This document shows, piece by piece, positions 1 through 44,997 of a stretch of 44,997 nt of DNA. A program made the translations under genes and the position numbers. Below the pieces are notes generated by a model that saw only the letters and a list, made by a program, of their open reading frames with translations, had not been told where the DNA came from and made no database searches. This DNA comes from an uncultured archaeon. Its GTDB lineage: Archaea; Nanohalarchaeota; Nanosalinia; Nanosalinales; Nanohalalkaliarchaeaceae. Every line of letters begins with the position of its first letter. Within the stretch, counting starts at the first letter, position 1. The stretch covers positions 1,543 through 46,539 of the forward strand of contig CAZTXA010000002.1 in assembly GCA_964617945.1 (NCBI GenBank). The letters run 5' to 3'.

Positions 1-1750
1 CGGCAAGGTCCTCGACCCGGTCCTCCTGTATGTCGAGGCCTTCTTCCACCGCCTCGTGCAGGAGGTCAACGGTTTGCTCGTCGGCAGCCTCCGCCTCCAG
101 CTCGTCCCGGTATTCTTCCAGCCGCTCCAGCAGCTCTTCCTCCTCCATCTCCAGGCCCTCCTCGAGCGCCTCCAGCAACAGGTCTGTCTTCCGGTCCAGC
201 TTCTGGTCCTCCTCCCGCAGCCGTTCCGTGAGCTCCTGCTGGTCCTGCATCAGGGCGCCCATATCGCTCTCGAAGATGTTCTGGGCGTGGCTGAGGCTGT
301 CGATCCGTTCCTCCTGCTTCCCGATCTCCTCCCGCAGGTGTTCGATCTGCACCAGGATCTCCTTGAACCGGTCCTCCAGCTCGTCGCCCTCGTACTCCAG
401 CGCCTCCAGCAGCTCCCGGGCGGACAGGTCGAGCCGGTCCTCGATATCGTCCGCACGGCTGTCCAGCTCGGTGATCCGCTGCTCCACCTCCTCGGCATCG
501 ATCGCCGCCGCGTGCTCCTGCAGCGGCTGCAGCTCCTCCCGCAGCCCTTCGACCTCTTCCTGTAGACTGTTCTGCACCGTATCGACACGGTCGCGGATCT
601 CTTCCATCTCCTCCCGGAACTGTTCGTCCACGTATTCCACGCTTTCCAACAACTCCTCGCTGGGCAGCCGGTCGTCCAGCTCCTCCACCTTCTCCTCGAG
701 CGCCGCAAGCTTCTCCGGGCTTCCCCGCTCGCCACCGGTACCGTCCTTCAACGCGTCGACATCCTCCCGCAACGCTGAAATCTCCTCCTCCAGGTCCTGC
801 TTCGCTGCCGCCGCTATCTCGTCCCGGAGCGTCGCAACCTGGTCCTCCAGCCCCTCCAGCTCCTCGGCATCGATATCTGTATCCTCTGCGCCGCTTCCGC
901 CGAAGTCCTGGTGCTCGATCTCCTCGATCTGGCCCTCCAGCTCGGCGACACGGGTCCGGAGTTCGTCCGACGCACCGCCTCCGCCCCCGCTGATCTCCTG
1001 GTGGGCGTCGATCCGGCCCCGCAGCTTGTCTATCTCGTCCCGCAGATCGTCTAGCGCGGCGTCCTCGATGTCGCCCGGGTCGATCTGTGCAAGCACCTGG
1101 TCCTTGATCTCCCGGGCCGACGCCCCTGTCGCGGAGACATCGATATCGTCCAGGACACGCCGCTTCACCTCTTCCACCGACGGACCGCCGCCACCGCCTG
1201 TGCCGCCGGTGCTGATACGGGACTCCACCTGCCGGGCGATAGCATCCACATCGACGGACCCGCCGCCCTCGGCATCCTCCATCTCGTCGCTGATCTCCTG
1301 CAACCGGTCGCGCAGCGTGTACAGCTTGTCGTACACGTCGTCAAAGTTCTGCTCCGTGTCCCCCGCCCCTGCCTGTTCCACCTGCGACTCGAGCCGGTCG
1401 ATCCGGCCGCGCAACTGGCTGACCTCGTCGTCCTGCACCTGGCTGTCCGCCAGCCCCTCGACCGTCTCCTTCACCGACTGCAGCTGCTGGTACAGGTACT
1501 GCAGCTTCTCCTCGACCTGTGTCTCCTCGTACTCCTCCTCGATCCGCTCCAGCATCCCCAGCTTTTCCTGGAGCTCGTCCCGGTCACGGCCGATCATGTC
1601 CTCGATGATCTCCAGCTCGTCCTCGATGGACAGGTCTTCCAGCCGCTCCATCATAACCCGGTCTTCCAGTGTCTCTATCCGCTGCTTAAGCTCCTCGACC
1701 GATACTTCTGCGGCTTCCTCGCCGTTAGAATCGGTGTCAGAATCGGCCAT
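1..1750 (-). CDS. Large acidic coiled-coil protein with Gly-rich linkers; C-terminus runs off the left edge; function unknown
   Basis: Absent from the ORF track because it has no stop in the window. ATG at 1750-1748 (MADSDTDSNGEEAAEVSVEELKQRIETLEDR...) and the frame stays open to position 2. I hand-translated 1750-1690, 1201-1142 (..TGGGGGPSVEEVKRRVLDDI..) and 61-2. E/D/L/R-rich heptad-like segments are interrupted by GGGGG-type linkers. The listed 625-aa Ser-rich plus-strand ORF 30..1907 is its antisense shadow. TATA-like CTTTATAAT is centred about 27 nt upstream of the ATG. Confidence 0.7.
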   Translation of the reverse strand, partial: MADSDTDSNGEEAAEVSVEELKQRIETLEDRVMMERLEDLSIEDELEIIEDMIGRDRDELQEKLGMLERIEEEYEETQVEEKLQYLYQQLQSVKETVEGLADSQVQDDEVSQLRGRIDRLESQVEQAGAGDTEQNFDDVYDKLYTLRDRLQEISDEMEDAEGGGSVDVDAIARQVESRISTGGTGGGGGPSVEEVKRRVLDDIDVSATGASAREIKDQVLAQIDPGDIEDAALDDLRDEIDKLRGRIDAHQEISGGGGGASDELRTRVAELEGQIEEIEHQDFGGSGAEDTDIDAEELEGLEDQVATLRDEIAAAAKQDLEEEISALREDVDALKDGTGGERGSPEKLAALEEKVEELDDRLPSEELLESVEYVDEQFREEMEEIRDRVDTVQNSLQEEVEGLREELQPLQEHAAAIDAEEVEQRITELDSRADDIEDRLDLSARELLEALEYEGDELEDRFKEILVQIEHLREEIGKQEERIDSLSHAQNIFESDMGALMQDQQELTERLREEDQKLDRKTDLLLEALEEGLEMEEEELLERLEEYRDELEAEAADEQTVDLLHEAVEEGLDIQEDRVEDLA

Positions 1751-1783
1751 ACTCGTACAACCGCACGGCCGGATTATAAAGAT

Positions 1784-2380
1784 TTACCGGAACCGCCACC
1801 GGGACAGCGGCTGTGAACCGGTCGTTGCCCACAGCCACCCCGTCCACAGCCCGATCACCGCAACGGTCAGTCCCCACCGCCACAGCACCGTATGCAGCAG
1901 CTCGTAGTCGATACCGAACACCACCACCGCGTACACCATGGACACGACCCGTCCAAGGTTCAACACCAGCAATGCAACGGTCCCGGCCGCGGCCGCACCG
2001 ATCTTGCTGCGGAGCGGGCGACGTGACGCCGTGACAAGCGCCAGGAACACCATGACAGATTTCCACCCGGTGCTGTCCCGTGTCACGTCTACAAGGAGGT
2101 CGCCGGCGCTGAGCAGGTGCCCGGTCGCGGACGCGTCAACGCCTATGCCCCGGAGCACGGCTGCCGACGCTTCCGCCGTCACCGCCCGCACCGCGTCCGC
2201 CTCCCATCCGCTGTGCAACACCAGCCAGAACGGGAGCGCGAGGACGGTGAACTTTGTGAGAAATACGAGGATTTGTAGCAGCTGCTGCTGTCTGGGGTCC
2301 AGCCCGGTACGGAACCGGTCGTACCGGTCACGCACCCGTTGGACCGTGTCCGTTACCGTGTCCGGTAGGTCTCGAGCCAT
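1784..2380 (-). CDS. Exosortase/archaeosortase-family polytopic membrane protein (short form), Cys-free
   Basis: 198 aa with multiple TM segments. Motif order resembles the exosortase/archaeosortase core: VDVTRDSTGWKSVMVFLAL (position of the xxCSGxxS active-site motif), LVLNLGRVV (N..R motif), ELLHTVLWRWG (His motif). The start overlaps the upstream gene by 28 nt. Confidence 0.5.
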   Translation of the reverse strand: MARDLPDTVTDTVQRVRDRYDRFRTGLDPRQQQLLQILVFLTKFTVLALPFWLVLHSGWEADAVRAVTAEASAAVLRGIGVDASATGHLLSAGDLLVDVTRDSTGWKSVMVFLALVTASRRPLRSKIGAAAAGTVALLVLNLGRVVSMVYAVVVFGIDYELLHTVLWRWGLTVAVIGLWTGWLWATTGSQPLSRWRFR

Positions 2381-3429
2381 TCCATGAACGCCTCCGCGTC
2401 CCGCCCGGCGTCCAGCTCGGCCGGGTCAACGATGTACGCGTCCGGTGTTTCAACGATCCTGTCCACGTCGTCACGCGGGACAACGGTGATACCTTCCTCC
2501 TGCAGCGCTGCTGACGGGTCGGAGACCAGCACGGTCTCTACCTCGGCGGCGATGTCACCGCCGCTGTACCGGTCGACGCTGACCGTCGACGTCTCCGCGT
2601 CCGCCAGCCGCTCGACCTTCGGCACGTACCGCCACCCGTCCGCCAGCCGCTGCAGCGCTGTCCGGAGCGCGTCCCGCTCCGCCTCCAGCCGCTCGATGTC
2701 CGCCCGGGCCTGCTCCAGGTCGCCGGCGAGACCGCGGATCCGCCGGTTCCGCCGCCGCAACTCCTCCTCGCTGACCCCGTCGCCGTCGCCCCCGGTGTCA
2801 AGCTCGTCGACGTACTCCTGCAGGTTTGCGACCTTCGACTCCAGCAGCTCGATCCGGTCCTGCCGCGCCGCCGCGACCTCCTCCCAGTCCGGTCCCCCGC
2901 CGGGCTCCGTCTCGACGGGTGCTGGCTCCTCCTCGACCTTTGCCACCTCCGATATCGCGGCTGCGGTGGACAGTTCGCCGTTCACCACGAGCTCGATGAT
3001 GTCATCGAGCTGCGTCTCCACGCCGTCCTCCCGTGCACGCCGCTGGATGTCGGAGACGGTATCCGTATACTCGCGGCGGGCGTACTCCGCCGCGGCCACG
3101 GCGTCGGCCACGTGCGAGTCCTCCCCGCCCACAGGGAACGGGTCGACAAGCGCGTCCTTCCGGTCCTGGCCCAGGTCCCGGTCAGGTGAGAACACGAGGC
3201 TCCCGGTGTTACTCCCGATCTCCTCCACGAGGGCTGGCGCCGGGTGGACGTCGGCGGCGACGATCAACGGCTTCCCTGCATCGACCATGAACTGGATGAT
3301 CCGGTCCTTCGCGAAGTCCCGGCGGCTCGTATAGTCTACTAGGGTGCCGTCCAGGTCGAGCGCGGCGACCCCTGTCGTCGTCCCTGGGTCGATCCCGACA
3401 ACCCGTAGCTCGGTGTCGATGTTATTCAT
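2353..3429 (-). CDS. DUF460/COG2433-type protein (RNase H-fold, RuvC/YqgF-like N-terminal domain plus coiled coil)
   Basis: Start trimmed to ATG 3429 (MNNIDTELRVVGIDPGTTTGVAALDLDG...GKPLIVAADVHPAP), typical of archaeal DUF460. The C-terminal half is an acidic coiled coil. The ATG overlaps the Hef stop (ATGAATAA, 3422-3429). Confidence 0.7.
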   Translation of the reverse strand: MNNIDTELRVVGIDPGTTTGVAALDLDGTLVDYTSRRDFAKDRIIQFMVDAGKPLIVAADVHPAPALVEEIGSNTGSLVFSPDRDLGQDRKDALVDPFPVGGEDSHVADAVAAAEYARREYTDTVSDIQRRAREDGVETQLDDIIELVVNGELSTAAAISEVAKVEEEPAPVETEPGGGPDWEEVAAARQDRIELLESKVANLQEYVDELDTGGDGDGVSEEELRRRNRRIRGLAGDLEQARADIERLEAERDALRTALQRLADGWRYVPKVERLADAETSTVSVDRYSGGDIAAEVETVLVSDPSAALQEEGITVVPRDDVDRIVETPDAYIVDPAELDAGRDAEAFMEWLETYRTR

Positions 3430-5656
3430 AGTCGCGCTCCAGGAGGTCACGGATCCTGTCAGCGGTTTCCTCCCCGATCCCTTCAACCTGCTGCAGCTCG
3501 GTCGACGACGCGGTGAACACCGCTTCCGCGGTACCGAACTCTTCCAGGAGCCGTTCCGCCAGCGTCTCGGACACGTTCGGCAGCCCCGCCACAAGGAACT
3601 CCTGCCGGTCCCGCTCCGTCGTCGGACTGCGCTCCCCGCGGATGTCAACGGTACGGCCTTCGTCCTCCTGCTCCCGCCGCGCCGCCGCGATCAACAGTTC
3701 AGTGGTCTCCTCCGGCCCCGTGCTCCACAGGATCGGGATGCCGTAGTCCAGGGCGACGGAGGAGAGGGCGCCGCGGATGGCGTTCGGGTGGACGTCCCGG
3801 TGCCGGTACAGGTCCTCGCCCTCGATCACGAGCAGCGGCTGGGAGAACTCGCCCACCATCTCCTGCAGCTGCGGGAACAGCCGGTTGTCGACGATGGAGT
3901 CGACGAAGTCGGCAGCGGTCTTCCGCTCCACCACCGTCCTGTCGGAGAGCAGGAAGTCCCCGATCTCAAGCCGGCTGCTCCGCACCTGTACGTCCCGCCG
4001 CGACAGTTCTTTCATGACCGTGTTCTCCCGGTCGTCCGCCACGATGACGATGTCGTCGCTGTCATCGAACCCGTCCAGCGTGCGCTGCCCGCCGGACCCG
4101 GTATCGTCACCGGTCGAGGTCTCGGTAGGTCCGCCGTCGTCCAGTCCCTGCACCACCTCCTTCATCTGGTCCTCCTTGTGCTTCGCACTCCAGTAGTACG
4201 CCTCGTCCCGCGTATCCTCGGCCATCAACACGTACACCGCGCCTTCCTCCTGCCGCCCGGTCCGGCCGCGGCGCTGGATGGTACGGATCTCTGACGGGAT
4301 CGGCTCGTAGAACATGACGTAGTCCACCGCAGGGATGTCCAGGCCTTCCTCCCCGACGCTCGTGCTCACGAGGACGTTGTGGTCGCCGTCGCGGAACTCG
4401 TCCAGGATCTCCATCTGCTTCGCCTGTGTAAACTCTTCCTTCTGCCCCTTGAACTTGACCGGGGCGATGTCCTCATGCGTGTCAAGCGTATCGTGGATCA
4501 GGTCGACAGTATCCCGGTACTGGGTGAATACGATGGCGGTCGCGTCTCCCTCTATCTTCTCCGCCAGCAACTCCTCCAGCTCCGCCAGCTTCGGGTGCCG
4601 CTTGTTGTTGTTCATCATCCACTCCGTCACGGACATCGCGTTCCGGAAGTTCTCGTCCTCCAGTAACCGTTTGGCGGCCTTGCTGCCCGGGTCTTTCTCC
4701 ATCGACTCGAAGAACCGGTACAGCGGGTCCACGCCCTGTGTCTCCAGGAGTTCGAGCGCGTGCTCCACCTTCATACACGCCGCGACGTGTGACATCGCCT
4801 GATACAGCTGTGGGTCGTCCTCGGCGCCGAGCCGCGACCCGATCTCCCCCTTCAACCGCAGCAGGTCTTTCTTCTGCACACCGCTGATAGAGTCCAGGAC
4901 GCCGATCCCTTTCAGCTCCTTCAGCCGTGTCCGCTCCGCTTCTTCGAGTTGCTTCTTGACGCGTTCAAAGTTCCTGTCCAGCGAGACCCGTATCCAGTTC
5001 GTCTCGGTATCCTCCACGTACGGTTCCACGTCCGGGTCGTCCGCGGTCCGGGTCTCGAAGTTCGTCACAGACAGGTTGTCCGCGACGCGCTGGATCTGCG
5101 ACTCGTCACCGCCCGGCGACGCCGTCAACCCGAGGACGCGTCCGTCCGGTGCCTCCTCCACGTACCGCTCGGCGATGAACGTGTACGGGTAGTCGCCTGT
5201 GGCCCGGTGCACCTCGTCGAAGATGACCAGCGAGAACTCGGACAGGTCGACCCGGCCGTTGATGACATCGTTCTCCACGGTCTGCGGCGTCCCGAAGAAC
5301 GCGCCGACCTCCTTCCACAGCTCCGCCCGCTTCGCCGGCCGCGTCTCCCCGGTCAATACCTCGAACACGTCCGTATCCACCTCCACGCACCGTTCGAACT
5401 CGTCCCGGTGCTGCTCCGCCAGCGGTTTCGTCGGTGCCAGCATCAGGATCTTGGAGTTCGGCTCCTCGTCCAGCCGGTGCGCGGCGACGAGCATCGCCAC
5501 CGCGGTCTTCCCCAGCCCGGTCGGCAGCACAACGATCGTGTTCTCATCGATCGCAGATGCGGCGATCACTTCCTGGTAGGTGCGGGCCTCCAGAGAACCG
5601 TCCACGATCCGCGGGTGGTCGACGTGGGACTGCTCCTGCAACGTCTCCTGCGGCAT
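3422..5656 (-). CDS. hef: Hef helicase/nuclease (SF2 helicase + XPF/Mus81-type ERCC4 nuclease + HhH2)
   Basis: Start trimmed to ATG 5656 (MPQETLQEQ...). Walker A VLPTGLGKT, DEAH-type box IFDEVH, helicase C motifs (TSVGEEGLDIP, QRRGRTGR), nuclease motif GDFLLSDRTVVERKTAADFVDS, and a C-terminal HhH region (LPNVSETLAERLLEEFGT). Confidence 0.9.
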   Translation of the reverse strand: MPQETLQEQSHVDHPRIVDGSLEARTYQEVIAASAIDENTIVVLPTGLGKTAVAMLVAAHRLDEEPNSKILMLAPTKPLAEQHRDEFERCVEVDTDVFEVLTGETRPAKRAELWKEVGAFFGTPQTVENDVINGRVDLSEFSLVIFDEVHRATGDYPYTFIAERYVEEAPDGRVLGLTASPGGDESQIQRVADNLSVTNFETRTADDPDVEPYVEDTETNWIRVSLDRNFERVKKQLEEAERTRLKELKGIGVLDSISGVQKKDLLRLKGEIGSRLGAEDDPQLYQAMSHVAACMKVEHALELLETQGVDPLYRFFESMEKDPGSKAAKRLLEDENFRNAMSVTEWMMNNNKRHPKLAELEELLAEKIEGDATAIVFTQYRDTVDLIHDTLDTHEDIAPVKFKGQKEEFTQAKQMEILDEFRDGDHNVLVSTSVGEEGLDIPAVDYVMFYEPIPSEIRTIQRRGRTGRQEEGAVYVLMAEDTRDEAYYWSAKHKEDQMKEVVQGLDDGGPTETSTGDDTGSGGQRTLDGFDDSDDIVIVADDRENTVMKELSRRDVQVRSSRLEIGDFLLSDRTVVERKTAADFVDSIVDNRLFPQLQEMVGEFSQPLLVIEGEDLYRHRDVHPNAIRGALSSVALDYGIPILWSTGPEETTELLIAAARREQEDEGRTVDIRGERSPTTERDRQEFLVAGLPNVSETLAERLLEEFGTAEAVFTASSTELQQVEGIGEETADRIRDLLERDYE

Positions 5657-5697
5657 GGTACAGGGTGGCGGTGAAGCTTGATAAGAATAGGACGCCG

Positions 5698-6222
5698 CTA
5701 ATACCGGGTTGCACGGTTCTCCAGCTGCTGTATCACCGTGAAGAACACGTAGAAGCTGACAGCGAGCAGCACCGCGGCCGCGCCGGTGTTGATGTCGACC
5801 GGCAACCCCTCGTACACCCACGCGATAGCGACGTACACGGCGGTGTACACGACGAACCCGGAGGACACGCTGAAGGCGAGCGTGGGCGCCCAGAGGTGGT
5901 AGAAGTTCAGGACGAGGATGACCGACCCTATGACCAGTATCGCGTAGGCGACGACGTACCGCGCCCCCGACGGCGCACTCATCAGGTTCAGCCGGATGAT
6001 CAACGTCAGGCCGGTCGCCAGGAGGAGGACAGCGTTCGACACGGCCGAGTTCCAGCCGAGCTCTTCGAACGTGTACTTCCCGAAGTACAGTTCGATGACG
6101 AGGAGGCCGAGGAAGATCGGGATCAGCGACGGCAGGAACTCAGGGTGCTCGGCCGGGAAGTATACGAGCTGCCAGAACCGCTGCATCACCGTCGCCAGTA
6201 CCACGCCGTCGAACACCATCAC
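5698..6222 (-). CDS. Polytopic membrane protein, function unknown
   Basis: 174 aa with about 5 hydrophobic helices. The start lies 3 nt after the stop of the upstream HerA-like ATPase gene, which implies co-transcription. Confidence 0.55.
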   Translation of the reverse strand: MMVFDGVVLATVMQRFWQLVYFPAEHPEFLPSLIPIFLGLLVIELYFGKYTFEELGWNSAVSNAVLLLATGLTLIIRLNLMSAPSGARYVVAYAILVIGSVILVLNFYHLWAPTLAFSVSSGFVVYTAVYVAIAWVYEGLPVDINTGAAAVLLAVSFYVFFTVIQQLENRATRY

Positions 6223-6225
6223 AGG

Positions 6226-7536
6226 TCACGTCCGCCGCTCCTTCACCGCACTCGGTGTCCCGCCGGCGTGCCAGGACAGCCGCGGCCGGATCTGTACGCT
6301 GTAGACGCGTTCGGAGTTGTCGTCCAGGATGATGCCGGCCCCGTCCTGCCGCGGCAGGTTGTCGATGTAGTCCGTGATATCCTCGCTCATGTACGTCTGC
6401 ATGATGTTCCCCAGCGCGGCGATATCGTTACTGGCGGTAAGCCGGTGCGTGAGCAGGATGTCCATCTGTGACAGCAGGTTCGGGTGCAGCCGGTCCGGCT
6501 GCTGGGTCGCCAGGACCAGTGACACGCCCGGTTCCCGGCCGATCTTCGCCCACTGCAGCAGCGGGTCCGACGCCGCCGTTTTCCCCTCGTCCGGGACGAA
6601 CTGGTGGGCCTCGTCGATCAGCATCCACACGATCGGGGACTCTGAGGCGCGGATGCCTTCCATCTCCTCGATCTCCTCCACGCGTTTCGCCTCCATCCGC
6701 TGCCGCAACAGTTTCCGCGCCAGCAATCCGACGACGAGTGTCCGCGCCGACCACCCGCCGCTCAGGTCCTCGAACATGCTGACATCCAGCACGGTCACGT
6801 TGCCGCGGCCGGTCAGTTCGTCGACCGGCGGCGCGTCCACGGCGAAGATCCCCCAGTCCTTGGCGGACTCGAACCGGTTCACAAGTGCCCGGCGGATGTT
6901 TTTCTCGAAGTCGTCGTGGCTCTCCGCGTAGCTGATAAGGTCAGGGATACCGTACCCTGTCCCCTTGTCCTCCTGCAGGTCGTTCACGATCCGTTCGAGC
7001 AGTACACCCATCGGCTCGGTCAGCTCGAGCCCGAACGCCAGCGCCCAGTCCCCCGGTGTCAGGTCGCCGGGCCGGATCGCGAACGTCTGGTCGAACGGGA
7101 TGTCCCGCTCCCGGAACATGTCCACGTGCCCCTGCGGCACGTACAGGTCGATGTCCACCTGCTGCGGTGTCAGGTCCCACCGGTCCAGCAGCACCGCGTC
7201 CTCCTCGTTCGGGTTCTTCATCGACCAGAAGATCCCCATCGAGTCGACCACCAGGGTGGAGAGGTTGTCGGACACCGCGTCCTCGGCCTGCACCAGTTCC
7301 TCCGCGAGGACGCCCAGCGTGTAGCTTTTACCGGTTCCACGTTTCCCGAACACGCCCATTACGTGCGGCCGCGCGATATCGAGGCGGAGAGGGTTGGCGG
7401 TATGTGCCTCCTGCTGGTCGCCGACAAGGTGTTTCCCGATGAACGCGGTCGCAAGGTCCTCCCCGTACTCCTCCATGTCGTCTTCGTCACGGCCGACAGT
7501 GATCTCCGGCATAGCCTGTACTGCTCGCCGCTGCAT
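6226..7536 (-). CDS. HerA/FtsK-superfamily P-loop ATPase (DUF87/COG0433-like)
   Basis: Walker A GVFGKRGTGKSYT, Walker B VWMLIDEAHQFVP, followed by LVLATQQPDRL. An alternative start is ATG 7512 (MPEITVG). Confidence 0.8.
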   Translation of the reverse strand: MQRRAVQAMPEITVGRDEDDMEEYGEDLATAFIGKHLVGDQQEAHTANPLRLDIARPHVMGVFGKRGTGKSYTLGVLAEELVQAEDAVSDNLSTLVVDSMGIFWSMKNPNEEDAVLLDRWDLTPQQVDIDLYVPQGHVDMFRERDIPFDQTFAIRPGDLTPGDWALAFGLELTEPMGVLLERIVNDLQEDKGTGYGIPDLISYAESHDDFEKNIRRALVNRFESAKDWGIFAVDAPPVDELTGRGNVTVLDVSMFEDLSGGWSARTLVVGLLARKLLRQRMEAKRVEEIEEMEGIRASESPIVWMLIDEAHQFVPDEGKTAASDPLLQWAKIGREPGVSLVLATQQPDRLHPNLLSQMDILLTHRLTASNDIAALGNIMQTYMSEDITDYIDNLPRQDGAGIILDDNSERVYSVQIRPRLSWHAGGTPSAVKERRT

Positions 7537-7554
7537 AAAAAGTGCTTCGCCGTA

Positions 7555-7860
7555 TCAGCGGCGCTCGGTCCGCATCCCGGCGATGAACCCGAGCAGGAAG
7601 ATGGCGATCGTCCACGTCACCGAGAGCGGCAGCATCCAGCCCACGACCGCTGTAAAGCCGGCTGTCAGGAGGAGGGAGCCGACGATATCGGTGGACTCGC
7701 GTGACGTGTACATGCCGGCGACCCAGCCGAGCAACGCCACGATCAGCCCCGACCCGAGGACACCGAACCCGGCGCCCGCCACACCGATGCCGATCCCTGC
7801 CAGGAATAATACGGTGAAGAGGATGAGGTACGCCGTGGACGGGTCGAGGACGTCTGTCAT
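7555..7860 (-). CDS. Small membrane protein (3 predicted TM helices)
   Basis: Start trimmed to ATG 7860 (MTDVLDPSTAYLILFTVLFLAGIGIGVAG...). It lies directly upstream of the HerA-like ATPase on the same strand. Confidence 0.5.
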   Translation of the reverse strand: MTDVLDPSTAYLILFTVLFLAGIGIGVAGAGFGVLGSGLIVALLGWVAGMYTSRESTDIVGSLLLTAGFTAVVGWMLPLSVTWTIAIFLLGFIAGMRTERR

Positions 7861-7901
7861 ACTCTGATACTGGCGTGACGGGTTTAAGTCAGTACCCGTT
7901 G

Positions 7902-8513
7902 TCACAGCAGGAACAGCAGCCCGGCGAGCGCGAGGGTGAACGCCCAGAACGGGGTGTGCCACCGCATCAGTTTGTACCCGTCCAGCGGGTAGAACGGGAT
8001 GAGCGTGAACGTTGCGATGAACGCGTTCACCATGGCACCGACGTGGAACAGGTTCTCACCGAGGAACGGCAGCGTGGCCACGTCCGCCACGTACGCGAAT
8101 ATCACGCCCAGCATGATGTTGACCAGCGGCCCGATCGCGGCGACCAGTCCGACCTGCTTCACGGTGAGCTTGGGTTCGTAATGCCCGTACCGCTCACCCT
8201 TGACAGTATGCATCTCGATACCGCCCGGGACCGCGGCGAGGATGCCGATGAACGGGCTGAGAACAGTGATGACGGTGCCGGGCGTCCACTGCCGGTACTC
8301 CGCGTACGATTTCAGGGCGCGCGCACTGACCTGGTGGCTGACGACGTGTGCAAGGAACGCGATACCCGCGATCACGGTGCTGACAGCCACTGCAGGGATC
8401 ACTGTGGCGGACAGGAGGAACGAGGGGGAGCCGTCGCCGAAGATGAGGAGGGCGGTGCCCACCCCGATCGCCACGGTCGATATCGTGATGTCGCGGACCT
8501 CCTCCGTGTTCAT
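7902..8513 (-). CDS. Site-2 protease (peptidase M50)-like membrane protein with atypical HVVSH in place of HExxH
   Basis: 203 aa, polytopic. The second M50 motif NAFIATFTLIPFYPLDGYKL is present. The first motif reads FLAHVVSHQVSAR. The ATG overlaps the stop of the upstream Hjc-like gene (ATGA). Confidence 0.6.
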   Translation of the reverse strand: MNTEEVRDITISTVAIGVGTALLIFGDGSPSFLLSATVIPAVAVSTVIAGIAFLAHVVSHQVSARALKSYAEYRQWTPGTVITVLSPFIGILAAVPGGIEMHTVKGERYGHYEPKLTVKQVGLVAAIGPLVNIMLGVIFAYVADVATLPFLGENLFHVGAMVNAFIATFTLIPFYPLDGYKLMRWHTPFWAFTLALAGLLFLL

Positions 8514-8989
8514 GCTTCCACCCCGTCCAGCACCGGCTGGACGTTGTACGACTCCGAATCCCGCTGCAGCTCCCGGTGCTGCTCCAGGTCGTCGATCGCG
8601 ATACCCGGGACGTTATCGTTGTATAGCTCCTCGACCTGCTTCCACGGCACCAGGAACGCCTTCCGCTGCCGTCCCCGCCCGCGTTTCACCTCGACCGCGA
8701 GGAACCCGGTACGGCCGCTGCGCCGTAAAAACTCACTGATCCGCTCCACCTGGTGGCCGTCCTCGCTCTCGGAAAAGTGCTGGGAGAAGTACAGCTTGTT
8801 CGTCGCGCTGGTGGAGATGGACTTGTTCTCGATCGCGAGGTAGAACTCCGGCCGGATCGAGTCCACAAGCACGTCGACGAACTGTGAACTGAACCGGTGC
8901 TGTTTGCGCCGGTACGCGATGCCGCGCTCGCTGCTCTCCTTGAAATACCGGTTGAACGCGTTCACGAGCTCGCGTTCGAACTCTGTCAT
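8510..8989 (-). CDS. hjc: Holliday-junction resolvase Hjc-like nuclease (restriction-endonuclease fold)
   Basis: Start trimmed to ATG 8989 (MTEFERELVNAF...). ERELV, VDVLVDS and YLAIENKS (D...E-x-K) followed by GFLAVEVK match the Hjc motif order. TATA-like CCTTTAAAC lies about 25 nt upstream. Confidence 0.6.
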   Translation of the reverse strand: MTEFERELVNAFNRYFKESSERGIAYRRKQHRFSSQFVDVLVDSIRPEFYLAIENKSISTSATNKLYFSQHFSESEDGHQVERISEFLRRSGRTGFLAVEVKRGRGRQRKAFLVPWKQVEELYNDNVPGIAIDDLEQHRELQRDSESYNVQPVLDGVEA

Positions 8990-9035
8990 GCGACAGTATA
9001 CGGTTCCCGTGTTTAAAGGATTACCGCGGCACCGG

Positions 9036-9324
9036 TGACAGCGGGGAAAAAGAGTGGGAACCGCGGCGTGGCAGGCGACGCCAGCGGGACAGTGGTCCGT
9101 GACCGTCCTCGCCGCCGCGACCCTCCGAACGCCGCCCACCACGGCTGAGGGCTGCTCCCGTCAAGGCCTGACCCGGTTCACCGCAGGGACGGCCCCGGAG
9201 GACGGCGGGTCGACGTCGGGACACGGGCTGTCCTGCCGGGACGCTGCGCCCCCGCGGCATCACCCCTGCTATCGAGGATTTGCAGTGGAGCCGTCCCCGA
9301 GGCGGCCGGGCTATCCCGCCTCAA
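9036..9324 (-). ncRNA. Signal recognition particle (7S/SRP) RNA; ends approximate
   Basis: The minus strand reads ...GGGUCAGGCCUUGACGGGAGCAGCCC... (plus coordinates 9150-9173). This matches the universal helix-8 pattern GG-UCAGG-stem-tetraloop-stem-AGCAG-CC of E. coli 4.5S RNA (GGUCAGGUCCGGAAGGAAGCAGCC). The region is about 280 nt, GC-rich, highly self-complementary and non-coding. TTTAAAA (9341-9347, minus strand) lies about 25 nt upstream of the proposed 5' end. A U-run (9047-9051) is near the 3' end. Confidence 0.7.
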
Positions 9325-9340
9325 ATCTCGGTCGAGAAGC

Positions 9341-9347
9341 TTTTAAA
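9341..9347 (-). promoter_or_regulatory. TATA-like box for the SRP RNA gene
   Basis: TTTAAAA on the minus strand, about 22-27 nt upstream of the GGCGGGAUAGCCC... start of the structured RNA. Confidence 0.45.
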
Positions 9348-9376
9348 CGTGGTTCTGTGGCGGTGGGAAGGGGACG

Positions 9377-9385
9377 ATTTTTAAG
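9377..9385 (+). promoter_or_regulatory. TATA-like box positioned for a leaderless transcript starting at the Cys-rich mini-ORF
   Basis: ATTTTTAAG is centred at about 9381, 27 nt upstream of ATG 9408. The same spacing is seen at many genes in this window. Confidence 0.4.
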
Positions 9386-9407
9386 TCTGTAGATAGGAGT
9401 GGAGGGT

Positions 9408-9485
9408 ATGAAGGGTGGATGTGTTTGCCGGGGCGGCGACGACGATGACGGGTGCGGCTGCGGCGACGGCTGCGGCTGCTGCTAG
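9408..9485 (+). CDS. 25-codon Cys/Gly/Asp-rich mini-ORF (MKGGCVCRGGDDDDGCGCGDGCGCC); candidate leader peptide or metallothionein-like micropeptide
   Basis: Hand-translated: ATG 9408, TAG 9483-9485, with 8 of 25 codons being Cys (UGU/UGC). GGAGGG lies 2 nt upstream of the ATG, and a TATA-like box is centred 27 nt upstream. Too short for the ORF track. Coding status is unproven. Confidence 0.35.
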   Translation: MKGGCVCRGGDDDDGCGCGDGCGCC

Positions 9486-9526
9486 CCGCGGCACTCCGAC
9501 TCAGTTCTCCAGTACTATCTATACAG

Positions 9527-9597
9527 GCCGGGGTGGCAGAGGAGCTATGCGACCGCCTGCAGAGCGGTTTACCCGGGTGCAAATCCCGGCCCCGGCT
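9527..9597 (+). tRNA. tRNA-Cys (anticodon GCA)
   Basis: Manual cloverleaf. Acceptor GCCGGGG/CCCCGGC is fully paired. Anticodon stem is ACCGC/GCGGT with loop CUGCAGA (GCA at positions 34-36). T arm is CCGGG-UGCAAAU-CCCGG. Discriminator is U. The short 3-bp D stem with a 13:22 mismatch is as in other tRNA-Cys. No encoded CCA. Confidence 0.9.
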
Positions 9598-9614
9598 CTT
9601 TCACAGGGTGGACG

Positions 9615-10025
9615 TTGGTGATACCGGTCGCGCCGGCCATCGCCTACACTCCGGAGAGCGACAGGTTCCTCGTCGTGAAACGGTCGGAGGAGAAGGACAT
9701 GTATCCAGGGCGGTGGGAGTTCCCGGGGGGCGTCATCGAGGCCGGGGAGACCCCGGTCGAGGCGGCTGAACGGGAACTCCGGGAGGAGACCGGGTTCGTG
9801 GGCGACACGATCCGGGAGGGCGGCACACACGTGGTCCGCGGCGACTACGGTGAGTTTAAAGTACATCCGGTGCTTATAGCTGTAGAGAAGCAGGAGCCTG
9901 ACCTGTCCCGGGAACATACCGAGTACCGGTGGCTCCCGTCCGAGGACGTCGTGGCGATGGAACACACTGTTGACGGACTGGACAAGGACCTGCTCGCTGT
10001 CGGTATAGAGGTTGACAACGCATGA
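9615..10025 (+). CDS. Nudix hydrolase
   Basis: Nudix box [24 protein letters not shown]. The start is TTG 9615 or GTG 9618, only 18-21 nt after the tRNA-Cys 3' end. The stop overlaps the cysS ATG (ATGA). Confidence 0.85.
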
Positions 10026-11440
10026 CACTGTCCCTGTTCAACACCCTTACCCGCGAGAACGAAGAGTTCGACCCGATCGAGGAGGGGAAGGTGCGGATGT
10101 ACTCGTGCGGGCAGACCATCTACGACGACCTCCACGTGGGAAACGCCCGTGCCTACGTTGCATGGGACACGCTCCGCCGCTACCTTGAATGGAAGGGGTA
10201 CACGGTCCGGCACGTCCAGAACATCACTGACGTGGGCCACCTGACAGACGACGGCGACCAGGGCGAGGACAAGGTTGAGCAGCGCGCGGACGAGCTCGGA
10301 CTGGAACCGATGGAGCTCGTGGAGGAACAGCTGCAGCGGTACTTCGAGGACACGCAGGCGTTGAACGTCCCGCGGCAGGACATCATGCCCCGCGCCACCG
10401 GCCACATCAATGAGATGATCGAGTACGTGAAGCGGATCATGGAGAACGGGTACGCGTACGAGCGTGACGGGAACGTCTACTTCGACGTGGAAACGTTCGC
10501 GGAGGATCACGAGTACGGTGCGATGGCGAACAAGGACCTGGAGCAGCTGAAGGAGGAGGCCGAGGGCCGTGTCGAACCGGATGAGCGGAAGAAGAACCAG
10601 TTCGACTTCGCACTGTGGCTGAACGCTGACGAGAACCATGCGATGCAGTGGGAGAGCCCGTGGAGCAGGGGATACCCGGGCTGGCACCTCGAGTGTACAG
10701 TCATGTCGCAGAAATACCTGGGCGACCGGTTCGACATCCACACCGGTGGGAAGGACCACATCTTCCCGCACCACCCGAACGAGCGGGCGCAGGCGCTGGC
10801 AGCGACAGGGGAGGGGATGGCTGACACATGGCTGCACAACGAGTTCGTCACCGTCGAGGGGGAGAAGATGGCGAAGTCGGAGGGCAACTTCTACACCGTC
10901 CGCGAGCTGTTACAGGAGTTCGACGGGGACGCGATCCGGCTGTACCTCGTCTCCTCGCACTACCGCTCCGCGATGGACTTCTCCATCGACGGCCTGGAAC
11001 AGGCCGCGAAGGAACTGTCACGGGCACGACAGACCGTGCAGCGCATAGAGAAAGTGGACGGGGGCGACACGGCGGGTATCGATATCGAGGAGGTCCGCGA
11101 CCGGTTCGCGGCGGAGATGGACGACGACCTGAACACCGCCCGTGCCAAACAGGTACTGATGGACGCGGTCAGCGACGTGAACGCGGCACTCGAGGACGGG
11201 CAGTCGGTGGACGGCAGCGTCCGCGAGACGTTGATCGAACTGTTCGATGTACTGGGTGTCGACGTCGACCCTGATGTCCCGGACGAGGAGCAGGCGATGG
11301 CCGACATGCTGCTGGAGTTGCGGGAGCGGTACCGGGACAACGATGACTACGAGACCGCGGACAGTATCCGCGACGTCATGGACAGTGCAGGGTTCACGGT
11401 CGAGGACACGGGCGACGGCGCGATCTGGCTGAAGAAATAA
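10022..11440 (+). CDS. cysS: Cysteinyl-tRNA synthetase
   Basis: 472 aa. HIGH-type motif [11 protein letters not shown], class-I core [17 protein letters not shown]-type motif [10 protein letters not shown]. Confidence 0.95.
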
Positions 11441-11444
11441 CGCC

Positions 11445-11540
11445 TTACTCGTCCTCGTCGTCGACTAGTTCCGCGGCCCGGTCGCCCAGCATCGAGCGCA
11501 CTTCTTCCTTCTTTTCTTCCTCTCCGTTGTCCGGGTCCAT
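11445..11540 (-). CDS. 31-aa acidic mini-protein (MDPDNGEEEKKEEVRSMLGDRAAELVDDEDE), hypothetical
   Basis: Hand-translated ATG 11540 to TAA 11445-11447. TTTTATATG on the minus strand lies about 27-35 nt upstream of the ATG. There is no homology evidence. Confidence 0.3.
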   Translation of the reverse strand: MDPDNGEEEKKEEVRSMLGDRAAELVDDEDE

Positions 11541-11641
11541 CGCGTCCTACACCTTCTCGCTCCCGCATATAAAACCACTGGCCGCCCCCGTCATCCACGC
11601 TCAACAGTACCGATTTAAGACAGGGCACCGGTAGGTACGGT

Positions 11642-13039
11642 ATGGACGAATTCGACCTCATCGTAATCGGCTCAGGCTCCGGTCTTGACGTGGCATCGGC
11701 CGCCGCCCGGGAGGGATACGATGTCGCTGTCGTCGAGGAGGGACCGATGGGCGGCACCTGCCTCAACCGGGGGTGCATCCCGTCAAAACTCCTTATCCAC
11801 CGCGCCGACCTCGCCGAGGAGATCGGGCGGTCGGAAGCGTTCGGTATCGATGCCACCGTCGACGACATCCACTTCGCCGACATGGTCCGTGAGGTGAACG
11901 AGGAAGTGGGCGAGGACGCGGAGAACATCAAACGCGGGATCAGGAACTCAGAGCAGCATACACTGTACCACGACCGCGGCCGGTTCGTTGACGACACGGT
12001 TATCGAGGTCGGCGGTGAGAAGATCACGTCGGACCGTATCGTGATCGCGGCCGGAACCCGCCCGGTCGTCCCGCCGGTCGACGGGCTGGAGGAGGTGGAC
12101 TACCTCACGTCGAAGGATGCGCTGGAGCTGGAGGAGCAGCCCTCGCACATGGTTATCATCGGCGGCGGGTATATCGCCGCGGAGCTCGCCCACTTCTACG
12201 GCGCCCTCGGCACCGACATCACCATCATCGAGATGGGGGAGACCATGGTCGGGAACGAGGACGCGGAGATCCGGGAGGTGTTCACCGACAGCTTCTCCGA
12301 GAAATACGACGTCCACCTCGGATACGCGGCCTCTGCCGTGGAAGAACGTGGCGGCGAAATCCGTGTCACCGCGGAGGACGGGGACGGCGACGAGATAGAG
12401 GTAGCGGGTGACGAGCTCCTGGTCGCGGCCGGGCGGACACCGAACACCGACATCCTCGAACTCGAGAGTACAGATATCGAGACCGACGACCGCGGGTTCG
12501 TCGAGACCGACGACCACCTGCGGACGAGCGTCGATGGGGTGTATGCGCTCGGCGACATCGCAGGGAACTGGATGTTCAAACACTCCGCCAACTACGAGGC
12601 CGGTGTCGTGTTCCAGAACCTGTTCGGCGGCGGGGATCAATCCGTGGACTACACGGCGATGCCGCACGCCATCTTCTCCTCGCCGCAGATCGCCGGTGTC
12701 GGGAAGACGGAGGAGGCGTTGAAGGATGACGATGTGGAGTACCTTGTCGGCCGGTACGAGTACGCCGACACCGGGATGGGCAGCGCATTGAAAGAGGAAG
12801 ACGGGTTCGCGAAGGCACTGGTCGACCACGATACCGGAGAGATCCTCGGGTTCCACGTCCTCGGCCCGCACGCCTCCATCCTCATCCACGAAGTCCTGGT
12901 CGCGATGCGGAGCGGCGGGACCGTACAGGACATCAGGGACACGATCCACATCCATCCCGCGTTGAGCGAGGTCGTGTCCCGCACCTTCGGCGCCCTCCAA
13001 CACCCTGGACACCTTGACCACGACCACCACGGGCACTGA
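11642..13039 (+). CDS. Class I pyridine-nucleotide disulfide oxidoreductase (Lpd / mycothione-reductase / GCR-like) with His-rich C-terminal tail
   Basis: FAD motif DLIVIGSGSG, redox-active disulfide GGTCLNRGCIPSK, second Rossmann motif VIIGGGYIAAE, dimerisation-domain HIHPALSEV. The C-terminus is HPGHLDHDHHGH. TATA-like ATTTAAG lies about 25 nt upstream. Confidence 0.9.
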   Translation: MDEFDLIVIGSGSGLDVASAAAREGYDVAVVEEGPMGGTCLNRGCIPSKLLIHRADLAEEIGRSEAFGIDATVDDIHFADMVREVNEEVGEDAENIKRGIRNSEQHTLYHDRGRFVDDTVIEVGGEKITSDRIVIAAGTRPVVPPVDGLEEVDYLTSKDALELEEQPSHMVIIGGGYIAAELAHFYGALGTDITIIEMGETMVGNEDAEIREVFTDSFSEKYDVHLGYAASAVEERGGEIRVTAEDGDGDEIEVAGDELLVAAGRTPNTDILELESTDIETDDRGFVETDDHLRTSVDGVYALGDIAGNWMFKHSANYEAGVVFQNLFGGGDQSVDYTAMPHAIFSSPQIAGVGKTEEALKDDDVEYLVGRYEYADTGMGSALKEEDGFAKALVDHDTGEILGFHVLGPHASILIHEVLVAMRSGGTVQDIRDTIHIHPALSEVVSRTFGALQHPGHLDHDHHGH

Positions 13040-13041
13040 CC

Positions 13042-13713
13042 ATGGACGTCCCGACCGTCTCCGTCGACCAGATGCGCGAGGTCGATGAAATCGTTCCCGA
13101 AGAGTACGGCATCACGGTCTCCCGCATGATGGAGAACGCCGGACTCCAGGTCGCCGAATTCGTCCGGCAGGAGATTGACGCGGAGACCGTCCACGTCTAC
13201 GCCGGCCCGGGGAACAACGGGGGTGACGGGCTGGTGGCGGCGCGGCGCCTCCACCTCTGGGGGTATGACGTCGCCGTCGGCCTCGCCTCCACAGACCTCG
13301 ACGGCATCCGGGAGGAGGAACTGGATATCCTGGAGCAGCTCCAGGTACCGGTAGGAGGGGAGTTGGACGGGTCTCCGGACGTGATCGTTGACGCGCTCAT
13401 CGGGTACAGTCTTGACGGCGACCCGCGGCCGCCGTTCGATGCCTTCATCGACGATATCAACGGGTCGGAAGCAACGGTAGTGAGTATCGACGTGCCGAGC
13501 GGCGTTGACGCTGACACTGGAGCAGGGCGGCAGCCGCACGTGGATGCGGACTATACCGTCACGCTGGCGCTCCCGTTCCATGGACTGGAGAAGGCAGACG
13601 CGGGCGGCGAGGTATGGGTCGCAGACATCTCCGTGCCGACGGCAGTGTACGACCGGTTCGGTATCGATGCAGAGAGACTGTTCGCCGATGCTTCCCTCGT
13701 TCCCTACAGGTAG
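13042..13713 (+). CDS. nnrE: NAD(P)H-hydrate epimerase (YjeF N-terminal domain / NnrE)
   Basis: 223 aa with GPGNNGGDGLVAARRL and DALIGYSL motifs characteristic of YjeF_N. It starts 2 nt after the preceding stop. Confidence 0.8.
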   Translation: MDVPTVSVDQMREVDEIVPEEYGITVSRMMENAGLQVAEFVRQEIDAETVHVYAGPGNNGGDGLVAARRLHLWGYDVAVGLASTDLDGIREEELDILEQLQVPVGGELDGSPDVIVDALIGYSLDGDPRPPFDAFIDDINGSEATVVSIDVPSGVDADTGAGRQPHVDADYTVTLALPFHGLEKADAGGEVWVADISVPTAVYDRFGIDAERLFADASLVPYR

Positions 13714-14468
13714 GTCTGCACGACGATCTTGAGCGCGTACATCACGCCGATCCCGAGCAGGAAGGTCGCCATCTGCACGGTCGACTTCGTCATCCCGGTC
13801 TCCTCCTTGAACTCCGGGAGGAGGTCTGTGCCTGCGATGTAGATGAACCCGCCGGCCGCGAACGGGATGAGGAACTGCCGCACACCGAAACCGTCGGCGA
13901 ACAGGATGACTGCCCCGGCACCGGCGATGGCGGTGACGGCCGAGAGGAAGTTGTAGAACAGGGCGCGCCGCACGGAGAACCCGCCGTGCACCAGGACGCC
14001 GAAGTCCCCGATCTCCTGCGGGATCTCGTGGAGCGCGACTGCGAGCGTGGTCGCGACACCGAGCCCGAACGAGGTGAGGTAGGCGGCGGCGATGACAAGC
14101 CCGTCGATGAAGTTGTGGACGCCGTCCCCGAACAGGACCATGTACGTCCACGGCTCGACGCACTCCGGGCAGTCCTCCTCCGTGAAATGGTGGTGGTGCC
14201 AGTGGATGTACTTCTCGATGAAGAAGAACAGGACGATACCGGACAGGATGTACAGCCCGGTCATCGTTGTCAGGCCGAACTCCGCCGCGGTCTTCGGGAT
14301 GAGGTGGATGAACGCGCCACCGAACATCGCCCCCGCCGCAAAGCTGACAAGCGCGAACACGATCTTCTTCAGCAGCTGCTCCCGCAGCCCCAGCGTCACC
14401 ACGCCGACCAGCGACAGGAGGCTGACCAGTACGACGCTCCCGAATATCCAGGCGATATGTTGTGACAC
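13704..14468 (-). CDS. ZIP-family (ZupT/GufA-like) metal transporter
   Basis: Signature motifs HNFIDGLVIAAAY and ALHEIPQEIGDFGVL. I trimmed the track ORF (13704..14540) to GTG 14468 because its first 24 codons lie inside the tRNA-Gln gene. TATA-like TTTTAAG lies about 25 nt upstream of the GTG. Confidence 0.8.
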   Translation of the reverse strand: MSQHIAWIFGSVVLVSLLSLVGVVTLGLREQLLKKIVFALVSFAAGAMFGGAFIHLIPKTAAEFGLTTMTGLYILSGIVLFFFIEKYIHWHHHHFTEEDCPECVEPWTYMVLFGDGVHNFIDGLVIAAAYLTSFGLGVATTLAVALHEIPQEIGDFGVLVHGGFSVRRALFYNFLSAVTAIAGAGAVILFADGFGVRQFLIPFAAGGFIYIAGTDLLPEFKEETGMTKSTVQMATFLLGIGVMYALKIVVQTYL

Positions 14469-14501
14469 GGTAGCGCACTGGGAAAGAGAGCTTAAAAGGA
14501 A

Positions 14502-14643
14502 TAGCCCCCCCAGGATTCGAACCTGGGTCCGTGGCTCCAAAGGCCACGATGAATTGTCCCGCTCTGATTGACCGGCCCGGCTTCTCGATAGAGATGGCGG
14601 GCGGGAAAACCGCGGAGCGGTTTGACCACTACACTAGGGGGCT
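14502..14643 (-). tRNA. tRNA-Gln (anticodon UUG) with a roughly 69-nt intron in the D-arm
   Basis: Minus strand: AGCCCCC-UA-GUGU-AGUGGUCAA-[intron]-UCAU-C-GUGGC-CUUUGGA-GCCAC-GGAC-CCAGG-UUCGAAU-CCUGG-GGGGGCU-A. Acceptor, anticodon and T arms pair perfectly. The exons sum to about 73 nt. The extra sequence lies at about 14553-14621, between the D-loop and the 3' D-stem strand. The exact splice sites are ambiguous. Confidence 0.8.
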
Positions 14644-14665
14644 CTGCGGAAACACGCCTGTGAGG

Positions 14666-14672
14666 ATTTAAG
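14666..14672 (-). promoter_or_regulatory. TATA-like box for tRNA-Gln
   Basis: CTTAAAT on the minus strand, centred about 26 nt upstream of the tRNA 5' end at 14643. Confidence 0.4.
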
Positions 14673-14680
14673 AAACCGCG

Positions 14681-15235
14681 TTATTGCTGGACTTCGGTCT
14701 TCCGGACTTCGACCTCGCGCAGCGGGTAGATATCCTGTGCCGCGTCCTCCAGCTTCGACTGCAGCTCGCCGCTGAAGATCATGTCCATGAAATCGTCCAG
14801 GCTGTTCTGCTCCGCCTGTTCTGTCGCAGCGTCCTCCATCCGCTTCCTGACCTCGCCGACCTGGGAACTACTGGTCTTCCGGATGGTGGCGCCGACAATC
14901 TTCACACGCACATTCTCTCCGTCCGACGTCTCGACATCGACGACAGCGTCAACACGGTCGGAGCGGCGGGAGACCATCTTCGAGATGTACTCGCTGGAGA
15001 TGTCGTGCCCGGCGATACTGGTCTTCGCCCGGTTCCCGTCCACAGCGTCGACGCGCAGGAACACGTCCATGTAGTACCGGCCGGTATCCGGCCGCAGCTC
15101 CTGCAGTCCGACCTTCACCGTCCGCCCTTCAACCATTTCAGGCTCCTCGGCGGGCGTGTCGGCGACGATGTCGCCACCGAACAGGTCGGGTGCAACGATC
15201 TCGTACCAGTCCTTCTGTAACGCTGCTTTCGCCAT
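14681..15235 (-). CDS. rps3ae: Ribosomal protein S3Ae (eS1)
   Basis: Start trimmed to ATG 15235 (MAKAALQKDWYEIVAPDLFGG...GRTVKVGLQEL...), a typical S3Ae N-terminus. 184 aa. Confidence 0.9.
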   Translation of the reverse strand: MAKAALQKDWYEIVAPDLFGGDIVADTPAEEPEMVEGRTVKVGLQELRPDTGRYYMDVFLRVDAVDGNRAKTSIAGHDISSEYISKMVSRRSDRVDAVVDVETSDGENVRVKIVGATIRKTSSSQVGEVRKRMEDAATEQAEQNSLDDFMDMIFSGELQSKLEDAAQDIYPLREVEVRKTEVQQ

Positions 15236-15309
15236 TATAACACCGTATAGCTCTGTCTCACCCACCTATCCGAATAGCTTTATAAACATGGTTCGAAGGG
15301 GAGAACGGC

Positions 15310-15732
15310 ATGTATTCCCGGTCTCACGCGGTCGTCTCGTTCGCTGCGGTCGGGGGCTACGTCCTCCTTGCAGGAATCCCGTTCCCCGGTGCCGCGTTGT
15401 GGGTGGTCATCGGCGTCGTCGCCGGCGTGTTCATCGACGTCGACCACGTGGTACTGGCTGCTGTCTTCGGCGACCGTGGCGCTGTGTTCCGGTGGATGCG
15501 GCGGCCCTGGGCGCCGTTCACCCACGGGGAGGAGCTCCTGGACGACCTTGAATACGGCAGCCAGCGCCTGTACTACCACCGTATCGCGACCCATGGAGCG
15601 GCTCTTGCCCTGCTGTACCTCGGCAGTCAACGGTACACGCTTCTGCTCCCCGCGTTCATAGCAGCCCTGGTCCACATCGTGTCGGACGTCCTCTGGGACC
15701 TGTGGAACGGCAACTACGCGACCTACTTTTAA
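15310..15732 (+). CDS. Membrane-bound metal-dependent hydrolase-like protein (YdjM/DUF457-like)
   Basis: 140 aa and hydrophobic. His/Asp-containing motifs SHAV, FIDVDHVV, YHRIATHG and VHIVSDVLWD are spaced as in DUF457. This is a motif-level call only. Confidence 0.4.
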   Translation: MYSRSHAVVSFAAVGGYVLLAGIPFPGAALWVVIGVVAGVFIDVDHVVLAAVFGDRGAVFRWMRRPWAPFTHGEELLDDLEYGSQRLYYHRIATHGAALALLYLGSQRYTLLLPAFIAALVHIVSDVLWDLWNGNYATYF

Positions 15733-15737
15733 CATTC

Positions 15738-16547
15738 ATGAGTAACACACGCCGCATGGTGGAGATTGCCGATTTCCCCATCAGCATCCGCACGGTGCAG
15801 GACTATTACCGGGATTCGGGAAATGTCGAGGAATACGAGGCGATACGCTACGAGACGCCCGGCGGCGCGGTCATCGATGACCGGCGGGAGCGATGGGTGC
15901 GAGAGTTCTTTGAATCATATGAAGGACCGGTTGACTGGGAGGAGCCGGCACCGCTGGACGACCGCCGGGTGCTGGTGAGCGCGGGCGGGACGGGCCGGAC
16001 CGCGCGGTACGTGACGGAAGAAACAGGTGCGGACACGGTCTGCCTCGATGCCTCCCGGCCGATGCTGGAGGAGGCGGTGCGGCGGGATCTGGGCGACGCC
16101 GGTATCGAGTACGTGCAGGGCGACGCGTGCCGGTTGCCGTTCGGTGAGGAGTTCGACTACGCCATCTCCCTCAGGAGCGCCCACGTCCTCGACGGCGACG
16201 TCACGGAGTATCTCTCGGAGATGGGGCGCGTCGCCGACAGGGGCGTGTTGACGAACACGTTCTCCGCCCGCAGCCTGCACAGCCTGTACGCCCCGTTCCT
16301 GGCGCAGGACGGGAAGACCTTCCCGGACGGCACAGTCGAGACGTACATCGATGAGGTGGACACGGTGGTGGAGAAACACCGCAGCAACGAGTTCGTCGTC
16401 CCGTACGCCGGATTCCATGTGACCGGTAACGTGAGACCGCTGACCCCGCTCGTCTCCCCGGTAAAACGGGCGAACGAGTTCCTGGAGGGGACACCGGTGG
16501 CGGACAGGATAGCGTCTGTCACCGTGTGGAACCTGGAATCAGTCTAG
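15738..16547 (+). CDS. Class I SAM-dependent methyltransferase
   Basis: Start trimmed to ATG 15738. Motif I VLVSAGGTGRTARYV, then CLDASRPMLEEA and the post-II motif GDACRLPF. Confidence 0.7.
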   Translation: MSNTRRMVEIADFPISIRTVQDYYRDSGNVEEYEAIRYETPGGAVIDDRRERWVREFFESYEGPVDWEEPAPLDDRRVLVSAGGTGRTARYVTEETGADTVCLDASRPMLEEAVRRDLGDAGIEYVQGDACRLPFGEEFDYAISLRSAHVLDGDVTEYLSEMGRVADRGVLTNTFSARSLHSLYAPFLAQDGKTFPDGTVETYIDEVDTVVEKHRSNEFVVPYAGFHVTGNVRPLTPLVSPVKRANEFLEGTPVADRIASVTVWNLESV

Positions 16548-17906
16548 ACCGGCCGCGATTTCGTCCCTGAACAGTTCCACGAAGTGCTCCTCTTCATCCC
16601 GCGGGATCTTCCCGCCTGCCGCGGCGTCGTGGCCGCCGCCCTCCCCGCCGCACTCCTCGGCCAGCTCCTCCATCATCTCGTTCATCGCCAGTCCCGTCTC
16701 GACAACATCTTCCTCCGCCCGGACAGAGATCTTGGTGTGCTCCTCGTCCTTCCACGCCAGTCCGCCGAGTACAGGCGTGGAGATGATGCCGGACTTCTGG
16801 CATATAGTCGCTATCGTCCCGATCATATTTTCGTGGATGTTGTCCTCCGCCATAATAACTGCGGCGTTGTCGAATCGCTGGACGACGTCGCTGTTGTCGA
16901 GGTTGTCTTCCACGAAGGAAAGGTAATTCCCGATTTTGCGGCCGTATGCACGCTTGATGGTGGCCGCCAGGTCGTAATCATCCTCCAGACAGATCCTGAT
17001 ACCGTCCTCAGGCCGTTCCAGACGGCCGCACGCGTTCAACAGCGAGGAGAACTCTCTGATCTCCCACCCGTTGTCCAGCATGTAGATATCGCCCAGCAAC
17101 TGTTCAACGTCGTACCCCTGCATGATGAGACCGTGCACGATCTGTTTCTCCTCCTCCAGCGACAGGTCGGCGAGGCTGCGCCACCCCCCGTTCTCCCGCA
17201 GGTCCAGGCCCAGCCCGGAGAGGAACTGGACAGCCCCGGACTCGCTGTTCGAGATCCCTGGCAGGTACGGGTCGGTCGTGTACTTCAGCGCCTCGACGAC
17301 GCTCTTCCGTGTGCGGCCGTACAGCTTCAGCCCCTGTTTCCGCTCGATCAGGCCCTGCTCCACCGCGTCCTCGATCAGCGGCTGGTTCAGGCCGAGGTAC
17401 CCGTCATCGTCCTCCTGGATGTCCCCTGTCGCGCCGACGACCGCGTACTGCATCAGGTCCTGGTTCTCCTCACCCATCATCCGCGCCAGAAGGTAGGTCA
17501 TCCCCGCGCCGGAGATATCCTCGCCCCCGTCGATCCCGTACCGGTGCGGGTTCAGGTGGTGGTCAACAGTCCCCTCCCCCGGTTCGTGGTGGTCGGCGAT
17601 GAACACGGTCTCCTCGTCCAGCCCCTCCACGATATCCTCGATCTGGCCGCTGCCGATGTCGACGAACAGCCACGCCGGCTCGTCCGCCTCCTCCAGCACG
17701 TCCTCGATCTTCTCCGCGTTCAACTCCTCCACAAACGTTATCTCGAACGGGACGTCCGCGCGGTCCAGCATCTCGTGCGCGATGACCGCGGACGAGATCC
17801 CGTCGCAGTCGTAGTGCGCCACGACCCGGACCGCGTCCACGGCTTCAAGCGATTCCGCCGCTTCTGCGGCGTCTCGCACCATCTCTTTACTCTTCTCCAG
17901 AAGCAT
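16539..17906 (-). CDS. RecJ-like DHH/DHHA1 phosphoesterase (archaeal RecJ/Cdc45-GAN family)
   Basis: Start trimmed to ATG 17906. DHH motifs VVAHYDCDGISS, FVDIGSG and FIADHHEP, and DHHA1-type GGGHDAAAGG near the C-terminus. It lies immediately downstream of rps15, a linkage common in archaea. Confidence 0.85.
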   Translation of the reverse strand: MLLEKSKEMVRDAAEAAESLEAVDAVRVVAHYDCDGISSAVIAHEMLDRADVPFEITFVEELNAEKIEDVLEEADEPAWLFVDIGSGQIEDIVEGLDEETVFIADHHEPGEGTVDHHLNPHRYGIDGGEDISGAGMTYLLARMMGEENQDLMQYAVVGATGDIQEDDDGYLGLNQPLIEDAVEQGLIERKQGLKLYGRTRKSVVEALKYTTDPYLPGISNSESGAVQFLSGLGLDLRENGGWRSLADLSLEEEKQIVHGLIMQGYDVEQLLGDIYMLDNGWEIREFSSLLNACGRLERPEDGIRICLEDDYDLAATIKRAYGRKIGNYLSFVEDNLDNSDVVQRFDNAAVIMAEDNIHENMIGTIATICQKSGIISTPVLGGLAWKDEEHTKISVRAEEDVVETGLAMNEMMEELAEECGGEGGGHDAAAGGKIPRDEEEHFVELFRDEIAAGLD

Positions 17907-17913
17907 ATACCTG

Positions 17914-18351
17914 TCACTCGACGGCGAGCCGTGCCTTCTCGATGTTATACGTCCAGTCCGCGGGCACCTCGTCACCACGGTAGTAGTCAACGAGCCGCCG
18001 GATCTTCGACTCGATCATGGACAGGTTCCGCTGTGCGGACGAATCCGCCGGATGATCGTCGAGATGGTCGTCTATCCGGACGGCCTTCCGCATCAGGTTC
18101 TGCAGGTCTTCCGGGAACTCGCCCACGTCGACCGTGTCCGACAGCTGTTCCCCGGTCACTGCCTCCACGTCCGGGATGCCGTACTGGTCGCGGAGCACAC
18201 GGCCGATATCTGACGGTGCAAGCCCGTCGTCAGCCAGTTGCTCCACGAGGTTACCGACCTCGTTCCCGTCGTAGATCACCCAGTCCGTGTCGACACTGGC
18301 AGGCCGGGAACTCCCGGAGCTGCCGCGCCGCCGTGAATGCATCCGTGCCAT
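17914..18351 (-). CDS. rps15: Ribosomal protein S15 (uS15/S13e)
   Basis: MARMHSRRRGSSGSSRP... N-terminus and the C-terminal S15 fold motif (RNLSMIESKIRRLVDYYR). Confidence 0.9.
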   Translation of the reverse strand: MARMHSRRRGSSGSSRPASVDTDWVIYDGNEVGNLVEQLADDGLAPSDIGRVLRDQYGIPDVEAVTGEQLSDTVDVGEFPEDLQNLMRKAVRIDDHLDDHPADSSAQRNLSMIESKIRRLVDYYRGDEVPADWTYNIEKARLAVE

Positions 18352-18388
18352 GGTAATCTCTCACCGACAAAGTTTCAAATAGGTGTGG

Positions 18389-18976
18389 CTAGGAGGTGTA
18401 CCGGCCGCGGCCCTCTATCTCCTCGAACCGGTCTATGACGTCGTCAACGTCGCCCCCCTCTTCCCTGTACGCCGCTAGCACTGCTTCCATCGCCTCCTCC
18501 GCAACCGCTGTGTGGGTGCTGTCCAGCACCTCCTTGAGCAGGTGGAGGTCTGTCGCCCTGTCTTCCACCCGTTCCGAGAAGAACCCGAGCCCGAAATCGA
18601 TCAGATACAGCTCCTCTCCATCCACGATCATGTTGGAGGTGGTGAGGTCGCCGTGGATGATGTTCCGGTTGTGCAGCCGTGCAACCGCTTCACCGATATC
18701 CGCCCACACACCGGGACGCGATGCAAAGACCTGTCCCAGCACATCCCCGTCGATCGTCTCCATCGTTAGCTCGGTGTCACCGGCCTGTTCAACGTCAGGA
18801 ACGTTCACACCGGCCTGCCGCGCCTTCTCCAGGAGACGGGCCTCCTGCTCCGTCCGTTCCGTGCGGAGCCGCTCGTCCAGGTCGTCGTGACGGTACTGTT
18901 TCGGCACGCGCTCCTTCACAGCGGTCTCTGCACCGATGTTAACCCGTGCTTCTGCCCCGATGTGTGCCGCCATCAT
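18389..18976 (-). CDS. bud32: Kae1-associated kinase Bud32 (KEOPS subunit), stand-alone
   Basis: 195 aa small RIO-like kinase. Motifs AVKERVPKQYR, EARLLEKA, IIHGDLTTSNMIV and LYLIDFGLG. Confidence 0.85.
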   Translation of the reverse strand: MMAAHIGAEARVNIGAETAVKERVPKQYRHDDLDERLRTERTEQEARLLEKARQAGVNVPDVEQAGDTELTMETIDGDVLGQVFASRPGVWADIGEAVARLHNRNIIHGDLTTSNMIVDGEELYLIDFGLGFFSERVEDRATDLHLLKEVLDSTHTAVAEEAMEAVLAAYREEGGDVDDVIDRFEEIEGRGRYTS

Positions 18977-19028
18977 ATTTTAATCGGCAGGGAACAGTTT
19001 TATGCACTGGCCGAGGAGGAACCATCAG

Positions 19029-20711
19029 ATGGCAGCGATATCCGTCATAGCAGCTGATTTCGGGATTATCATCGTCACAGCCGCCGTCCTGGCTATCATC
19101 GCGCAGCGGACGAACCAGCCGAAGCTGATCGCCTACATCCTCACTGGTATCCTGCTCGGACCGATGGTCCTGGACCGCGTAGCAGGGACAGAACTCTCCA
19201 CGGTCCTCTCCGACCTCGGCCTCGCGTTCCTCCTGTTCTTCATCGGCGCCGAACTCCGGTTTGACGAGGTCCGGGAGATCCTCGGCCCCGTCGTGAAAAT
19301 AGCGGTACCGCAGATGGCGCTGACGGGGCTTCTCGGTACGCTCCTCGGCCTGGCGTTCGGGTTCGATCCTGTCGCGGCAGTCATCGTCGGCCTCGCAGTG
19401 ATGTACGGGTCGACAGCGGTCATCGTGAAACTGTTGACAGACCGCGGCGACCATACAACGGTACCTGGAAAGATAGATATCGGGGTACTATTGGTGCAGG
19501 ACATCGTCGTCATCATCCTGATGGCGATAATAGCGGCCGGCCCGGCAAGCACCGGCCGGCTCGCTATGAGTATCGTCGAGATCCTGTTCCTGGTCGGCGT
19601 CATCGCAGCGGTGACCATGGCATCATCCCGGTACCTCCTCCCCGTCCTCTCCGACATCGTGTTCCGGGATATCCAGACCTTCCTCATCCACGGCCTGGCC
19701 TGGTTCTTCCTGTTCGTGAGCGCGGCCGAATACCTCGGACTGTCCATCGAGGTCGGGGCGTTCCTCGCCGGCCTCGGCCTGGCACAGCTCCCGTACCGCA
19801 GCGAGATCCGGGAACGGGTCCGACCGCTGACCACGTTGTTCGTCGCCCTGTTCTTCGTCACCTTCGGCCTCAACATGGAGCCCGGCGCGTTCACGGCGTA
19901 CTGGCGGGAGGCTGTCATCGCAGCGGCCGTCCTGATGGTAGGAAAGTTCCTGATCATGTTCGCCCTGACCGACTGGCAACAGTTCACGCCGCACACCTCG
20001 TTCATCGCCTCGATCAATATGACACAGACAAGCGAGTTCTCCCTCGTGCTCGGCAGTGCTGCACTGGTCAGCGGCTACATATCGCAGGAGATCCTCGGCT
20101 TCCTCAGCATCGTCGCCCTGATCACCATGGGCCTGTCATCGTACCTGATAAACTACAGCGGCAGGATCTACCAGCGGCTTGAGCCGTTTCTGGCCCGTAT
20201 CGAATCAGAGGAGAAGACGGACGCTGATATCAGCAAGATTGACAACCATGCGATCATCGTCGGGTACAACGATATCACGCGCCGGGTCGTGCCAGTCCTC
20301 AGGGAATACGTGGACGATGTCGTTCTCATCGACAGGAACACGCACAACACGCAGGACGCGAAAGATCTGAGCTGCGAATACATCTTCGGCGACGCGAAAC
20401 ACCGCGGTATCCGCGACTCAGCCGGCATCGACCGTGCCCGGATCATCATCAGCTTCTCGGAGGAGATCGAGGCGAACACAAAACTACTGGAGGAGCGGCC
20501 ATCAGGGTCGATAGCGTTCGTCCGGGCGACCACGCGGCAGGAGGCCGGTGAACTGTACGACTTCGGCGCGGACTATATCATCCGGAAGAACGCGATCGCC
20601 GGCGACCAGTTCCTTGACCACCTCGAACAGTACTTCGACGACCCTGACGCGTTTGAGAAGACTGCTGGAGAAACACGGGAAGACCTCGCGGAGGGTGGAG
20701 AACATGGCTGA
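19029..20711 (+). CDS. CPA2-family monovalent cation:proton antiporter (Kef-type) with C-terminal RCK/TrkA-N domain
   Basis: About 12 TM helices (LIAYILTGILLGP..., FFIGAELRF) followed by a soluble RCK-like domain (HAIIVGYNDITRRV). The track ORF begins at 19002. I prefer ATG 19029, which lies about 27 nt from a TATA-like TTTTATG. Confidence 0.85.
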   Translation: MAAISVIAADFGIIIVTAAVLAIIAQRTNQPKLIAYILTGILLGPMVLDRVAGTELSTVLSDLGLAFLLFFIGAELRFDEVREILGPVVKIAVPQMALTGLLGTLLGLAFGFDPVAAVIVGLAVMYGSTAVIVKLLTDRGDHTTVPGKIDIGVLLVQDIVVIILMAIIAAGPASTGRLAMSIVEILFLVGVIAAVTMASSRYLLPVLSDIVFRDIQTFLIHGLAWFFLFVSAAEYLGLSIEVGAFLAGLGLAQLPYRSEIRERVRPLTTLFVALFFVTFGLNMEPGAFTAYWREAVIAAAVLMVGKFLIMFALTDWQQFTPHTSFIASINMTQTSEFSLVLGSAALVSGYISQEILGFLSIVALITMGLSSYLINYSGRIYQRLEPFLARIESEEKTDADISKIDNHAIIVGYNDITRRVVPVLREYVDDVVLIDRNTHNTQDAKDLSCEYIFGDAKHRGIRDSAGIDRARIIISFSEEIEANTKLLEERPSGSIAFVRATTRQEAGELYDFGADYIIRKNAIAGDQFLDHLEQYFDDPDAFEKTAGETREDLAEGGEHG

Positions 20712-22323
20712 AATGCTTCCAGTGCTGACAGTGGTGTTTGTCGCCGCGTCCGCGGCACTGCTCATATTCCAGCGGTACGGCCACCCGGCCATCCCGGCCT
20801 ACCTCGCTGCCGGCGTGGCACTCAGCACGGTGGTAGACGAGTCACAGGTGCTCAACCTTGCGTTCCTCGGGATAGCGTTCCTCGTGTTCGTCTTCGGGAT
20901 GCGGCTGGACGCTGACAGGGTCTACCGGCTTGTACAGGGACACTTCTCCACGACCCTGCTCCAGGTCGGGGTGGTCGGGTCCGGTGCGTTCCTCATCGCC
21001 TGGCTGTGGCGGTTCACCCTCCTTGAATCAGTGCTGCTGGGCGTGGCAGCATCACTCAGTTCCTCACTGGTCGCGACCGAGATCCTGGCGCGGAATATGG
21101 GGAGTGAACATATCCACGGCCGGCTGTCTGAAGCGATCAACCTCGTCCAGGATTTGCTGGCGATCGTCGTCTTCATCGGTATCGGACTGTTCACCGCCGG
21201 TCCCGGCCGGGCGGTCCCTGCCCTCGGGTGGATAGCGGCTATCTTCATCGCCGCCGGTATCATCCGACAGGCGCTCCCGTATATCACCCATGTCATCGGG
21301 AACTCCCGCGAGATCATGCTCCTGACAGCACTTACGGTCCTCTCCACGTTCATCCTGGCGGCGGACCGGGCCGGGATTTCCATCGTTGTCGGATCGTTCG
21401 CCGCCGGAGCCGCCCTGTCAAAGTTCCCGTACAACATCGAGATGCTGGAAACGATGACCTCGTTAAAGGACTTCTTCGCGGCCATCTTCTTCGTCTCCCT
21501 CGGCGCCGCCGTGACATTTCCCTCAATCACCGGTCTCCTTATCGCCGCGGCGCTCTTCTTCGCCACCGTCTTCCTCAAGCCCGCTGTCACCGTGATGAGT
21601 ATCGAATACCACGGATACGATTCCCGCACCGCCTACCTGACAGCGCTCCACCTTGACCAGACAAGCGAGTTCGCACTCATCCTCACCATCCAGTTATTCC
21701 TCGCCGGATCGATCGGGGCGGACGTCTTCCACGGCATCGTACTTGCAGCGGCGGTCACGATGGTCACCTCCTCGTACACGAGCCGCCACGGGGACAGGAT
21801 TTACGAGTTCCTTGATGCGGAAGGGCTGATCGACCCGATCGGCGATATCATCGACCACGATGTCGACCCTGCTATAGAGGATCACTGTATCATCGCCGGG
21901 TTCCATGTCCAGGGGAAGCAGCTGGCTGCATTCCTCGAGGAGCGGGGCGTCCCGTTCGTTGTCATCGACAACGACCCTGACAGGATTATCGAGGCGCGCG
22001 GCGAAGGATACCAGTACGTGTTCGCAGATGTTAACGGGGACAGTGCGTGGAACACCGCGCAGGCCGATGATGCGGACCTCGTCATATCGACGATCCCGTT
22101 CCCGTCCGTCTCCGAACGCCTCCTGTCGCTCGACATCGACGCCGATATCATCCTCCGCTCGGAGGACCAGGAACGGGCGGCCGACTTCGCCGAGGAATGC
22201 CTGTACGTCATCAACTCAGATATCCTGGCGACACAGCGGATCATCAGCCATATCAGGAACTGCCTTGAAAGCGACGAGTACCGGGAACAGTTGCGGGAGG
22301 AGAGTATGGAGGAACTGTCATGA
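20704..22323 (+). CDS. Second CPA2-family cation:proton antiporter with RCK domain
   Basis: Start trimmed to ATG 20704 (MAEMLPVLTVVFVAAS...), overlapping the previous stop by 8 nt. Paralogous architecture (FVFGMRLD, then HCIIAGFHVQGKQLA). Confidence 0.85.
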   Translation: MAEMLPVLTVVFVAASAALLIFQRYGHPAIPAYLAAGVALSTVVDESQVLNLAFLGIAFLVFVFGMRLDADRVYRLVQGHFSTTLLQVGVVGSGAFLIAWLWRFTLLESVLLGVAASLSSSLVATEILARNMGSEHIHGRLSEAINLVQDLLAIVVFIGIGLFTAGPGRAVPALGWIAAIFIAAGIIRQALPYITHVIGNSREIMLLTALTVLSTFILAADRAGISIVVGSFAAGAALSKFPYNIEMLETMTSLKDFFAAIFFVSLGAAVTFPSITGLLIAAALFFATVFLKPAVTVMSIEYHGYDSRTAYLTALHLDQTSEFALILTIQLFLAGSIGADVFHGIVLAAAVTMVTSSYTSRHGDRIYEFLDAEGLIDPIGDIIDHDVDPAIEDHCIIAGFHVQGKQLAAFLEERGVPFVVIDNDPDRIIEARGEGYQYVFADVNGDSAWNTAQADDADLVISTIPFPSVSERLLSLDIDADIILRSEDQERAADFAEECLYVINSDILATQRIISHIRNCLESDEYREQLREESMEELS

Positions 22324-22932
22324 TCCGCGGTCCAGGATGTCCTCGATTTCCTCTCTCGTGACCGGGCCCTCCCGGTGGACGACGACATTGTTCTCCCGGA
22401 GTTCAACGATAGTGCTCGGTGACAGTTGGTCCAGTGCTCCCGCATCCACGACCATATCGACTGCGTCCCGGACGTCCGCTGCGATGTCGTCGACCCGGTA
22501 CCGTGACTCGCCGCCGCTGACGTTGGCACTGGTCGCGACCACCGGCACCCCGGCCGCGTCCGCCAGCTGTCGTGCGGTGTCGCTGCCGGGGATGCGGAAC
22601 ACGAACGCGGAATTGAGGACGTCCGGTAGCGCTCCTGTCTTCTCCGCGACCAGGGTGACCGGGCCCGGCATGAACGCGTCCACGACCGCGCGCTCCCTGT
22701 CACTGAGGCGGCAGTACTGTTCCGCCATCTCCACATCGCTGACGATACATGTCAGGCCTTTCTCCCGCGGCCGCTCCTTGATATCATAAACTCGTTTCAC
22801 CGCGTCCCCGTCCGTGGCATCACAGCCCAGCCCGTAACACGTCTCGGTCGGGTAGATGACAGTGCCACCGTCCCGGACCGTGGCCGCAGCCTGTCTGATA
22901 CCGTCCCGTGTGTCTCCGACGGTCACCGCCAC
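22318..22932 (-). CDS. sua5: Threonylcarbamoyl-AMP synthase (Sua5/YrdC, YrdC domain only)
   Basis: VIYPTETCYGLGCDA, RVYDIKERP, FRIP and VVATSANVSGG motifs. GTG start at 22932 overlaps the kae1 stop by 10 nt. Confidence 0.9.
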   Translation of the reverse strand: MAVTVGDTRDGIRQAAATVRDGGTVIYPTETCYGLGCDATDGDAVKRVYDIKERPREKGLTCIVSDVEMAEQYCRLSDRERAVVDAFMPGPVTLVAEKTGALPDVLNSAFVFRIPGSDTARQLADAAGVPVVATSANVSGGESRYRVDDIAADVRDAVDMVVDAGALDQLSPSTIVELRENNVVVHREGPVTREEIEDILDRGS

Positions 22933-23903
22933 GTCACATCCACCTCGTCCGGCCGCCAGTCAGCATCCACCCCTGATCCATCGATATCGTCCGGCTCCCC
23001 ATGCTCCGCCCGGTTCGTACCCTGCCACGCGATCATCGCGCCGTTGTCCGTCGCGTATTCCAGCGGGCAGAGGAACGCGTCCGCGCCGCGCTGGTCGCAC
23101 ATCTGCTCCACCATCTCCCGCAGCCGCGCATTGGCGGCGACGCCCCCGGTCAGCAGTACCTCCTCCTTTCCGAGGTGGGCGACCGCCCGCTCCGCCGCCT
23201 CCACCAGCATCGCGTACAGGTGCTCCTGGAACGAGAAGCACAGGTCCTCCTCCGCCACGCCCTCTTCCTCGTACAGCCGCTGCGCCTCTGTCAACAGGCC
23301 CGAGAACGAGAAATCCATCCCCTTGACGGTGTACGACAGGTCGTGGAGTTCCTCCCCCTGCTCTGCCAGGCGTTCGATCTCCGGGCCGCCGGGGTGCGGG
23401 ATGCCCAGCGTGCGCGCCAGTTTATCCAGCGCGTTCCCGGCCGCGATGTCCAGGGTCTCACCGAATACACGGTACCGGCCGCCCGCGTACGCGATCACCT
23501 GCGAGTTCCCGCCGGACACGAACAGGACGACAGGGTCGTCCGCATCCGTGGCGTGCCGCCCCACCTCGACGTGCCCGATGACATGGTTCACCCCGTACAG
23601 GGGAAGGTCATGCTTCAGTGCGAGGGTGCGGGCGGCGACCGCGCCGACCTCCAGCGACTGCGGCATCCCCGGGCCACGGGAGAACGAGATACAGTCAAGA
23701 TCCGCGGGGTCGAGTCCTGCGGTGGAGAGCGCCTGCTGGTAGACGTCCAGTGATTCACGGTAGTGGTGTTCGGCGGCCTCGCGTGGATGGATGCCGCCCT
23801 CCACGGGTTCGTACATGTCCTTTTCGTTCGCCACGATCTCGCCGTCCTCTACGACGCCGACGCCGAACGTGTGCGCGGTCGATTCGATCCCGAGGCAACG
23901 CAT
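22923..23903 (-). CDS. kae1: tRNA N6-adenosine threonylcarbamoyltransferase Kae1
   Basis: MRCLGIESTAHTFGVGVV..., HPREAAEHH, VNHVIGHVE and LFVSGGNSQV, which are the canonical Kae1/OSGEP motifs. Confidence 0.95.
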   Translation of the reverse strand: MRCLGIESTAHTFGVGVVEDGEIVANEKDMYEPVEGGIHPREAAEHHYRESLDVYQQALSTAGLDPADLDCISFSRGPGMPQSLEVGAVAARTLALKHDLPLYGVNHVIGHVEVGRHATDADDPVVLFVSGGNSQVIAYAGGRYRVFGETLDIAAGNALDKLARTLGIPHPGGPEIERLAEQGEELHDLSYTVKGMDFSFSGLLTEAQRLYEEEGVAEEDLCFSFQEHLYAMLVEAAERAVAHLGKEEVLLTGGVAANARLREMVEQMCDQRGADAFLCPLEYATDNGAMIAWQGTNRAEHGEPDDIDGSGVDADWRPDEVDVTWR

Positions 23904-23934
23904 AGTCTAGCCTGCGGTAGAAGGGTTAAAGGTG

Positions 23935-24087
23935 TTACTTCTCGATCTCGGAGAATCCGCAGTTTCCACAGGTCTTCCGGTTCTCGTGCTCCGCAAGGAA
24001 CGAGTCACACCGCGGGCACTGCGGATGCGTTGTCGACCCGTCTTCGTCGTACTTCTCGTACACCGCCACCGGTTCATGCTTTCCCAT
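23935..24087 (-). CDS. rps27ae: Ribosomal protein S27ae (eS31)
   Basis: Hand-translated 50 aa: MGKHEPVAVYEKYDEDGSTTHPQCPRCDSFLAEHENRKTCGNCGFSEIEK (CPRC...CGNC zinc ribbon). It follows the rps24e stop directly, which is the conserved archaeal S24e-S27ae pair. Too short for the ORF track. Confidence 0.85.
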   Translation of the reverse strand: MGKHEPVAVYEKYDEDGSTTHPQCPRCDSFLAEHENRKTCGNCGFSEIEK

Positions 24088-24591
24088 TTATGAGTCACCG
24101 TCCTTCTCGTCGTCCGCGTCCGGCTCCTCCTCTTCGTCTGCACCATCTTCATCGCTCTCCTCTTCCTCCGTGTCCTCTTCTGTCTCGTCCTCTACGTCTT
24201 CTTCCCCAGTGTCGTCGTCTGACTCCTCCTCGTCAGCGCCCTCATCTTCTACAGCTTCGTCGTCCTCTGCTTCACTATCCTCGTCTCCGTCCTCCTCTGT
24301 TTCTTCAGCCTCCTCTTCACCGTCTTCCTCTGCGTCGTCACCGTCCTCCGGCAGTTCCTCGAAGATCGGCTCGTCGTGGACGCGGACCGTCCCTCTCGAG
24401 ACGGAGAGGCCGGTGGAGGAATGGATGTTCGCGATCTCCACGGTCTTCGGGTCGAGATCGAGTTCGGCCGCGATCTTGTCCCGGACCGCTGCCGCGCTCG
24501 GCGTCGCCTCGCCGACATGGGAGATCTCGACAGTGATCTCTTCCCGGTCCATCAGTGCCTGCTCCTCCCGGTCAACCACTTCTAGTTCCAT
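24088..24591 (-). CDS. rps24e: Ribosomal protein S24e with a roughly 85-aa poly-acidic C-terminal extension
   Basis: The first 80 or so residues are a canonical S24e core (MELEVVDREEQALMDREEITVEISHVGEATPS...IHSSTGLSVSRGTVRVHDEP). They are followed by an uninterrupted D/E-rich tail. ATG 24591 overlaps the spt4 stop. Confidence 0.9.
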   Translation of the reverse strand: MELEVVDREEQALMDREEITVEISHVGEATPSAAAVRDKIAAELDLDPKTVEIANIHSSTGLSVSRGTVRVHDEPIFEELPEDGDDAEEDGEEEAEETEEDGDEDSEAEDDEAVEDEGADEEESDDDTGEEDVEDETEEDTEEEESDEDGADEEEEPDADDEKDGDS

Positions 24592-24782
24592 CACACGTTC
24601 ACCTGTACCGCGTACCGGCCCGGCGTCGACACCCCGATCTCCTCCGCGATGTCGGAGTCTTCCGGGTCGTAGATAACGACGAGTCCGCGCCAGTTCGACG
24701 TCAGTTCATCGTTCTTGCAGATGTCGCATTCGCTGCCGCTGTCGACGATCCGTTTGCAGTTTGTGCAGGCTCTATCAGCCAT
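24591..24782 (-). CDS. spt4: Transcription elongation factor Spt4 (RpoE'')
   Basis: Start trimmed to ATG 24782: MADRACTNCKRIV...CDICKNDELTSNWRGLVVIYDPEDSDIAEEIG. This is the zinc ribbon plus the NGN-binding motif typical of Spt4. ATGA overlap with the rpoE' stop. Confidence 0.85.
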   Translation of the reverse strand: MADRACTNCKRIVDSGSECDICKNDELTSNWRGLVVIYDPEDSDIAEEIGVSTPGRYAVQVNV

Positions 24783-25363
24783 CAGTTTCCACCTCCGTTC
24801 TCTTCCTCGTCTGCTGCTTCTGCTTCTTCCACATCTTCCTCGATCCATTCCAGTTTGCCGAGGCCGGGCTGCCGCATCGTCAGGTTGATCTTGTGGTTGT
24901 CCTCATCGCCCAGGCTCACGGCGGTGATCCGGGCCTTGACAACATCGCCTTCCGACAGGACACGGTCACCGTCCTCGCCGGACAGCTGGTTCTGCTCTTC
25001 GTTATATGATACGTAGTCGTCCATGATCTGGGAGACGTGGCAGAGTGCCTCGACCGGGCCGAGCGAGACGAACGCACCGAACTCCGTTATCTCGGAGACC
25101 TCGCCGAGCACGACCTCGTGCAGCTCCGGCAGGTAGGTCAACGCGTCGCACGTCACCGGGTAGTACGCGCCTGCCTCCTCGGGGGCGATATCGCCTTCCC
25201 CGATGTCCTCGATGGAGAGGAGGGCGACGATCGACCCGATATCCTCGTCCAGTTTCCCGTCGTACTGTTTCCTGAGGCTTTCCCGCACCGACTCCTCGAC
25301 ATCGGCGCCGAGCAGCTGTGGTGGGACTTTCACCCGGTCCCGGAACGTTACTTGGTAAAACAT
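24782..25363 (-). CDS. rpoE: RNA polymerase subunit E'/Rpo7 (S1 domain)
   Basis: Start trimmed to ATG 25363: MFYQVTFRDRVKVPPQLLG...GEVSEITEFGAFVSLGPVEALCHVSQI (S1 fold). Conserved rpoE'-spt4 order. Confidence 0.9.
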   Translation of the reverse strand: MFYQVTFRDRVKVPPQLLGADVEESVRESLRKQYDGKLDEDIGSIVALLSIEDIGEGDIAPEEAGAYYPVTCDALTYLPELHEVVLGEVSEITEFGAFVSLGPVEALCHVSQIMDDYVSYNEEQNQLSGEDGDRVLSEGDVVKARITAVSLGDEDNHKINLTMRQPGLGKLEWIEEDVEEAEAADEEENGGGN

Positions 25364-25896
25364 TATGCAGACCTCCGCTGGTACAGGTCGACTGAGTGTT
25401 CGACCGCGTTTATCGCGTCGTCGCGTCCGTCCCACCCGTTGACCGACACTTGTTTCTCTTCCTCCAGGTCCTTATACGTCGCGAAGAAGTGCGCGATCTC
25501 GTCCCGCACCTGCTGCGACACGTCCTCCTTGCCCTGGATATCGTCAAAGGCAGGGTCTTCAGCCGGCACCGCCAGGATCTTGTCGTCCTTCTCCCCGTCG
25601 TCCATCATCCGCATCAGCGCGACCGGACGCGCCTCGATCGCGCAGCCGGGGAACGTCTCCTCGTTCATCAGGACGATGATGTCCATCGGGTCGCCGTCGT
25701 CGTATAGTGTCTGCGGGATAAACCCGTACTCGCCCGGGTAGTGCATCGGCGAGTGCAGCACCCGGTCCAGTGCATACCGCGACAGCTCCTTGGAATACTC
25801 GTACTTGTTCCTGCTTCCCTTCGGGATCTCGATCAGCGCCCAGACGACCTCAGGGACGTCAGGCCCTGTCGGGAGATCATGCCAGTCATCGTTCAT
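25363..25896 (-). CDS. ppa: Inorganic pyrophosphatase (family I)
   Basis: IEIPKGSRNKYEY, DGDPMDIIVL and DDGEKDDKILAV, which are the canonical PPase active-site motifs. Confidence 0.95.
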   Translation of the reverse strand: MNDDWHDLPTGPDVPEVVWALIEIPKGSRNKYEYSKELSRYALDRVLHSPMHYPGEYGFIPQTLYDDGDPMDIIVLMNEETFPGCAIEARPVALMRMMDDGEKDDKILAVPAEDPAFDDIQGKEDVSQQVRDEIAHFFATYKDLEEEKQVSVNGWDGRDDAINAVEHSVDLYQRRSA

Positions 25897-25961
25897 CCGC
25901 TATACACCTTATTCACCAGTTGCAGCCGCTGAAACCTGTGTTCCCGTCTCCGCTCGTACTT

Positions 25962-26345
25962 TTAAAAAGGTAGTGACGCGTCGAGATTTTCCCCTTCGAG
26001 GTAGCTGCGCTGCCGGAGATACACATAGGGGAGGTTCCGCTCTGAGAGGTGCTGCCGCACCTCGCGGTCGTTCGTGCACACGACGTACTCGCCGGCCAGC
26101 TCTACGAGCACTGCGTCAACAGGGGAGTCGGACTCGTGGGAGATGACCGTGATATCTGTCTCCTCGACGAGCCGTTCAACCCGTTGCCGGTATTTCCCGT
26201 CCTCCAGGTCCCGTGCCTCGTTGTACGTCCGGTTCAGCGTGTACACGTCCACGTCCCCGAGCAGCCGCTCCAGCTCTCCGAATATGTCCACGCTGTGCTG
26301 GAAGGGCAGCACAAGAAAGTTCGCGTCCAGCAACGCCTTCGTCAT
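25962..26345 (-). CDS. PIN-domain nuclease (archaeal Fcf1/Utp24-like, COG1412 type)
   Basis: 127 aa. Motifs LLDANFLV, the acidic ITVISHESDSPVD, and VCTNDREVRQ near the C-terminus, as in Fcf1-like PIN proteins. The position next to the rpoE'/spt4 cluster is common in archaea. Confidence 0.7.
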   Translation of the reverse strand: MTKALLDANFLVLPFQHSVDIFGELERLLGDVDVYTLNRTYNEARDLEDGKYRQRVERLVEETDITVISHESDSPVDAVLVELAGEYVVCTNDREVRQHLSERNLPYVYLRQRSYLEGENLDASLPF

Positions 26346-26369
26346 AGGAGTGGGAACGACCCGAATTCT

Positions 26370-26828
26370 TTAACCCATACCGAGTAACCGCCGGAGAAAT
26401 GCCAGTACCGATCCCCCGGTATTGCCGCGGACGCGTACAATCATCGTTGCCTCAGACCGTTTCCCTGTTGTATCCGAGGAGACACTGACCATGAACTGGG
26501 AGCTTCCTGCCTCCACCCCTTCGATATTGAACTCGAGGTCACGTTCCTCGCCGGGGTCGAGGATCACCTGACAGATATCCGTCTCCTCCGAGCAGTGCAC
26601 CCCGTCGGCGTCGCCAGGGAGATTGACATCCACGATCCCTGTCGAGACTGCCGGCCCGTTGAACTCCACGGACACCACATCCGCGACCTGTAACGGGTTC
26701 GACACTGACGCGGTGAGCGTGTCCTGCCCGCCGACAGTGATCTGTCGCGCGTCCTGCGCAGCTGCAGCGGTGAGCGCGATGAGAAGGACTGCCACGGCAA
26801 GCCCGAGGACGCCGGTCGCAGACCGCAT
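26370..26828 (-). CDS. Secreted/anchored small beta-rich protein, function unknown
   Basis: N-terminal signal-like segment MRSATGVLGLAVAVLLIALTAAAAQD, then a roughly 110-aa beta-strand-type sequence. TATA-like TATTTAAAC lies about 25 nt upstream of the ATG. Confidence 0.5.
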   Translation of the reverse strand: MRSATGVLGLAVAVLLIALTAAAAQDARQITVGGQDTLTASVSNPLQVADVVSVEFNGPAVSTGIVDVNLPGDADGVHCSEETDICQVILDPGEERDLEFNIEGVEAGSSQFMVSVSSDTTGKRSEATMIVRVRGNTGGSVLAFLRRLLGMG

Positions 26829-26872
26829 ACCTAATCCAGACGAATCCTCGGTTTAAATAGCTACGGTATCTG

Positions 26873-27925
26873 CTATCCCAGGTAGTCCTGGTTCACGGTC
26901 TCACAGGCGGTTATGTGGTTCTCTCGGCTGATAGCTGTCCCGGAGGAAACACTGTCAACATCGTCGAACCCGATCTTCCCCGTGTACAGCGCATCCGCCA
27001 CCGCGGGGTTCTCGGCGATCCGCCGGTAGCCCTGGAAATAGATGTGGTCCTTGACGAACCCGCCTGGCTGCGCCGTATCCGGTATCCCCCGTTTCACACG
27101 GTACGTCCGGATGTACGCTGCACGCCCGTCCAGCCCGAGGTCCCGCATCGCCTGGTACAGGTCGTGGAACCCGTCGCCGATACGGTCGACGGCGAGCACC
27201 CGCGCAGTGATCTTGGGCAGGGAAACGTGCAGTACGTCCATCGCCGCCTCGTTGAACGTTGCCAGTCCCTCCTCCGCGGCCTCGTATCCCGCGGTGCCGT
27301 ACATCAGTGCGGTCGTGCCGGTCGCGCGACCGTTCACAGCGCGGACGGCGTGCGTGGACTCGTGCACCAGCAACCGCTTCGCCCCGTCAACGGTGTACGA
27401 CTTGTCCTGTGGTACGAGGATGCGGGACTCGTGCGGACTGTTCCGGATGATCTCATTGTCGCCCATCGACGCCGCGTAGTCGACACCGAGCCGGTCGAAC
27501 AGTGCGTTGAACGCTTCCGTCACCACCTCGCTCTGGATAGATTCTGTGCCTGTATCGTCTGGCGGGGTGAACTGGTCCCGCGCCGCTGCGACGAGGTCAG
27601 TGGATGGCGACCCGTAGTGCTCCCCCGACATTGCTGTGAGTTCTCCCGTCCCGATCGCCGCTATCATGCGGTGCCGGGACCGCAGCCCCGCGACAAGGCG
27701 CTCCTCGAGAACGGTCTCTGCACTGTCCTCCAGCTCCGCCAGCGCTCCTGCGACCTCCTCGTCCTGGTCAAAGTCCCGGTACCGGTACGACGGCGTGTAC
27801 GTCCTCCCGTCTTCGACAGCGGCCATGAACTGCTCCCGCTCCTCCGCAGCATTCACCGGCTGCAGGTAGTGGTACAGGTCAAGCATCGCATCCAGGTCTG
27901 CGACAGTATCCTGCGGCAGCGCCAT
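26873..27925 (-). CDS. DUF1704-family metallopeptidase (QEGLA-motif / MATCAP-type gluzincin carboxypeptidase-like)
   Basis: 350 aa. Zinc motif LLVHESTHAVRAVNG, the downstream family motif AAEEGLATFNEA (QEGLA-like), and RVKRGIPD..GGFVKDHIYFQG. Confidence 0.75.
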   Translation of the reverse strand: MALPQDTVADLDAMLDLYHYLQPVNAAEEREQFMAAVEDGRTYTPSYRYRDFDQDEEVAGALAELEDSAETVLEERLVAGLRSRHRMIAAIGTGELTAMSGEHYGSPSTDLVAAARDQFTPPDDTGTESIQSEVVTEAFNALFDRLGVDYAASMGDNEIIRNSPHESRILVPQDKSYTVDGAKRLLVHESTHAVRAVNGRATGTTALMYGTAGYEAAEEGLATFNEAAMDVLHVSLPKITARVLAVDRIGDGFHDLYQAMRDLGLDGRAAYIRTYRVKRGIPDTAQPGGFVKDHIYFQGYRRIAENPAVADALYTGKIGFDDVDSVSSGTAISRENHITACETVNQDYLG

Positions 27926-27946
27926 ACACTACCTGTCAGGCCGGAG

Positions 27947-27957
27947 TTTACATAAAT
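27947..27957. promoter_or_regulatory. Shared bidirectional TATA-like element between the divergent DUF1704 and ATP-grasp genes
   Basis: TTTACATAAAT is centred at 27952, exactly 27 nt from ATG 27925 (minus strand) and 27 nt from GTG 27979 (plus strand). It is the only AT-rich element in the 53-nt spacer. Confidence 0.45.
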
Positions 27958-27978
27958 GGTCGGTCGCCACGTGTACGT

Positions 27979-28854
27979 GTGACGATGCGTATCGGTGTGG
28001 CAGGGACGGACCGGCAATATGAAGAGGAAGGGATCGTGGCGGAACTCGAGGACCGGGGGCATGACGCAGTGTTCATCGACCCCGCCGATGTCTCCTATCT
28101 CCTGACCGGCGGAGAACTGACGGTGCGGTACCGGGGGCAGAGCCTGAACGACCTCGACCTCCTGTACATGCGCCGCACCCGGTTCGACGTGGAGGCCAGC
28201 CGCGACCTCGTCGCCGCAGTCGACACGCTCGGCATCCCGACAGTGGAGAAGAAAGCGGTGTTCTTCAACCCGCTGTCAAAGTTCTACAGCCTGCTCAGCT
28301 TCGTCGGCGCAACAGTGGACGACGTGGAGATCCCGGCGACGGCAGTGGTCCGGGAGGAAGGAGAGGCGGGTCCGATCGCCGGCGCCATCAGCTATCCCTT
28401 GATCGTCAAACCTGTGAGCGGCCGTGAAGGAGAGGGCGTGACACGGATCGACGAACGGGAAGAACTCGAAGCCGCACTCGACGAGGCCGAATTCCCTGTG
28501 TTGCTGCAGGAATATATCGAGATCGAGGACGAATACCGCGTCCTTGTGGTCGGCGACGAACCGCTCGGCACCGCTGTAAAAAAGGCCGAGGAAGGAGCCG
28601 AGACCCGGAACTATGCGCAGGGGGCGGAGTTCGCGGCGGTCGACGCGCCTGCGGTCGAACGGGCCGCGGTCGCGATCGCTGACCTGATGGAGATAGAGGT
28701 CGCCGGCGTCGACATCGTGGAGGCGGCCGACGGCACCCTGTACGAGATCGAATGTAACCGCTGTCCACAGTTCGAAGGGTTCGCCGAGGCACACCCCGAT
28801 GTCGATGTGCCCGGCCGTATCGTCGACTACCTGGAGGGACGTGCCGGGACATAA
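27979..28854 (+). CDS. RimK-family ATP-grasp ligase (paralog 1)
   Basis: YPLIVKPVSGREGEGV (K plus Gly loop), LLQEYIE, DEYRVLVVG, RNYAQGAE, VAGVDIVE...LYEIECN. This is the full RimK/LysX-type motif set. The start is GTG 27979 or ATG 27985. Confidence 0.8.
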   Translation: MTMRIGVAGTDRQYEEEGIVAELEDRGHDAVFIDPADVSYLLTGGELTVRYRGQSLNDLDLLYMRRTRFDVEASRDLVAAVDTLGIPTVEKKAVFFNPLSKFYSLLSFVGATVDDVEIPATAVVREEGEAGPIAGAISYPLIVKPVSGREGEGVTRIDEREELEAALDEAEFPVLLQEYIEIEDEYRVLVVGDEPLGTAVKKAEEGAETRNYAQGAEFAAVDAPAVERAAVAIADLMEIEVAGVDIVEAADGTLYEIECNRCPQFEGFAEAHPDVDVPGRIVDYLEGRAGT

Positions 28855-28873
28855 TCCCGGGGCAGTGGTGGAT

Positions 28874-29935
28874 ATGGCTGGAAAGGAGAAGCGACGCCTT
28901 GTCTCGTTCAAGATCTGGGACAGGGACGATCAACGGACAGAACACCACGTCCTGGAGGAATACGTCGTGGAGGGTGCAGGCGATGGCCCACACGTCGTCT
29001 GTGTCTCCGGTTCTCACGGCGACGAACTCCTTGCGATCGATGCCGCAAAACGGGTGTACCGCGAGCTCGACCCTGAAGACGTGGACGGAACGGTCTCGTT
29101 CATCCCCGAAGCGAACATGTTCGCGGTCGCGAAGGGAACCCGGGAGACGCCGGTCCCGGAAGTGGAGATATACGAGGACGAGGAACGCAACCTGAACCGG
29201 TGCTTCAGCAACGTCGACCTCGACGAAGAACCTGGTGGGAACATCACGGAACGCCTCGCCTATCACATCCTCGACCTGGTCGTCTCTGCGGACTACTGTC
29301 TGGACCTGCATACTGCGACCGCGCCAGGCTACAAGGTGGACCAGATCCGCGAAAAAGCAGACCGGCACGTGGACGCGGAGGTCCGCAGCGAGCAGGAGAA
29401 CCTTGTGCGGAACGCCGGCGTCCCGTACATCCTCCGAACCTCCACCGACACGATCGGGAGGGGCGTGCTGTCCGGGGTCGCACCGCGGCACGGCGTCCCA
29501 GCGGTCACGGTCGAGATCGGCGGTGGGATGTATACGCCGACAGAACTCGACGAATACGTCGACGTGATACAGAACCTGCTGATCACTGCCGGCGTCATCG
29601 ACGGCGACCGGACGACCGGTGAGCAGCAGGTGTACCAGGAGCTGGTGAAGATATCTGCACCGACCGCCGGCGAATATAGGAAGGCCGCGCCGCCCGGCGA
29701 GACCGTCTCCCGCGGCGATGTCATCGGCCAGATCGAGAACGATTCCGGTGTGCACGAGGTGGTAAGCCCTGTCGACGGCCTGGTGGAGTCGGTGCACCAG
29801 AAGGACTGGGTGAACGAGGGTACGAAACTCGGCCACATCGCGGTCCCGGAAGATACAGGGATGGTGGCAGACCTTGTCAGAGCCCTCTCTCGGACGCTCG
29901 ACGGGTTGCTTGCGCGTGCACGTACTCCATCATGA
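28874..29935 (+). CDS. Succinylglutamate desuccinylase/aspartoacylase-family (AstE/AspA, M14-like) zinc hydrolase
   Basis: Start trimmed to ATG 28874. Zinc ligand motifs VSGSHGDE (HxxE) and YCLDLHTA (third His), NLNRCF, plus a C-terminal beta-domain (GDVIGQIEN...VSPVDGLV). Confidence 0.75.
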   Translation: MAGKEKRRLVSFKIWDRDDQRTEHHVLEEYVVEGAGDGPHVVCVSGSHGDELLAIDAAKRVYRELDPEDVDGTVSFIPEANMFAVAKGTRETPVPEVEIYEDEERNLNRCFSNVDLDEEPGGNITERLAYHILDLVVSADYCLDLHTATAPGYKVDQIREKADRHVDAEVRSEQENLVRNAGVPYILRTSTDTIGRGVLSGVAPRHGVPAVTVEIGGGMYTPTELDEYVDVIQNLLITAGVIDGDRTTGEQQVYQELVKISAPTAGEYRKAAPPGETVSRGDVIGQIENDSGVHEVVSPVDGLVESVHQKDWVNEGTKLGHIAVPEDTGMVADLVRALSRTLDGLLARARTPS

Positions 29936-30770
29936 CCGCCGGGAGATCGGCGCCGACCGCCTCCTGCGTCTCCGCAGGGACGCCGGGCGACATGTTAAGC
30001 TCGATCACATACGCGTCCTCCTCTGTCTGGATCATGTCGACCCCGCAGATATCGAAACCGGCCAGGTGCGCTGCTGTTACCGCGGCCTCCCGCACCTCCT
30101 CGGGCGCGTCATACTCCTGACGGTTCGCCCCCTGCGACACGTTTGACCGCCACTCCTCCTCCCCGGTCGCCACCCGCTTGTATGAATAGGTCTTGTCCCC
30201 TACCACGATCACCCGGATGTCCTCACCCGGATGGTCGACGAACTCCTGCAGGCATACATCCTGCTCGAACAGGGTCAGCGTGTCCACGAACGGGCCGAGA
30301 TCAGACGCTGTCGATGCCCGCATCACGCCTTCACCGCCGTACCCGGAGATGAGTTTGATGACGACAGGGTATCCGAAGTCTTCTGCGCCCCGCTTCGTCT
30401 CCTCGGTCGACAGCACATACGCTGACCGTGGAACACTGACGCCGCCGTCTGCCAGTACTTTCATCGCGTAGAACTTGTTGGACGCGATGGTCAGCGAGTC
30501 GGGATCCACCTGCGTGTACACGCCGTTGTCGATAAGGATCTCCGGGATTTCCTCGCTGAACAGCATATCGCTCCCGAATACACGGATGAACGCGGCGTCG
30601 AACTCCGACAGGTCAGTATTCCCGTATTTTATCGTGGCCCCGTCCTCGGTGTCCACCATCCGGGTACCGGTGACGGGGACGGCCGTGACCGTGTCGAAAT
30701 ACTGTTCAGCGGCCTCGATAAACAGGTCGTGCTGGGTAGACGTCTCGCCGTACAGGATGCAGAGATCCAT
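29877..30770 (-). CDS. RimK-family ATP-grasp ligase (paralog 2)
   Basis: YPVVIKLISGYGGEGV, CLQEFVD, EDIRVIVVG, WRSNVSQGA, ICGVDMIQ...YVIELNMSPG. The 3' end overlaps the convergent AstE/AspA-like gene by 59 nt. Confidence 0.85.
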   Translation of the reverse strand: MDLCILYGETSTQHDLFIEAAEQYFDTVTAVPVTGTRMVDTEDGATIKYGNTDLSEFDAAFIRVFGSDMLFSEEIPEILIDNGVYTQVDPDSLTIASNKFYAMKVLADGGVSVPRSAYVLSTEETKRGAEDFGYPVVIKLISGYGGEGVMRASTASDLGPFVDTLTLFEQDVCLQEFVDHPGEDIRVIVVGDKTYSYKRVATGEEEWRSNVSQGANRQEYDAPEEVREAAVTAAHLAGFDICGVDMIQTEEDAYVIELNMSPGVPAETQEAVGADLPAVMMEYVHAQATRRASERGL

Positions 30771-30773
30771 AGG

Positions 30774-31583
30774 TCAGTCCTCCAGCATCTCGGCCACGTT
30801 TCCGTACACGTTTTTACCGCTGACCTCGTGGAACCGTTCCAGGTCCGGGTCGAGCGCCGCGTCCACCACGGTGTCCCCGACCAGGCGGACCCGGCAGATA
30901 TCGGCGCCGATCGAGGTGGCGGCCTCGACCACTACCTCCTCCAGCTCCGAGGAGATGGAGTGGTAGGACTCGCTCGCGTCGCCGCTCCGTTTCCGCCACC
31001 CCTCTCCTTCCAGGCTGAGCGAGACGACGGTGCCGTCGATGTAGAGGCAGTCGTACACATCCCCCTCGACCTTCTCCTGGAGCACGAGGAAGTGGTCGCC
31101 GTGATCAAGGTGTTCCGCGAACGATGACAGCTCGTCCTCGGATTCCAGGAGGCTCATATCCCGCCGCTCGAACCCCTCGAACTTCTTCCCGATCAACGGG
31201 TAGGACAGGTCTTCCTCTAGCCCTGACACACCGTTCTCTGTTGACACGGTCGCGGTCGGTGGGATCGGAACGTCACGCTCCGACAGGACGTGGTAGAGAT
31301 AGCTCTTCTTCGCGAGGATGAAGAACGCTGTCGGACCGATGTTCGTCGTGATATCGCGGTCGATCAGTGTCTCCAGGAGGACGCGGGAGAAGATCGCGAT
31401 CCGTGTGTTCGGCGCCAGGTACAGCGCGTCGTAGGAATCTACCGGCTCCCCGTCGACGAGGACCTCTGTCTCCTCTCCCGCAACGATCCGTGTGTCGGCG
31501 ACGGACGCCTGGTCGACCGTATCGATATGTTCCTGCAACCGGTCGACGAGCGTGTCGTCGTCAGTTATCGTCAGAAGGTTCAT
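30774..31583 (-). CDS. Divergent RimK-like ATP-grasp paralog (paralog 3), probably catalytically degenerate
   Basis: Same length and collinear with paralog 2 (YPLIGKKFEGFERRDM; LVLQEKVEG; ICRVRLVGD...VVDAALDPD). The Gly-rich loop and the E-x-N Mg/ATP ligand motif are not conserved. The start overlaps the upstream gene by 23 nt, and the stop lies 3 nt from the paralog 2 ATG. Confidence 0.55.
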   Translation of the reverse strand: MNLLTITDDDTLVDRLQEHIDTVDQASVADTRIVAGEETEVLVDGEPVDSYDALYLAPNTRIAIFSRVLLETLIDRDITTNIGPTAFFILAKKSYLYHVLSERDVPIPPTATVSTENGVSGLEEDLSYPLIGKKFEGFERRDMSLLESEDELSSFAEHLDHGDHFLVLQEKVEGDVYDCLYIDGTVVSLSLEGEGWRKRSGDASESYHSISSELEEVVVEAATSIGADICRVRLVGDTVVDAALDPDLERFHEVSGKNVYGNVAEMLED

Positions 31584-33132
31584 CCTCTTCCCCCGTGCCG
31601 TTCCCGTTCGGCTGCCACATCGTCGTGACCGCGTCCCCTGTTTCCTCCGCCCGCCACCCCTCCATGAAATCCTCGACGACGTTCGGGACCACCTGTTTGA
31701 GGACGTCTCCCTGCCGCAGGATCTTGCTCAGCTGTACCTCCAGGTTCTTGCTCAACTGCCTGTACAGTGACAGGTTGGCATATACCAGTTCGTTCTTGAT
31801 ACGCCAGAAACTCGTGGTGCCCCGCGGCGCCAGCACGATATATCCGCCGCCGTCGGTGGCAGTGATCGCGTTCTGCATCTCCGACGCTTCCACGTAGTAC
31901 ACGCCGCCGGCCCCGTTTGTTTCGGGGTCCACGACCAGTAGTTCGTCTCCCTCGACAGCGACCACGAGGACGTACCGCTCCGTCTCCGACCCGGGGAACA
32001 GCACCTCCTTGTCCAGGTAGGGGATGAGCAGTGCCTCGTTATCCAGCCACACCTTCGCCTCTGTCCCCAGTTCGGTGATCTTTCCACCTTCCACAAACCC
32101 GTACCGGAGTTCACCGCCGGCCATTGACTCCAGGACGGTGCCGAGTTCGTCCGGCGTCGGATGGGTGTCGTCCAGTTCCTCGCTGATATCGCCCTGTGTC
32201 GCGTCGAACCCGAACATCGTGAGCGCCATCTCCCCCGCCGCTGCACCCCGGTATTCCGACTGTTCGGAGACGAAATATTCCGTGATCTCTGCCAGCGTAT
32301 CGACATCGGCGGCCACCCGTTTGAACAGGATTTCACGGTCCATCAGGTTCTTGTTCGGGGACAGGAGGAAATACCCGGAATCCGTGTTTATCGTGGTGCT
32401 GAACGTCGAGGTCTCCCTGATTTCGCCGGTCTCATCGTCCAGCTTGATACGTTTCCCCGGTTTCAACACGTCAGAGCCGCGGAGATAGATGCCTGCGGCG
32501 TAGTTCTGGATCAGGTCCTTGAACCCGAAGAACCCGAGCAGTACAAGGAGCAGGACGATACCGTAGGACGCGGCCGTGACCGTTGTGTCGATGATGTGGG
32601 TTGACACGCCGAGCTGGATGATGGCGATCTCCAGCACCACAAAGTAGAGGAACAGTTTGATACCGGTCAGGAACCCGTCCAGTACCTTCGGTGACACCCC
32701 GACCGTCCGGGCCTGCCGCTTCACGTTCAGGTTCTCTATGAACCCGCGGATCAACGCTATAACGCCTTTGACAAGGATTATACCGAGGATGAACAGGAGT
32801 GCGGCTGTGATGACGCGCGGCGCGTACCCCACGATGCGGCGGCTGAGCTGTCCGACGGCGGACGCATTGATATATATCGTGGCGGTGACCAGCGTCAGCA
32901 CGACGACCGCGTATTCGACCACTCTGTCAGGCGACCGGCCGCGTCGCCGGACCCGTTCGACAGGGGTGCCACGCTGTGCAGCGGCTTCAACAAGGTACCG
33001 GACGAGCTGACCGGCCAGCCGGGCGAGGACGATCCCGCCGCCCAGTATCAGTGCTGTGACCGCTATCTTCACCCCGATATTCTGCTGAATAAGCGCGAGA
33101 GCGGCGCTCTCGAGCTGAGAAACCACTACCAT
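31561..33132 (-). CDS. MscS-family mechanosensitive channel fused to a C-terminal cysteine-free peptidase-C39-like domain
   Basis: The N-terminal half has TM helices and an MscS TM3/beta-domain signature (FGFKDLIQNYAAGIYLRGSDVLKPGKRIKL...GEIRE...LLSPNKNLMD). The C-terminal region resembles papain-like C39 domains (EQSEYRGAAAGEMALTMFGFD...RYVLVVAVEGDELLVVDPETN...YIVLAP). The whole 523-aa protein contains no Cys. Confidence 0.7.
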   Translation of the reverse strand: MVVVSQLESAALALIQQNIGVKIAVTALILGGGIVLARLAGQLVRYLVEAAAQRGTPVERVRRRGRSPDRVVEYAVVVLTLVTATIYINASAVGQLSRRIVGYAPRVITAALLFILGIILVKGVIALIRGFIENLNVKRQARTVGVSPKVLDGFLTGIKLFLYFVVLEIAIIQLGVSTHIIDTTVTAASYGIVLLLVLLGFFGFKDLIQNYAAGIYLRGSDVLKPGKRIKLDDETGEIRETSTFSTTINTDSGYFLLSPNKNLMDREILFKRVAADVDTLAEITEYFVSEQSEYRGAAAGEMALTMFGFDATQGDISEELDDTHPTPDELGTVLESMAGGELRYGFVEGGKITELGTEAKVWLDNEALLIPYLDKEVLFPGSETERYVLVVAVEGDELLVVDPETNGAGGVYYVEASEMQNAITATDGGGYIVLAPRGTTSFWRIKNELVYANLSLYRQLSKNLEVQLSKILRQGDVLKQVVPNVVEDFMEGWRAEETGDAVTTMWQPNGNGTGEEDEPSDDN

Positions 33133-33241
33133 GATGGTCTACAACCCAATCAGGTAAGGGATTTAAATAAGTAATGAATCTCTGACGGCGGGAATACCGG
33201 TATAGAAGGAATATAAGGCGGTTTTAACCTGTTTTCAGGTG

Positions 33242-34459
33242 TTACACGATGGTGCCGGCGCCGATCAGCCGCCACCGCGACCCCATACGTCGGGAAACCG
33301 CCACAGTATCGCCTTCTTCGGCGCATACCGGCCGTTTCAGCTGGACGGTGATGGTGGACCCTGCCTCGGTGACCGCTCCAGAACTCTTCCCTGTGCCGAC
33401 GTTCAACAGGAGCGGCTCGCTCTCCGCTATCGGGTCCACTGTCTGTTCCTCCTCGCTCCCCACTACCGCGTCCATCAGGTCGACCTCGATCTCCAGCTCC
33501 TCACGGACCGGTGGGAGTTCGCCTTTCCGCCCCAGGATATTGCCTGCCAGGTTATCGGACTTTGTCAGCGATGGGTCGAGCCCTGTTTCAACGCCGAGCA
33601 ACCCGCCGGGCCGGCCTTTTTCCACCTGGTTCTGGCCGTGGATGATGCTCCGTGCCTCCGTCTCGACTGGCTCCCAGCTCCCGTCACGTTCATATCCAGG
33701 TTTCAGCGCGATCTCGTCGCCGACCTCGATCTCGCCGCGCTGCAGGCTGCCGCCGACCACGCCGCCCTGCAGGGCCGCCGGCTCGGTGCCGGGCTTGTTG
33801 ATGTCGAAGGAACGGGCGACGAGCATCTTCGGTGCCGCGTCCGCGTCCCGCTCCGGCGTCGGGATATGCTCCTCCACCGCGTCGAGCAGCACGTCGATAT
33901 TGGTCCGGTGCTGTGCCGATATCGGGACGATAGGTGCGTCCTCCGCGACGGTGCCCTCGGTGAACGCTTTGATCTGCTCATAATTTTCCCGTGCCGCTTC
34001 CTCGTCCACCAGGTCGATCTTGTTCTGCACCACGACGATGTTCTCGATACCGACCCGTTCCATGGCCGCAAGGTGTTCCCGTGTCTGCGGCTGTGGCACC
34101 TCCTCGTCCGCCGCAACCAGCAGGAGGGCGCCGTCCATGATAGCGGCGCCGGACAGCACGTTCGCCATCAGTGTCTCGTGCCCCGGGGCGTCCACCAGCG
34201 ACACGCTCCGCACCACCTCAGCATCCTCCCCGCACTCGCTGCACTCCTCCTCGACCGTGTACCGGTCGCAGTCGCTGCAGTACCGGACGGTCACGTCCGC
34301 ATACCCGAGCCGGATCGTGATCCCCCGCCGCAGTTCCTCAGAATGCGTATCCGTCCACTCACCACTGAGCGCGTCGGTCAGCGTGGTCTTCCCGTGGTCG
34401 ACGTGGCCGACGAGCCCGATGTTTGCCTCCGGTACAGGGACGTCCCCCACCGTGACCAC
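33242..34459 (-). CDS. eif2g: Translation initiation factor aIF2 gamma subunit
   Basis: [15 protein letters not shown], zinc knuckle CSDCDRY...CSECG, DAPGHE, NKIDL. Confidence 0.95.
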
Positions 34460-34939
34460 CTACGCCTCGTCCTCCGCGTCGTCCTCAGGTTTATCGTCGT
34501 CCTCGCTGGAATCTTCGTCTGTCTCGGCATCGTCTTCGCTTCCAGCGTCGTCCGCGTCTTCCCCGTCCGGTCCTTCACCGAGCAGTGTCGCGACGTCCTC
34601 GCTCCCCTCCTCGACCACCGACAGGTTGACCTGCGCGATCTGCTGGGAGACCGTGTTGCCGCGGACAGATATCCGTGTCCGCTCCCCGTCGTCAAGGTCG
34701 CGGGCGCCTGTCCCGCCGTCCAGGAGCAGCCGTTTCCGGCCTGTCCCGTCGACACCGGGGCGCATCGGGAAGCCTTCCGTATCGCTGCCGCCCGTGATCC
34801 GGAGCGTGTACCCGTCAAGGCCGACCAGCGATCCTTCCACCTCGTCGCCGATGCTACGCCCTGTCAGGCGCTGTGCCTGTTGGTCCGTGAGTTCGATCTG
34901 AAAACTTTCGCCGTCCGTCGTTCCGATAACCGCGTCCAT
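34460..34939 (-). CDS. rps6e: Ribosomal protein S6e with acidic C-terminal extension
   Basis: GYTLRITGGSDTEGFPMRPGV...GERTRISVRGN is the canonical S6e core. The last 40 or so residues are D/E-rich (..GEDADDAGSEDDAETDEDSSEDDDKPEDDAEDEA). It abuts the aIF2-gamma start. Confidence 0.9.
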   Translation of the reverse strand: MDAVIGTTDGESFQIELTDQQAQRLTGRSIGDEVEGSLVGLDGYTLRITGGSDTEGFPMRPGVDGTGRKRLLLDGGTGARDLDDGERTRISVRGNTVSQQIAQVNLSVVEEGSEDVATLLGEGPDGEDADDAGSEDDAETDEDSSEDDDKPEDDAEDEA

Positions 34940-35066
34940 GTTGTATTCACCTGCTCAGTCACCGCGTAGCGGGTTCCGAGCAGTCCTCCCTTACCGCACC
35001 AACCTTTTAAATCGTGTTCGCCGCGGTGAACGTAATTATTTAAGCCGGGCGGCCGGACGGAGACGT

Positions 35067-35924
35067 ATGGCGGTACTGGGACAGGTGCTGGAACAGGCAT
35101 GGCAGCAGATCCTGGCATTCTTGCAGGCGGAGACTGCGGCCCGCCCCAGACTGTTCGCCGTCCTCGTCCTCCTCATCCTCGGGTTCGTCGGCGGCCGGAT
35201 CATCGCGGAGATGGTCCGTACCCTGCTCAAAATGACGGCGCTGGACGACCTTGCGGTCAAGGCGGATATCCAGCCCATGGTCAGGCAGCTCGGGTTCCGC
35301 GGAACGATGTCAGATTTTATCGCGGTCATGGTCAAATGGCTCATCTACATCCTGGCGGTCCTGTCGGTGCTGTACGTGTTCGGGTTCCAGTTCGCCGCGG
35401 AATACTCTACTATCCTGGTGAACTGGGGGACGCGCATCGTCCTGGCCGCCGCGGTGATGCTCCTGGGAGCGGTGATCGCGTCGCAGCTGGAGGAGCTGAC
35501 GGTGCACCTGTTCCGGGTGAGCAGGTTTACAGGACTGGTTGACGAATCCGGTGCGGAAATCCCGGTGTACGTCATCGCCGGGAAGGCGGTGAAATATCTC
35601 GGCCTCCTGGTGACGTTCCTCGTCGCCCTCGGCGTGGCCGGGATAGACCTCCTCATATTGAACGTATTGGTGGTGATGCTTGCGCTCGGCGTCATCGCTG
35701 CACTGGTGATCGGGACACGTGACCTCGTCCGCAATATCGCAGTCTCAGTATACTTCCAGCTGTCACGCGTATTCGGTGCAGGCGACCGGATCAGTGTCGG
35801 AGAATATACGGGCGAGGTAGCGGGGATCCGCCCGATGTACACCAAGCTCGAGGACGGTGGCACCGTATTCTACGTGCCGAACTGGAAGCTCGCGACCGAG
35901 GTCATCGAACAGGAGGAGGAATAG
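35067..35924 (+). CDS. MscS-like mechanosensitive channel family protein (TM-helix repeats + beta domain)
   Basis: Start trimmed to ATG 35067. Repeated TM-helix modules, then RDLVRNIAVSVYFQLSRVFGAGDRISVGEYTGEVAGI...VPNWKLA (MscS TM3/beta-domain pattern). It ends in ...IEQEEE. TATA-like ATTATTTAAG lies about 25 nt upstream. Confidence 0.65.
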   Translation: MAVLGQVLEQAWQQILAFLQAETAARPRLFAVLVLLILGFVGGRIIAEMVRTLLKMTALDDLAVKADIQPMVRQLGFRGTMSDFIAVMVKWLIYILAVLSVLYVFGFQFAAEYSTILVNWGTRIVLAAAVMLLGAVIASQLEELTVHLFRVSRFTGLVDESGAEIPVYVIAGKAVKYLGLLVTFLVALGVAGIDLLILNVLVVMLALGVIAALVIGTRDLVRNIAVSVYFQLSRVFGAGDRISVGEYTGEVAGIRPMYTKLEDGGTVFYVPNWKLATEVIEQEEE

Positions 35925-35925
35925 G

Positions 35926-37365
35926 ATGCGGTGGACGGTGGTTAACTATTACACCGGCGTATTCCTCCGGATTTTCTCGGCGCTGTTACTGGCCCCGGTC
36001 GTGGTCGGAAAGTATTACGGTGAGAGCTTCGTCCAGCTCGAACCATTCCTGATCGCGTCGTTCACTGCGATCACGTTCGGCTGGGCGCTGTCCCGCACCG
36101 GGAACGAGGCGCGGCCGGAGCCGGTGGAGGCGATGGCCACGGCGACAGCGTCCTGGCTGCTCGCTGTCGGACTGGCCGCCATCCCGCTCGCCACGCTCGC
36201 CGACATCTCGTTCATGAACGCCTACTTCGAGGCGATGTCCGGGATGACAACGACGGGCATGTCGATGCTGTCCACAGGTGAACTCCCCAGGTCGCTCCTG
36301 TTCTGGCGGTCGTTCATGCAGTGGGTCGGCGGGCTCGGCATCCTCACATTCTTCGTCGCGGTCCTGGTGGAGTCTGGCGGTGTCGCCCGGAAACTGGTGG
36401 ATACAGAGTCGAACAAGATCGCAGGCGCCAGCGTCCGCGCCTCCCTGTTCAACTCGATCAAATCACTGTGGTACGTATACATCGTCCTCACCGCCGTCGA
36501 AATCGTTTTACTGGTGCACTTCGGGTTCCCGTCGTTCGAGGCGGTCACCCACTCGATGTCGACCCTCCCGACCGGCGGGTTCGCGTCCGTCCCCGACCTC
36601 GGTGCATTGATGAACCCTGGGGCGAAGGCGACCATCACCCTGTTCATGTTCCTCGGCGGCACCAACTTCCTCCTTATCTACAGCGTTATGCGCGGGAACA
36701 TCCGCCGCATGGTGAACGACTTCGAGTTCCGTCTGTACCTGTCGATAACGGTGCTGGCATTCCTCTTCGTTGCCGCAGATCTGATCCTGTCCACCGGCCA
36801 GGCGGTGCCTGAGGCGATAGGGACAGCTGGCTTCCACGTGCCCTCGGTGATAAGCTCGACAGGATTCGAGCTCGAACCGGTACGGTCGTTCCCGGACGTG
36901 TCACGGTTCCTGTTCCTCGTGATGATGTTCATCGGCGGCTCACTCGGGTCGACGACCGGCGGGTTCAAGATGATGCGGATCGGTATCATGGCAAAACTTG
37001 TAGCGCAGCAGATACGGTCGCTCGGTATCCCGCGGACGGTGGTCAACCCGGTCACAGTCGGGGGGAACATCCTCGGAGACGATGAGATACGGCAGGTCTC
37101 CGCCATCCTGTTCCTGTGGCTCGTCGCTGTCGTTGCAGGGGGGGCGGTGACGGTCGGCCTCACCCAGTACGGGATTACAGAGTCGATACAGCTGATGACC
37201 TCGTCCGTGGGGACCATGGGACCGACATTCATCCCCCAGGCCGAACTGGCCGGACTCCCGCCGCTGGTCAAGGTCTCGCTGATGGTAGGTATGCTCGCGG
37301 GCCGCCTAGAAATGCTGCCGCTGCTCAGCATCCTGAACATCCGTCTCGTCCAGAAATTTGCTTAG
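35926..37365 (+). CDS. trkH: Trk-type K+ uptake system membrane subunit TrkH
   Basis: Start trimmed to ATG 35926, 1 nt after the preceding stop. It has the repeated M1-P-M2 selectivity-filter-like motifs MTTTGMS, LPTGGF, VISSTGFE and GSLGSTTGGFK. Confidence 0.9.
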   Translation: MRWTVVNYYTGVFLRIFSALLLAPVVVGKYYGESFVQLEPFLIASFTAITFGWALSRTGNEARPEPVEAMATATASWLLAVGLAAIPLATLADISFMNAYFEAMSGMTTTGMSMLSTGELPRSLLFWRSFMQWVGGLGILTFFVAVLVESGGVARKLVDTESNKIAGASVRASLFNSIKSLWYVYIVLTAVEIVLLVHFGFPSFEAVTHSMSTLPTGGFASVPDLGALMNPGAKATITLFMFLGGTNFLLIYSVMRGNIRRMVNDFEFRLYLSITVLAFLFVAADLILSTGQAVPEAIGTAGFHVPSVISSTGFELEPVRSFPDVSRFLFLVMMFIGGSLGSTTGGFKMMRIGIMAKLVAQQIRSLGIPRTVVNPVTVGGNILGDDEIRQVSAILFLWLVAVVAGGAVTVGLTQYGITESIQLMTSSVGTMGPTFIPQAELAGLPPLVKVSLMVGMLAGRLEMLPLLSILNIRLVQKFA

Positions 37366-37414
37366 GATGCGGGCTGACGAAGAATTTATAAACCAGTTTG
37401 TGAAGTTACCGGGT

Positions 37415-37855
37415 ATGCGGAAAGGAATCACTCCTGTCGTTGCGATGGTTCTCCTCCTGATGATGACGGTGGCGGCGGCAGGAGCGGCCTATATCTGGAC
37501 ACAGGGGATTATTTCAGGACAGCAGGAAGAGGCCGAGCAACAGCTTGATACCGAGATAACGGTCCGCGACCTCCAGTGTACTGCAAGTAACGGCGAGATA
37601 GATTTCTTCCTGGATAATACCGGGTCGACAACGGTAGAAGCGGGAGATATCACTGTCTACCTGTACAGCGTTGCCGACGACAGCCTGGTCAATACCCTTG
37701 ACACGTCGGCATCCGACCTCGCTCCCGGTGACGAATGGGACAGCACTGAAAGCTTCGACAGTAGCGATATGGATGCCGGGAACGACTACCGTGTCGAGTT
37801 CGAATTCACGAACCAGGGAAGCTATACGATCTCTGAACGGTGTCAGGCGGACTAG
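37415..37855 (+). CDS. Archaeal type IV pilin-like protein (class III signal peptide, DUF1628-like)
   Basis: Start trimmed to ATG 37415: MRKGITPVVAMVLLLMMTVAAAGAAYIW, i.e. basic residue, Gly, then a hydrophobic helix. TATA-like TTTATAAA lies about 27 nt upstream. Confidence 0.7.
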   Translation: MRKGITPVVAMVLLLMMTVAAAGAAYIWTQGIISGQQEEAEQQLDTEITVRDLQCTASNGEIDFFLDNTGSTTVEAGDITVYLYSVADDSLVNTLDTSASDLAPGDEWDSTESFDSSDMDAGNDYRVEFEFTNQGSYTISERCQAD

Positions 37856-37861
37856 ATAACA

Positions 37862-38302
37862 ATGAACATGATGACAAGCCAGAAGACAGGTCGCCGTGGA
37901 GTGTCACCGCTTATCGCGGCGGTGCTGCTGATCGCGTTCACCATGGCAGTGGCAGCGATCCTCACCGCATGGGTGACCACATTCACACAGGAACAGACCT
38001 CACAGCTCGGCAACCAGTCCTCCGAGCAGATCGACTGTAGCTTCGGACAGATCAGTGTCTTCTCCAGTGAGACGGACACCAACTGGGTGAACGTCAGCAT
38101 CGAGAACAGCGGCCGCGTTGATTTCAACAACATCAGCGTCACCGCACTGTCCGGCGGCACCGTCCTCGGGACGGAGTACATCTCCAACCTGAGTTCGGGC
38201 CAGATCAGCGATGCAGCAGTCGATACCGGTGGGACGGAAGCCGACGAGATGCGGGCCGCCACCCAGAAGTGTCCGCGTGTGACGGTGTCCGAGTCTTACT
38301 GA
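37862..38302 (+). CDS. Archaeal type IV pilin-like protein (class III signal peptide, DUF1628-like)
   Basis: ...GRRGVSPLIAAVLLIAFTMAVAAILTAWV is a textbook archaeal prepilin N-terminus. Its size (146 aa) and beta-rich C-terminal part are similar to the upstream paralog. Confidence 0.75.
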   Translation: MNMMTSQKTGRRGVSPLIAAVLLIAFTMAVAAILTAWVTTFTQEQTSQLGNQSSEQIDCSFGQISVFSSETDTNWVNVSIENSGRVDFNNISVTALSGGTVLGTEYISNLSSGQISDAAVDTGGTEADEMRAATQKCPRVTVSESY

Positions 38303-38351
38303 TCGGTCGGCGTCACATATAAAGGCGGCTACAGCCCATTCGGTACCGGGA

Positions 38352-39008
38352 ATGTACGTCATCCTCGTCGGGGTCAACACGATCAGCCGGAAGCTGATCC
38401 AGGATCTTGCAACGAACCACGATCTGGTCGTTGTCGAAGAGGACAAAGAGGCTGCCGAACGCACATATTCTGACTCGGCGGCCACGGTTGTCAACGGAGA
38501 CCCCACCAAGCTCTCAATCCTCGAGGACGCTGGCATCTCCAAGGCGGACGTACTGGTGACGACGCTGGAGGACGACAACCGGAACATGGTCATCTCCATG
38601 CTCGGGAAGAAGTACGGCGTCCCCCAGGTTGTCACACGCCTTGAGAACCCGGACTACCATGACGTCTACGATATCCTGGACGTTGAAACCATCGAATACA
38701 CAGACATCGTCTACGGCGAGTTCATCTCCGCGATAGAACATCCAGCGATTGTGAAGATTGCGAACATCGGTCCCGGCAAGGAGATCCTGGAGATCCTCAT
38801 CGAGGACGGTTCACAGCTGGAGGACCTCCGCGTCGACGAGGTCCGCGACCTCGACGGGTTCCCTGCAGACGGTGTCGAATTCTCTGCGGTGTTCCGGGAC
38901 GAGGACGTGTTACGGCCGCGTGACAGGCTGCGACTACAGGACGGGGACTCTCTCGTCGTCATCATCGACCCCGGTGTGAAGGGAGAGCTGAACAACGTCC
39001 TCGACTAG
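38352..39008 (+). CDS. trkA: Trk-type K+ uptake regulatory subunit TrkA (RCK N + C domains)
   Basis: 218 aa. MYVILVGVNTISRKLIQDL...VVVEED...GDPT...LEDAGI..ADVLV, then a TrkA-C-like domain (ILEILIEDGSQL...GDSLVVI). The dinucleotide-binding glycine motif is degenerate (GVNTIS). Confidence 0.85.
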   Translation: MYVILVGVNTISRKLIQDLATNHDLVVVEEDKEAAERTYSDSAATVVNGDPTKLSILEDAGISKADVLVTTLEDDNRNMVISMLGKKYGVPQVVTRLENPDYHDVYDILDVETIEYTDIVYGEFISAIEHPAIVKIANIGPGKEILEILIEDGSQLEDLRVDEVRDLDGFPADGVEFSAVFRDEDVLRPRDRLRLQDGDSLVVIIDPGVKGELNNVLD

Positions 39009-39172
39009 AACAGGACCCGGACGACACTCCCCGCCGCTGCAAGGAGGACCGCCCCGCCGAGGATCCACGTTATCTCTGCACTCGCAGCCACCACGCCCAC
39101 ATGCTGCAGGACGGCTGCCACGTAAATCGACGCGATGATGATCCCCGCGATAAGGAGGATAGCGATGTTCAT
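39005..39172 (-). CDS. 55-aa two-TM mini membrane protein, hypothetical
   Basis: Hand-translated: MNIAILLIAGIIIASIYVAAVLQHVGVVAASAEITWILGGAVLLAAAGSVVRVLF. The ATG overlaps the aIF5B stop (ATGA), and the stop overlaps the convergent trkA stop. There is no homology evidence. Confidence 0.35.
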   Translation of the reverse strand: MNIAILLIAGIIIASIYVAAVLQHVGVVAASAEITWILGGAVLLAAAGSVVRVLF

Positions 39173-40932
39173 ACAAGCTTCCACCGCGGATCGATACTGT
39201 CCTTGGTTTCAACGATCTCCTCGAGGATCCTGAGCTCGCCGTCGGAGAACTCGTCCTCCATCTCCTGTATGATCTGGTAATCCTTCGCGGGGATATCGGT
39301 GTACAGTTCCTGGCCCTCCTCTATCTGGCGGCCGACCGTCACATCGGTGATGGACACGGCGACCTCGTCGCCGCGCACCGCCTGCCCGATGCTCTCCCCC
39401 TCGTCCTGTATCGCTTTCACCCGGCCCAGCGTCTCACCGTCCTCGTCCATCAACCGGGAACCGGTGTTGAGCACCCCCTCCCGTATCTCCACACCGACAA
39501 CAGCCGGGTTGGACTGGCGGAACACGTGGTCAGGCAGGAGCCGGATTTTCGCCGGCCGCGTAATCTCGTCCAGGACGGCTTCACGCCGCCGCTGCTGCAG
39601 TTGTTCCACCCATTCCTCGTAGTCCTCGATAAGCTGGTAGATGACATCGCTCTCGAAGTACTGGATATCCGTCCCCGCACAGTATTCGTCTGCCGCGTCC
39701 GTGATACCGGTGCTGAATGCCAGGACGGCGCGGTACTCCCCATCGGCGTTCTCCGCCTCCACCACGTCCTCCTTCTTCACCTTCCCGACGGCCGCCTTCC
39801 GCACCGGGATCTCCCTCTCGGCGAGCGTGTCAGTCAGCGCCTCAAGGCTGCCGAGCGAGTCCGCCCGCACCACGACGCCGTCGTCCTGTGTCTGGATCTG
39901 GAACGACGCCAGCTGCTGTTCGACCGCCTCGACAGCATCCGATGGATCCGTATCTGGCCGTACCGCCCGGACAGGCGCCCCGGCCACAACCCGGTCAAGC
40001 TCAGGGGCTGAAACCTTGACCCCTGCCGCGGCAGCGACACTGTCGATCTGCTGGAACTCCTGTTTCCGCCGCATCTCTGTCAGCGGTTCCGGCTCCAGTA
40101 ACGCCTTCACCGTCGTCGTCACCGTACTGTCCCCGGTCCCGACCACGAGCTGGTCCTCGTCCGTTATCGTCCCGTCCGTGACGATGACGTCGATAGTCGT
40201 CCCGAACCCCTTGACCTCGTTCACCTCCAGTACTGTTCCCTTGCCAGCACCCTCCTCAACGTCCAGCCGGTCTGCGAGGAACCGCTGCGACAGGCCGGCC
40301 AGCGTCATCAACAGGTCCGGGACGCCTTCCCCGGTCTCCGCCGATACAGGGACGACGCCGACGGTCTGCTGGAAATCGTCTACACGGTCGTACCGGTCGA
40401 CAGTGATGCCGCGGTCGGAGAACTCCCCCATCAGGTCGTAGATAGCCTCGTCGAGCCGGTCCTGTACACGGTCCGGCTGCTCCGCGTAACTATTGATAAC
40501 ACACTCGTCCTGCTGCTCCCACCCCGGCAGCGTATCGATCTTGTTCAACGCGATGACGAACGGGGTCCCGGAGTCGTCGAGGATATCGATCGCTTCCCGT
40601 GTCTGCGGCTGGATACCGTCGTTGACATCGATGACAAGCACCGCGATGTCGGACAGGGAGCCACCGCGCCGCCGCAACGCCGAGAACGCGGCGTGACCGG
40701 GCGTATCGATAAATAACAGTCCTGGGATTTCGAAATCGGTGTCGAGCTGGTCCAGCAGCGGGCCGCAGATCTCTTCGATCGTGGCCAGCGGGATCTCGGT
40801 GGCGTCGATCATCTGCGTGATACCGCCCGCCTCCTGCTCCGCTGCGACACTCCCTCTCACAGTATCCAGCAGGGTGGTCTTTCCCGCATCCACGTGGCCG
40901 AGAACGGAGACGATCGGCTGTCTCGTTGGCAT
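39169..40932 (-). CDS. infB: Translation initiation factor aIF5B (IF-2)
   Basis: PIVSVLGHVDAGKTTLLD, IDTPGHAAF, NKID, and the full four-domain length (587 aa) with no intein-sized insertion. Confidence 0.95.
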   Translation of the reverse strand: MPTRQPIVSVLGHVDAGKTTLLDTVRGSVAAEQEAGGITQMIDATEIPLATIEEICGPLLDQLDTDFEIPGLLFIDTPGHAAFSALRRRGGSLSDIAVLVIDVNDGIQPQTREAIDILDDSGTPFVIALNKIDTLPGWEQQDECVINSYAEQPDRVQDRLDEAIYDLMGEFSDRGITVDRYDRVDDFQQTVGVVPVSAETGEGVPDLLMTLAGLSQRFLADRLDVEEGAGKGTVLEVNEVKGFGTTIDVIVTDGTITDEDQLVVGTGDSTVTTTVKALLEPEPLTEMRRKQEFQQIDSVAAAAGVKVSAPELDRVVAGAPVRAVRPDTDPSDAVEAVEQQLASFQIQTQDDGVVVRADSLGSLEALTDTLAEREIPVRKAAVGKVKKEDVVEAENADGEYRAVLAFSTGITDAADEYCAGTDIQYFESDVIYQLIEDYEEWVEQLQQRRREAVLDEITRPAKIRLLPDHVFRQSNPAVVGVEIREGVLNTGSRLMDEDGETLGRVKAIQDEGESIGQAVRGDEVAVSITDVTVGRQIEEGQELYTDIPAKDYQIIQEMEDEFSDGELRILEEIVETKDSIDPRWKLV

Positions 40933-40968
40933 ACAGGGTGAAGAACGGAGAACTATTTAAAAACCTGT

Positions 40969-41118
40969 TCAGTTCTCGGCGTACTCAAGGTTACGGTCCT
41001 TCTCCCAGTTCTTCTCGCATTTCGAGGAGCAGAAATGGAACCGGGTGCCGTCGGACCGGACAAACAGCTTGCCCGCGGTCTTCGGCAGGTCGTCGCCGCA
41101 GTAGGTACATTCAGGCAT
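40969..41118 (-). CDS. rpl24e: Ribosomal protein L24e
   Basis: Hand-translated 49 aa: MPECTYCGDDLPKTAGKLFVRSDGTRFHFCSSKCEKNWEKDRNLEYAEN (CxxC...C..KC zinc motif of L24e). Too short for the ORF track. Conserved L7Ae-S28e-L24e order. Confidence 0.9.
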   Translation of the reverse strand: MPECTYCGDDLPKTAGKLFVRSDGTRFHFCSSKCEKNWEKDRNLEYAEN

Positions 41119-41124
41119 GTGGGA

Positions 41125-41301
41125 TCACTCCATCTCGGTCTCTTCCAGCATCAGGACGTCGTCCTCGCGGACAGGCCCCATCACGTCGCGGACCAGGATC
41201 TTTCCCTCGTCCGAGCCCTCGGTAATCTTGCATCTCACCTTTTTCACACCTCTGTGCCCCTGTTCACCGAGGACCTGTACGACTTCTGCTGGCACCGCCA
41301 T
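41125..41301 (-). CDS. rps28e: Ribosomal protein S28e
   Basis: Start trimmed to ATG 41301: MAVPAEVVQVLGEQGHRGVKKVRCKITEGSDEGKILVRDVMGPVREDDVLMLEETEME. Confidence 0.9.
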   Translation of the reverse strand: MAVPAEVVQVLGEQGHRGVKKVRCKITEGSDEGKILVRDVMGPVREDDVLMLEETEME

Positions 41302-41306
41302 CTGTA

Positions 41307-41663
41307 TCACAGTTCGTCGGTCTTCGACGCGATATCGTCAACGTCGCCGTCTGCGGACCCGGCATCGGTCACGGCGACCGCACTGGTCTGCACGTTGAGA
41401 CCGGCTGCCAGGCCGAGCTCTTCCTTCTCCGGGACGTACGTGTACGGGATGTTGTTCTCCCGGGCGAGCGCCGGCAGATGCATCACGATCTCCGGCGGGT
41501 CAACGTCCTCTGCAAGAACGACCAGGTCGGCGTTGCCGCGTTCAACGGCTTTTGTAACCTCGTTTGCTCCTTTCCGTATCTCCCCGGTATCTCTCGCCTT
41601 TTCCACTGCGTTGTATGTGGATTCGGCCAGTGACTCCGGGACATCGAATTCAACGTAGCTCAT
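41307..41663 (-). CDS. rpl7ae: Ribosomal protein L7Ae (K-turn binding protein)
   Basis: Start trimmed to ATG 41663: [14 protein letters not shown]...[53 protein letters not shown]-like TTTATAAATTTAAT lies about 45-55 nt upstream. Confidence 0.95.
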
Positions 41664-41759
41664 GTGTGGTACACCTCGAACCGTGTCATCGGCTGACGCA
41701 GGACTGGCGGTATTAAATTTATAAAGCATGCCAGCCCGGCTGGCAGAGAAACAGTTGGT

Positions 41760-42365
41760 TCAGGGGCTGACGATGTCCTTCAGCTCCTCGGTGTCGGTTT
41801 CCGCCTCGTCCAGGATCTGCCGGACACCCTCCTCGGTCTCCCGGTCCTCCTGCAGCGTCCCCTCCATCGACCCGATGTAGTTCTCCATATCGGCCGCGAC
41901 CCGGCGCAGGTCGGAGATGGCGTCCAGCGCGTCACGGAACTTGTCTACGGTGATGAACAGCGGCCCTTTCTCGATGTCCGGAACATCTATATCCCGGACC
42001 TCCGGTGGCTCGGGAACGTCATCGTGTGTCGGCCCGTCGGACGGTTCTTCGTCCCGCTCCTCCACCGTCCCACGGTCCTGCTCTGCCGCGGCCGGCTCGG
42101 CAGGGGGCAGTTCCTCCGGCGGTGTCCCCGGCCGGTCCCGTGTCTGATCCCGGGGATCCTCCTCTTGCCGCTGCTGTCTCCCGCCCCCCCTGTCATCTCG
42201 TAGCTGGTCTGGCGTGACCGGCGGTTCAGGGGGCTGGTTCCGGCCGACGGGTTCCGGGCGTTCACGGCCGCCCTGGACTTTCTCCCGGATCTTGTCGATA
42301 TTCTCCTGCATATCCTCCCGGCCGCGATCATCATCTCCGCCTAAAATATCGTCCAGCATACCCAT
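41760..42365 (-). CDS. Hypothetical protein: long acidic/Pro-rich disordered N-terminal part plus a roughly 70-aa helical C-terminal domain
   Basis: 201 aa. MGMLDDILGGDD..., low-complexity R/E/D/P/Q stretches, then GPLFITVDKFRDALDAISDLRRVAADMENYIGSMEGTLQ.... TATA-like GATATAAAAGG lies about 25 nt upstream of the ATG. Confidence 0.5.
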   Translation of the reverse strand: MGMLDDILGGDDDRGREDMQENIDKIREKVQGGRERPEPVGRNQPPEPPVTPDQLRDDRGGGRQQRQEEDPRDQTRDRPGTPPEELPPAEPAAAEQDRGTVEERDEEPSDGPTHDDVPEPPEVRDIDVPDIEKGPLFITVDKFRDALDAISDLRRVAADMENYIGSMEGTLQEDRETEEGVRQILDEAETDTEELKDIVSP

Positions 42366-42409
42366 ACCTTACGGGATTCCCGCGGCGCCTTTTATATCTT
42401 GCAGCCGTG

Positions 42410-44068
42410 CTACGGGTGGGCGTAGTATGCCTCAACGGTGTCGTCCGCCGACAGGACGTTGACAAACCCGAACCGGACGAACTGGACGAGTTCTGCCGGC
42501 GTCGCCGGCTCGCAGAGACCGTCAACGATGTCGCCGTCCGGCATCGTCACCCTGCACTCCGTCCCGTCCTCCGGCACCCACTGCACGATGGGCGCCTCCC
42601 GCTCCACCGCCTCGGTATGGTCGACGGAGTGGAACGTTGCCTCCTCCCCCTTGATTTCGACGTTGCACAGGTCCTTCAGCCGCAGGAACCCGTCCTCCAG
42701 GTCCTCGCGGTCGATGTATACCGTTGCGGTGCCGTCCTCGACGGCGACAGGGACTGTCCTGGTGCCGCGGTCGTGCTCCGGGTGGTACGGGATGTCAGCC
42801 TCGAGGTCGTCCGGGACACCGGTGATTGTGAGCTCGACAGGGTCTTCAACGAAGAAGTACCGGTCCGCGTCGTCGTCCACCAGCTTCCGGTTCTCCGTGT
42901 ACAGGGTGTCAACGGGGACGCTTACGTCGTTCTCTGACATACCGAACTCGAGCACGAAGTTCCGGATCGCCCCAGGCTCGAACCCGCGTTTCCTGAGGGC
43001 GCGCAGCGACCACGTCCGCGGGTCCGTCCAGCCATCGTACTCGCCCGCGTCGATCCTCTGCCGCGACGTCGACGTCGATAATTGGATGCCCTCGATGCCG
43101 AGGAGGCCGTGGTGCAGGATCTCCGGCTCCTCCCAGCCGAGCAGGTCCCACATGTACCGTTCCATCCGGTCCTCCATCACCAGGTCCTTTCCACGGAGGA
43201 TATGTGTGACGCCGAGCTCGTGGTCGTCGATCGCCCAGGAGAACTCCAGCATCGGCCAGACATGGTAGTCGTCGCCGACACGGGGATGGTCGAGCTCCGC
43301 GATCCGTAACAGGACGCGGTCCCGGAATGCTGGGTCGTCGGCCTGCATATCCGTCTTCAGCCGGACAGCGGCCTCGCCCTCCGCGTAGTCGCCGTCCAGC
43401 ATCCCTTGCCACTTCTCCAGGTTTTCGTCAGGCGTCTGGTCGCGGTGGTCGCAGGCGACACCGTCCTCCCTGTTCTCCCGCAGTGTTTCAGCGTCGCACT
43501 CGCACACGTACGCCCAGCCCTCCTCGAGAAACGTTTCCGCGTAGTCGTAGAACGTGTCCAGCCGGTCGCTCTTGTAGATGATATCGTCGAACTCGACGCC
43601 CAGCCACTCCAGATCTTCAGGGATCGCGTCGTACGCCGAGGGGATCGGCTTCTTCTCCGCGCTGCCCGCGGTGTCGTCGATGACAAGCAGTAGTTCCCCG
43701 TCGTACCGTTTCACGTACTCGTCGTTCAGTACTGCCATGCGGGCGTTGCCGATGTGGAGCATGCCCGAGGGGAACGGCGCCATCCGCATCACGACCTCGC
43801 CGTCCTCCGCGTCCGGGAGGTCAGGAAGGCTGTCGTCCTCCTCGTCGGAGACGTACTCGTGGCCTCCAACGATATCCTCCAGCTCCTCCTCGGACTTGGT
43901 GTTGACCTGAGGGATCACGTCTTCGGCGGTAGAAACGACCTCGCCCGCCCGCTCCTTCAGTTCGGGTTCTTCCGCGAACACCTTGCCGACGACCGCGTCG
44001 ACCTGTGCCTCGCCGTGGTCAAGCGCGTTCCGCGCCGCGTACTTCTGCAGCAGTTCCTCGAGGTCCAT
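42410..44068 (-). CDS. gltX: Glutamyl-tRNA synthetase (archaeal type)
   Basis: 552 aa. HIGH-type motif APFPSGMLHIGNARMA, then RYDGELLLVIDDT, and the archaeal-type N-terminal extension (KYAARNALDHG..). A C-terminal anticodon-binding region is present. Confidence 0.95.
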   Translation of the reverse strand: MDLEELLQKYAARNALDHGEAQVDAVVGKVFAEEPELKERAGEVVSTAEDVIPQVNTKSEEELEDIVGGHEYVSDEEDDSLPDLPDAEDGEVVMRMAPFPSGMLHIGNARMAVLNDEYVKRYDGELLLVIDDTAGSAEKKPIPSAYDAIPEDLEWLGVEFDDIIYKSDRLDTFYDYAETFLEEGWAYVCECDAETLRENREDGVACDHRDQTPDENLEKWQGMLDGDYAEGEAAVRLKTDMQADDPAFRDRVLLRIAELDHPRVGDDYHVWPMLEFSWAIDDHELGVTHILRGKDLVMEDRMERYMWDLLGWEEPEILHHGLLGIEGIQLSTSTSRQRIDAGEYDGWTDPRTWSLRALRKRGFEPGAIRNFVLEFGMSENDVSVPVDTLYTENRKLVDDDADRYFFVEDPVELTITGVPDDLEADIPYHPEHDRGTRTVPVAVEDGTATVYIDREDLEDGFLRLKDLCNVEIKGEEATFHSVDHTEAVEREAPIVQWVPEDGTECRVTMPDGDIVDGLCEPATPAELVQFVRFGFVNVLSADDTVEAYYAHP

Positions 44069-44098
44069 GGGCTTCTGTACGGGGGAACAGGTTTTAAT

Positions 44099-44997
44099 CT
44101 ATTCCAGCTCGATGGTGTGCCCGTTCTGGGAGATGTGCACGTCCTCTTCCAGCACGTACCCTTCCTCCATCGCCAGCGAGGCACACGCGGCAAGCTTCTC
44201 AGTTGTGCCGTGGGCGGGGATGACGTGGTCCGGGTCGAGCATCCGGATCATGTCGCGCTGGTCCTCCCGCATGCCGTGGCCGTGCGAGTGCACGTCCACC
44301 TCGACGCGGGCACCGCTCTCCCGCATCGTCTTCTCCACCTTGTACCGGTTCGCCTCGTTCACCGGGACAGGGATGGTCGTACTCGAGAACACGACCCTGT
44401 CCCCCTCACCGATATCGTACTTGTACTCGCCTTCGGCGATGCGTGTCAGCACGGCGTTGGGTTCGCCCTGGTGACCGGTACAGATGATGAGCCAGTCCTC
44501 CTTGTTGTTCGACGCCTCCTGGAGGAAGTCCTGCACCTCGTCGCGGTAGCTGACGACCTCGTCCACCCGGTTCAGGTCGATGAGGCCGAGCTCGTCCGCG
44601 GACTGGGTGTACTCCTTCAAGGAGCGGCCGACCAGTGCCACTCTCCGCCGTCCTGCATTCGCGTCCAGGATGTTGTTGACGCGGGCGATGTGCGACGAGA
44701 ACGTGGACACGATGACGCCCTCGTTCTCCTGGTACGCCTTGTTCAGGATGTTCCGGAGCTCGGTCGCGGTCTCCTGCTCGGACTTCGTCCGCCCGTCCTC
44801 GTCGGTACGGGTGGAGTCGGCCAGGTATGCAGTGACGCCCTCCTCGCCGAGCTCGCGGATCCTCTGGTAGTCCGGCTTGCCGCCGAGCGTCGGCTCCTCG
44901 TCCAGCTTGAAATCGAGCGAGTACGCCACCGTCCCCTCCTCGGTGTGGAGCACGGTGAGCGGGGTGTGCGGGATGCTGTGGGTGATGTTCACCATCT
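44099..44997 (-). CDS. rnj: aRNase J (metallo-beta-lactamase/beta-CASP ribonuclease), N-terminus beyond the right edge
   Basis: The C-terminal two-thirds is visible. beta-CASP region (VIVSTFSSHIARV, LIICTGHQGEP) and the late MBL motifs VDVHSHGHGMREDQ and VIPAHGT. The reading frame is open to the window end. Confidence 0.85.
   Translation of the reverse strand, partial: MVNITHSIPHTPLTVLHTEEGTVAYSLDFKLDEEPTLGGKPDYQRIRELGEEGVTAYLADSTRTDEDGRTKSEQETATELRNILNKAYQENEGVIVSTFSSHIARVNNILDANAGRRRVALVGRSLKEYTQSADELGLIDLNRVDEVVSYRDEVQDFLQEASNNKEDWLIICTGHQGEPNAVLTRIAEGEYKYDIGEGDRVVFSSTTIPVPVNEANRYKVEKTMRESGARVEVDVHSHGHGMREDQRDMIRMLDPDHVIPAHGTTEKLAACASLAMEEGYVLEEDVHISQNGHTIELE

Follow-up and report, generated by a model that had tools for sequence, protein, structure and literature searches.

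Gene content of the locus

The locus lies in a stretch of 44,997 nt (hereafter, the window) from a Nanohaloarchaea-like DPANN archaeon. A small open reading frame (sORF), unannotated, precedes a tRNA-Cys gene, a Nudix hydrolase gene and cysS, the latter 0.5 kb downstream of the sORF. Loci used for comparison carry L numbers. The features of the region are as follows:

9052..9321, minus strand: SRP (7S) RNA gene, divergent, bounding the promoter region (Rfam RF01857, 79.7 bits, E 1.1e-17, model positions 1-317)
9378..9385, plus strand: TATA box TTTTTAAG, promoter of the sORF and tRNA-Cys (sequence; column-wise alignment of homologous loci)
9408..9485, plus strand: leaderless small ORF MKGGCVCRGGDDDDGCGCGDGCGCC, 25 codons, 7 Cys (translation, comparison with L003, copy in L107)
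9408..9428, plus strand: 21-nt 5' signature ATGAAGGGTGGATGTGTTTGC, ending in the in-frame Cys codon 7 (regular expression match)
9449..9483, plus strand: Cys-Gly cluster CGCGDGCGCC, a period-6 repeat of CGGCTG, 5.8 copies (TRF)
9486..9526, plus strand: 41-nt spacer between sORF and tRNA, with neither TATA box nor T-run, and with TTCTCC at 9505-9510 (sequence)
9527..9597 (9597/8 by ARAGORN), plus strand: tRNA-Cys (GCA) (ARAGORN; Rfam RF00005, 53.4 bits)
9606..9612, plus strand: Shine-Dalgarno-like GGGTGGA before the Nudix start (sequence)
9615..10025, plus strand: Nudix hydrolase gene, MutT-like (Pfam PF00293, E 5.6e-21)
10022..11440, plus strand: cysS, class I cysteinyl-tRNA synthetase (ORF; CysRS identities)
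11512..11515, plus strand: TTTT, the first T-run after the promoter (T-run scan)

The TATA-like box TTTTTAAG is centred ~26.5 nt 5' of the A of the sORF ATG, and GGAGGG is found just 5' of the ATG, at 9401-9406; both elements had been described in an initial annotation of the sequence, with the box placed ~27 nt upstream. The same TATA-to-ATG geometry is seen at many genes of the window. In a gap-free alignment with homologous tRNA-linked loci, positions -30 to -25 from the ATG are A/T-rich in 11-12 of 12. The location of the box at 9378-9385 thus predicts a transcription start on the sORF AUG. A second TATA-like box, at 9340-9349 when read on the minus strand, is that of the SRP RNA gene. Because this RNA gene occupies the minus strand, a 112-aa plus-strand ORF over the same stretch is considered spurious. 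The divergent SRP RNA gene is also present in L004.

The sORF stop codon is separated by 41 nt from tRNA-Cys (GCA), whose boundaries as first annotated (9527-9597) agree with ARAGORN and Rfam. The TTCTCC motif of the spacer is common to L003, L004 and L034. A candidate for a separate tRNA promoter, CTATCTATACAG (9515-9526), was discarded as too near the tRNA 5' end. Downstream of the tRNA, the Nudix gene may start at TTG 9615 or GTG 9618, and its product gave NCBIfam matches that were all below cut-off. A start led by a Shine-Dalgarno-like motif fits an internal operon gene, and motifs of this type are also found 3' of tRNA-Cys in L003, L006, L020, L031 and L034. The Nudix TGA overlaps the cysS ATG at 10022-10025, as had been annotated. 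The encoded CysRS shows 87% identity to that of L001 and 63-75% to CysRS of Nanohaloarchaea.

Archaeal RNA polymerase terminates at oligo-T, and a hairpin is not required. On the plus strand, no TATA-like hexamer was found between 9386 and 9854, a region that includes the sequences ahead of the tRNA and of the Nudix start, and no T-run of at least four was found between 9386 and 11511. Since no internal TATA-like box and no T-run appear before 11512, the sORF, tRNA-Cys, Nudix and cysS look like a single transcription unit, likely ending at the TTTT at 11512-11515. The absence of TATA elements before the tRNA and the Nudix gene, and the single transcript proposed on that basis, were already part of the initial annotation, and both fit the sequence. 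The gene after cysS has a TATA box of its own at 11613, 29 nt before its ATG at 11642.

A cysteine-rich small ORF

The coordinates and the translation of the sORF, from ATG 9408 to TAG 9483-9485 on the plus strand, were reproduced, except that a recount yields seven Cys residues (codons 5, 7, 16, 18, 22, 24 and 25) instead of the eight reported initially. Cysteine makes up 28% of the peptide MKGGCVCRGGDDDDGCGCGDGCGCC, compared with 0.69% of the confident proteins of the window. Among the 209 ATG-initiated ORFs of 15-40 codons found in the window, the runner-up has 3 Cys. The peptide carries three CxC motifs and one CC, and lacks F, Y, W and H. An acidic run precedes the Cys cluster.

One may ask if such an ORF is simply a functionless product of chance in a (TGCGGC)n spacer, prone to slippage, ahead of the tRNA in its 5' leader, as suggested among the initial possibilities. 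The period-6 repeat at 9449-9483 and the GC-rich genome speak for this view. However, no ORF with at least 7 Cys appeared when the window was simulated 200 times with a first-order Markov model; L107, an independent assembly, has an identical sORF copy; genomes of 40% GC, in which the repeat is missing, keep the ORF, its frame and the cluster; and the Cys-cluster motif is exclusive to the sORF position in the 754 kb searched. Together with the conserved frame, the AUG at the predicted start, the in-frame indels and the third-position-only variation described below, these observations lead us to reject the spacer, whose probability we consider very low.

A family of leaders at tRNA-Cys and cysS

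Leader ORFs were found directly before tRNA-Cys or cysS in ~20 nanohaloarchaeal lineages, always behind a TATA box. A search of related genomes for conservation of frame and Cys codons had been recommended initially; frame and Cys codons are indeed conserved. In the CysRS tree, the 12 lineages with a leaderless sORF before tRNA-Cys are scattered. All 12 have a TATA box at -30 to -25 from the AUG, and in 9 of them codon 7 is Cys. Shorter leaders, MSSDRFCPCH-like, share the 21-nt 5' signature and also head cysS in 11 lineages; in cysS-linked leaders the TATA position is the same within ~3 nt. Two loci, L009 and L036, have a leader ORF at both tRNA-Cys and cysS. The leader is absent, on the other hand, at many nanohaloarchaeal tRNA-Cys genes and at roughly half of the cysS loci.

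The 5' signature was formulated as a regular expression (ATG-N3-RGTGR-N3-TKTTTGY) and searched in 754 kb. Eighteen matches were obtained, compared with ~0.05 expected by chance, and all 18 have a TATA box ahead and tRNA-Cys or cysS downstream; no match away from these genes was found in the 754 kb. Nine matches belong to cysS leaders (L101 and eight cysS-anchored loci); the window and L107 count as repeat copies. The Cys codon is in frame in all 18. Two further leaders, L016 and L037, were added by eye: they contain insertions of 6 nt and 12 nt, respectively, that keep Arg-Phe-Cys in frame. The window sORF shares with the family the TATA geometry, the signature with Cys codon 7 and the upstream position on the same strand, and its signature stretch has a homologue in the KGGRFC segment found in the leaders of L004 and L016.

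Comparison with L003 revealed 82% identity in the sORF and an in-frame 3-nt indel, while identity in flanking non-coding DNA was 45-54%. Such a difference (82% vs ~50%) suggests that the sORF is under purifying selection.

Conservation might conceivably act on an RNA element and not on an ORF: the AUG would then be incidental, and the element would serve processing, stability or protein binding (e.g., as a U-rich Lsm site or a 5'-end helix) of pre-tRNA-Cys and cysS transcripts. In agreement with this explanation, MKGG and MSSD leaders are 62-76% identical to each other over the first 21 nt, but only 2-4 of 7 residues coincide; in addition, the stretch is Shine-Dalgarno-like (GGGTGGA / GTGATC) with a U-run, its 5' strand is part of the covarying helix presented below, and the TTCTCC motif is conserved downstream. 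The position and frame of the ORF are, however, difficult to reconcile with an incidental AUG. In all 20+ leaders the AUG falls exactly on the predicted transcription start, and an AUG at the very 5' end serves as the translation signal in archaea with leaderless mRNAs. Furthermore, all 18 matches have the Cys codon in frame, both insertions are multiples of 3, the indel between the window and L003 is in frame, and the Cys cluster varies at third positions only. A purely RNA-level role is thus regarded as improbable.

Other candidates were tried and rejected: a C/D-box sRNA, whose boxes do not fit; an internal start led by a Shine-Dalgarno motif after GTGATC, which yields unconserved ORFs; and an acceptor-stem mimic, GCCGGGG at 9427-9433 (identical to the tRNA 5' acceptor strand), which is not conserved in L003. 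A T-box riboswitch was absent from an Rfam cmscan of 8400-10200 with E up to 10.

Conservation of the Cys-Gly cluster

Genomes of 40-67% GC have ORFs with a Cys cluster (C-G-C...C-x-C) ahead of tRNA-Cys. In 7 lineages the C-G-C triplet does not change, and its codons differ at third positions only, including GGC, GGT and GGA for Gly. C-[GAD]-C is kept in 6 of the 7 (40-67% GC), the exception being L020. When all six frames of the 754 kb were searched with CGC.{0,4}C[GAD]C, these ORFs only were retrieved. Loss of the cluster has occurred repeatedly in leaders that still have their AUG, first 7 codons and position.

Conservation at the protein level raises the possibility that the product matters, and not its translation: the sORF would encode an acidic, metallothionein-like micropeptide whose Cys cluster binds metal or thiols, and would not be a sensor. 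Co-expression of a 28%-Cys peptide with the machinery that decodes it would then be a form of supply-demand coupling in a 0.7%-Cys proteome. The invariant C-G-C with third-position-only variation, the C-[GAD]-C of 6 of 7 lineages and the acidic run ahead of the cluster are in agreement with this proposal, and size, Cys content and CxC motifs suit the descriptive definition of a metallothionein, a small protein with 15-30% Cys in CxC or CC motifs and no aromatic residues. The gene layout of certain low-GC lineages points the same way: a T4-5 run lies within 12 nt of the end of the Cys-cluster ORF in L036, L089, L035 and L020, and a separate TATA box (GATTTAAAAC-like) serves the tRNA in L009, L036 and L089, an architecture typical of independent genes. 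Moreover, L009 and L036 carry a Cys-cluster ORF besides a separate short cysS leader.

Similarity searches did not lend support to a metallothionein origin. Scans of six peptides against Pfam and NCBIfam, with E up to 10, gave no matches, and the sole PDB profile match was the wheat Ec-1 metallothionein (2kak, E 0.34); hence, none of the Pfam, NCBIfam or PDB families showed significant similarity. The micropeptide proposal also fails to account for the repeated loss of the cluster from leaders that kept their AUG, first 7 codons and position; for the homology of the N-terminal part to short cysS leaders, which a free-standing metal binder would not explain; and for the constant distance of 31-117 nt to tRNA-Cys, which it leaves without a reason. 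As for the metallothionein-like peptide of the initial annotation, C-G-C...C-x-C conservation and the independent-gene layout speak in its favor, and the lack of significant similarity to any metallothionein family against it. On balance, we consider this micropeptide possible, though less likely than the sensing leader proposed below.

RNA structure of the leaders

In the short cysS leaders, the 5' end base-pairs with a distal strand whose last nucleotide lies 12-18 nt upstream of the cysS start codon. Of 11 cysS leaders, 7 gave RNAduplex z scores between -2.8 and -4.2, with no more than 3 of 300 shuffles doing as well. In a hand alignment of the helix (A5), in which 4-5 of the 3' strands were chosen by complementarity, 78% of the cells were paired, compared with 26-57% when the partner was slid; five pairs had changed on both sides, and the covariation score exceeded those of all 500 shuffles. 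The long-range helix was significant also in L005, L008 and L019.

The equivalent 5'-3' helix was not significant in the window (z = +1.2) nor in L003, its closest usable relative (z = +0.5). In the window, pairing of the 5' end with the spacer and with the post-tRNA region was no better than in shuffles, and no duplex beyond shuffles was found between the Cys tract and either the Nudix ribosome-binding site (RBS) or the tRNA. Folding of the leader/pre-tRNA was ordinary (z between -0.3 and +0.3 in the window, -0.7 in L003), and RNAalifold found no consensus structure in either leader subgroup. As there is no oligo-T terminator between sORF and tRNA, a transcription-attenuation switch is not visible in the window; since neither terminator, antiterminator nor RBS-sequestering helix was detected there, sensing by the window leader is inferred.

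A proposed cysteine-sensing leader

To our knowledge, amino acid sensing by ribosomes on leader peptides has not been established in archaea; in bacteria it is textbook regulation. Altogether, we tentatively propose, with a probability of about 45%, that the sORF is a translated leaderless leader ORF that heads the sORF-tRNA-Cys-Nudix-cysS unit, belongs to a nanohaloarchaeal family of Cys leaders and acts as a cysteine sensor. The specific version in which sensing is ribosome-mediated, so that in-frame Cys codons report Cys-tRNA(Cys) and control the output of tRNA-Cys and its synthetase, is possible but somewhat less probable. A Cys-sensing leader was the first suggestion of the initial annotation. 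Confinement of the signature and its Cys codon to tRNA-Cys and cysS within the 754 kb searched, together with the covarying helix of the cysS versions, argues for that suggestion; its weak side is the window itself, where no switch structure was seen.

The mechanism that we envisage would involve the following steps:

(i). Transcription would start on the A of the sORF AUG, and a ribosome would load at the 5' end of the transcript and translate the sORF.

(ii). The supply of Cys-tRNA(Cys) would set the speed of the ribosome through the Cys codons: the family-wide codon 7 and, in the window, six others.

(iii). Ribosome dwell on the 5' region of the leader would decide the fate of the downstream RNA. 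In cysS-linked relatives, the ribosome would keep the 5' strand out of the helix that abuts the cysS ribosome-binding site. For the window, the dwell might act by protecting the 5' end, through pre-tRNA processing or on access to the Nudix-cysS mRNA.

(iv). The transcript would be cut by RNase P and tRNase Z into the sORF mRNA, the tRNA and an mRNA for Nudix and cysS.

The comparisons show the ORF with its Cys enrichment and promoter geometry, the conserved frame and Cys codons, the link to tRNA-Cys and cysS and the covarying helix of the short relatives; the transcription start, co-transcription and translation, and above all the sensing step and its sign, are what we infer. Certain observations count against a sensor. 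The acidic run and the Gly residues that separate the cysteines show protein-level conservation, which a pure sensor would not need; the Cys codons are mostly non-consecutive; and in low-GC lineages the Cys-cluster ORF with its T4-5 run, followed by a tRNA with its own TATA box, looks like an independent gene. As the sensor would here be fused to a conserved Cys-Gly cluster, the leader peptide of the long variant found in the window may double as a thiol or metal binder.

Comparison with known systems

Polycysteine leaderless sORFs of mycobacteria are Cys-responsive attenuators that block an RBS-sequestering duplex (Canestrari et al., bioRxiv 10.1101/834739). In our best reading, the family described here would be analogous to them. 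In both cases a leaderless 5'-AUG short ORF with Cys codons is the first cistron, in the window the predicted one, of a cysteine-tied operon; in addition, the short nanohaloarchaeal relatives pair with a strand at the downstream RBS, and a held ribosome would prevent pairing. Differences are also obvious: the host of the window is archaeal (DPANN); the candidate targets are tRNA-Cys and CysRS instead of Cys biosynthesis; the predicted transcript contains a tRNA gene; the cysteines of the window alternate with Gly, without runs except for the C-terminal CC; and the window has no detectable duplex.

Classical bacterial leader-peptide attenuators include trpL, hisL and pheL. The window resembles them in having a short upstream ORF enriched in the cognate codon (7 Cys of 25) and departs from them in the absence of a terminator/antiterminator pair and of a U-tract, and in the conservation of non-regulatory Gly and Asp. 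The Bacillus cysE-cysS operon has a T-box leader, which is likewise a cis-acting leader before cysS with the logic of a report on tRNA-Cys charging. The T-box, however, is bacterial and binds the tRNA directly, whereas the candidate sensor here is the translating ribosome.

Mixed tRNA-mRNA operons are exemplified by tyrT-tpr and thrU-tufB of E. coli, in which a tRNA and a coding sequence also share one primary transcript split by RNase processing. The window ORF differs in its location within the tRNA 5' leader, its leaderless start and its abundance of the codon read by that same tRNA. Regarding metallothioneins, the Neurospora Cu-MT has 25 aa and 7 Cys. The window peptide, with 25 residues, 7 Cys, CxC motifs and no aromatics, resembles both this protein and wheat Ec-1 (PDB 2kak), but the sequence relationship is not significant (best E 0.34) and the fixed position before tRNA-Cys has no metallothionein counterpart.

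If the sensor proposal is true, the family would provide the first attenuation-type leader peptide in archaea, and the first cognate-codon-rich ORF within the 5' leader of its own tRNA gene. A tRNA precursor could then have an mRNA as its 5' leader, a possibility that bears on the annotation of archaeal tRNA genes and small ORFs. For DPANN symbionts, with ~1-Mb genomes and few regulators, such a leader would be a cheap, protein-free device to match decoding capacity to host-derived amino acids. With ~20 lineages and two target genes, both for Cys decoding, the family makes a compact conserved test case for archaeal sensing. If the peptide is instead the functional product, the ORFs would represent an unrecognised archaeal family of metallothionein-like micropeptides.

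Additional observations

Exact look-up of seven peptides among 15 billion public proteins found none, and the window CysRS and the downstream oxidoreductase gave no record. Viral contigs scanned with a Cys-cluster pattern and with a tRNA-Cys pattern yielded 0 matches each. A search for Nudix homologues retrieved L107 (same strain), L109 (whose contig is cut inside the tRNA) and L108 (a lineage with a disrupted tRNA-Cys) only. Consecutive Cys codons, two or more of which mark the mycobacterial attenuators, vary among leaders: the window has a single CC (codons 24-25), its other cysteines being arranged as C-x-C; L009 has CCC, L020 has CC, and most short leaders have C-P-C.

A Cys-rich short ORF ahead of tRNA-Cys and cysS

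The 25-codon ORF (sORF) proposed in the initial annotation lies where it had been placed, and its surroundings are as follows:

9378-9385: TATA-like box TTTTTAAG, ahead of the sORF
9401-9406: GGAGGG, just ahead of the sORF ATG
9408-9485, + strand: sORF, ATG 9408 to TAG 9485; translation MKGGCVCRGGDDDDGCGCGDGCGCC
9527-9597/8: tRNA-Cys(GCA), starting 41 nt past the sORF stop codon
9615/9618 (start): Nudix gene (Pfam PF00293), overlapping cysS at ATGA 10022-10025

The eight Cys residues originally reported are seven on recount (codons 5, 7, 16, 18, 22, 24 and 25). This content is far above chance expectation: Cys accounts for 0.69% of the confident proteins of the window, the runner-up among its 209 short ATG-ORFs has 3 Cys, and 7 or more never arose when the window was simulated 200 times with a Markov model. 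A period-6 repeat makes up the distal half of the sORF. Neither the sORF peptide nor those of the related Cys-cluster ORFs described below have an entry in public protein collections, and they matched no Pfam or NCBIfam family. Our preferred reading, to which we give slightly less than even odds (about 0.45), is that the sORF may serve the tRNA-Cys/cysS unit as its leaderless, Cys-codon-bearing leader ORF.

The relatives of the window's CysRS are found in Nanohaloarchaea-like DPANN archaea (the nearest, at 87% identity, in a 'Ca. Asbonarchaeaceae' MAG; others at 63-75%), which places the window among them.

Promoter and probable transcription unit

One further gene lies upstream:

9052-9321, - strand: SRP (7S) RNA gene, full-length Rfam match (E 1.1e-17; 79.7 bits, below the gathering threshold of 96.5 bits); TATA box 9340-9349

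Given this gene, the TATA-like box at 9340-9349 is assigned as the SRP RNA promoter; the sORF promoter is divergent from it, with a gap of 86 nt. A 112-aa plus-strand ORF at 9054-9392 overlies the SRP RNA gene and was discarded as an artefact. Locus L004 (L numbers denote homologous loci fetched for comparison) has the same SRP RNA/leader layout.

In many window genes a TATA box ends about 22-25 nt ahead of the ATG, a spacing that suggests that leaderless mRNAs are the norm in the window. On the plus strand, no TATA-like hexamer was found at 9386-9854 and no T-run of 4 or more at 9386-11511, including between sORF and tRNA, while an SD-like GGGTGGA precedes the Nudix start. The sequence is thus compatible with the single transcript suggested earlier, and sORF, tRNA-Cys, Nudix and cysS would fit, we infer, one transcription unit.

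Short motifs recur within this region. AGGGTGGAYGT, which is Shine-Dalgarno-like, is present at 9411-9421 (sORF codons 2-5) and at 9604-9614 (Nudix ribosome-binding site); GTGATC occupies the equivalent place in short leaders. GCCGGGG at 9427-9433 (sORF codons 7-9) equals the tRNA 5' acceptor strand (9527-9533) and might compete with it for the 3' acceptor strand; as it is absent from L003, this mimicry is probably due to chance. The four leaders that make up the MKGG subgroup (window, L003, L004, L034) all keep TTCTCC 3' of the stop codon (9505-9510 in the window).

Conservation of ORFs ahead of tRNA-Cys

Among about 44 nanohaloarchaeal loci, at least 18 have tRNA-Cys upstream of cysS. Cys-cluster ORFs were found ahead of tRNA-Cys, on the same strand, in six loci, and a shorter ORF of 11-17 codons (11-12 in five cases) occupies the same place in 6 further lineages.

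Table. ORFs ahead of tRNA-Cys in homologous loci
L003, Cys-cluster ORF: MKGGCVCGDGDDDGCGCGGDCDC
L009, Cys-cluster ORF (genome 40% GC): MKKCCCKDKEDCGCGEDCGCSE
L020, Cys-cluster ORF: MSSDRFCSCTECCDDDSCGCGE
L035, Cys-cluster ORF: MSKEEDSDSSSGKEEKSCGCKNCGCN
L036, Cys-cluster ORF: MSCNCSREDDEDKKGCGCGDDCGCN
L089, Cys-cluster ORF: MSKNKREKDCGCKKCACQN
L004, short leader: MKGGRFCPARCN
L005, short leader: MSSDRFCLRKACKAGGR
L008, short leader: MSSDRFCPCLPE
L019, short leader: MSSGRFCPRFR
L031, short leader: MNSDRFCLRHSF
L034, short leader: MQGGYVCPRPR

The C-G-C triplet is invariant in 7 lineages at codon positions 1 and 2, and varies at third positions only (TGC/TGT; GGC/GGT/GGA). The ORFs of the window and L003 share 82% identity, with one in-frame 3-nt indel, compared with 45-54% for flanking non-coding DNA and 94% for the tRNA. 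In all six frames of the 754 kb fetched, the motif CGC.{0,4}C[GAD]C matched Cys-cluster ORFs only, and L107, assembled independently from the same strain, carries an identical sORF. On this comparative evidence, the Cys-cluster ORFs upstream of tRNA-Cys are judged to be coding. The same data contradict a chance or slippage ORF, so that the slippage-prone spacer once considered is now highly improbable.

The main rival explanation takes the encoded peptide to be the functional product, as a metallothionein-like Cys cluster. It draws on Gly and acidic residues being kept at the protein level and on the low-GC lineages, in which a separate T4-5 run belongs to the Cys-cluster ORF and a separate GATTTAAAAC promoter to the tRNA. 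We hold it to be rather unlikely. A peptide product and a leader ORF are not mutually exclusive.

A shared 5' signature ahead of tRNA-Cys and cysS

Long and short leader forms are intermixed in the CysRS tree. When 12 leaders were aligned on the ATG, positions -30 to -25 were A/T in 11-12 of them, gapless, which puts the AUG on the predicted transcription start in all 12. Position -1 is a pyrimidine in 11/12 tRNA-linked leaders and codon 7 is Cys in 9/12. The most conserved part is the first 21 nt, ATGAAGGGTGGATGTGTTTGC in the window and ATGAGYAGTGRTCGTTTTTGY elsewhere.

A signature regex derived from the tRNA-linked leaders gave 18 matches on both strands of the 754 kb against about 0.05 expected by chance, in a sample biased towards tRNA-Cys and cysS loci whose unbiased part is the window's 45 kb. 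All 18 have a TATA box ahead and tRNA-Cys or cysS directly downstream. Half of them were new and lie ahead of cysS, 81-135 nt from its ATG in L002, L009, L011, L013, L022, L026, L028 and L036, and 83 nt in L101. The cysS leaders encode MSS[DG]RFCPCH-like peptides, of exactly 10 codons in five; L016/L037 carry the same leader with +6/+12 nt insertions that keep the Arg-Phe-Cys frame. L009 and L036 have both kinds, the Cys-cluster ORF ahead of tRNA-Cys and the short leader ahead of cysS. The MKGGCVC segment of the window is a homologue of KGGRFC in L004 and L016.

An element acting as RNA only would not readily explain why every start site carries an AUG, why indels stay in frame and why variation falls at third positions, and we consider it improbable. 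Many nanohaloarchaeal tRNA-Cys genes have no such leader, nor do roughly half of the cysS loci; hence it is dispensable or replaceable.

Long-range pairing and a possible mechanism

In cysS leaders, transcript nt 2-12, AUG included, are predicted to pair with a CACUGCUC-like strand ending 12-18 nt ahead of the cysS AUG. RNAduplex z-scores were -2.8 to -4.2 in 7/11 cysS leaders (at most 3/300 shuffles as good), and tRNA-linked L005, L008 and L019 behaved like these significant cases. In a hand alignment, for which the 3' strands of 4-5 sequences were picked by complementarity, 78% of cells were paired versus 26-57% with the partner slid, double changes occurred at five pairs, and the covariation score exceeded 500/500 shuffles. 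In the FCPCH subgroup, the 5' strand can instead pair within the ORF (CAGUGA/UCACUG).

The cysS leaders of L002, L009, L011-L013, L016 and L037 also contain a conserved TTCTAAACCT-like stretch, some 40-45 nt ahead of the cysS ATG. This stretch might act as an additional, proximal promoter, with a start located on the 3' strand of the helix; if so, an attenuator reading would be complicated.

The window leader combines this promoter geometry with the 21-nt signature, Cys codon 7 and six further Cys codons in the conserved Cys-Gly cluster, and heads both Cys-decoding genes (tRNA-Cys and cysS). Its 5' end showed no pairing beyond shuffles with the spacer or the post-tRNA region, so no switch is detectable in the window; its folding energy is not unusual, and no consensus structure was found with L003, L004 and L034.

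If the sORF is a leader ORF, ribosomes would load at its 5' AUG, their dwell on Cys codons would mirror the supply of Cys-tRNA(Cys), and this dwell would decide what becomes of the RNA downstream. In short cysS leaders, the likely route would be that the ribosome masks the 5' strand and prevents the helix abutting the cysS RBS. Candidate routes in the window are 5'-end protection, RNase P access to the pre-tRNA and accessibility of the Nudix-cysS mRNA. The sign of regulation is one that we infer.

Comparison with known systems

The closest system in its working is that of the mycobacterial polycysteine leaderless sORFs, which are Cys-responsive and for which an occlusion logic has been shown (bioRxiv 10.1101/834739). 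The nanohaloarchaeal leader differs in belonging to another domain of life, in targeting decoding rather than biosynthesis genes, in its embedded tRNA gene and in its Cys-x-Cys pattern. No description of such a leader element in archaea was found in the literature. A T-box was discarded (no Rfam match), as was a classical terminator-type attenuator (no oligo-T between sORF and tRNA); membership by sequence in any metallothionein family is ruled out (no Pfam/NCBIfam match).

Additional observations on tRNA-Cys and neighbouring genes

(i). Introns are common in nanohaloarchaeal tRNA-Cys genes, and ARAGORN misses or mis-calls the intron-bearing ones. The intron lies 3' of the anticodon in five of the following loci and in the D-loop (about position 15/16) in L034:

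L004 2818-2971: tRNA-Cys with intron
L005 1519-1656: tRNA-Cys with intron
L019 1228-1346: tRNA-Cys with intron
L020 682-821: tRNA-Cys with intron
L022 264-388: tRNA-Cys with intron
L034 1576-1677: tRNA-Cys with intron

(ii). The 5' end of tRNA-Cys is duplicated over 15 nt directly ahead of the real tRNA in L004 (2759-2817) and L031 (661-720), and the copy is also found upstream of the tRNA in L067 and L088. After the copy come a conserved hairpin (GCACC-TTWC-GGTGC) and ATCTGCGCACCCG, an arrangement kept between two distant lineages.

(iii). In L001, the closest relative (2564-2577), and L108, an independent Logan assembly (~2965-2985), tRNA-Cys is reduced to its last 14-17 nt in front of Nudix. 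The DNA upstream of this remnant is unrelated (SdpI/DUF1648, DUF6653, two small ORFs), which points to a probable insertion or rearrangement at the tRNA-Cys 3' end in this lineage.

(iv). Two ORFs lie beyond cysS:

11540-11445, - strand: 31-codon very acidic ORF MDPDNGEEEKKEEVRSMLGDRAAELVDDEDE, convergent on cysS
11642-13039, + strand: pyridine-nucleotide disulfide oxidoreductase (Pyr_redox_2, E 3e-58), with its own TATA box

The oxidoreductase, a thiol/disulfide enzyme, has a His-rich C-terminus (HPGHLDHDHHGH); it directly follows cysS and adjoins the Cys-decoding unit. The acidic ORF has a TATA-like box at about 11567-11574, at leaderless distance, and may be another unannotated small gene.

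Follow-up and report, generated by a model that had tools for sequence, protein, structure and literature searches.

Do six tightly packed genes for ATP-grasp ligases, hydrolases and a membrane channel in a GC-rich nanohaloarchaeon constitute a single conserved system, and what might such a system build and take apart? The window considered here (the whole 44,997-nucleotide stretch of DNA) carries them as ORFs A–F, and checking the sequence and its reading frames confirmed all six where the initial annotation had placed them, together with the 23-nt overlap of F and E (31561–31583), the 3-nt gap between E and D (30771–30773) and the 59-nt convergent overlap of C and D (29877–29935). All six of its domain calls were likewise upheld by Pfam/profile searches, motif checks and fold matches. 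The features, in window coordinates, are as follows:

26873–27925, minus strand: A, MATCAP/DUF1704 gluzincin metallopeptidase, 350 aa (PF08014, 98.6 bits)
27947–27957, no strand assigned: AT-rich TATA-like box TTTACATAAAT, read from the sequence; putative promoter
27979–28854, plus strand: B, second intact RimK-family ligase, 289–291 aa (RimK, 74.2 bits)
28874–29935, plus strand: C, AstE/AspA-family zinc hydrolase, 353 aa (AstE_AspA_cat, 81.5 bits)
29877–30770, minus strand: D, intact RimK-family ATP-grasp ligase, 297 aa, the putative core 'writer' (RimK, 105.5 bits)
30774–31583, minus strand: E, catalytically dead RimK paralog (pseudo-ATP-grasp), 269 aa (alignment, HMM)
31561–33132, minus strand: F, MscS-family membrane protein, 523 aa (Pfam, AF2 model, Foldseek)
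31783–32283, minus strand: C39/papain-like domain of F, catalytically disabled in the window lineage (alignment with 33 and ~55 orthologs)
33161–33170, minus strand: AT-rich TATA-like box TTATTTAAAT, read from the sequence; putative promoter

The 53-nt spacer between A and B contains the AT-rich box TTTACATAAAT at the position proposed for a shared TATA element; at ~22 and 28 nt from their respective start codons, it is a plausible element for both genes, each as a leaderless transcript (B likely starts at ATG 27985, and its database copy is 289 aa long). The box TTATTTAAAT, which precedes the start codon of F by 29–38 nt, is a candidate promoter for an F-E-D operon.

A survey of 59 related loci from GTDB species representatives separated an invariant core from a variable flank. 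F, E and D occur together in every informative locus, their overlapping arrangement is conserved across ~50 species, and the F/E overlap measures 23 nt in five gene-called loci. The invariant unit is thus F-E-D, present in almost all salt-loving nano-archaea surveyed, and for these three genes the notion of a functional unit holds. It does not extend to six genes as one conserved island, since the full set was found in only ~8 species; A, B and C are accessory and are swapped elsewhere for other ligases and hydrolases. The replaceable block after D draws on amidoligases (RimK-like B, a YheCD/TTL-like ligase, GCS2 and a P-loop protein) and hydrolases (AstE/AspA-type C and MATCAP-like A), all accessory genes encoding amidoligases or amidohydrolases. 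A GCS2/YbdK-type ligase follows D in ~12 species, none of them in the window clade or in most other clades. Elsewhere among nanohaloarchaea, a ligase of the YheCD/TTL-like type (Pfam TTL, 40.6 bits) stands head-to-head with a MATCAP-like gene. The pairing of ligase and carboxypeptidase has recurred independently in two ligase families: B is accompanied by A, and the YheCD/TTL-like ligase by a member of a second MATCAP-like family. In the literature searched we found no published archaeal system of such composition, nor any prior description of the F-E-D core with its channel-peptidase fusion.

Each accessory protein in the window carries its family's hallmarks. A has both the HESTH and EEGLA motifs, and the PDB entry it matches best is that of human MATCAP (7z5g, E = 8.5e-8). 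B, which occurs only together with A, is motif-complete in the window copy and in 8/8 aligned orthologs; its nearest relatives outside nanohaloarchaea are bacterial RimK proteins at 25–32% identity. C combines an HGDE motif at aa 48 and a further His later in the chain with a C-terminal barrel-sandwich (biotin/lipoyl-like) domain, and matches 3cdx, 2qj8 and DoeB (6twl) in the PDB.

Within the core, D retains every ATP-grasp motif, as the initial annotation had stated for both D and B, and the catalytic motifs persist in 59/60 D orthologs. It is closest to RimK structures (7qyr, 5zct and 4iwx; 82 bits) and to generic RimK-family proteins. On rimK_fam it scores 141.8 bits, just below the cut-off of 143.4; on the S6-ligase equivalog, D and B reach 96 and 67 bits against a cut-off of 331. 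E, whose reading frame opens 23 nt before that of F closes, is the degenerate paralog it was taken to be: although alignable with RimK 7qyr, it has no Gly-rich loop, no RSN motif and no Mg ligands, with the same losses in 59/59 aligned orthologs and scores of 16.2 bits on RimK (below cut-off) and 31.8 bits on the LysX HMM. E is probably a non-catalytic partner or adaptor.

F joins a channel to a peptidase-like domain. Its N-terminal part (aa 1–205) forms ~5 TM helices and is followed by a beta-domain (aa 206–270); the pore helix motif is NYAAGIYL, and Pfam recognises both the beta-domain (MS_channel_2nd, 26.9 bits) and the conserved TM helix (MS_channel_1st_1, 25 bits). The usual alpha-beta domain is replaced by a cytoplasmic C39/papain-like domain (aa ~284–450; pLDDT 81–90 across aa 300–450 in the AF2 model), and the chain ends in two helices plus an acidic, disordered tail. 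Foldseek returned MscS, the phytochelatin-synthase-like Alr0975, and the peptidase domains of PCAT1 and ComA. The C39-like call stands on fold matches and on orthologs at 42–57% identity, which score 29–46 bits on Peptidase_C39_2; Pfam on the window protein itself, or on the domain alone, gave no C39-like match above threshold. In the window protein, alignment with orthologs places Arg295 (32248–32250) at the Cys position and Arg386 (31975–31977) at the His position, with Asp402 (31927–31929) kept and Gln290 changed to Glu, and the whole protein is indeed free of cysteine.

A dead peptidase domain is nevertheless not a trait of the family, most F orthologs being intact and the loss tracking arrival of a MATCAP-like gene. 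The Gln-Cys-His-Asp set is complete in 32 species, none of which has a MATCAP-like neighbour, whereas all 13 species with such a neighbour have lost the Cys and/or the His of F (both to Arg in the window); two species have a broken triad without the neighbour. The association (Fisher p = 7.5e-10) was counted over a context of ±10 kb rather than whole genomes and rests on ~3 independent events, with triad losses falling in at least three clades of the F tree. This coincidence points to functional replacement, and we propose from these sequence patterns that A substitutes for the Cys peptidase activity that F has lost. C also adjoins cores with intact triads.

Our preferred, tentative reading (probability roughly 0.4) is an ATP-driven cycle that adds and removes short acidic, Glu-type peptides at the cytoplasmic face of the channel and that is probably linked to the osmotic balance of glutamate and K+. 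The window would then combine the F-E-D machine of nanohaloarchaea with the accessory block of a single lineage. D, together with E, would spend ATP building the chains at the cytoplasmic face of F, mainly on free peptide as acceptor, the three proteins presumably being made together, as suggested by their overlapping genes and by an E Shine-Dalgarno inside the end of F in several lineages. In most species, trimming would fall to F's own Cys-His-Asp domain; in the window lineage this domain, devoid of Cys and His, would keep a binding role only, trimming would be handed to the separately encoded MATCAP-like A, and B, a further ligase, and C, an AstE/AspA hydrolase, would have been gained. Physiologically, the cycle would likely control the osmotic and charge balance of glutamate and K+, along with what the channel detects or releases. 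Gene content and co-occurrence, the states of the motifs and the fold are observations; the Glu monomer, a complex of the proteins, the free-peptide acceptor and the osmotic role are inferred.

The topology and fold of F agree with an MscS channel joined to a papain-like domain, as this reading needs, and the second MscS gene and TrkH beside the locus also count in its favour. RimK makes free poly-alpha-glutamate, which RimB trims while stimulating its synthesis (PMC11957791), and the Pseudomonas rloABC operon (ATP-grasp protein, membrane papain-fold protein and polyGlu-protease) has a hypo-osmotic phenotype (PMC11957051). Glu as the monomer is suggested by the family membership of D, and the scores of D, below rimK_fam and far below the equivalog cut-offs, count against it; a protein target would fit equally well with a locus embedded in a translation/transcription gene array. 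We also know of no role for an MscS-type pore with peptides, and nanohaloarchaea, being of the 'salt-in' type, may have no need of organic osmolytes.

The initial annotation had favoured reversible C-terminal tailing. Spelled out for a protein target, D, B and the TTL-like ligases would add residues that the F domain, A and C would remove, the target being F's own acidic disordered tail, with gating tuned accordingly, or a translation component encoded nearby. The best-studied RimK, TTL and MATCAP members do act on acidic protein tails (PMC11957791). No carrier or precursor gene fits within the cluster, so that a protein acceptor would be F, E, D or encoded elsewhere; some F orthologs end in EEEE or EDEE, and S6e–eIF2gamma precede the operon on the same strand in nearly all species. 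Yet F ends in any of a wide range of residues (E, N, S, K, R, G, Q or I), where S6 and LysW have an invariant Glu as acceptor, and the conserved GGDxKLDEFTD motif of its tail is explained by dual coding for the Shine-Dalgarno and start of E. Several lineages have a GGAGGTGA-type motif within the final stretch of the F reading frame; the window's version is weaker. The accessory AstE/AspA, YbdK/GCS2 and DTBS-like P-loop families are usually small-molecule enzymes, and adjacency to translation genes reads as conserved synteny of a tiny genome that is absent in the soda-lake clade, whose flanks have no eIF2gamma, S6e, PIN or RpoE' and whose only gene-called locus (L007) is divergent from S12–S7. 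We consider protein tailing possible and, on balance, unlikely. Distinctly doubtful is export of a lineage-variable non-ribosomal peptide or acidic polymer, for instance at a host interface, released through the MscS-like pore after recruitment by the C39-like domain and processing where that domain is intact, as in PCAT and HlyB transporters. ABC-exporter C39 domains, both active (PCAT1, ComA) and dead (HlyB C39-like), serve to recruit cargo, F resembles PCAT1 and ComA in fold, its domain is conserved even after catalysis is lost, and the rapid turnover of ligases between lineages is typical of variable products; against this, F is without a module to energise transport (Pfam/profile searches showed no ABC domain), an MscS pore is passive, the cluster has no precursor gene or double-glycine leader, and its hydrolases, all without signal peptides, would destroy the product in the cytoplasm.

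Gamma-glutamyl thiol metabolism, in which a glutathione-like peptide made by GCS2 and GshB-like ATP-grasp ligases would be processed by a phytochelatin-synthase-like domain of F and would gate the channel in a Kef-like manner, appears improbable. The top fold match of F is the Nostoc phytochelatin-synthase-like enzyme with a glutathione acyl intermediate (2bu3, E = 1.4e-6), but ComA peptidase domains equal or exceed it in target TM-score (0.71–0.74). One ortholog approaches Pfam Phytochelatin (24.3 bits against a cut-off of 24.9), whereas the 16-residue His-Asp spacing counted in the alignment agrees with the spacing in C39 (ComA) and not with that in phytochelatin synthase. Similarly, D matches GSH-S_ATP (36.9 bits), but D and B score far higher on RimK than on glutathione-synthase models, and the GCS2 gene that follows D in some species is missing from the window clade. 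Very improbable, finally, are ordinary cofactor-tailing (MptN, CofF) or LysX/ArgX amino-carrier genes placed beside a channel by chance: MptN (131.5 bits) and LysX (105.5 bits) are the best equivalog scores of D, all far below the curated cut-offs of 350, 275.6 and 300, and none of its 40 nearest representative relatives reaches MptN, LysX or CofF level, the S6 ligase model being their best match. The ligases lie outside the MptN, CofF and LysX clades; the cluster contains no LysW-like carrier or LysY/Z/J/K, and the overlapping genes argue for a unit with F.

Among known systems, the closest analogues are bacterial RimK/RimB and RloABC. RimK/RimB (RimABK; Pseudomonas, E. coli) likewise couples a RimK-family ligase, the family of D's best solved relatives, to a dedicated peptidase that undoes its additions and modulates free poly-alpha-glutamate synthesis (PMC11957791, PMC4741518). 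It differs in its retropepsin peptidase, where the folds here are papain-like, MATCAP-like and AstE/AspA, and in having no dead ligase paralog and channel as obligatory partners; D and B also fail the S6-ligase cut-off. To our knowledge, archaea have no bS6 target. RloABC of Pseudomonas aeruginosa combines a cytoplasmic RimK-like ATP-grasp protein, a polyglutamate-cleaving peptidase and a membrane protein with a catalytically inactive papain-superfamily (transglutaminase) domain (PMC11957051), a three-part set like the present one. Its membrane part, however, is 7-TM with a periplasmic domain, its protease is a secreted retropepsin and it has no pseudo-ligase; F gave no Pfam, NCBIfam or PDB-sequence match to RloB-type (7TM/transglutaminase) proteins, nor A to retropepsin families, and the resemblance is one of analogy, not membership.

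Individual parts find parallels elsewhere. ABC-exporter C39 and C39-like domains (PCAT1, ComA, HlyB) also place a Gln/Cys/His/Asp papain-like domain at the cytoplasmic side of a conduit, in active and naturally dead versions, and are matched by the fold of F and by Pfam C39_2/C39 hits in its orthologs; here the fusion is to a passive MscS-type channel with no leader-peptide substrate gene, and the window copy falls below every Pfam threshold. MscS-type channels, among them MscS itself and the Corynebacterium glutamate exporter MscCG, release K+ glutamate along with further small solutes. F shares their pore helix and beta-domain but not the canonical alpha-beta domain or C-terminal barrel, and differs in its five TM helices, peptidase-like domain and operon with ligases. 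Mammalian NAAG/N-acetylaspartate metabolism employs RIMKLA/B ligases and aspartoacylase on small acidic N-acyl dipeptides; the substrates there are N-acetylated, and the similar pairing of a RimK-like ligase with an AstE/AspA-family hydrolase, a likeness at the level of families, offers a lead for a small-molecule reading. The eukaryotic tubulin-tail enzymes (TTL/TTLL; MATCAP/TMCP, CCP) act on a target that has no tubulin-like counterpart here, and the window ligase, of predicted function, is RimK-like rather than TTL-like. They nonetheless pair ATP-grasp ligases at acidic tails with zinc carboxypeptidases of the MATCAP family or related to M14, A can be aligned with human MATCAP and shows the HExxH and EEGLA motifs, and the head-to-head TTL-like and MATCAP-like genes of other nanohaloarchaea repeat this pairing.

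An ORF check of the window recovered all six genes that the initial annotation had proposed, in the following layout:

26873-27925, minus strand, ORF A, a MATCAP/DUF1704 metallopeptidase
27979-28854, plus strand, ORF B, an intact RimK-family ligase
28874-29935, plus strand, ORF C, an AstE/AspA-family zinc hydrolase
29877-30770, minus strand, ORF D, an intact RimK-family ligase
30774-31583, minus strand, ORF E, a degenerate RimK paralog
31561-33132, minus strand, ORF F, an MscS-type channel with a C39/papain-like C-terminal domain

The tight spacing reported previously was likewise reproduced, with a 23 nt overlap of F and E, a 3 nt gap between E and D, and a convergent overlap of 59 nt between C and D. 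The divergent A/B spacer was read from the sequence as 53 nt, with TTTACATAAAT inside it. Rfam and tRNA scans returned nothing within the island, and none of the six proteins matched PADLOC anti-phage defence models. All six are acidic (charge and pI), as are the neighbouring proteins, which makes this property uninformative. Orthologs of A, B, and F were annotated at source as Candidatus Nanohaloarchaea, the closest relatives being Danakil "Asbonarchaeaceae" MAGs. Horizontal transfer of the island was considered and set aside, as GC content is flat across it and gives no compositional signal.

To place these genes in a wider genomic context, GTDB species representatives were scanned using an alignment of F as the anchor, yielding 59 loci, nearly all labelled as Nanohaloarchaea or other DPANN lineages, and the ORFs of every locus were classed against the window proteins and additional families met on the way. 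Every locus with sufficient sequence had F, E, and D on a single strand and in that order, with the exception of one Micrarchaeota-labelled outlier (L065, 9836-12234), where an F with an intact catalytic set is followed directly by D, without E; this arrangement may represent the pre-duplication state. The block beyond D is variable, and the six genes therefore resolve into a three-gene core and the accessory module of one lineage. The earlier view of a single six-gene island thus holds for F-E-D, which co-occur in all informative loci, but not for A-B-C, which are accessory and found in about eight species. Retention of F-E-D in at least 50 species-level genomes of about 1 Mb in size suggests that it is probably important to these organisms.

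Within the core, the start of E lies 23 nt inside F in five gene-called loci and overlaps it by 14 nt in a sixth. Over its final ~10 codons, F is dual-coding (window 31561-31620; also L001, L008, L012, L013, L015, and L019). This stretch holds, in several lineages, a Shine-Dalgarno motif of the GGAGGTGA type together with the ATG that starts E, a sequence signature of translational coupling; the window's own F ends in a more degenerate form (GEEDEPSDDN), with a weaker GGAGGTGA-type motif. The F tail motif GGDxKLDEFTD is conserved because it doubles as the Shine-Dalgarno sequence and start of E. It therefore provides no independent evidence for a substrate tail, and was dropped from consideration as such.

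The accessory block located 3' of D takes several forms: C-B-A, as in the window (about 8 species); a P-loop protein resembling DTBS/CbiA, on its own or accompanied by C or by a YheCD/TTL-like ATP-grasp protein; a carboxylate-amine ligase of the GCS2/YbdK type, to which a YheCD/TTL-like ligase may be added; one to three YheCD/TTL-like ligases arranged head-to-head with genes of a distant second MATCAP-like family in which HExxH and EEGG are retained; or nothing at all. Without exception, the accessory genes are amidoligases or amidohydrolases. A rearranged block (B, A, a second D-like ligase, C) was seen in Ca. Nanohalalkaliarchaeum (L013, 12366-18186), giving three intact RimK-type ligases plus E in one locus. 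Distant DUF1704 homologs outside Nanohaloarchaea (P0020) had no ligase neighbours. The sole intermediate homolog of B (P0100, 38% identity; L070, 2527-7175) sits with two further ATP-grasp genes, RNase J, a radical-SAM enzyme, and a Gp77-like gene in a cluster unrelated to the island, which may be a viral or mobile context.

The assignment of D and B as RimK-like ligases was borne out by Pfam RimK (PF08443) scores of 105.5 and 74.2 bits, respectively, against a cut-off of 21; under the stricter subfamily threshold of TIGR00768 (143.4), D fell just short (141.8) and B clearly so (114.2). ATP-grasp motifs (Lys/Gly-rich loop, RSN..GG, and Asp/Glu/Asn Mg ligands) were complete in 59/60 D orthologs, and in the window copy and all eight aligned orthologs of B. 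E scored 16.2 bits on Pfam RimK, below threshold, and, as its description as a degenerate paralog had anticipated, the ATP-grasp motifs were missing in 59/59 orthologs aligned. Yet conservation of E is high, the loci compared showing 41-70% identity to the window copy, and E is therefore an ancient, maintained pseudo-enzyme rather than a product of recent decay. One locus (L057) combines a broken F catalytic set with degenerate Mg-ligand and RSN motifs in D and has no accessory genes; it may be a decaying system.

None of the equivalog models claimed these ligases. D scored 131.5 bits on MptN (cut-off 350), 105.5 on LysX (275.6), 96.4 on the S6 ligase model NF007764 (331), and 67.3 on CofF (300); the corresponding scores of B (90.3, 81.8, 66.6, and 42.6 bits) were all under cut-off, and E reached 31.8 bits on LysX (cut-off 275.6). 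Placement of the ATP-grasp proteins in CofF/MptN or LysX/ArgX clades, which would have spoken against the proposal, is contradicted by scores this far below the cut-offs. LysY/Z/J/K genes and a LysW-type small carrier were absent from every locus, with no room for a small carrier ORF. Among solved structures, D matched RimK first (82 bits) and LysX next (about 70 bits). At E<1e-30, D matched only 20 sequences among 1.84 billion representatives, and its 40 nearest other relatives were all generic RimK-family proteins with the S6 ligase model as the best equivalog match, 0/40 reaching MptN, LysX, or CofF levels. To our knowledge, archaea lack bS6. The closest relatives of B outside the clade are bacterial RimK proteins (25-32% identity). 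Many bacterial RimK relatives among the B homologs (e.g. P0101, P0115, P0129, and P0131) are fused to TrkA_C, the RCK C-terminal domain that regulates K+ transport, and others to a RimB-type protease domain (PF05618); the TrkA_C fusions are a further hint that RimK-type ligases are tied to K+ or osmotic control.

The two hydrolases were also assigned as first described. A matched MATCAP/DUF1704 (PF08014) with 98.6 bits (cut-off 27), aligned to human MATCAP (7z5g), and carries HESTH and EEGLA, both conserved among its orthologs; its score on the bacterial QEGLA equivalog TIGR02421 was below the cut-off (109 versus 338.65). C matched AstE_AspA_cat (PF24827) with 81.5 bits (cut-off 25), with zinc ligands in HGDE at aa 48 and a later His in DLHTAT, as well as a barrel-sandwich domain, and remained below the DoeB (62.9 versus 402.7) and aspartoacylase equivalog thresholds.

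F is an MscS-type protein by its beta-domain (PF00924, 26.9 bits versus 20.2) and conserved TM helix (PF05552, 25 versus 22), with Foldseek matches to MscS for its N-terminal half (E about 1e-6). According to the AlphaFold2 model and Foldseek, the canonical MscS alpha-beta domain and C-terminal barrel are absent, and the beta-domain is followed by a papain-like domain and two helices (pLDDT 81-90 for aa 300-450), with target TM-scores of 0.71-0.74 to the ComA peptidase domain, 0.62 to that of PCAT1, and 0.61 to the phytochelatin-synthase-like Alr0975. Judging by the positive-inside pattern and MscS homology, this domain should face the cytoplasm. Neither the window F nor its C-terminal half gave a C39 match on Pfam; orthologs at 42-57% identity scored 29-46 bits on Peptidase_C39_2 (PF13529, cut-off 24), and one scored 34.3 bits on PF03412. 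The window F contains no cysteine anywhere, and has Glu290, Arg295, Arg386, and Asp402 at the catalytic positions. The initial annotation of a C39-like domain with a dead peptidase is therefore apt for the fold and for the window copy, but most orthologs are intact, with Gln-x5-Cys, His, and Asp kept in 32 other species; their 16-residue His-Asp spacing matches that of ComA.

Loss of this catalytic triad (Cys and/or His) follows the gene content of the accessory block. In the species counted, the triad was readable and the sequence extended 3 kb or more past D. Among them, a MATCAP-like neighbour accompanied 13 of the broken triads and was missing from two, whereas all 32 species with an intact triad lacked such a neighbour (Fisher's exact p = 7.5e-10, uncorrected for phylogeny). 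Losses occurred in at least three clades of the neighbour-joining F tree, one with A and two with the other MATCAP-like family, and the presence of C bore no comparable relation to triad state. On the simplest reading of these sequences, peptidase activity would be indispensable to the system, and either F would provide it in cis or a MATCAP-like enzyme would do so in trans. Conservation of the papain-like domain after inactivation, seen as invariant columns, would imply a retained binding role, a role also retained by the dead C39-like domain of HlyB. The pattern offers a concrete and testable functional assignment for prokaryotic DUF1704/MATCAP proteins, and a natural experiment on pseudo-enzyme evolution.

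Taken as a mechanism, D, with E as a non-catalytic partner, would add Glu-type residues, at the channel, to an acceptor ending in a carboxyl group, and the peptidase would take off the residues so added. Our preference for the acceptor is a short acidic peptide in free form, because MscS-type channels vent glutamate and K+, because several of the accessory families normally act on small molecules, and because the cluster encodes no acceptor gene. This preference also draws on RimK, which makes free poly-alpha-glutamate, with a partner protease that trims the product and stimulates synthesis (PMC11957791). The rloABC operon of Pseudomonas gives a hypo-osmotic phenotype (PMC11957051). If the product is indeed oligo-glutamate, the system would be a new way for 'salt-in' extremophiles to keep their osmotic and charge balance.

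A serious rival to free peptides is a protein tail, with F's own acidic tail or a translation protein as the target, for which the S6e-eIF2gamma order preceding the operon in almost all species can be cited. In an elaborate form of this idea, which we consider unlikely, D/E, joined in some lineages by B or TTL-like ligases, would reversibly polyglutamylate either the acidic disordered C-terminal tails of the MscS-type heptamer or a plug peptide that its C39-like domain holds, with the in-cis Cys peptidase or a MATCAP-like carboxypeptidase erasing the marks and so setting gating or permeation. Such a 'tail code' would give archaea a writer/eraser system acting on a channel, and the TTL/MATCAP pairing a prokaryotic antecedent; were the channel tail the target, no earlier case of a code written by enzymes on a channel of a prokaryote would be known. 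Gamma-glutamyl-thiol metabolism is a further rival, in line with the top fold match of F and the occurrence of GCS2 in about 12 species; so is peptide export in the manner of PCAT, although the island, in contrast to C39-bearing ABC exporters of that type, has no ABC module.

The proposed system works like RimK/RimB and RloABC and is a member of neither, failing the equivalog thresholds and having no retropepsin. It shares a three-part logic with RloABC, but neither the 7-TM inactive-transglutaminase membrane protein nor the retropepsin-like protease of that system has a domain counterpart among the six proteins. TTL/MATCAP and TTLL/CCP pairs are echoed, and again the island belongs to neither. 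In keeping with the earlier remark that no characterised archaeal system of this composition was known, a literature search of incomplete coverage found no mention of an MscS-C39 fusion, RimK with DUF1704, or RimK in Nanohaloarchaea. Neither RimK, glutamate ligase, nor peptidase comes up in the paper that describes the window's family (10.1101/2023.07.03.547478), whose passages on mechanosensitive channels concern a different family. Modules of the 'amidoligase' type, with ligase and peptidase, are known already; new here are the fusion to a channel, the fixed pseudo-ligase, and the switch of peptidase between cis and trans. F-E-D joins a mechanosensitive-type channel, a peptidase domain fused to it, and a ligase with a fixed pseudo-enzyme partner, a combination not known to have been seen before.

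In nearly all nanohaloarchaea, F-E-D sits within a conserved translation/transcription array (window 33242-37365; loci L001-L066), flanked by eIF2gamma on one side and PIN/RpoE' on the other, on the strand of eIF2gamma and 30-100 nt downstream of it. The locus adjoins TrkH, on the far side of S6e, and a second MscS gene, a 285-aa paralog standing next to TrkH in some loci. A soda-lake clade lacks all of these flanks, and in L007, its one gene-called locus, the operon adjoins S12-S7-EF2-EF1a instead. The typical TrkH-S6e-eIF2gamma-F-E-D-...-PIN-RpoE' array was also found under the label of the bacterium Colwellia polaris (L051, JBLGBK010000004.1), which probably reflects a wrong MAG label or mis-binning of the contig. 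The position of the operon after eIF2gamma led us to consider CDC123, an eIF2gamma-binding ATP-grasp protein of eukaryotes, as a possible connection; there was no D123 Pfam match, B gave only weak R2K matches, and the proximity is a matter of synteny.

S24e (window 24088-24594, minus strand, 168 aa) and S6e (34460-34939, minus strand, 159 aa) have long acidic extensions at the C-terminus that are genetically encoded, their counterparts in other nanohaloarchaea being shorter (134-145 and 123-133 aa, respectively). Tail length shows no clear correlation with the A-B-C module, since L002 combines the module with short tails. A gene between PIN and A (26370-26828, minus strand) encodes a protein of 152 aa that begins with a signal or anchor sequence. 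The protein is found in L001 and L004 and missing from L002; its Transglut_C match is weak and sub-threshold, and it is probably outside the system. Further away, a short match to the bacterial small SRP RNA model (9123-9203, minus strand; 44 bits, just over the gathering score), near a tRNA-Cys gene (9527-9598, plus strand), is probably the conserved core of archaeal SRP RNA.

Follow-up and report, generated by a model that had tools for sequence, protein, structure and literature searches.

A 523-aa MscS-family channel subunit encoded in the window (the whole 44,997-nucleotide stretch of DNA that was analysed) carries a papain-like domain in place of the MscS alpha/beta cage domain and, as read from the family alignment, this domain is a pseudo-peptidase that retains a non-catalytic job. 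The cytoplasmic cage of MscS channels is seen as a conserved hallmark of the family that filters and that senses the state of the cytoplasm, and here a whole archaeal family has exchanged it for a protease fold. The fusion is a real feature, built from kinds of components (MscS and C39/papain-like) that were already known. We consider it fairly probable that the pseudo-peptidase has a regulatory or docking function linked to a neighbouring RimK-type pair in osmotic homeostasis. The gene is divided as follows.

31561..33132, minus strand: whole gene, a 523-aa MscS-like channel with a papain-like (C39/phytochelatin-synthase-like) pseudo-peptidase domain and no Cys
32518..33132, minus strand: residues 1-205, five predicted TM helices, N-out, C-in
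32323..32517, minus strand: residues 206-270, TM3b (NYAAGIYL) and the MscS beta domain (PF00924)
31795..32295, minus strand: residues 280-446, papain-like domain in place of the MscS alpha/beta domain (MS_channel_3rd)
31603..31794, minus strand: residues 447-510, family-specific C-terminal extension

The protein is a subunit of an MscS-family channel and has five TM helices, a pore helix and a beta domain. Both PF00924 (residues 206-267; 26.9 bits, cutoff 20.2) and PF05552 (residues 96-137; 25 bits, cutoff 22) matched above threshold, the PDB MscS sequence 4hw9 matched residues 116-269 at E 1.9e-5, and the full-length model retrieved MscS structures in Foldseek at E ~3e-6, with MscS, YnaI, MSL1, MscK and the T. 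cruzi MscS among the fold matches. The initial annotation had named this ORF an MscS-like channel; the ORF is real and so is its MscS identity, and the two motifs quoted there lie at residues 290-310 (32203..32265) and 385-403 (31924..31980). The PF05552 match (96-137) and TM3a, the pore helix (185-204), both fall in the TM region, and the NYAAGIYL of TM3b is comparable with NLAAGVLL in E. coli. Topology prediction put two positively charged loops (42-67 and 129-151) on the inner side of the membrane and the C-terminus in the cytoplasm. In both the model and Pfam the beta domain stops at about residue 270, immediately ahead of the papain-like domain, and a Pfam scan of the 523-aa protein gave no match to MS_channel_3rd (PF21082).

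The papain-like domain spans residues ~280-446, belongs to the C39/C39_2/phytochelatin-synthase group and replaces the alpha/beta cage domain. The AF2 model reached a pLDDT of 81.6 and a pTM of 0.80, as a monomer predicted from an alignment of mostly active homologues and with low confidence in the C-terminal helices. Its best Foldseek match was the phytochelatin-synthase-like Alr0975 (E 2.9e-6, ~190 aligned columns, 16-19% identity), with TM-scores of only 0.45-0.63. Further top matches were PeiR, CdiA toxins of papain-like fold, the C39 domains of PCAT1, ComA and LahT, and 3erv, a putative C39-like peptidase of Bacillus anthracis. In the model, R295 sits just ahead of a helix (297-306), and R386 and D402 lie at strand ends, as in papain-like folds. 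The fold search thus returned papain-like proteins, and neither an unrelated fold nor an ordinary MscS alpha/beta domain. At the sequence level the window domain had no match to the Pfam C39 models even at E<=10, so its homology to C39 is transitive: the C-terminal 249 aa matched the relative P0005 at E 5.6e-22, and P0005 in turn scored 34.5 bits with Peptidase_C39_2 (PF13529; cutoff 24). The C39-like resemblance first noticed by eye is, on these matches, not due to chance. A GSIII_N match of the C-terminal domain (Pfam/NCBIfam, E 0.011-0.046) was below cutoff and was taken as noise. NMNAT and CDC123 were the best PDB-sequence matches of a profile made from P0005 and the clade lacking the catalytic residues (the dead clade); at E ~1 they were dismissed as chance, and nothing in that search was significant. 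Beyond the papain-like domain, the extension consists of two long helices (454-498) and a terminal strand (502-506) with a conserved W506, followed by an acidic tail.

The fusion is not confined to this genome. A family profile recovered 45 proteins, and 65 representatives were present among 1.84 billion proteins (~65 clusters, defined at 50% identity), nearly all 480-545 aa long with the domain at the C-terminus. The family is compact and nearly restricted to DPANN archaea, and the domain is almost always joined to an MscS module. Within a set of 46 members, PF13529 was matched by 34, PF03412 (Peptidase_C39) by 29, PF05023 (Phytochelatin) by 18 and PF11814 by six. Related loci were collected with a 6-sequence alignment, to which a metagenome scan contributed only three more. 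The closest relative comes from an Asbonarchaeaceae MAG (phylum Nanohalarchaeota) and is 80% identical over the C-terminal 249 aa. Near-invariant features of the family are GGVY, LAP.G, R444, Y451, Y457 and W506, and the window protein carries all near-invariant positions apart from the catalytic ones. We found no description of a peptidase-type domain on an MscS channel in the literature on MscS/C39 or cysteine-peptidase fusions, Nanohaloarchaeota channels, DUF1704 and DUF3335. The suggestion that the architecture is undescribed therefore agrees with the literature searched, but the protein is not unique, since there are ~65 clusters across DPANN, most with an intact catalytic set, and NCBI records already name some members 'C39 family peptidase' or 'mechanosensitive ion channel domain-containing protein'.

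Four positions in the window protein align with the catalytic residues of active relatives.

32263..32265, minus strand: E290, aligned with the oxyanion-hole Gln
32248..32250, minus strand: R295, aligned with the catalytic Cys (CGPAS motif)
31975..31977, minus strand: R386, aligned with the catalytic His (AHYS motif)
31927..31929, minus strand: D402 (in the D402-P403 pair), the third catalytic residue, retained

The full Gln/Cys/His/Asp set is present in 65 of the 92 domain-complete sequences (~70%) and appears to be the ancestral state. In a large Nanohaloarchaeota subclade that includes the window, Gln, Cys and His have been lost together and their replacements vary, with R, E, A, P or Q at 295 and R, Q or S at 386 even among close relatives. 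The loss is monophyletic inside the halophile clade, and at least two additional losses occurred elsewhere. The D402-P403 pair is invariant in the 46-sequence alignment and nearly invariant in the wider family. The initial annotation had put Ala/Gly at the nucleophile position, where the family alignment puts Arg295; its assignment of Arg to the His position is borne out by R386. It had also argued that a protein without Cys cannot be a Cys protease. The ORF indeed has no Cys (and only two His) and its catalytic residues are lost, but the absence of Cys is weak evidence by itself because the local proteome is Cys-poor (0.6% in neighbouring genes, giving P ~0.04 for 523 aa without Cys), and it is the alignment that decides the loss of the nucleophile. 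On both sequence and fold evidence (transitive homology, the Pfam matches of homologues and the fold search), the description of an MscS channel joined to a catalytically dead C39/papain-like domain is upheld. A new Arg-lined site for an acidic ligand at R295/R386 was considered and dropped, as even close relatives do not share these residues.

Replacement of all three residues, by different amino acids in close relatives, is what a relic near loss might look like, or a domain that hydrolyses its substrate with non-canonical residues. We regard both as highly improbable. In the comparison of the window with its relative at locus L007, the dead domain had a dN/dS of 0.12 and the TM and beta parts had one of 0.114, the values for more distant pairs being unreliable because dS was saturated or undefined. 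Selection of this strength contradicts decay, and a pseudogene is ruled out by it. The reading frame is intact in every orthologue, identity among the closest relatives (P0001-P0004) is 59-84%, and the dead state has been held across a deep subclade. Against residual activity stand the lack of any Cys in the protein and of any alternative residue conserved at the old site. Purifying selection on the domain as strong as that on the channel part points instead to a pseudo-peptidase with a non-catalytic function.

The pattern of conservation within the domain bears on what that function may be. Ten positions are kept only in active relatives (Q290, S293, C295, P297, G324, T325, G344, H386, M423 and R429) and all are relaxed in the dead clade; the relaxation of groove-proximal positions would argue against simple retention of the ancestral substrate- or peptide-binding site. 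By comparison, active and dead clades alike conserve the C-terminal extension and 22 positions of the core. Conservation of the core together with drift at and near the catalytic positions is also what would be expected if the domain, active or dead, were a purely structural cage, that is, a scaffold below the pore acting as vestibule, filter or oligomerisation element, with no ligand and with the adjacent ATP-grasp genes as mere operon-mates. MscS homologues can function with little or no cage, as illustrated by the T. cruzi MscS among the fold matches and by a 328-aa MscS paralogue in the window that stops right after the beta domain, and this too fits a structural role. A scaffold alone, however, leaves the full Gln/Cys/His/Asp set in most of the family unexplained, and the neighbouring genes weigh further on the question. 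Those downstream of the channel gene are the following.

30774..31583, minus strand: 269-aa degenerate RimK paralogue, overlapping the channel gene by 23 nt
29877..30770, minus strand: 297-aa ATP-grasp protein of the RimK-family alpha-L-glutamate-ligase type, catalytic motifs intact
28799..29935, plus strand: AstE/AspA-type (succinylglutamate desuccinylase/aspartoacylase) Zn carboxypeptidase-like protein with a C-terminal biotin/lipoyl-like domain
27979..28854, plus strand: 291-aa second RimK-family ATP-grasp ligase
26873..27925, minus strand: 350-aa MATCAP/DUF1704 (QEGLA) metallo-carboxypeptidase homologue

The true start of the AstE/AspA-type gene is probably downstream of 28799. The channel gene had been reported to overlap an ATP-grasp ligase by 23 nt. 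The overlap is real (gene start 31583), but the overlapping gene is the degenerate paralogue, in which the Mg-binding GVD has become RVR, E-x-N has become D-A-A and the Gly-rich loop is lost, so that the Mg-binding D/E/N are missing; the true RimK-type ligase lies one gene further on. Next to the cluster are genes for a Trk K+ transporter (TrkH) and a second MscS. Their nearness, and the insertion of the cluster among translation genes, may be historical accident.

The order MscS-C39, degenerate grasp, RimK was found in 11 of the 11 other Nanohaloarchaeota loci with sequence beyond the channel gene's 3' end (loci listed for this order: L002, L003, L006-L013, L016 and L018). It covers active and dead clades with identity down to ~30-45%, and the genes often overlap or nearly abut. 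Upstream, the order S6e, aIF2gamma, MscS-C39 was kept wherever that sequence was present. Coupling to the ATP-grasp genes, earlier proposed from the overlap, is thus reinforced by an order kept in every Nanohaloarchaeota locus examined, and this adjacency in both clades counts against a purely structural cage. Non-halophile family members, on the other hand, lack ATP-grasp neighbours (none of five non-halophile DPANN loci, L001, L004, L005, L014 and L017, has this gene order), which favours a structural role. On balance we hold a structural role without ligand to be possible but rather unlikely. Dead-domain lineages usually also carry MATCAP/AstE-like carboxypeptidases: MATCAP is present in seven of eight dead-domain clusters and in none of three active-domain clusters, an association drawn from few, phylogenetically non-independent loci and with one exception (L002). 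Loci L012 and L006 have GCS2 instead of MATCAP.

The preferred reading, of a regulatory or docking module, would have the papain-like domain in the cytoplasm, with seven copies per channel below the pore, linking the behaviour of the channel to the presumably co-transcribed degenerate RimK paralogue and active RimK-type ligase. Most likely, the domain would bind the ligase complex or its acidic peptide product. Channel and ligase module may then form part of osmotic or K+-glutamate homeostasis in a salt-in organism. Where the triad is intact, the domain itself may have been the hydrolase opposing the ligase, and in dead lineages this role appears to have been taken over by the cluster-encoded MATCAP and AstE-like carboxypeptidases. 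The three-gene module of channel, pseudo-ligase and ligase, conserved in Nanohaloarchaeota, is a candidate for osmoadaptation in host-dependent halophiles, and the natural active and dead versions in related organisms offer a comparative system for the effects of an enzyme or pseudo-enzyme on channel gating.

A more speculative extension, to which we give a low probability, is that the MscS-pseudo-peptidase is the membrane output of a so far unrecognised osmotic buffer, formed by a glutamate polymer in the cytoplasm of salt-in nano-archaea, and would thus be a peptide- or enzyme-gated channel; peptide sensing or gating had been put forward in the initial annotation. RimK-type ligases would turn free glutamate, the counter-ion of K+, into osmotically silent oligo- or poly-glutamate, and the MATCAP/AstE-like carboxypeptidases would free it again. 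The seven dead domains, together with the degenerate RimK as an adaptor, would set the gating threshold by sensing either the ligase complex or the polymer. If this were true, the intact-triad relatives would be membrane-tethered peptidases and the first MscS channels with enzymatic activity.

The ATP-grasp ligases next to the channel could also be taken to make a peptide that the channel exports in the manner of PCAT exporters, with the C39-like domain recruiting cargo as in HlyB and cleaving it in active relatives. The fold matches to the C39 domains of PCAT1, ComA and LahT, the C39 Pfam matches of homologues and the resemblance of a cytoplasmic domain beside a membrane pore to ABC-C39 exporters all fit such a role. 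The best structural matches, however, are phytochelatin-synthase-like enzymes and isopeptidases rather than double-glycine proteases, the dead clade shows relaxation at positions near the groove, and no candidate precursor peptide gene was noticed. Transport of peptides is not known for MscS pores, which lack an energy source for it, and this also counts against export. We judge export improbable.

Several MscS-family channels carry accessory cytoplasmic or ligand-related domains, and those compared here were E. coli MscS, MscK, YnaI and YbiO, the cyclic-nucleotide-binding bCNG channels and the glutamate exporter MscCG of C. glutamicum. The window protein shares with them the TM3a/TM3b pore helix, the beta domain and a cytoplasmic C-terminal part. 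It differs in that the papain-like domain stands where MS_channel_3rd is missing, with the terminal strand (502-506) present, and in that its pore helix is rich in bulky Leu/Phe instead of Gly/Ala.

HlyB-type ABC exporters carry an inactive C39-like domain (CLD) that lacks the nucleophile Cys and serves in substrate docking. In both cases the domain has lost this Cys and is still present on the cytoplasmic side of a membrane transport protein, and the papain-like fold is shared with PCAT1, ComA, LahT and 3erv, with homologues of the window protein matching PF13529 and PF03412. The domain is C-terminal to MscS here and N-terminal to the ABC transporter there. No ABC transporter gene was seen among the neighbours between 26873 and 37365, and the gene calls of the related loci that were looked at contained none either. 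Unlike the C39 and HlyB domains, the window sequence falls below every C39 Pfam model, has lost the His and oxyanion Gln as well, has as its nearest solved structure Alr0975 and not a double-glycine protease, and bears a ~65-aa family-specific extension. The parallel with HlyB makes the family a comparative case for the evolution of transporter-attached pseudo-peptidases. Alr0975 (NsPCS, MEROPS C83) is the closest known enzyme by fold, and 18 of the 46 family members match Pfam Phytochelatin, whereas the window protein retains none of the catalytic residues apart from D402 and the TM-scores are low (see above). The active Nanohaloarchaeota orthologues have GCS2 and glutathione-synthetase-like ATP-grasp genes beside them, which gamma-glutamyl-peptide chemistry would suit.

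A system of similar overall design is the rlo operon of Pseudomonas, whose RloB has an inactive transglutaminase domain that we presume to be of papain-like fold. A Pfam scan of the window protein gave no match to PF14400 or PF14402 (7TM_transglut / Transglut_i_TM), and the likeness is best regarded as an analogy of system design, not homology. The rlo arrangement ('7TM + inactive transglutaminase + RimK-like ATP-grasp + peptidase'; PMC11957051) likewise combines a membrane protein bearing an inactive domain, a RimK-like ATP-grasp protein and one or more peptidases possibly opposing the ligase. The components are different, with a C39-like domain in place of transglutaminase, MscS in place of 7TM and MATCAP/AstE-like metallopeptidases in place of a retropepsin, and the RloB domain is periplasmic whereas that of the window protein is cytoplasmic. 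In Pseudomonas, RloA proteases are needed for tolerance of hypo-osmotic stress, and rloB and rloC belong genetically to the same pathway (PMC11957051). In the window module the membrane part is an MscS-type valve for release under hypo-osmotic stress, and the module may bear on the role in osmotic homeostasis of the widespread, poorly understood modules of RimK-type ligases and peptidases.

The 523-aa open reading frame called at 31561..33132 (-) encodes an MscS-type channel subunit in which a cytoplasmic papain-like pseudo-peptidase replaces the alpha/beta cage domain, and in Nanohaloarchaeota this gene always lies together with a pair encoding a pseudo-ligase and a ligase. The genes discussed here are:
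34460..34939 (-), S6e, first in order
33242..34459 (-), aIF2gamma, between S6e and the channel gene
31561..33132 (-), channel gene
30774..31583 (-), RimK paralogue, 269 aa (TIGR00768, 30.7 bits; PDB RimK 7qyr, E 9e-4)
29877..30770 (-), RimK-family ligase, 297 aa, next after the 269-aa gene
26873..29935, AstE/AspA-like Zn hydrolase, second RimK-like ligase and MATCAP/DUF1704 (QEGLA) carboxypeptidase homologue
34938..35924 (+), short MscS paralogue, 328 aa
35857..37365 (+), TrkH K+ transporter
L012:9446-10504 and L006:2499-3530 (two related loci), GCS2 (glutamate-cysteine-ligase family 2), right after the RimK-type ligase

Pfam matches were found to MS_channel_1st_1 at residues 96-137 (25, cutoff 22) and to MS_channel_2nd, the beta domain, at residues 206-267 (26.9 bits, cutoff 20.2). 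The Pfam scan gave no match to MS_channel_3rd, the alpha/beta domain, in this protein. Among PDB sequences, phmmer aligned residues 116-269 with Helicobacter MscS (4hw9, E 1.9e-5), followed by E. coli MscS. The full-length AlphaFold model (pLDDT 80.4) has long transmembrane helices, with the beta domain at 228-270, and was matched by Foldseek to MscS, YnaI, MSL1 and MscK structures. By both Pfam boundaries and the model, the beta domain leads directly into the papain-like domain. The protein carries the core that defines the MscS family, without the alpha/beta domain. Five hydrophobic segments and positive loops at 42-67 and 129-151 indicate an N-out, C-in topology, so the whole stretch past the beta domain is cytoplasmic, as it is in all MscS channels. 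The window has a GC content of ~60-68% and encodes acidic proteins. The closest relative of the locus, a Candidatus Asbonarchaeaceae MAG (phylum Nanohalarchaeota), has the same gene order and is 87% identical in the N-terminal part (the channel) and 80% in the C-terminal 249 aa.

The initial annotation had described a cysteine-free MscS protein fused to a dead C39-like domain at 31770..32280, which corresponds to residues 285-455, with two motifs that fall at residues 290-310 and 385-403. The protein does contain no Cys, and only two His. The window domain alone did not match Pfam C39 even at E<=10. Residues 275-523 used as query returned four close Nanohaloarchaea fragments and the homologous protein P0005 (E 5.6e-22), which scores 34.5 bits against Peptidase_C39_2 (threshold 24). 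A profile search returned 45 proteins from Woesearchaeota, Nanobdellota, Aenigmarchaeota and Nanohaloarchaea, mostly ~494 aa with precomputed PF00924 and PF13529, some named by NCBI as "C39 family peptidase" or "mechanosensitive ion channel domain-containing protein". When 46 members were scanned individually, 34 matched C39_2, 29 C39, 18 Phytochelatin and six DUF3335. An exhaustive HMMER search found only 65 proteins among 1.84 billion representatives, nearly all 480-545 aa with the domain C-terminal, so the family is small and tight, and its domain comes fused to MscS in essentially every case. The family member P0043 (463 aa, on a 2.9-kb contig) has AAA_23/AAA_15/SMC_N ATPase domains and a C39_2-like region with no MscS; it may have a different architecture, or the assembly may be chimeric.

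The AlphaFold model of residues 268-523 had a pLDDT of 81.6 and a pTM of 0.80, with low confidence in the C-terminal helices at 454-498; both structure models are monomers whose underlying alignments are dominated by active homologues. The best PDB match was the Nostoc phytochelatin-synthase-like enzyme Alr0975 (E 3e-6), and others included papain-like CdiA-CT toxins, the pseudomurein endoisopeptidase PeiR, the Bacillus anthracis putative C39-like peptidase 3erv, and, at E ~1e-3, the C39 domains of PCAT1, ComA and LahT. Together with the P0005 link and the Pfam matches of the family, these bear out the C39-like resemblance, and they therefore argue against the unrelated fold that the initial annotation had named as counterevidence.

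Active members share the pattern Q-x-P-S-x-C-G-P-A-S ... A-H-Y-S ... D-P, where the window protein has E290, R295, R386 and D402 in the family alignment. R295 aligns with the Cys of active members, and the nucleophile position is therefore Arg, not the Ala/Gly initially assigned; the proposed His-to-Arg change was correct (R386). In the model, R295 lies just before helix 297-306, with R386 and D402 at the ends of adjacent strands, a predicted placement that is papain-like. The Q/C/H/D set is kept in 65 of the 92 non-identical sequences with a complete domain. In a neighbour-joining tree, halophile sequences form one clade of two parts, an active subclade (loci L012, L013 and L006; proteins P0006 and P0008) and a single large dead subclade to which the window belongs, while non-halophile DPANN lineages show at least two more independent catalytic losses. 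Gln, Cys and His disappear jointly. Among close relatives, position 295 variously carries R/E/A/P/Q/T/S/M and position 386 R/Q/S/E/G, which means that neither site has been selected for a particular new residue. In a low-GC DPANN metagenome contig, an MscS-C39 gene with an intact catalytic set (L001:2-1406) is split by a +1 frameshift (~position 500-560) that separates the TM3b region from the beta domain; either the gene is a pseudogene or the frameshift is an error of sequencing.

The dead domain is under purifying selection. Between the window and locus L007, dN/dS was 0.12 (dN 0.11, dS 0.93) for the papain-like domain and 0.114 for the TM and beta part. This value rules out decay, and the selection and residue data together contradict the reading that the domain is decaying or residually active. 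Twenty-two positions are conserved in active and dead clades alike, including Y387, D402-P403, G410-V411-Y412, Y431, R444, Y451, Y457 and W506. Ten others (Q290, S293, C295, P297, G324, T325, G344, H386, M423 and R429) are conserved in active members only and relaxed in the dead clade. This relaxation of the active-site neighbourhood weakens the case for the old substrate groove being reused for binding. Rival explanations are that the domain serves purely as a structural cage, or in processing and export of peptides of the PCAT kind.

The channel gene stops 23 nt past the start (31583) of the downstream gene, the overlap originally reported as coupling to ATP-grasp ligases. The co-location is conserved in Nanohaloarchaeota, but the overlapping gene most likely encodes a pseudo-ligase, judging from its motifs. 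In the 269-aa protein GVD (Mg-binding Asp) has become RVR, E-x-N has become D-A-A, and the Gly-rich loop is lost. These losses are present in every Nanohaloarchaeota orthologue, so the true RimK-type ligase is always separated from the channel by a probable pseudo-ligase. The order channel, pseudo-ligase, RimK was found in the window and all 11 other Nanohaloarchaeota loci reaching past the channel 3' end (listed loci L002, L003, L006-L013, L016 and L018, intact-triad orthologues included), and was absent in five of five non-halophile DPANN loci (L001, L004, L005, L014 and L017).

MATCAP, often with the AstE-like gene, occurs in 7/8 dead-domain clusters and 0/3 active-domain clusters, a suggestive pattern, though one drawn from small, phylogenetically non-independent numbers in few related genomes. 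The active-domain clusters L012 and L006 have a GCS2 carboxylate-amine ligase instead. This and the fold match to a phytochelatin-synthase-like enzyme are hints that active lineages carry out gamma-glutamyl-peptide chemistry. The AstE/AspA-like hydrolase of the window carries a C-terminal biotin/lipoyl-like domain (PF00364, E 1.6e-6). In eukaryotes, TTL and MATCAP form the tubulin tyrosination/detyrosination pair, which the ligase and carboxypeptidase pairing at 26873..29935 recalls.

The module is inserted in a translation-transcription gene cluster, immediately downstream of S6e and aIF2gamma and ahead of PIN_9, RpoE', Spt4 and S24e genes (window, L002, L003, L012 and L013). The classical RimK target is bacterial S6. 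The eukaryotic ATP-grasp protein CDC123 binds eIF2gamma (PMC4431377). The adjacency to S6e and aIF2gamma may be either meaningful or accidental. S6e, which is 28% Asp+Glu, has a long acidic C-terminal tail ending ...EDDDKPEDDAEDEA. This may simply be due to halophily, or the tail could resemble a substrate of the glutamate ligases encoded nearby. The short MscS and TrkH genes adjoin and apparently overlap, and most Nanohaloarchaeota loci (L007, L008, L010, L012 and L015) keep this pair upstream of S6e; the 328-aa paralogue stops right after its beta domain, without any cytoplasmic cage.

We propose that the dead domain acts as a regulatory or docking module that couples the ligase pair, or the acidic peptide which this pair would produce, to the channel as part of osmotic/K+-glutamate homeostasis. 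Where relatives still have the triad, the domain may have been the hydrolase opposing the ligase, a role possibly passed later to MATCAP/AstE.

Compared with C39/C39_2 peptidases, the window protein has the same fold in the model but is without a profile-threshold score, catalytic residues or an ABC-exporter context. A C39 peptidase label is therefore unsuitable: the protein is a pseudo-peptidase whose family is related to C39_2 and fused to MscS. The C39-like domain of HlyB resembles it in principle. A 2023 survey of papain-like families described C39_2 as single-domain peptidases, transporter-associated by gene neighbourhood, with mechanosensitive channels absent from that description (PMC10318531). 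The architecture had been called undescribed; literature searches found no MscS and papain-like/C39 fusion, but the MscS and C39_2 combination is already visible in precomputed database annotation. The closest functional precedent is the Pseudomonas rlo operon, where tolerance of hypo-osmotic stress requires the RloA proteases and rloB/rloC act genetically in the same pathway (PMC11957051). According to the same paper, RimK/RimB reportedly control the levels of glutamate and poly-alpha-glutamate as well as the glutamylation of ribosomal S6.
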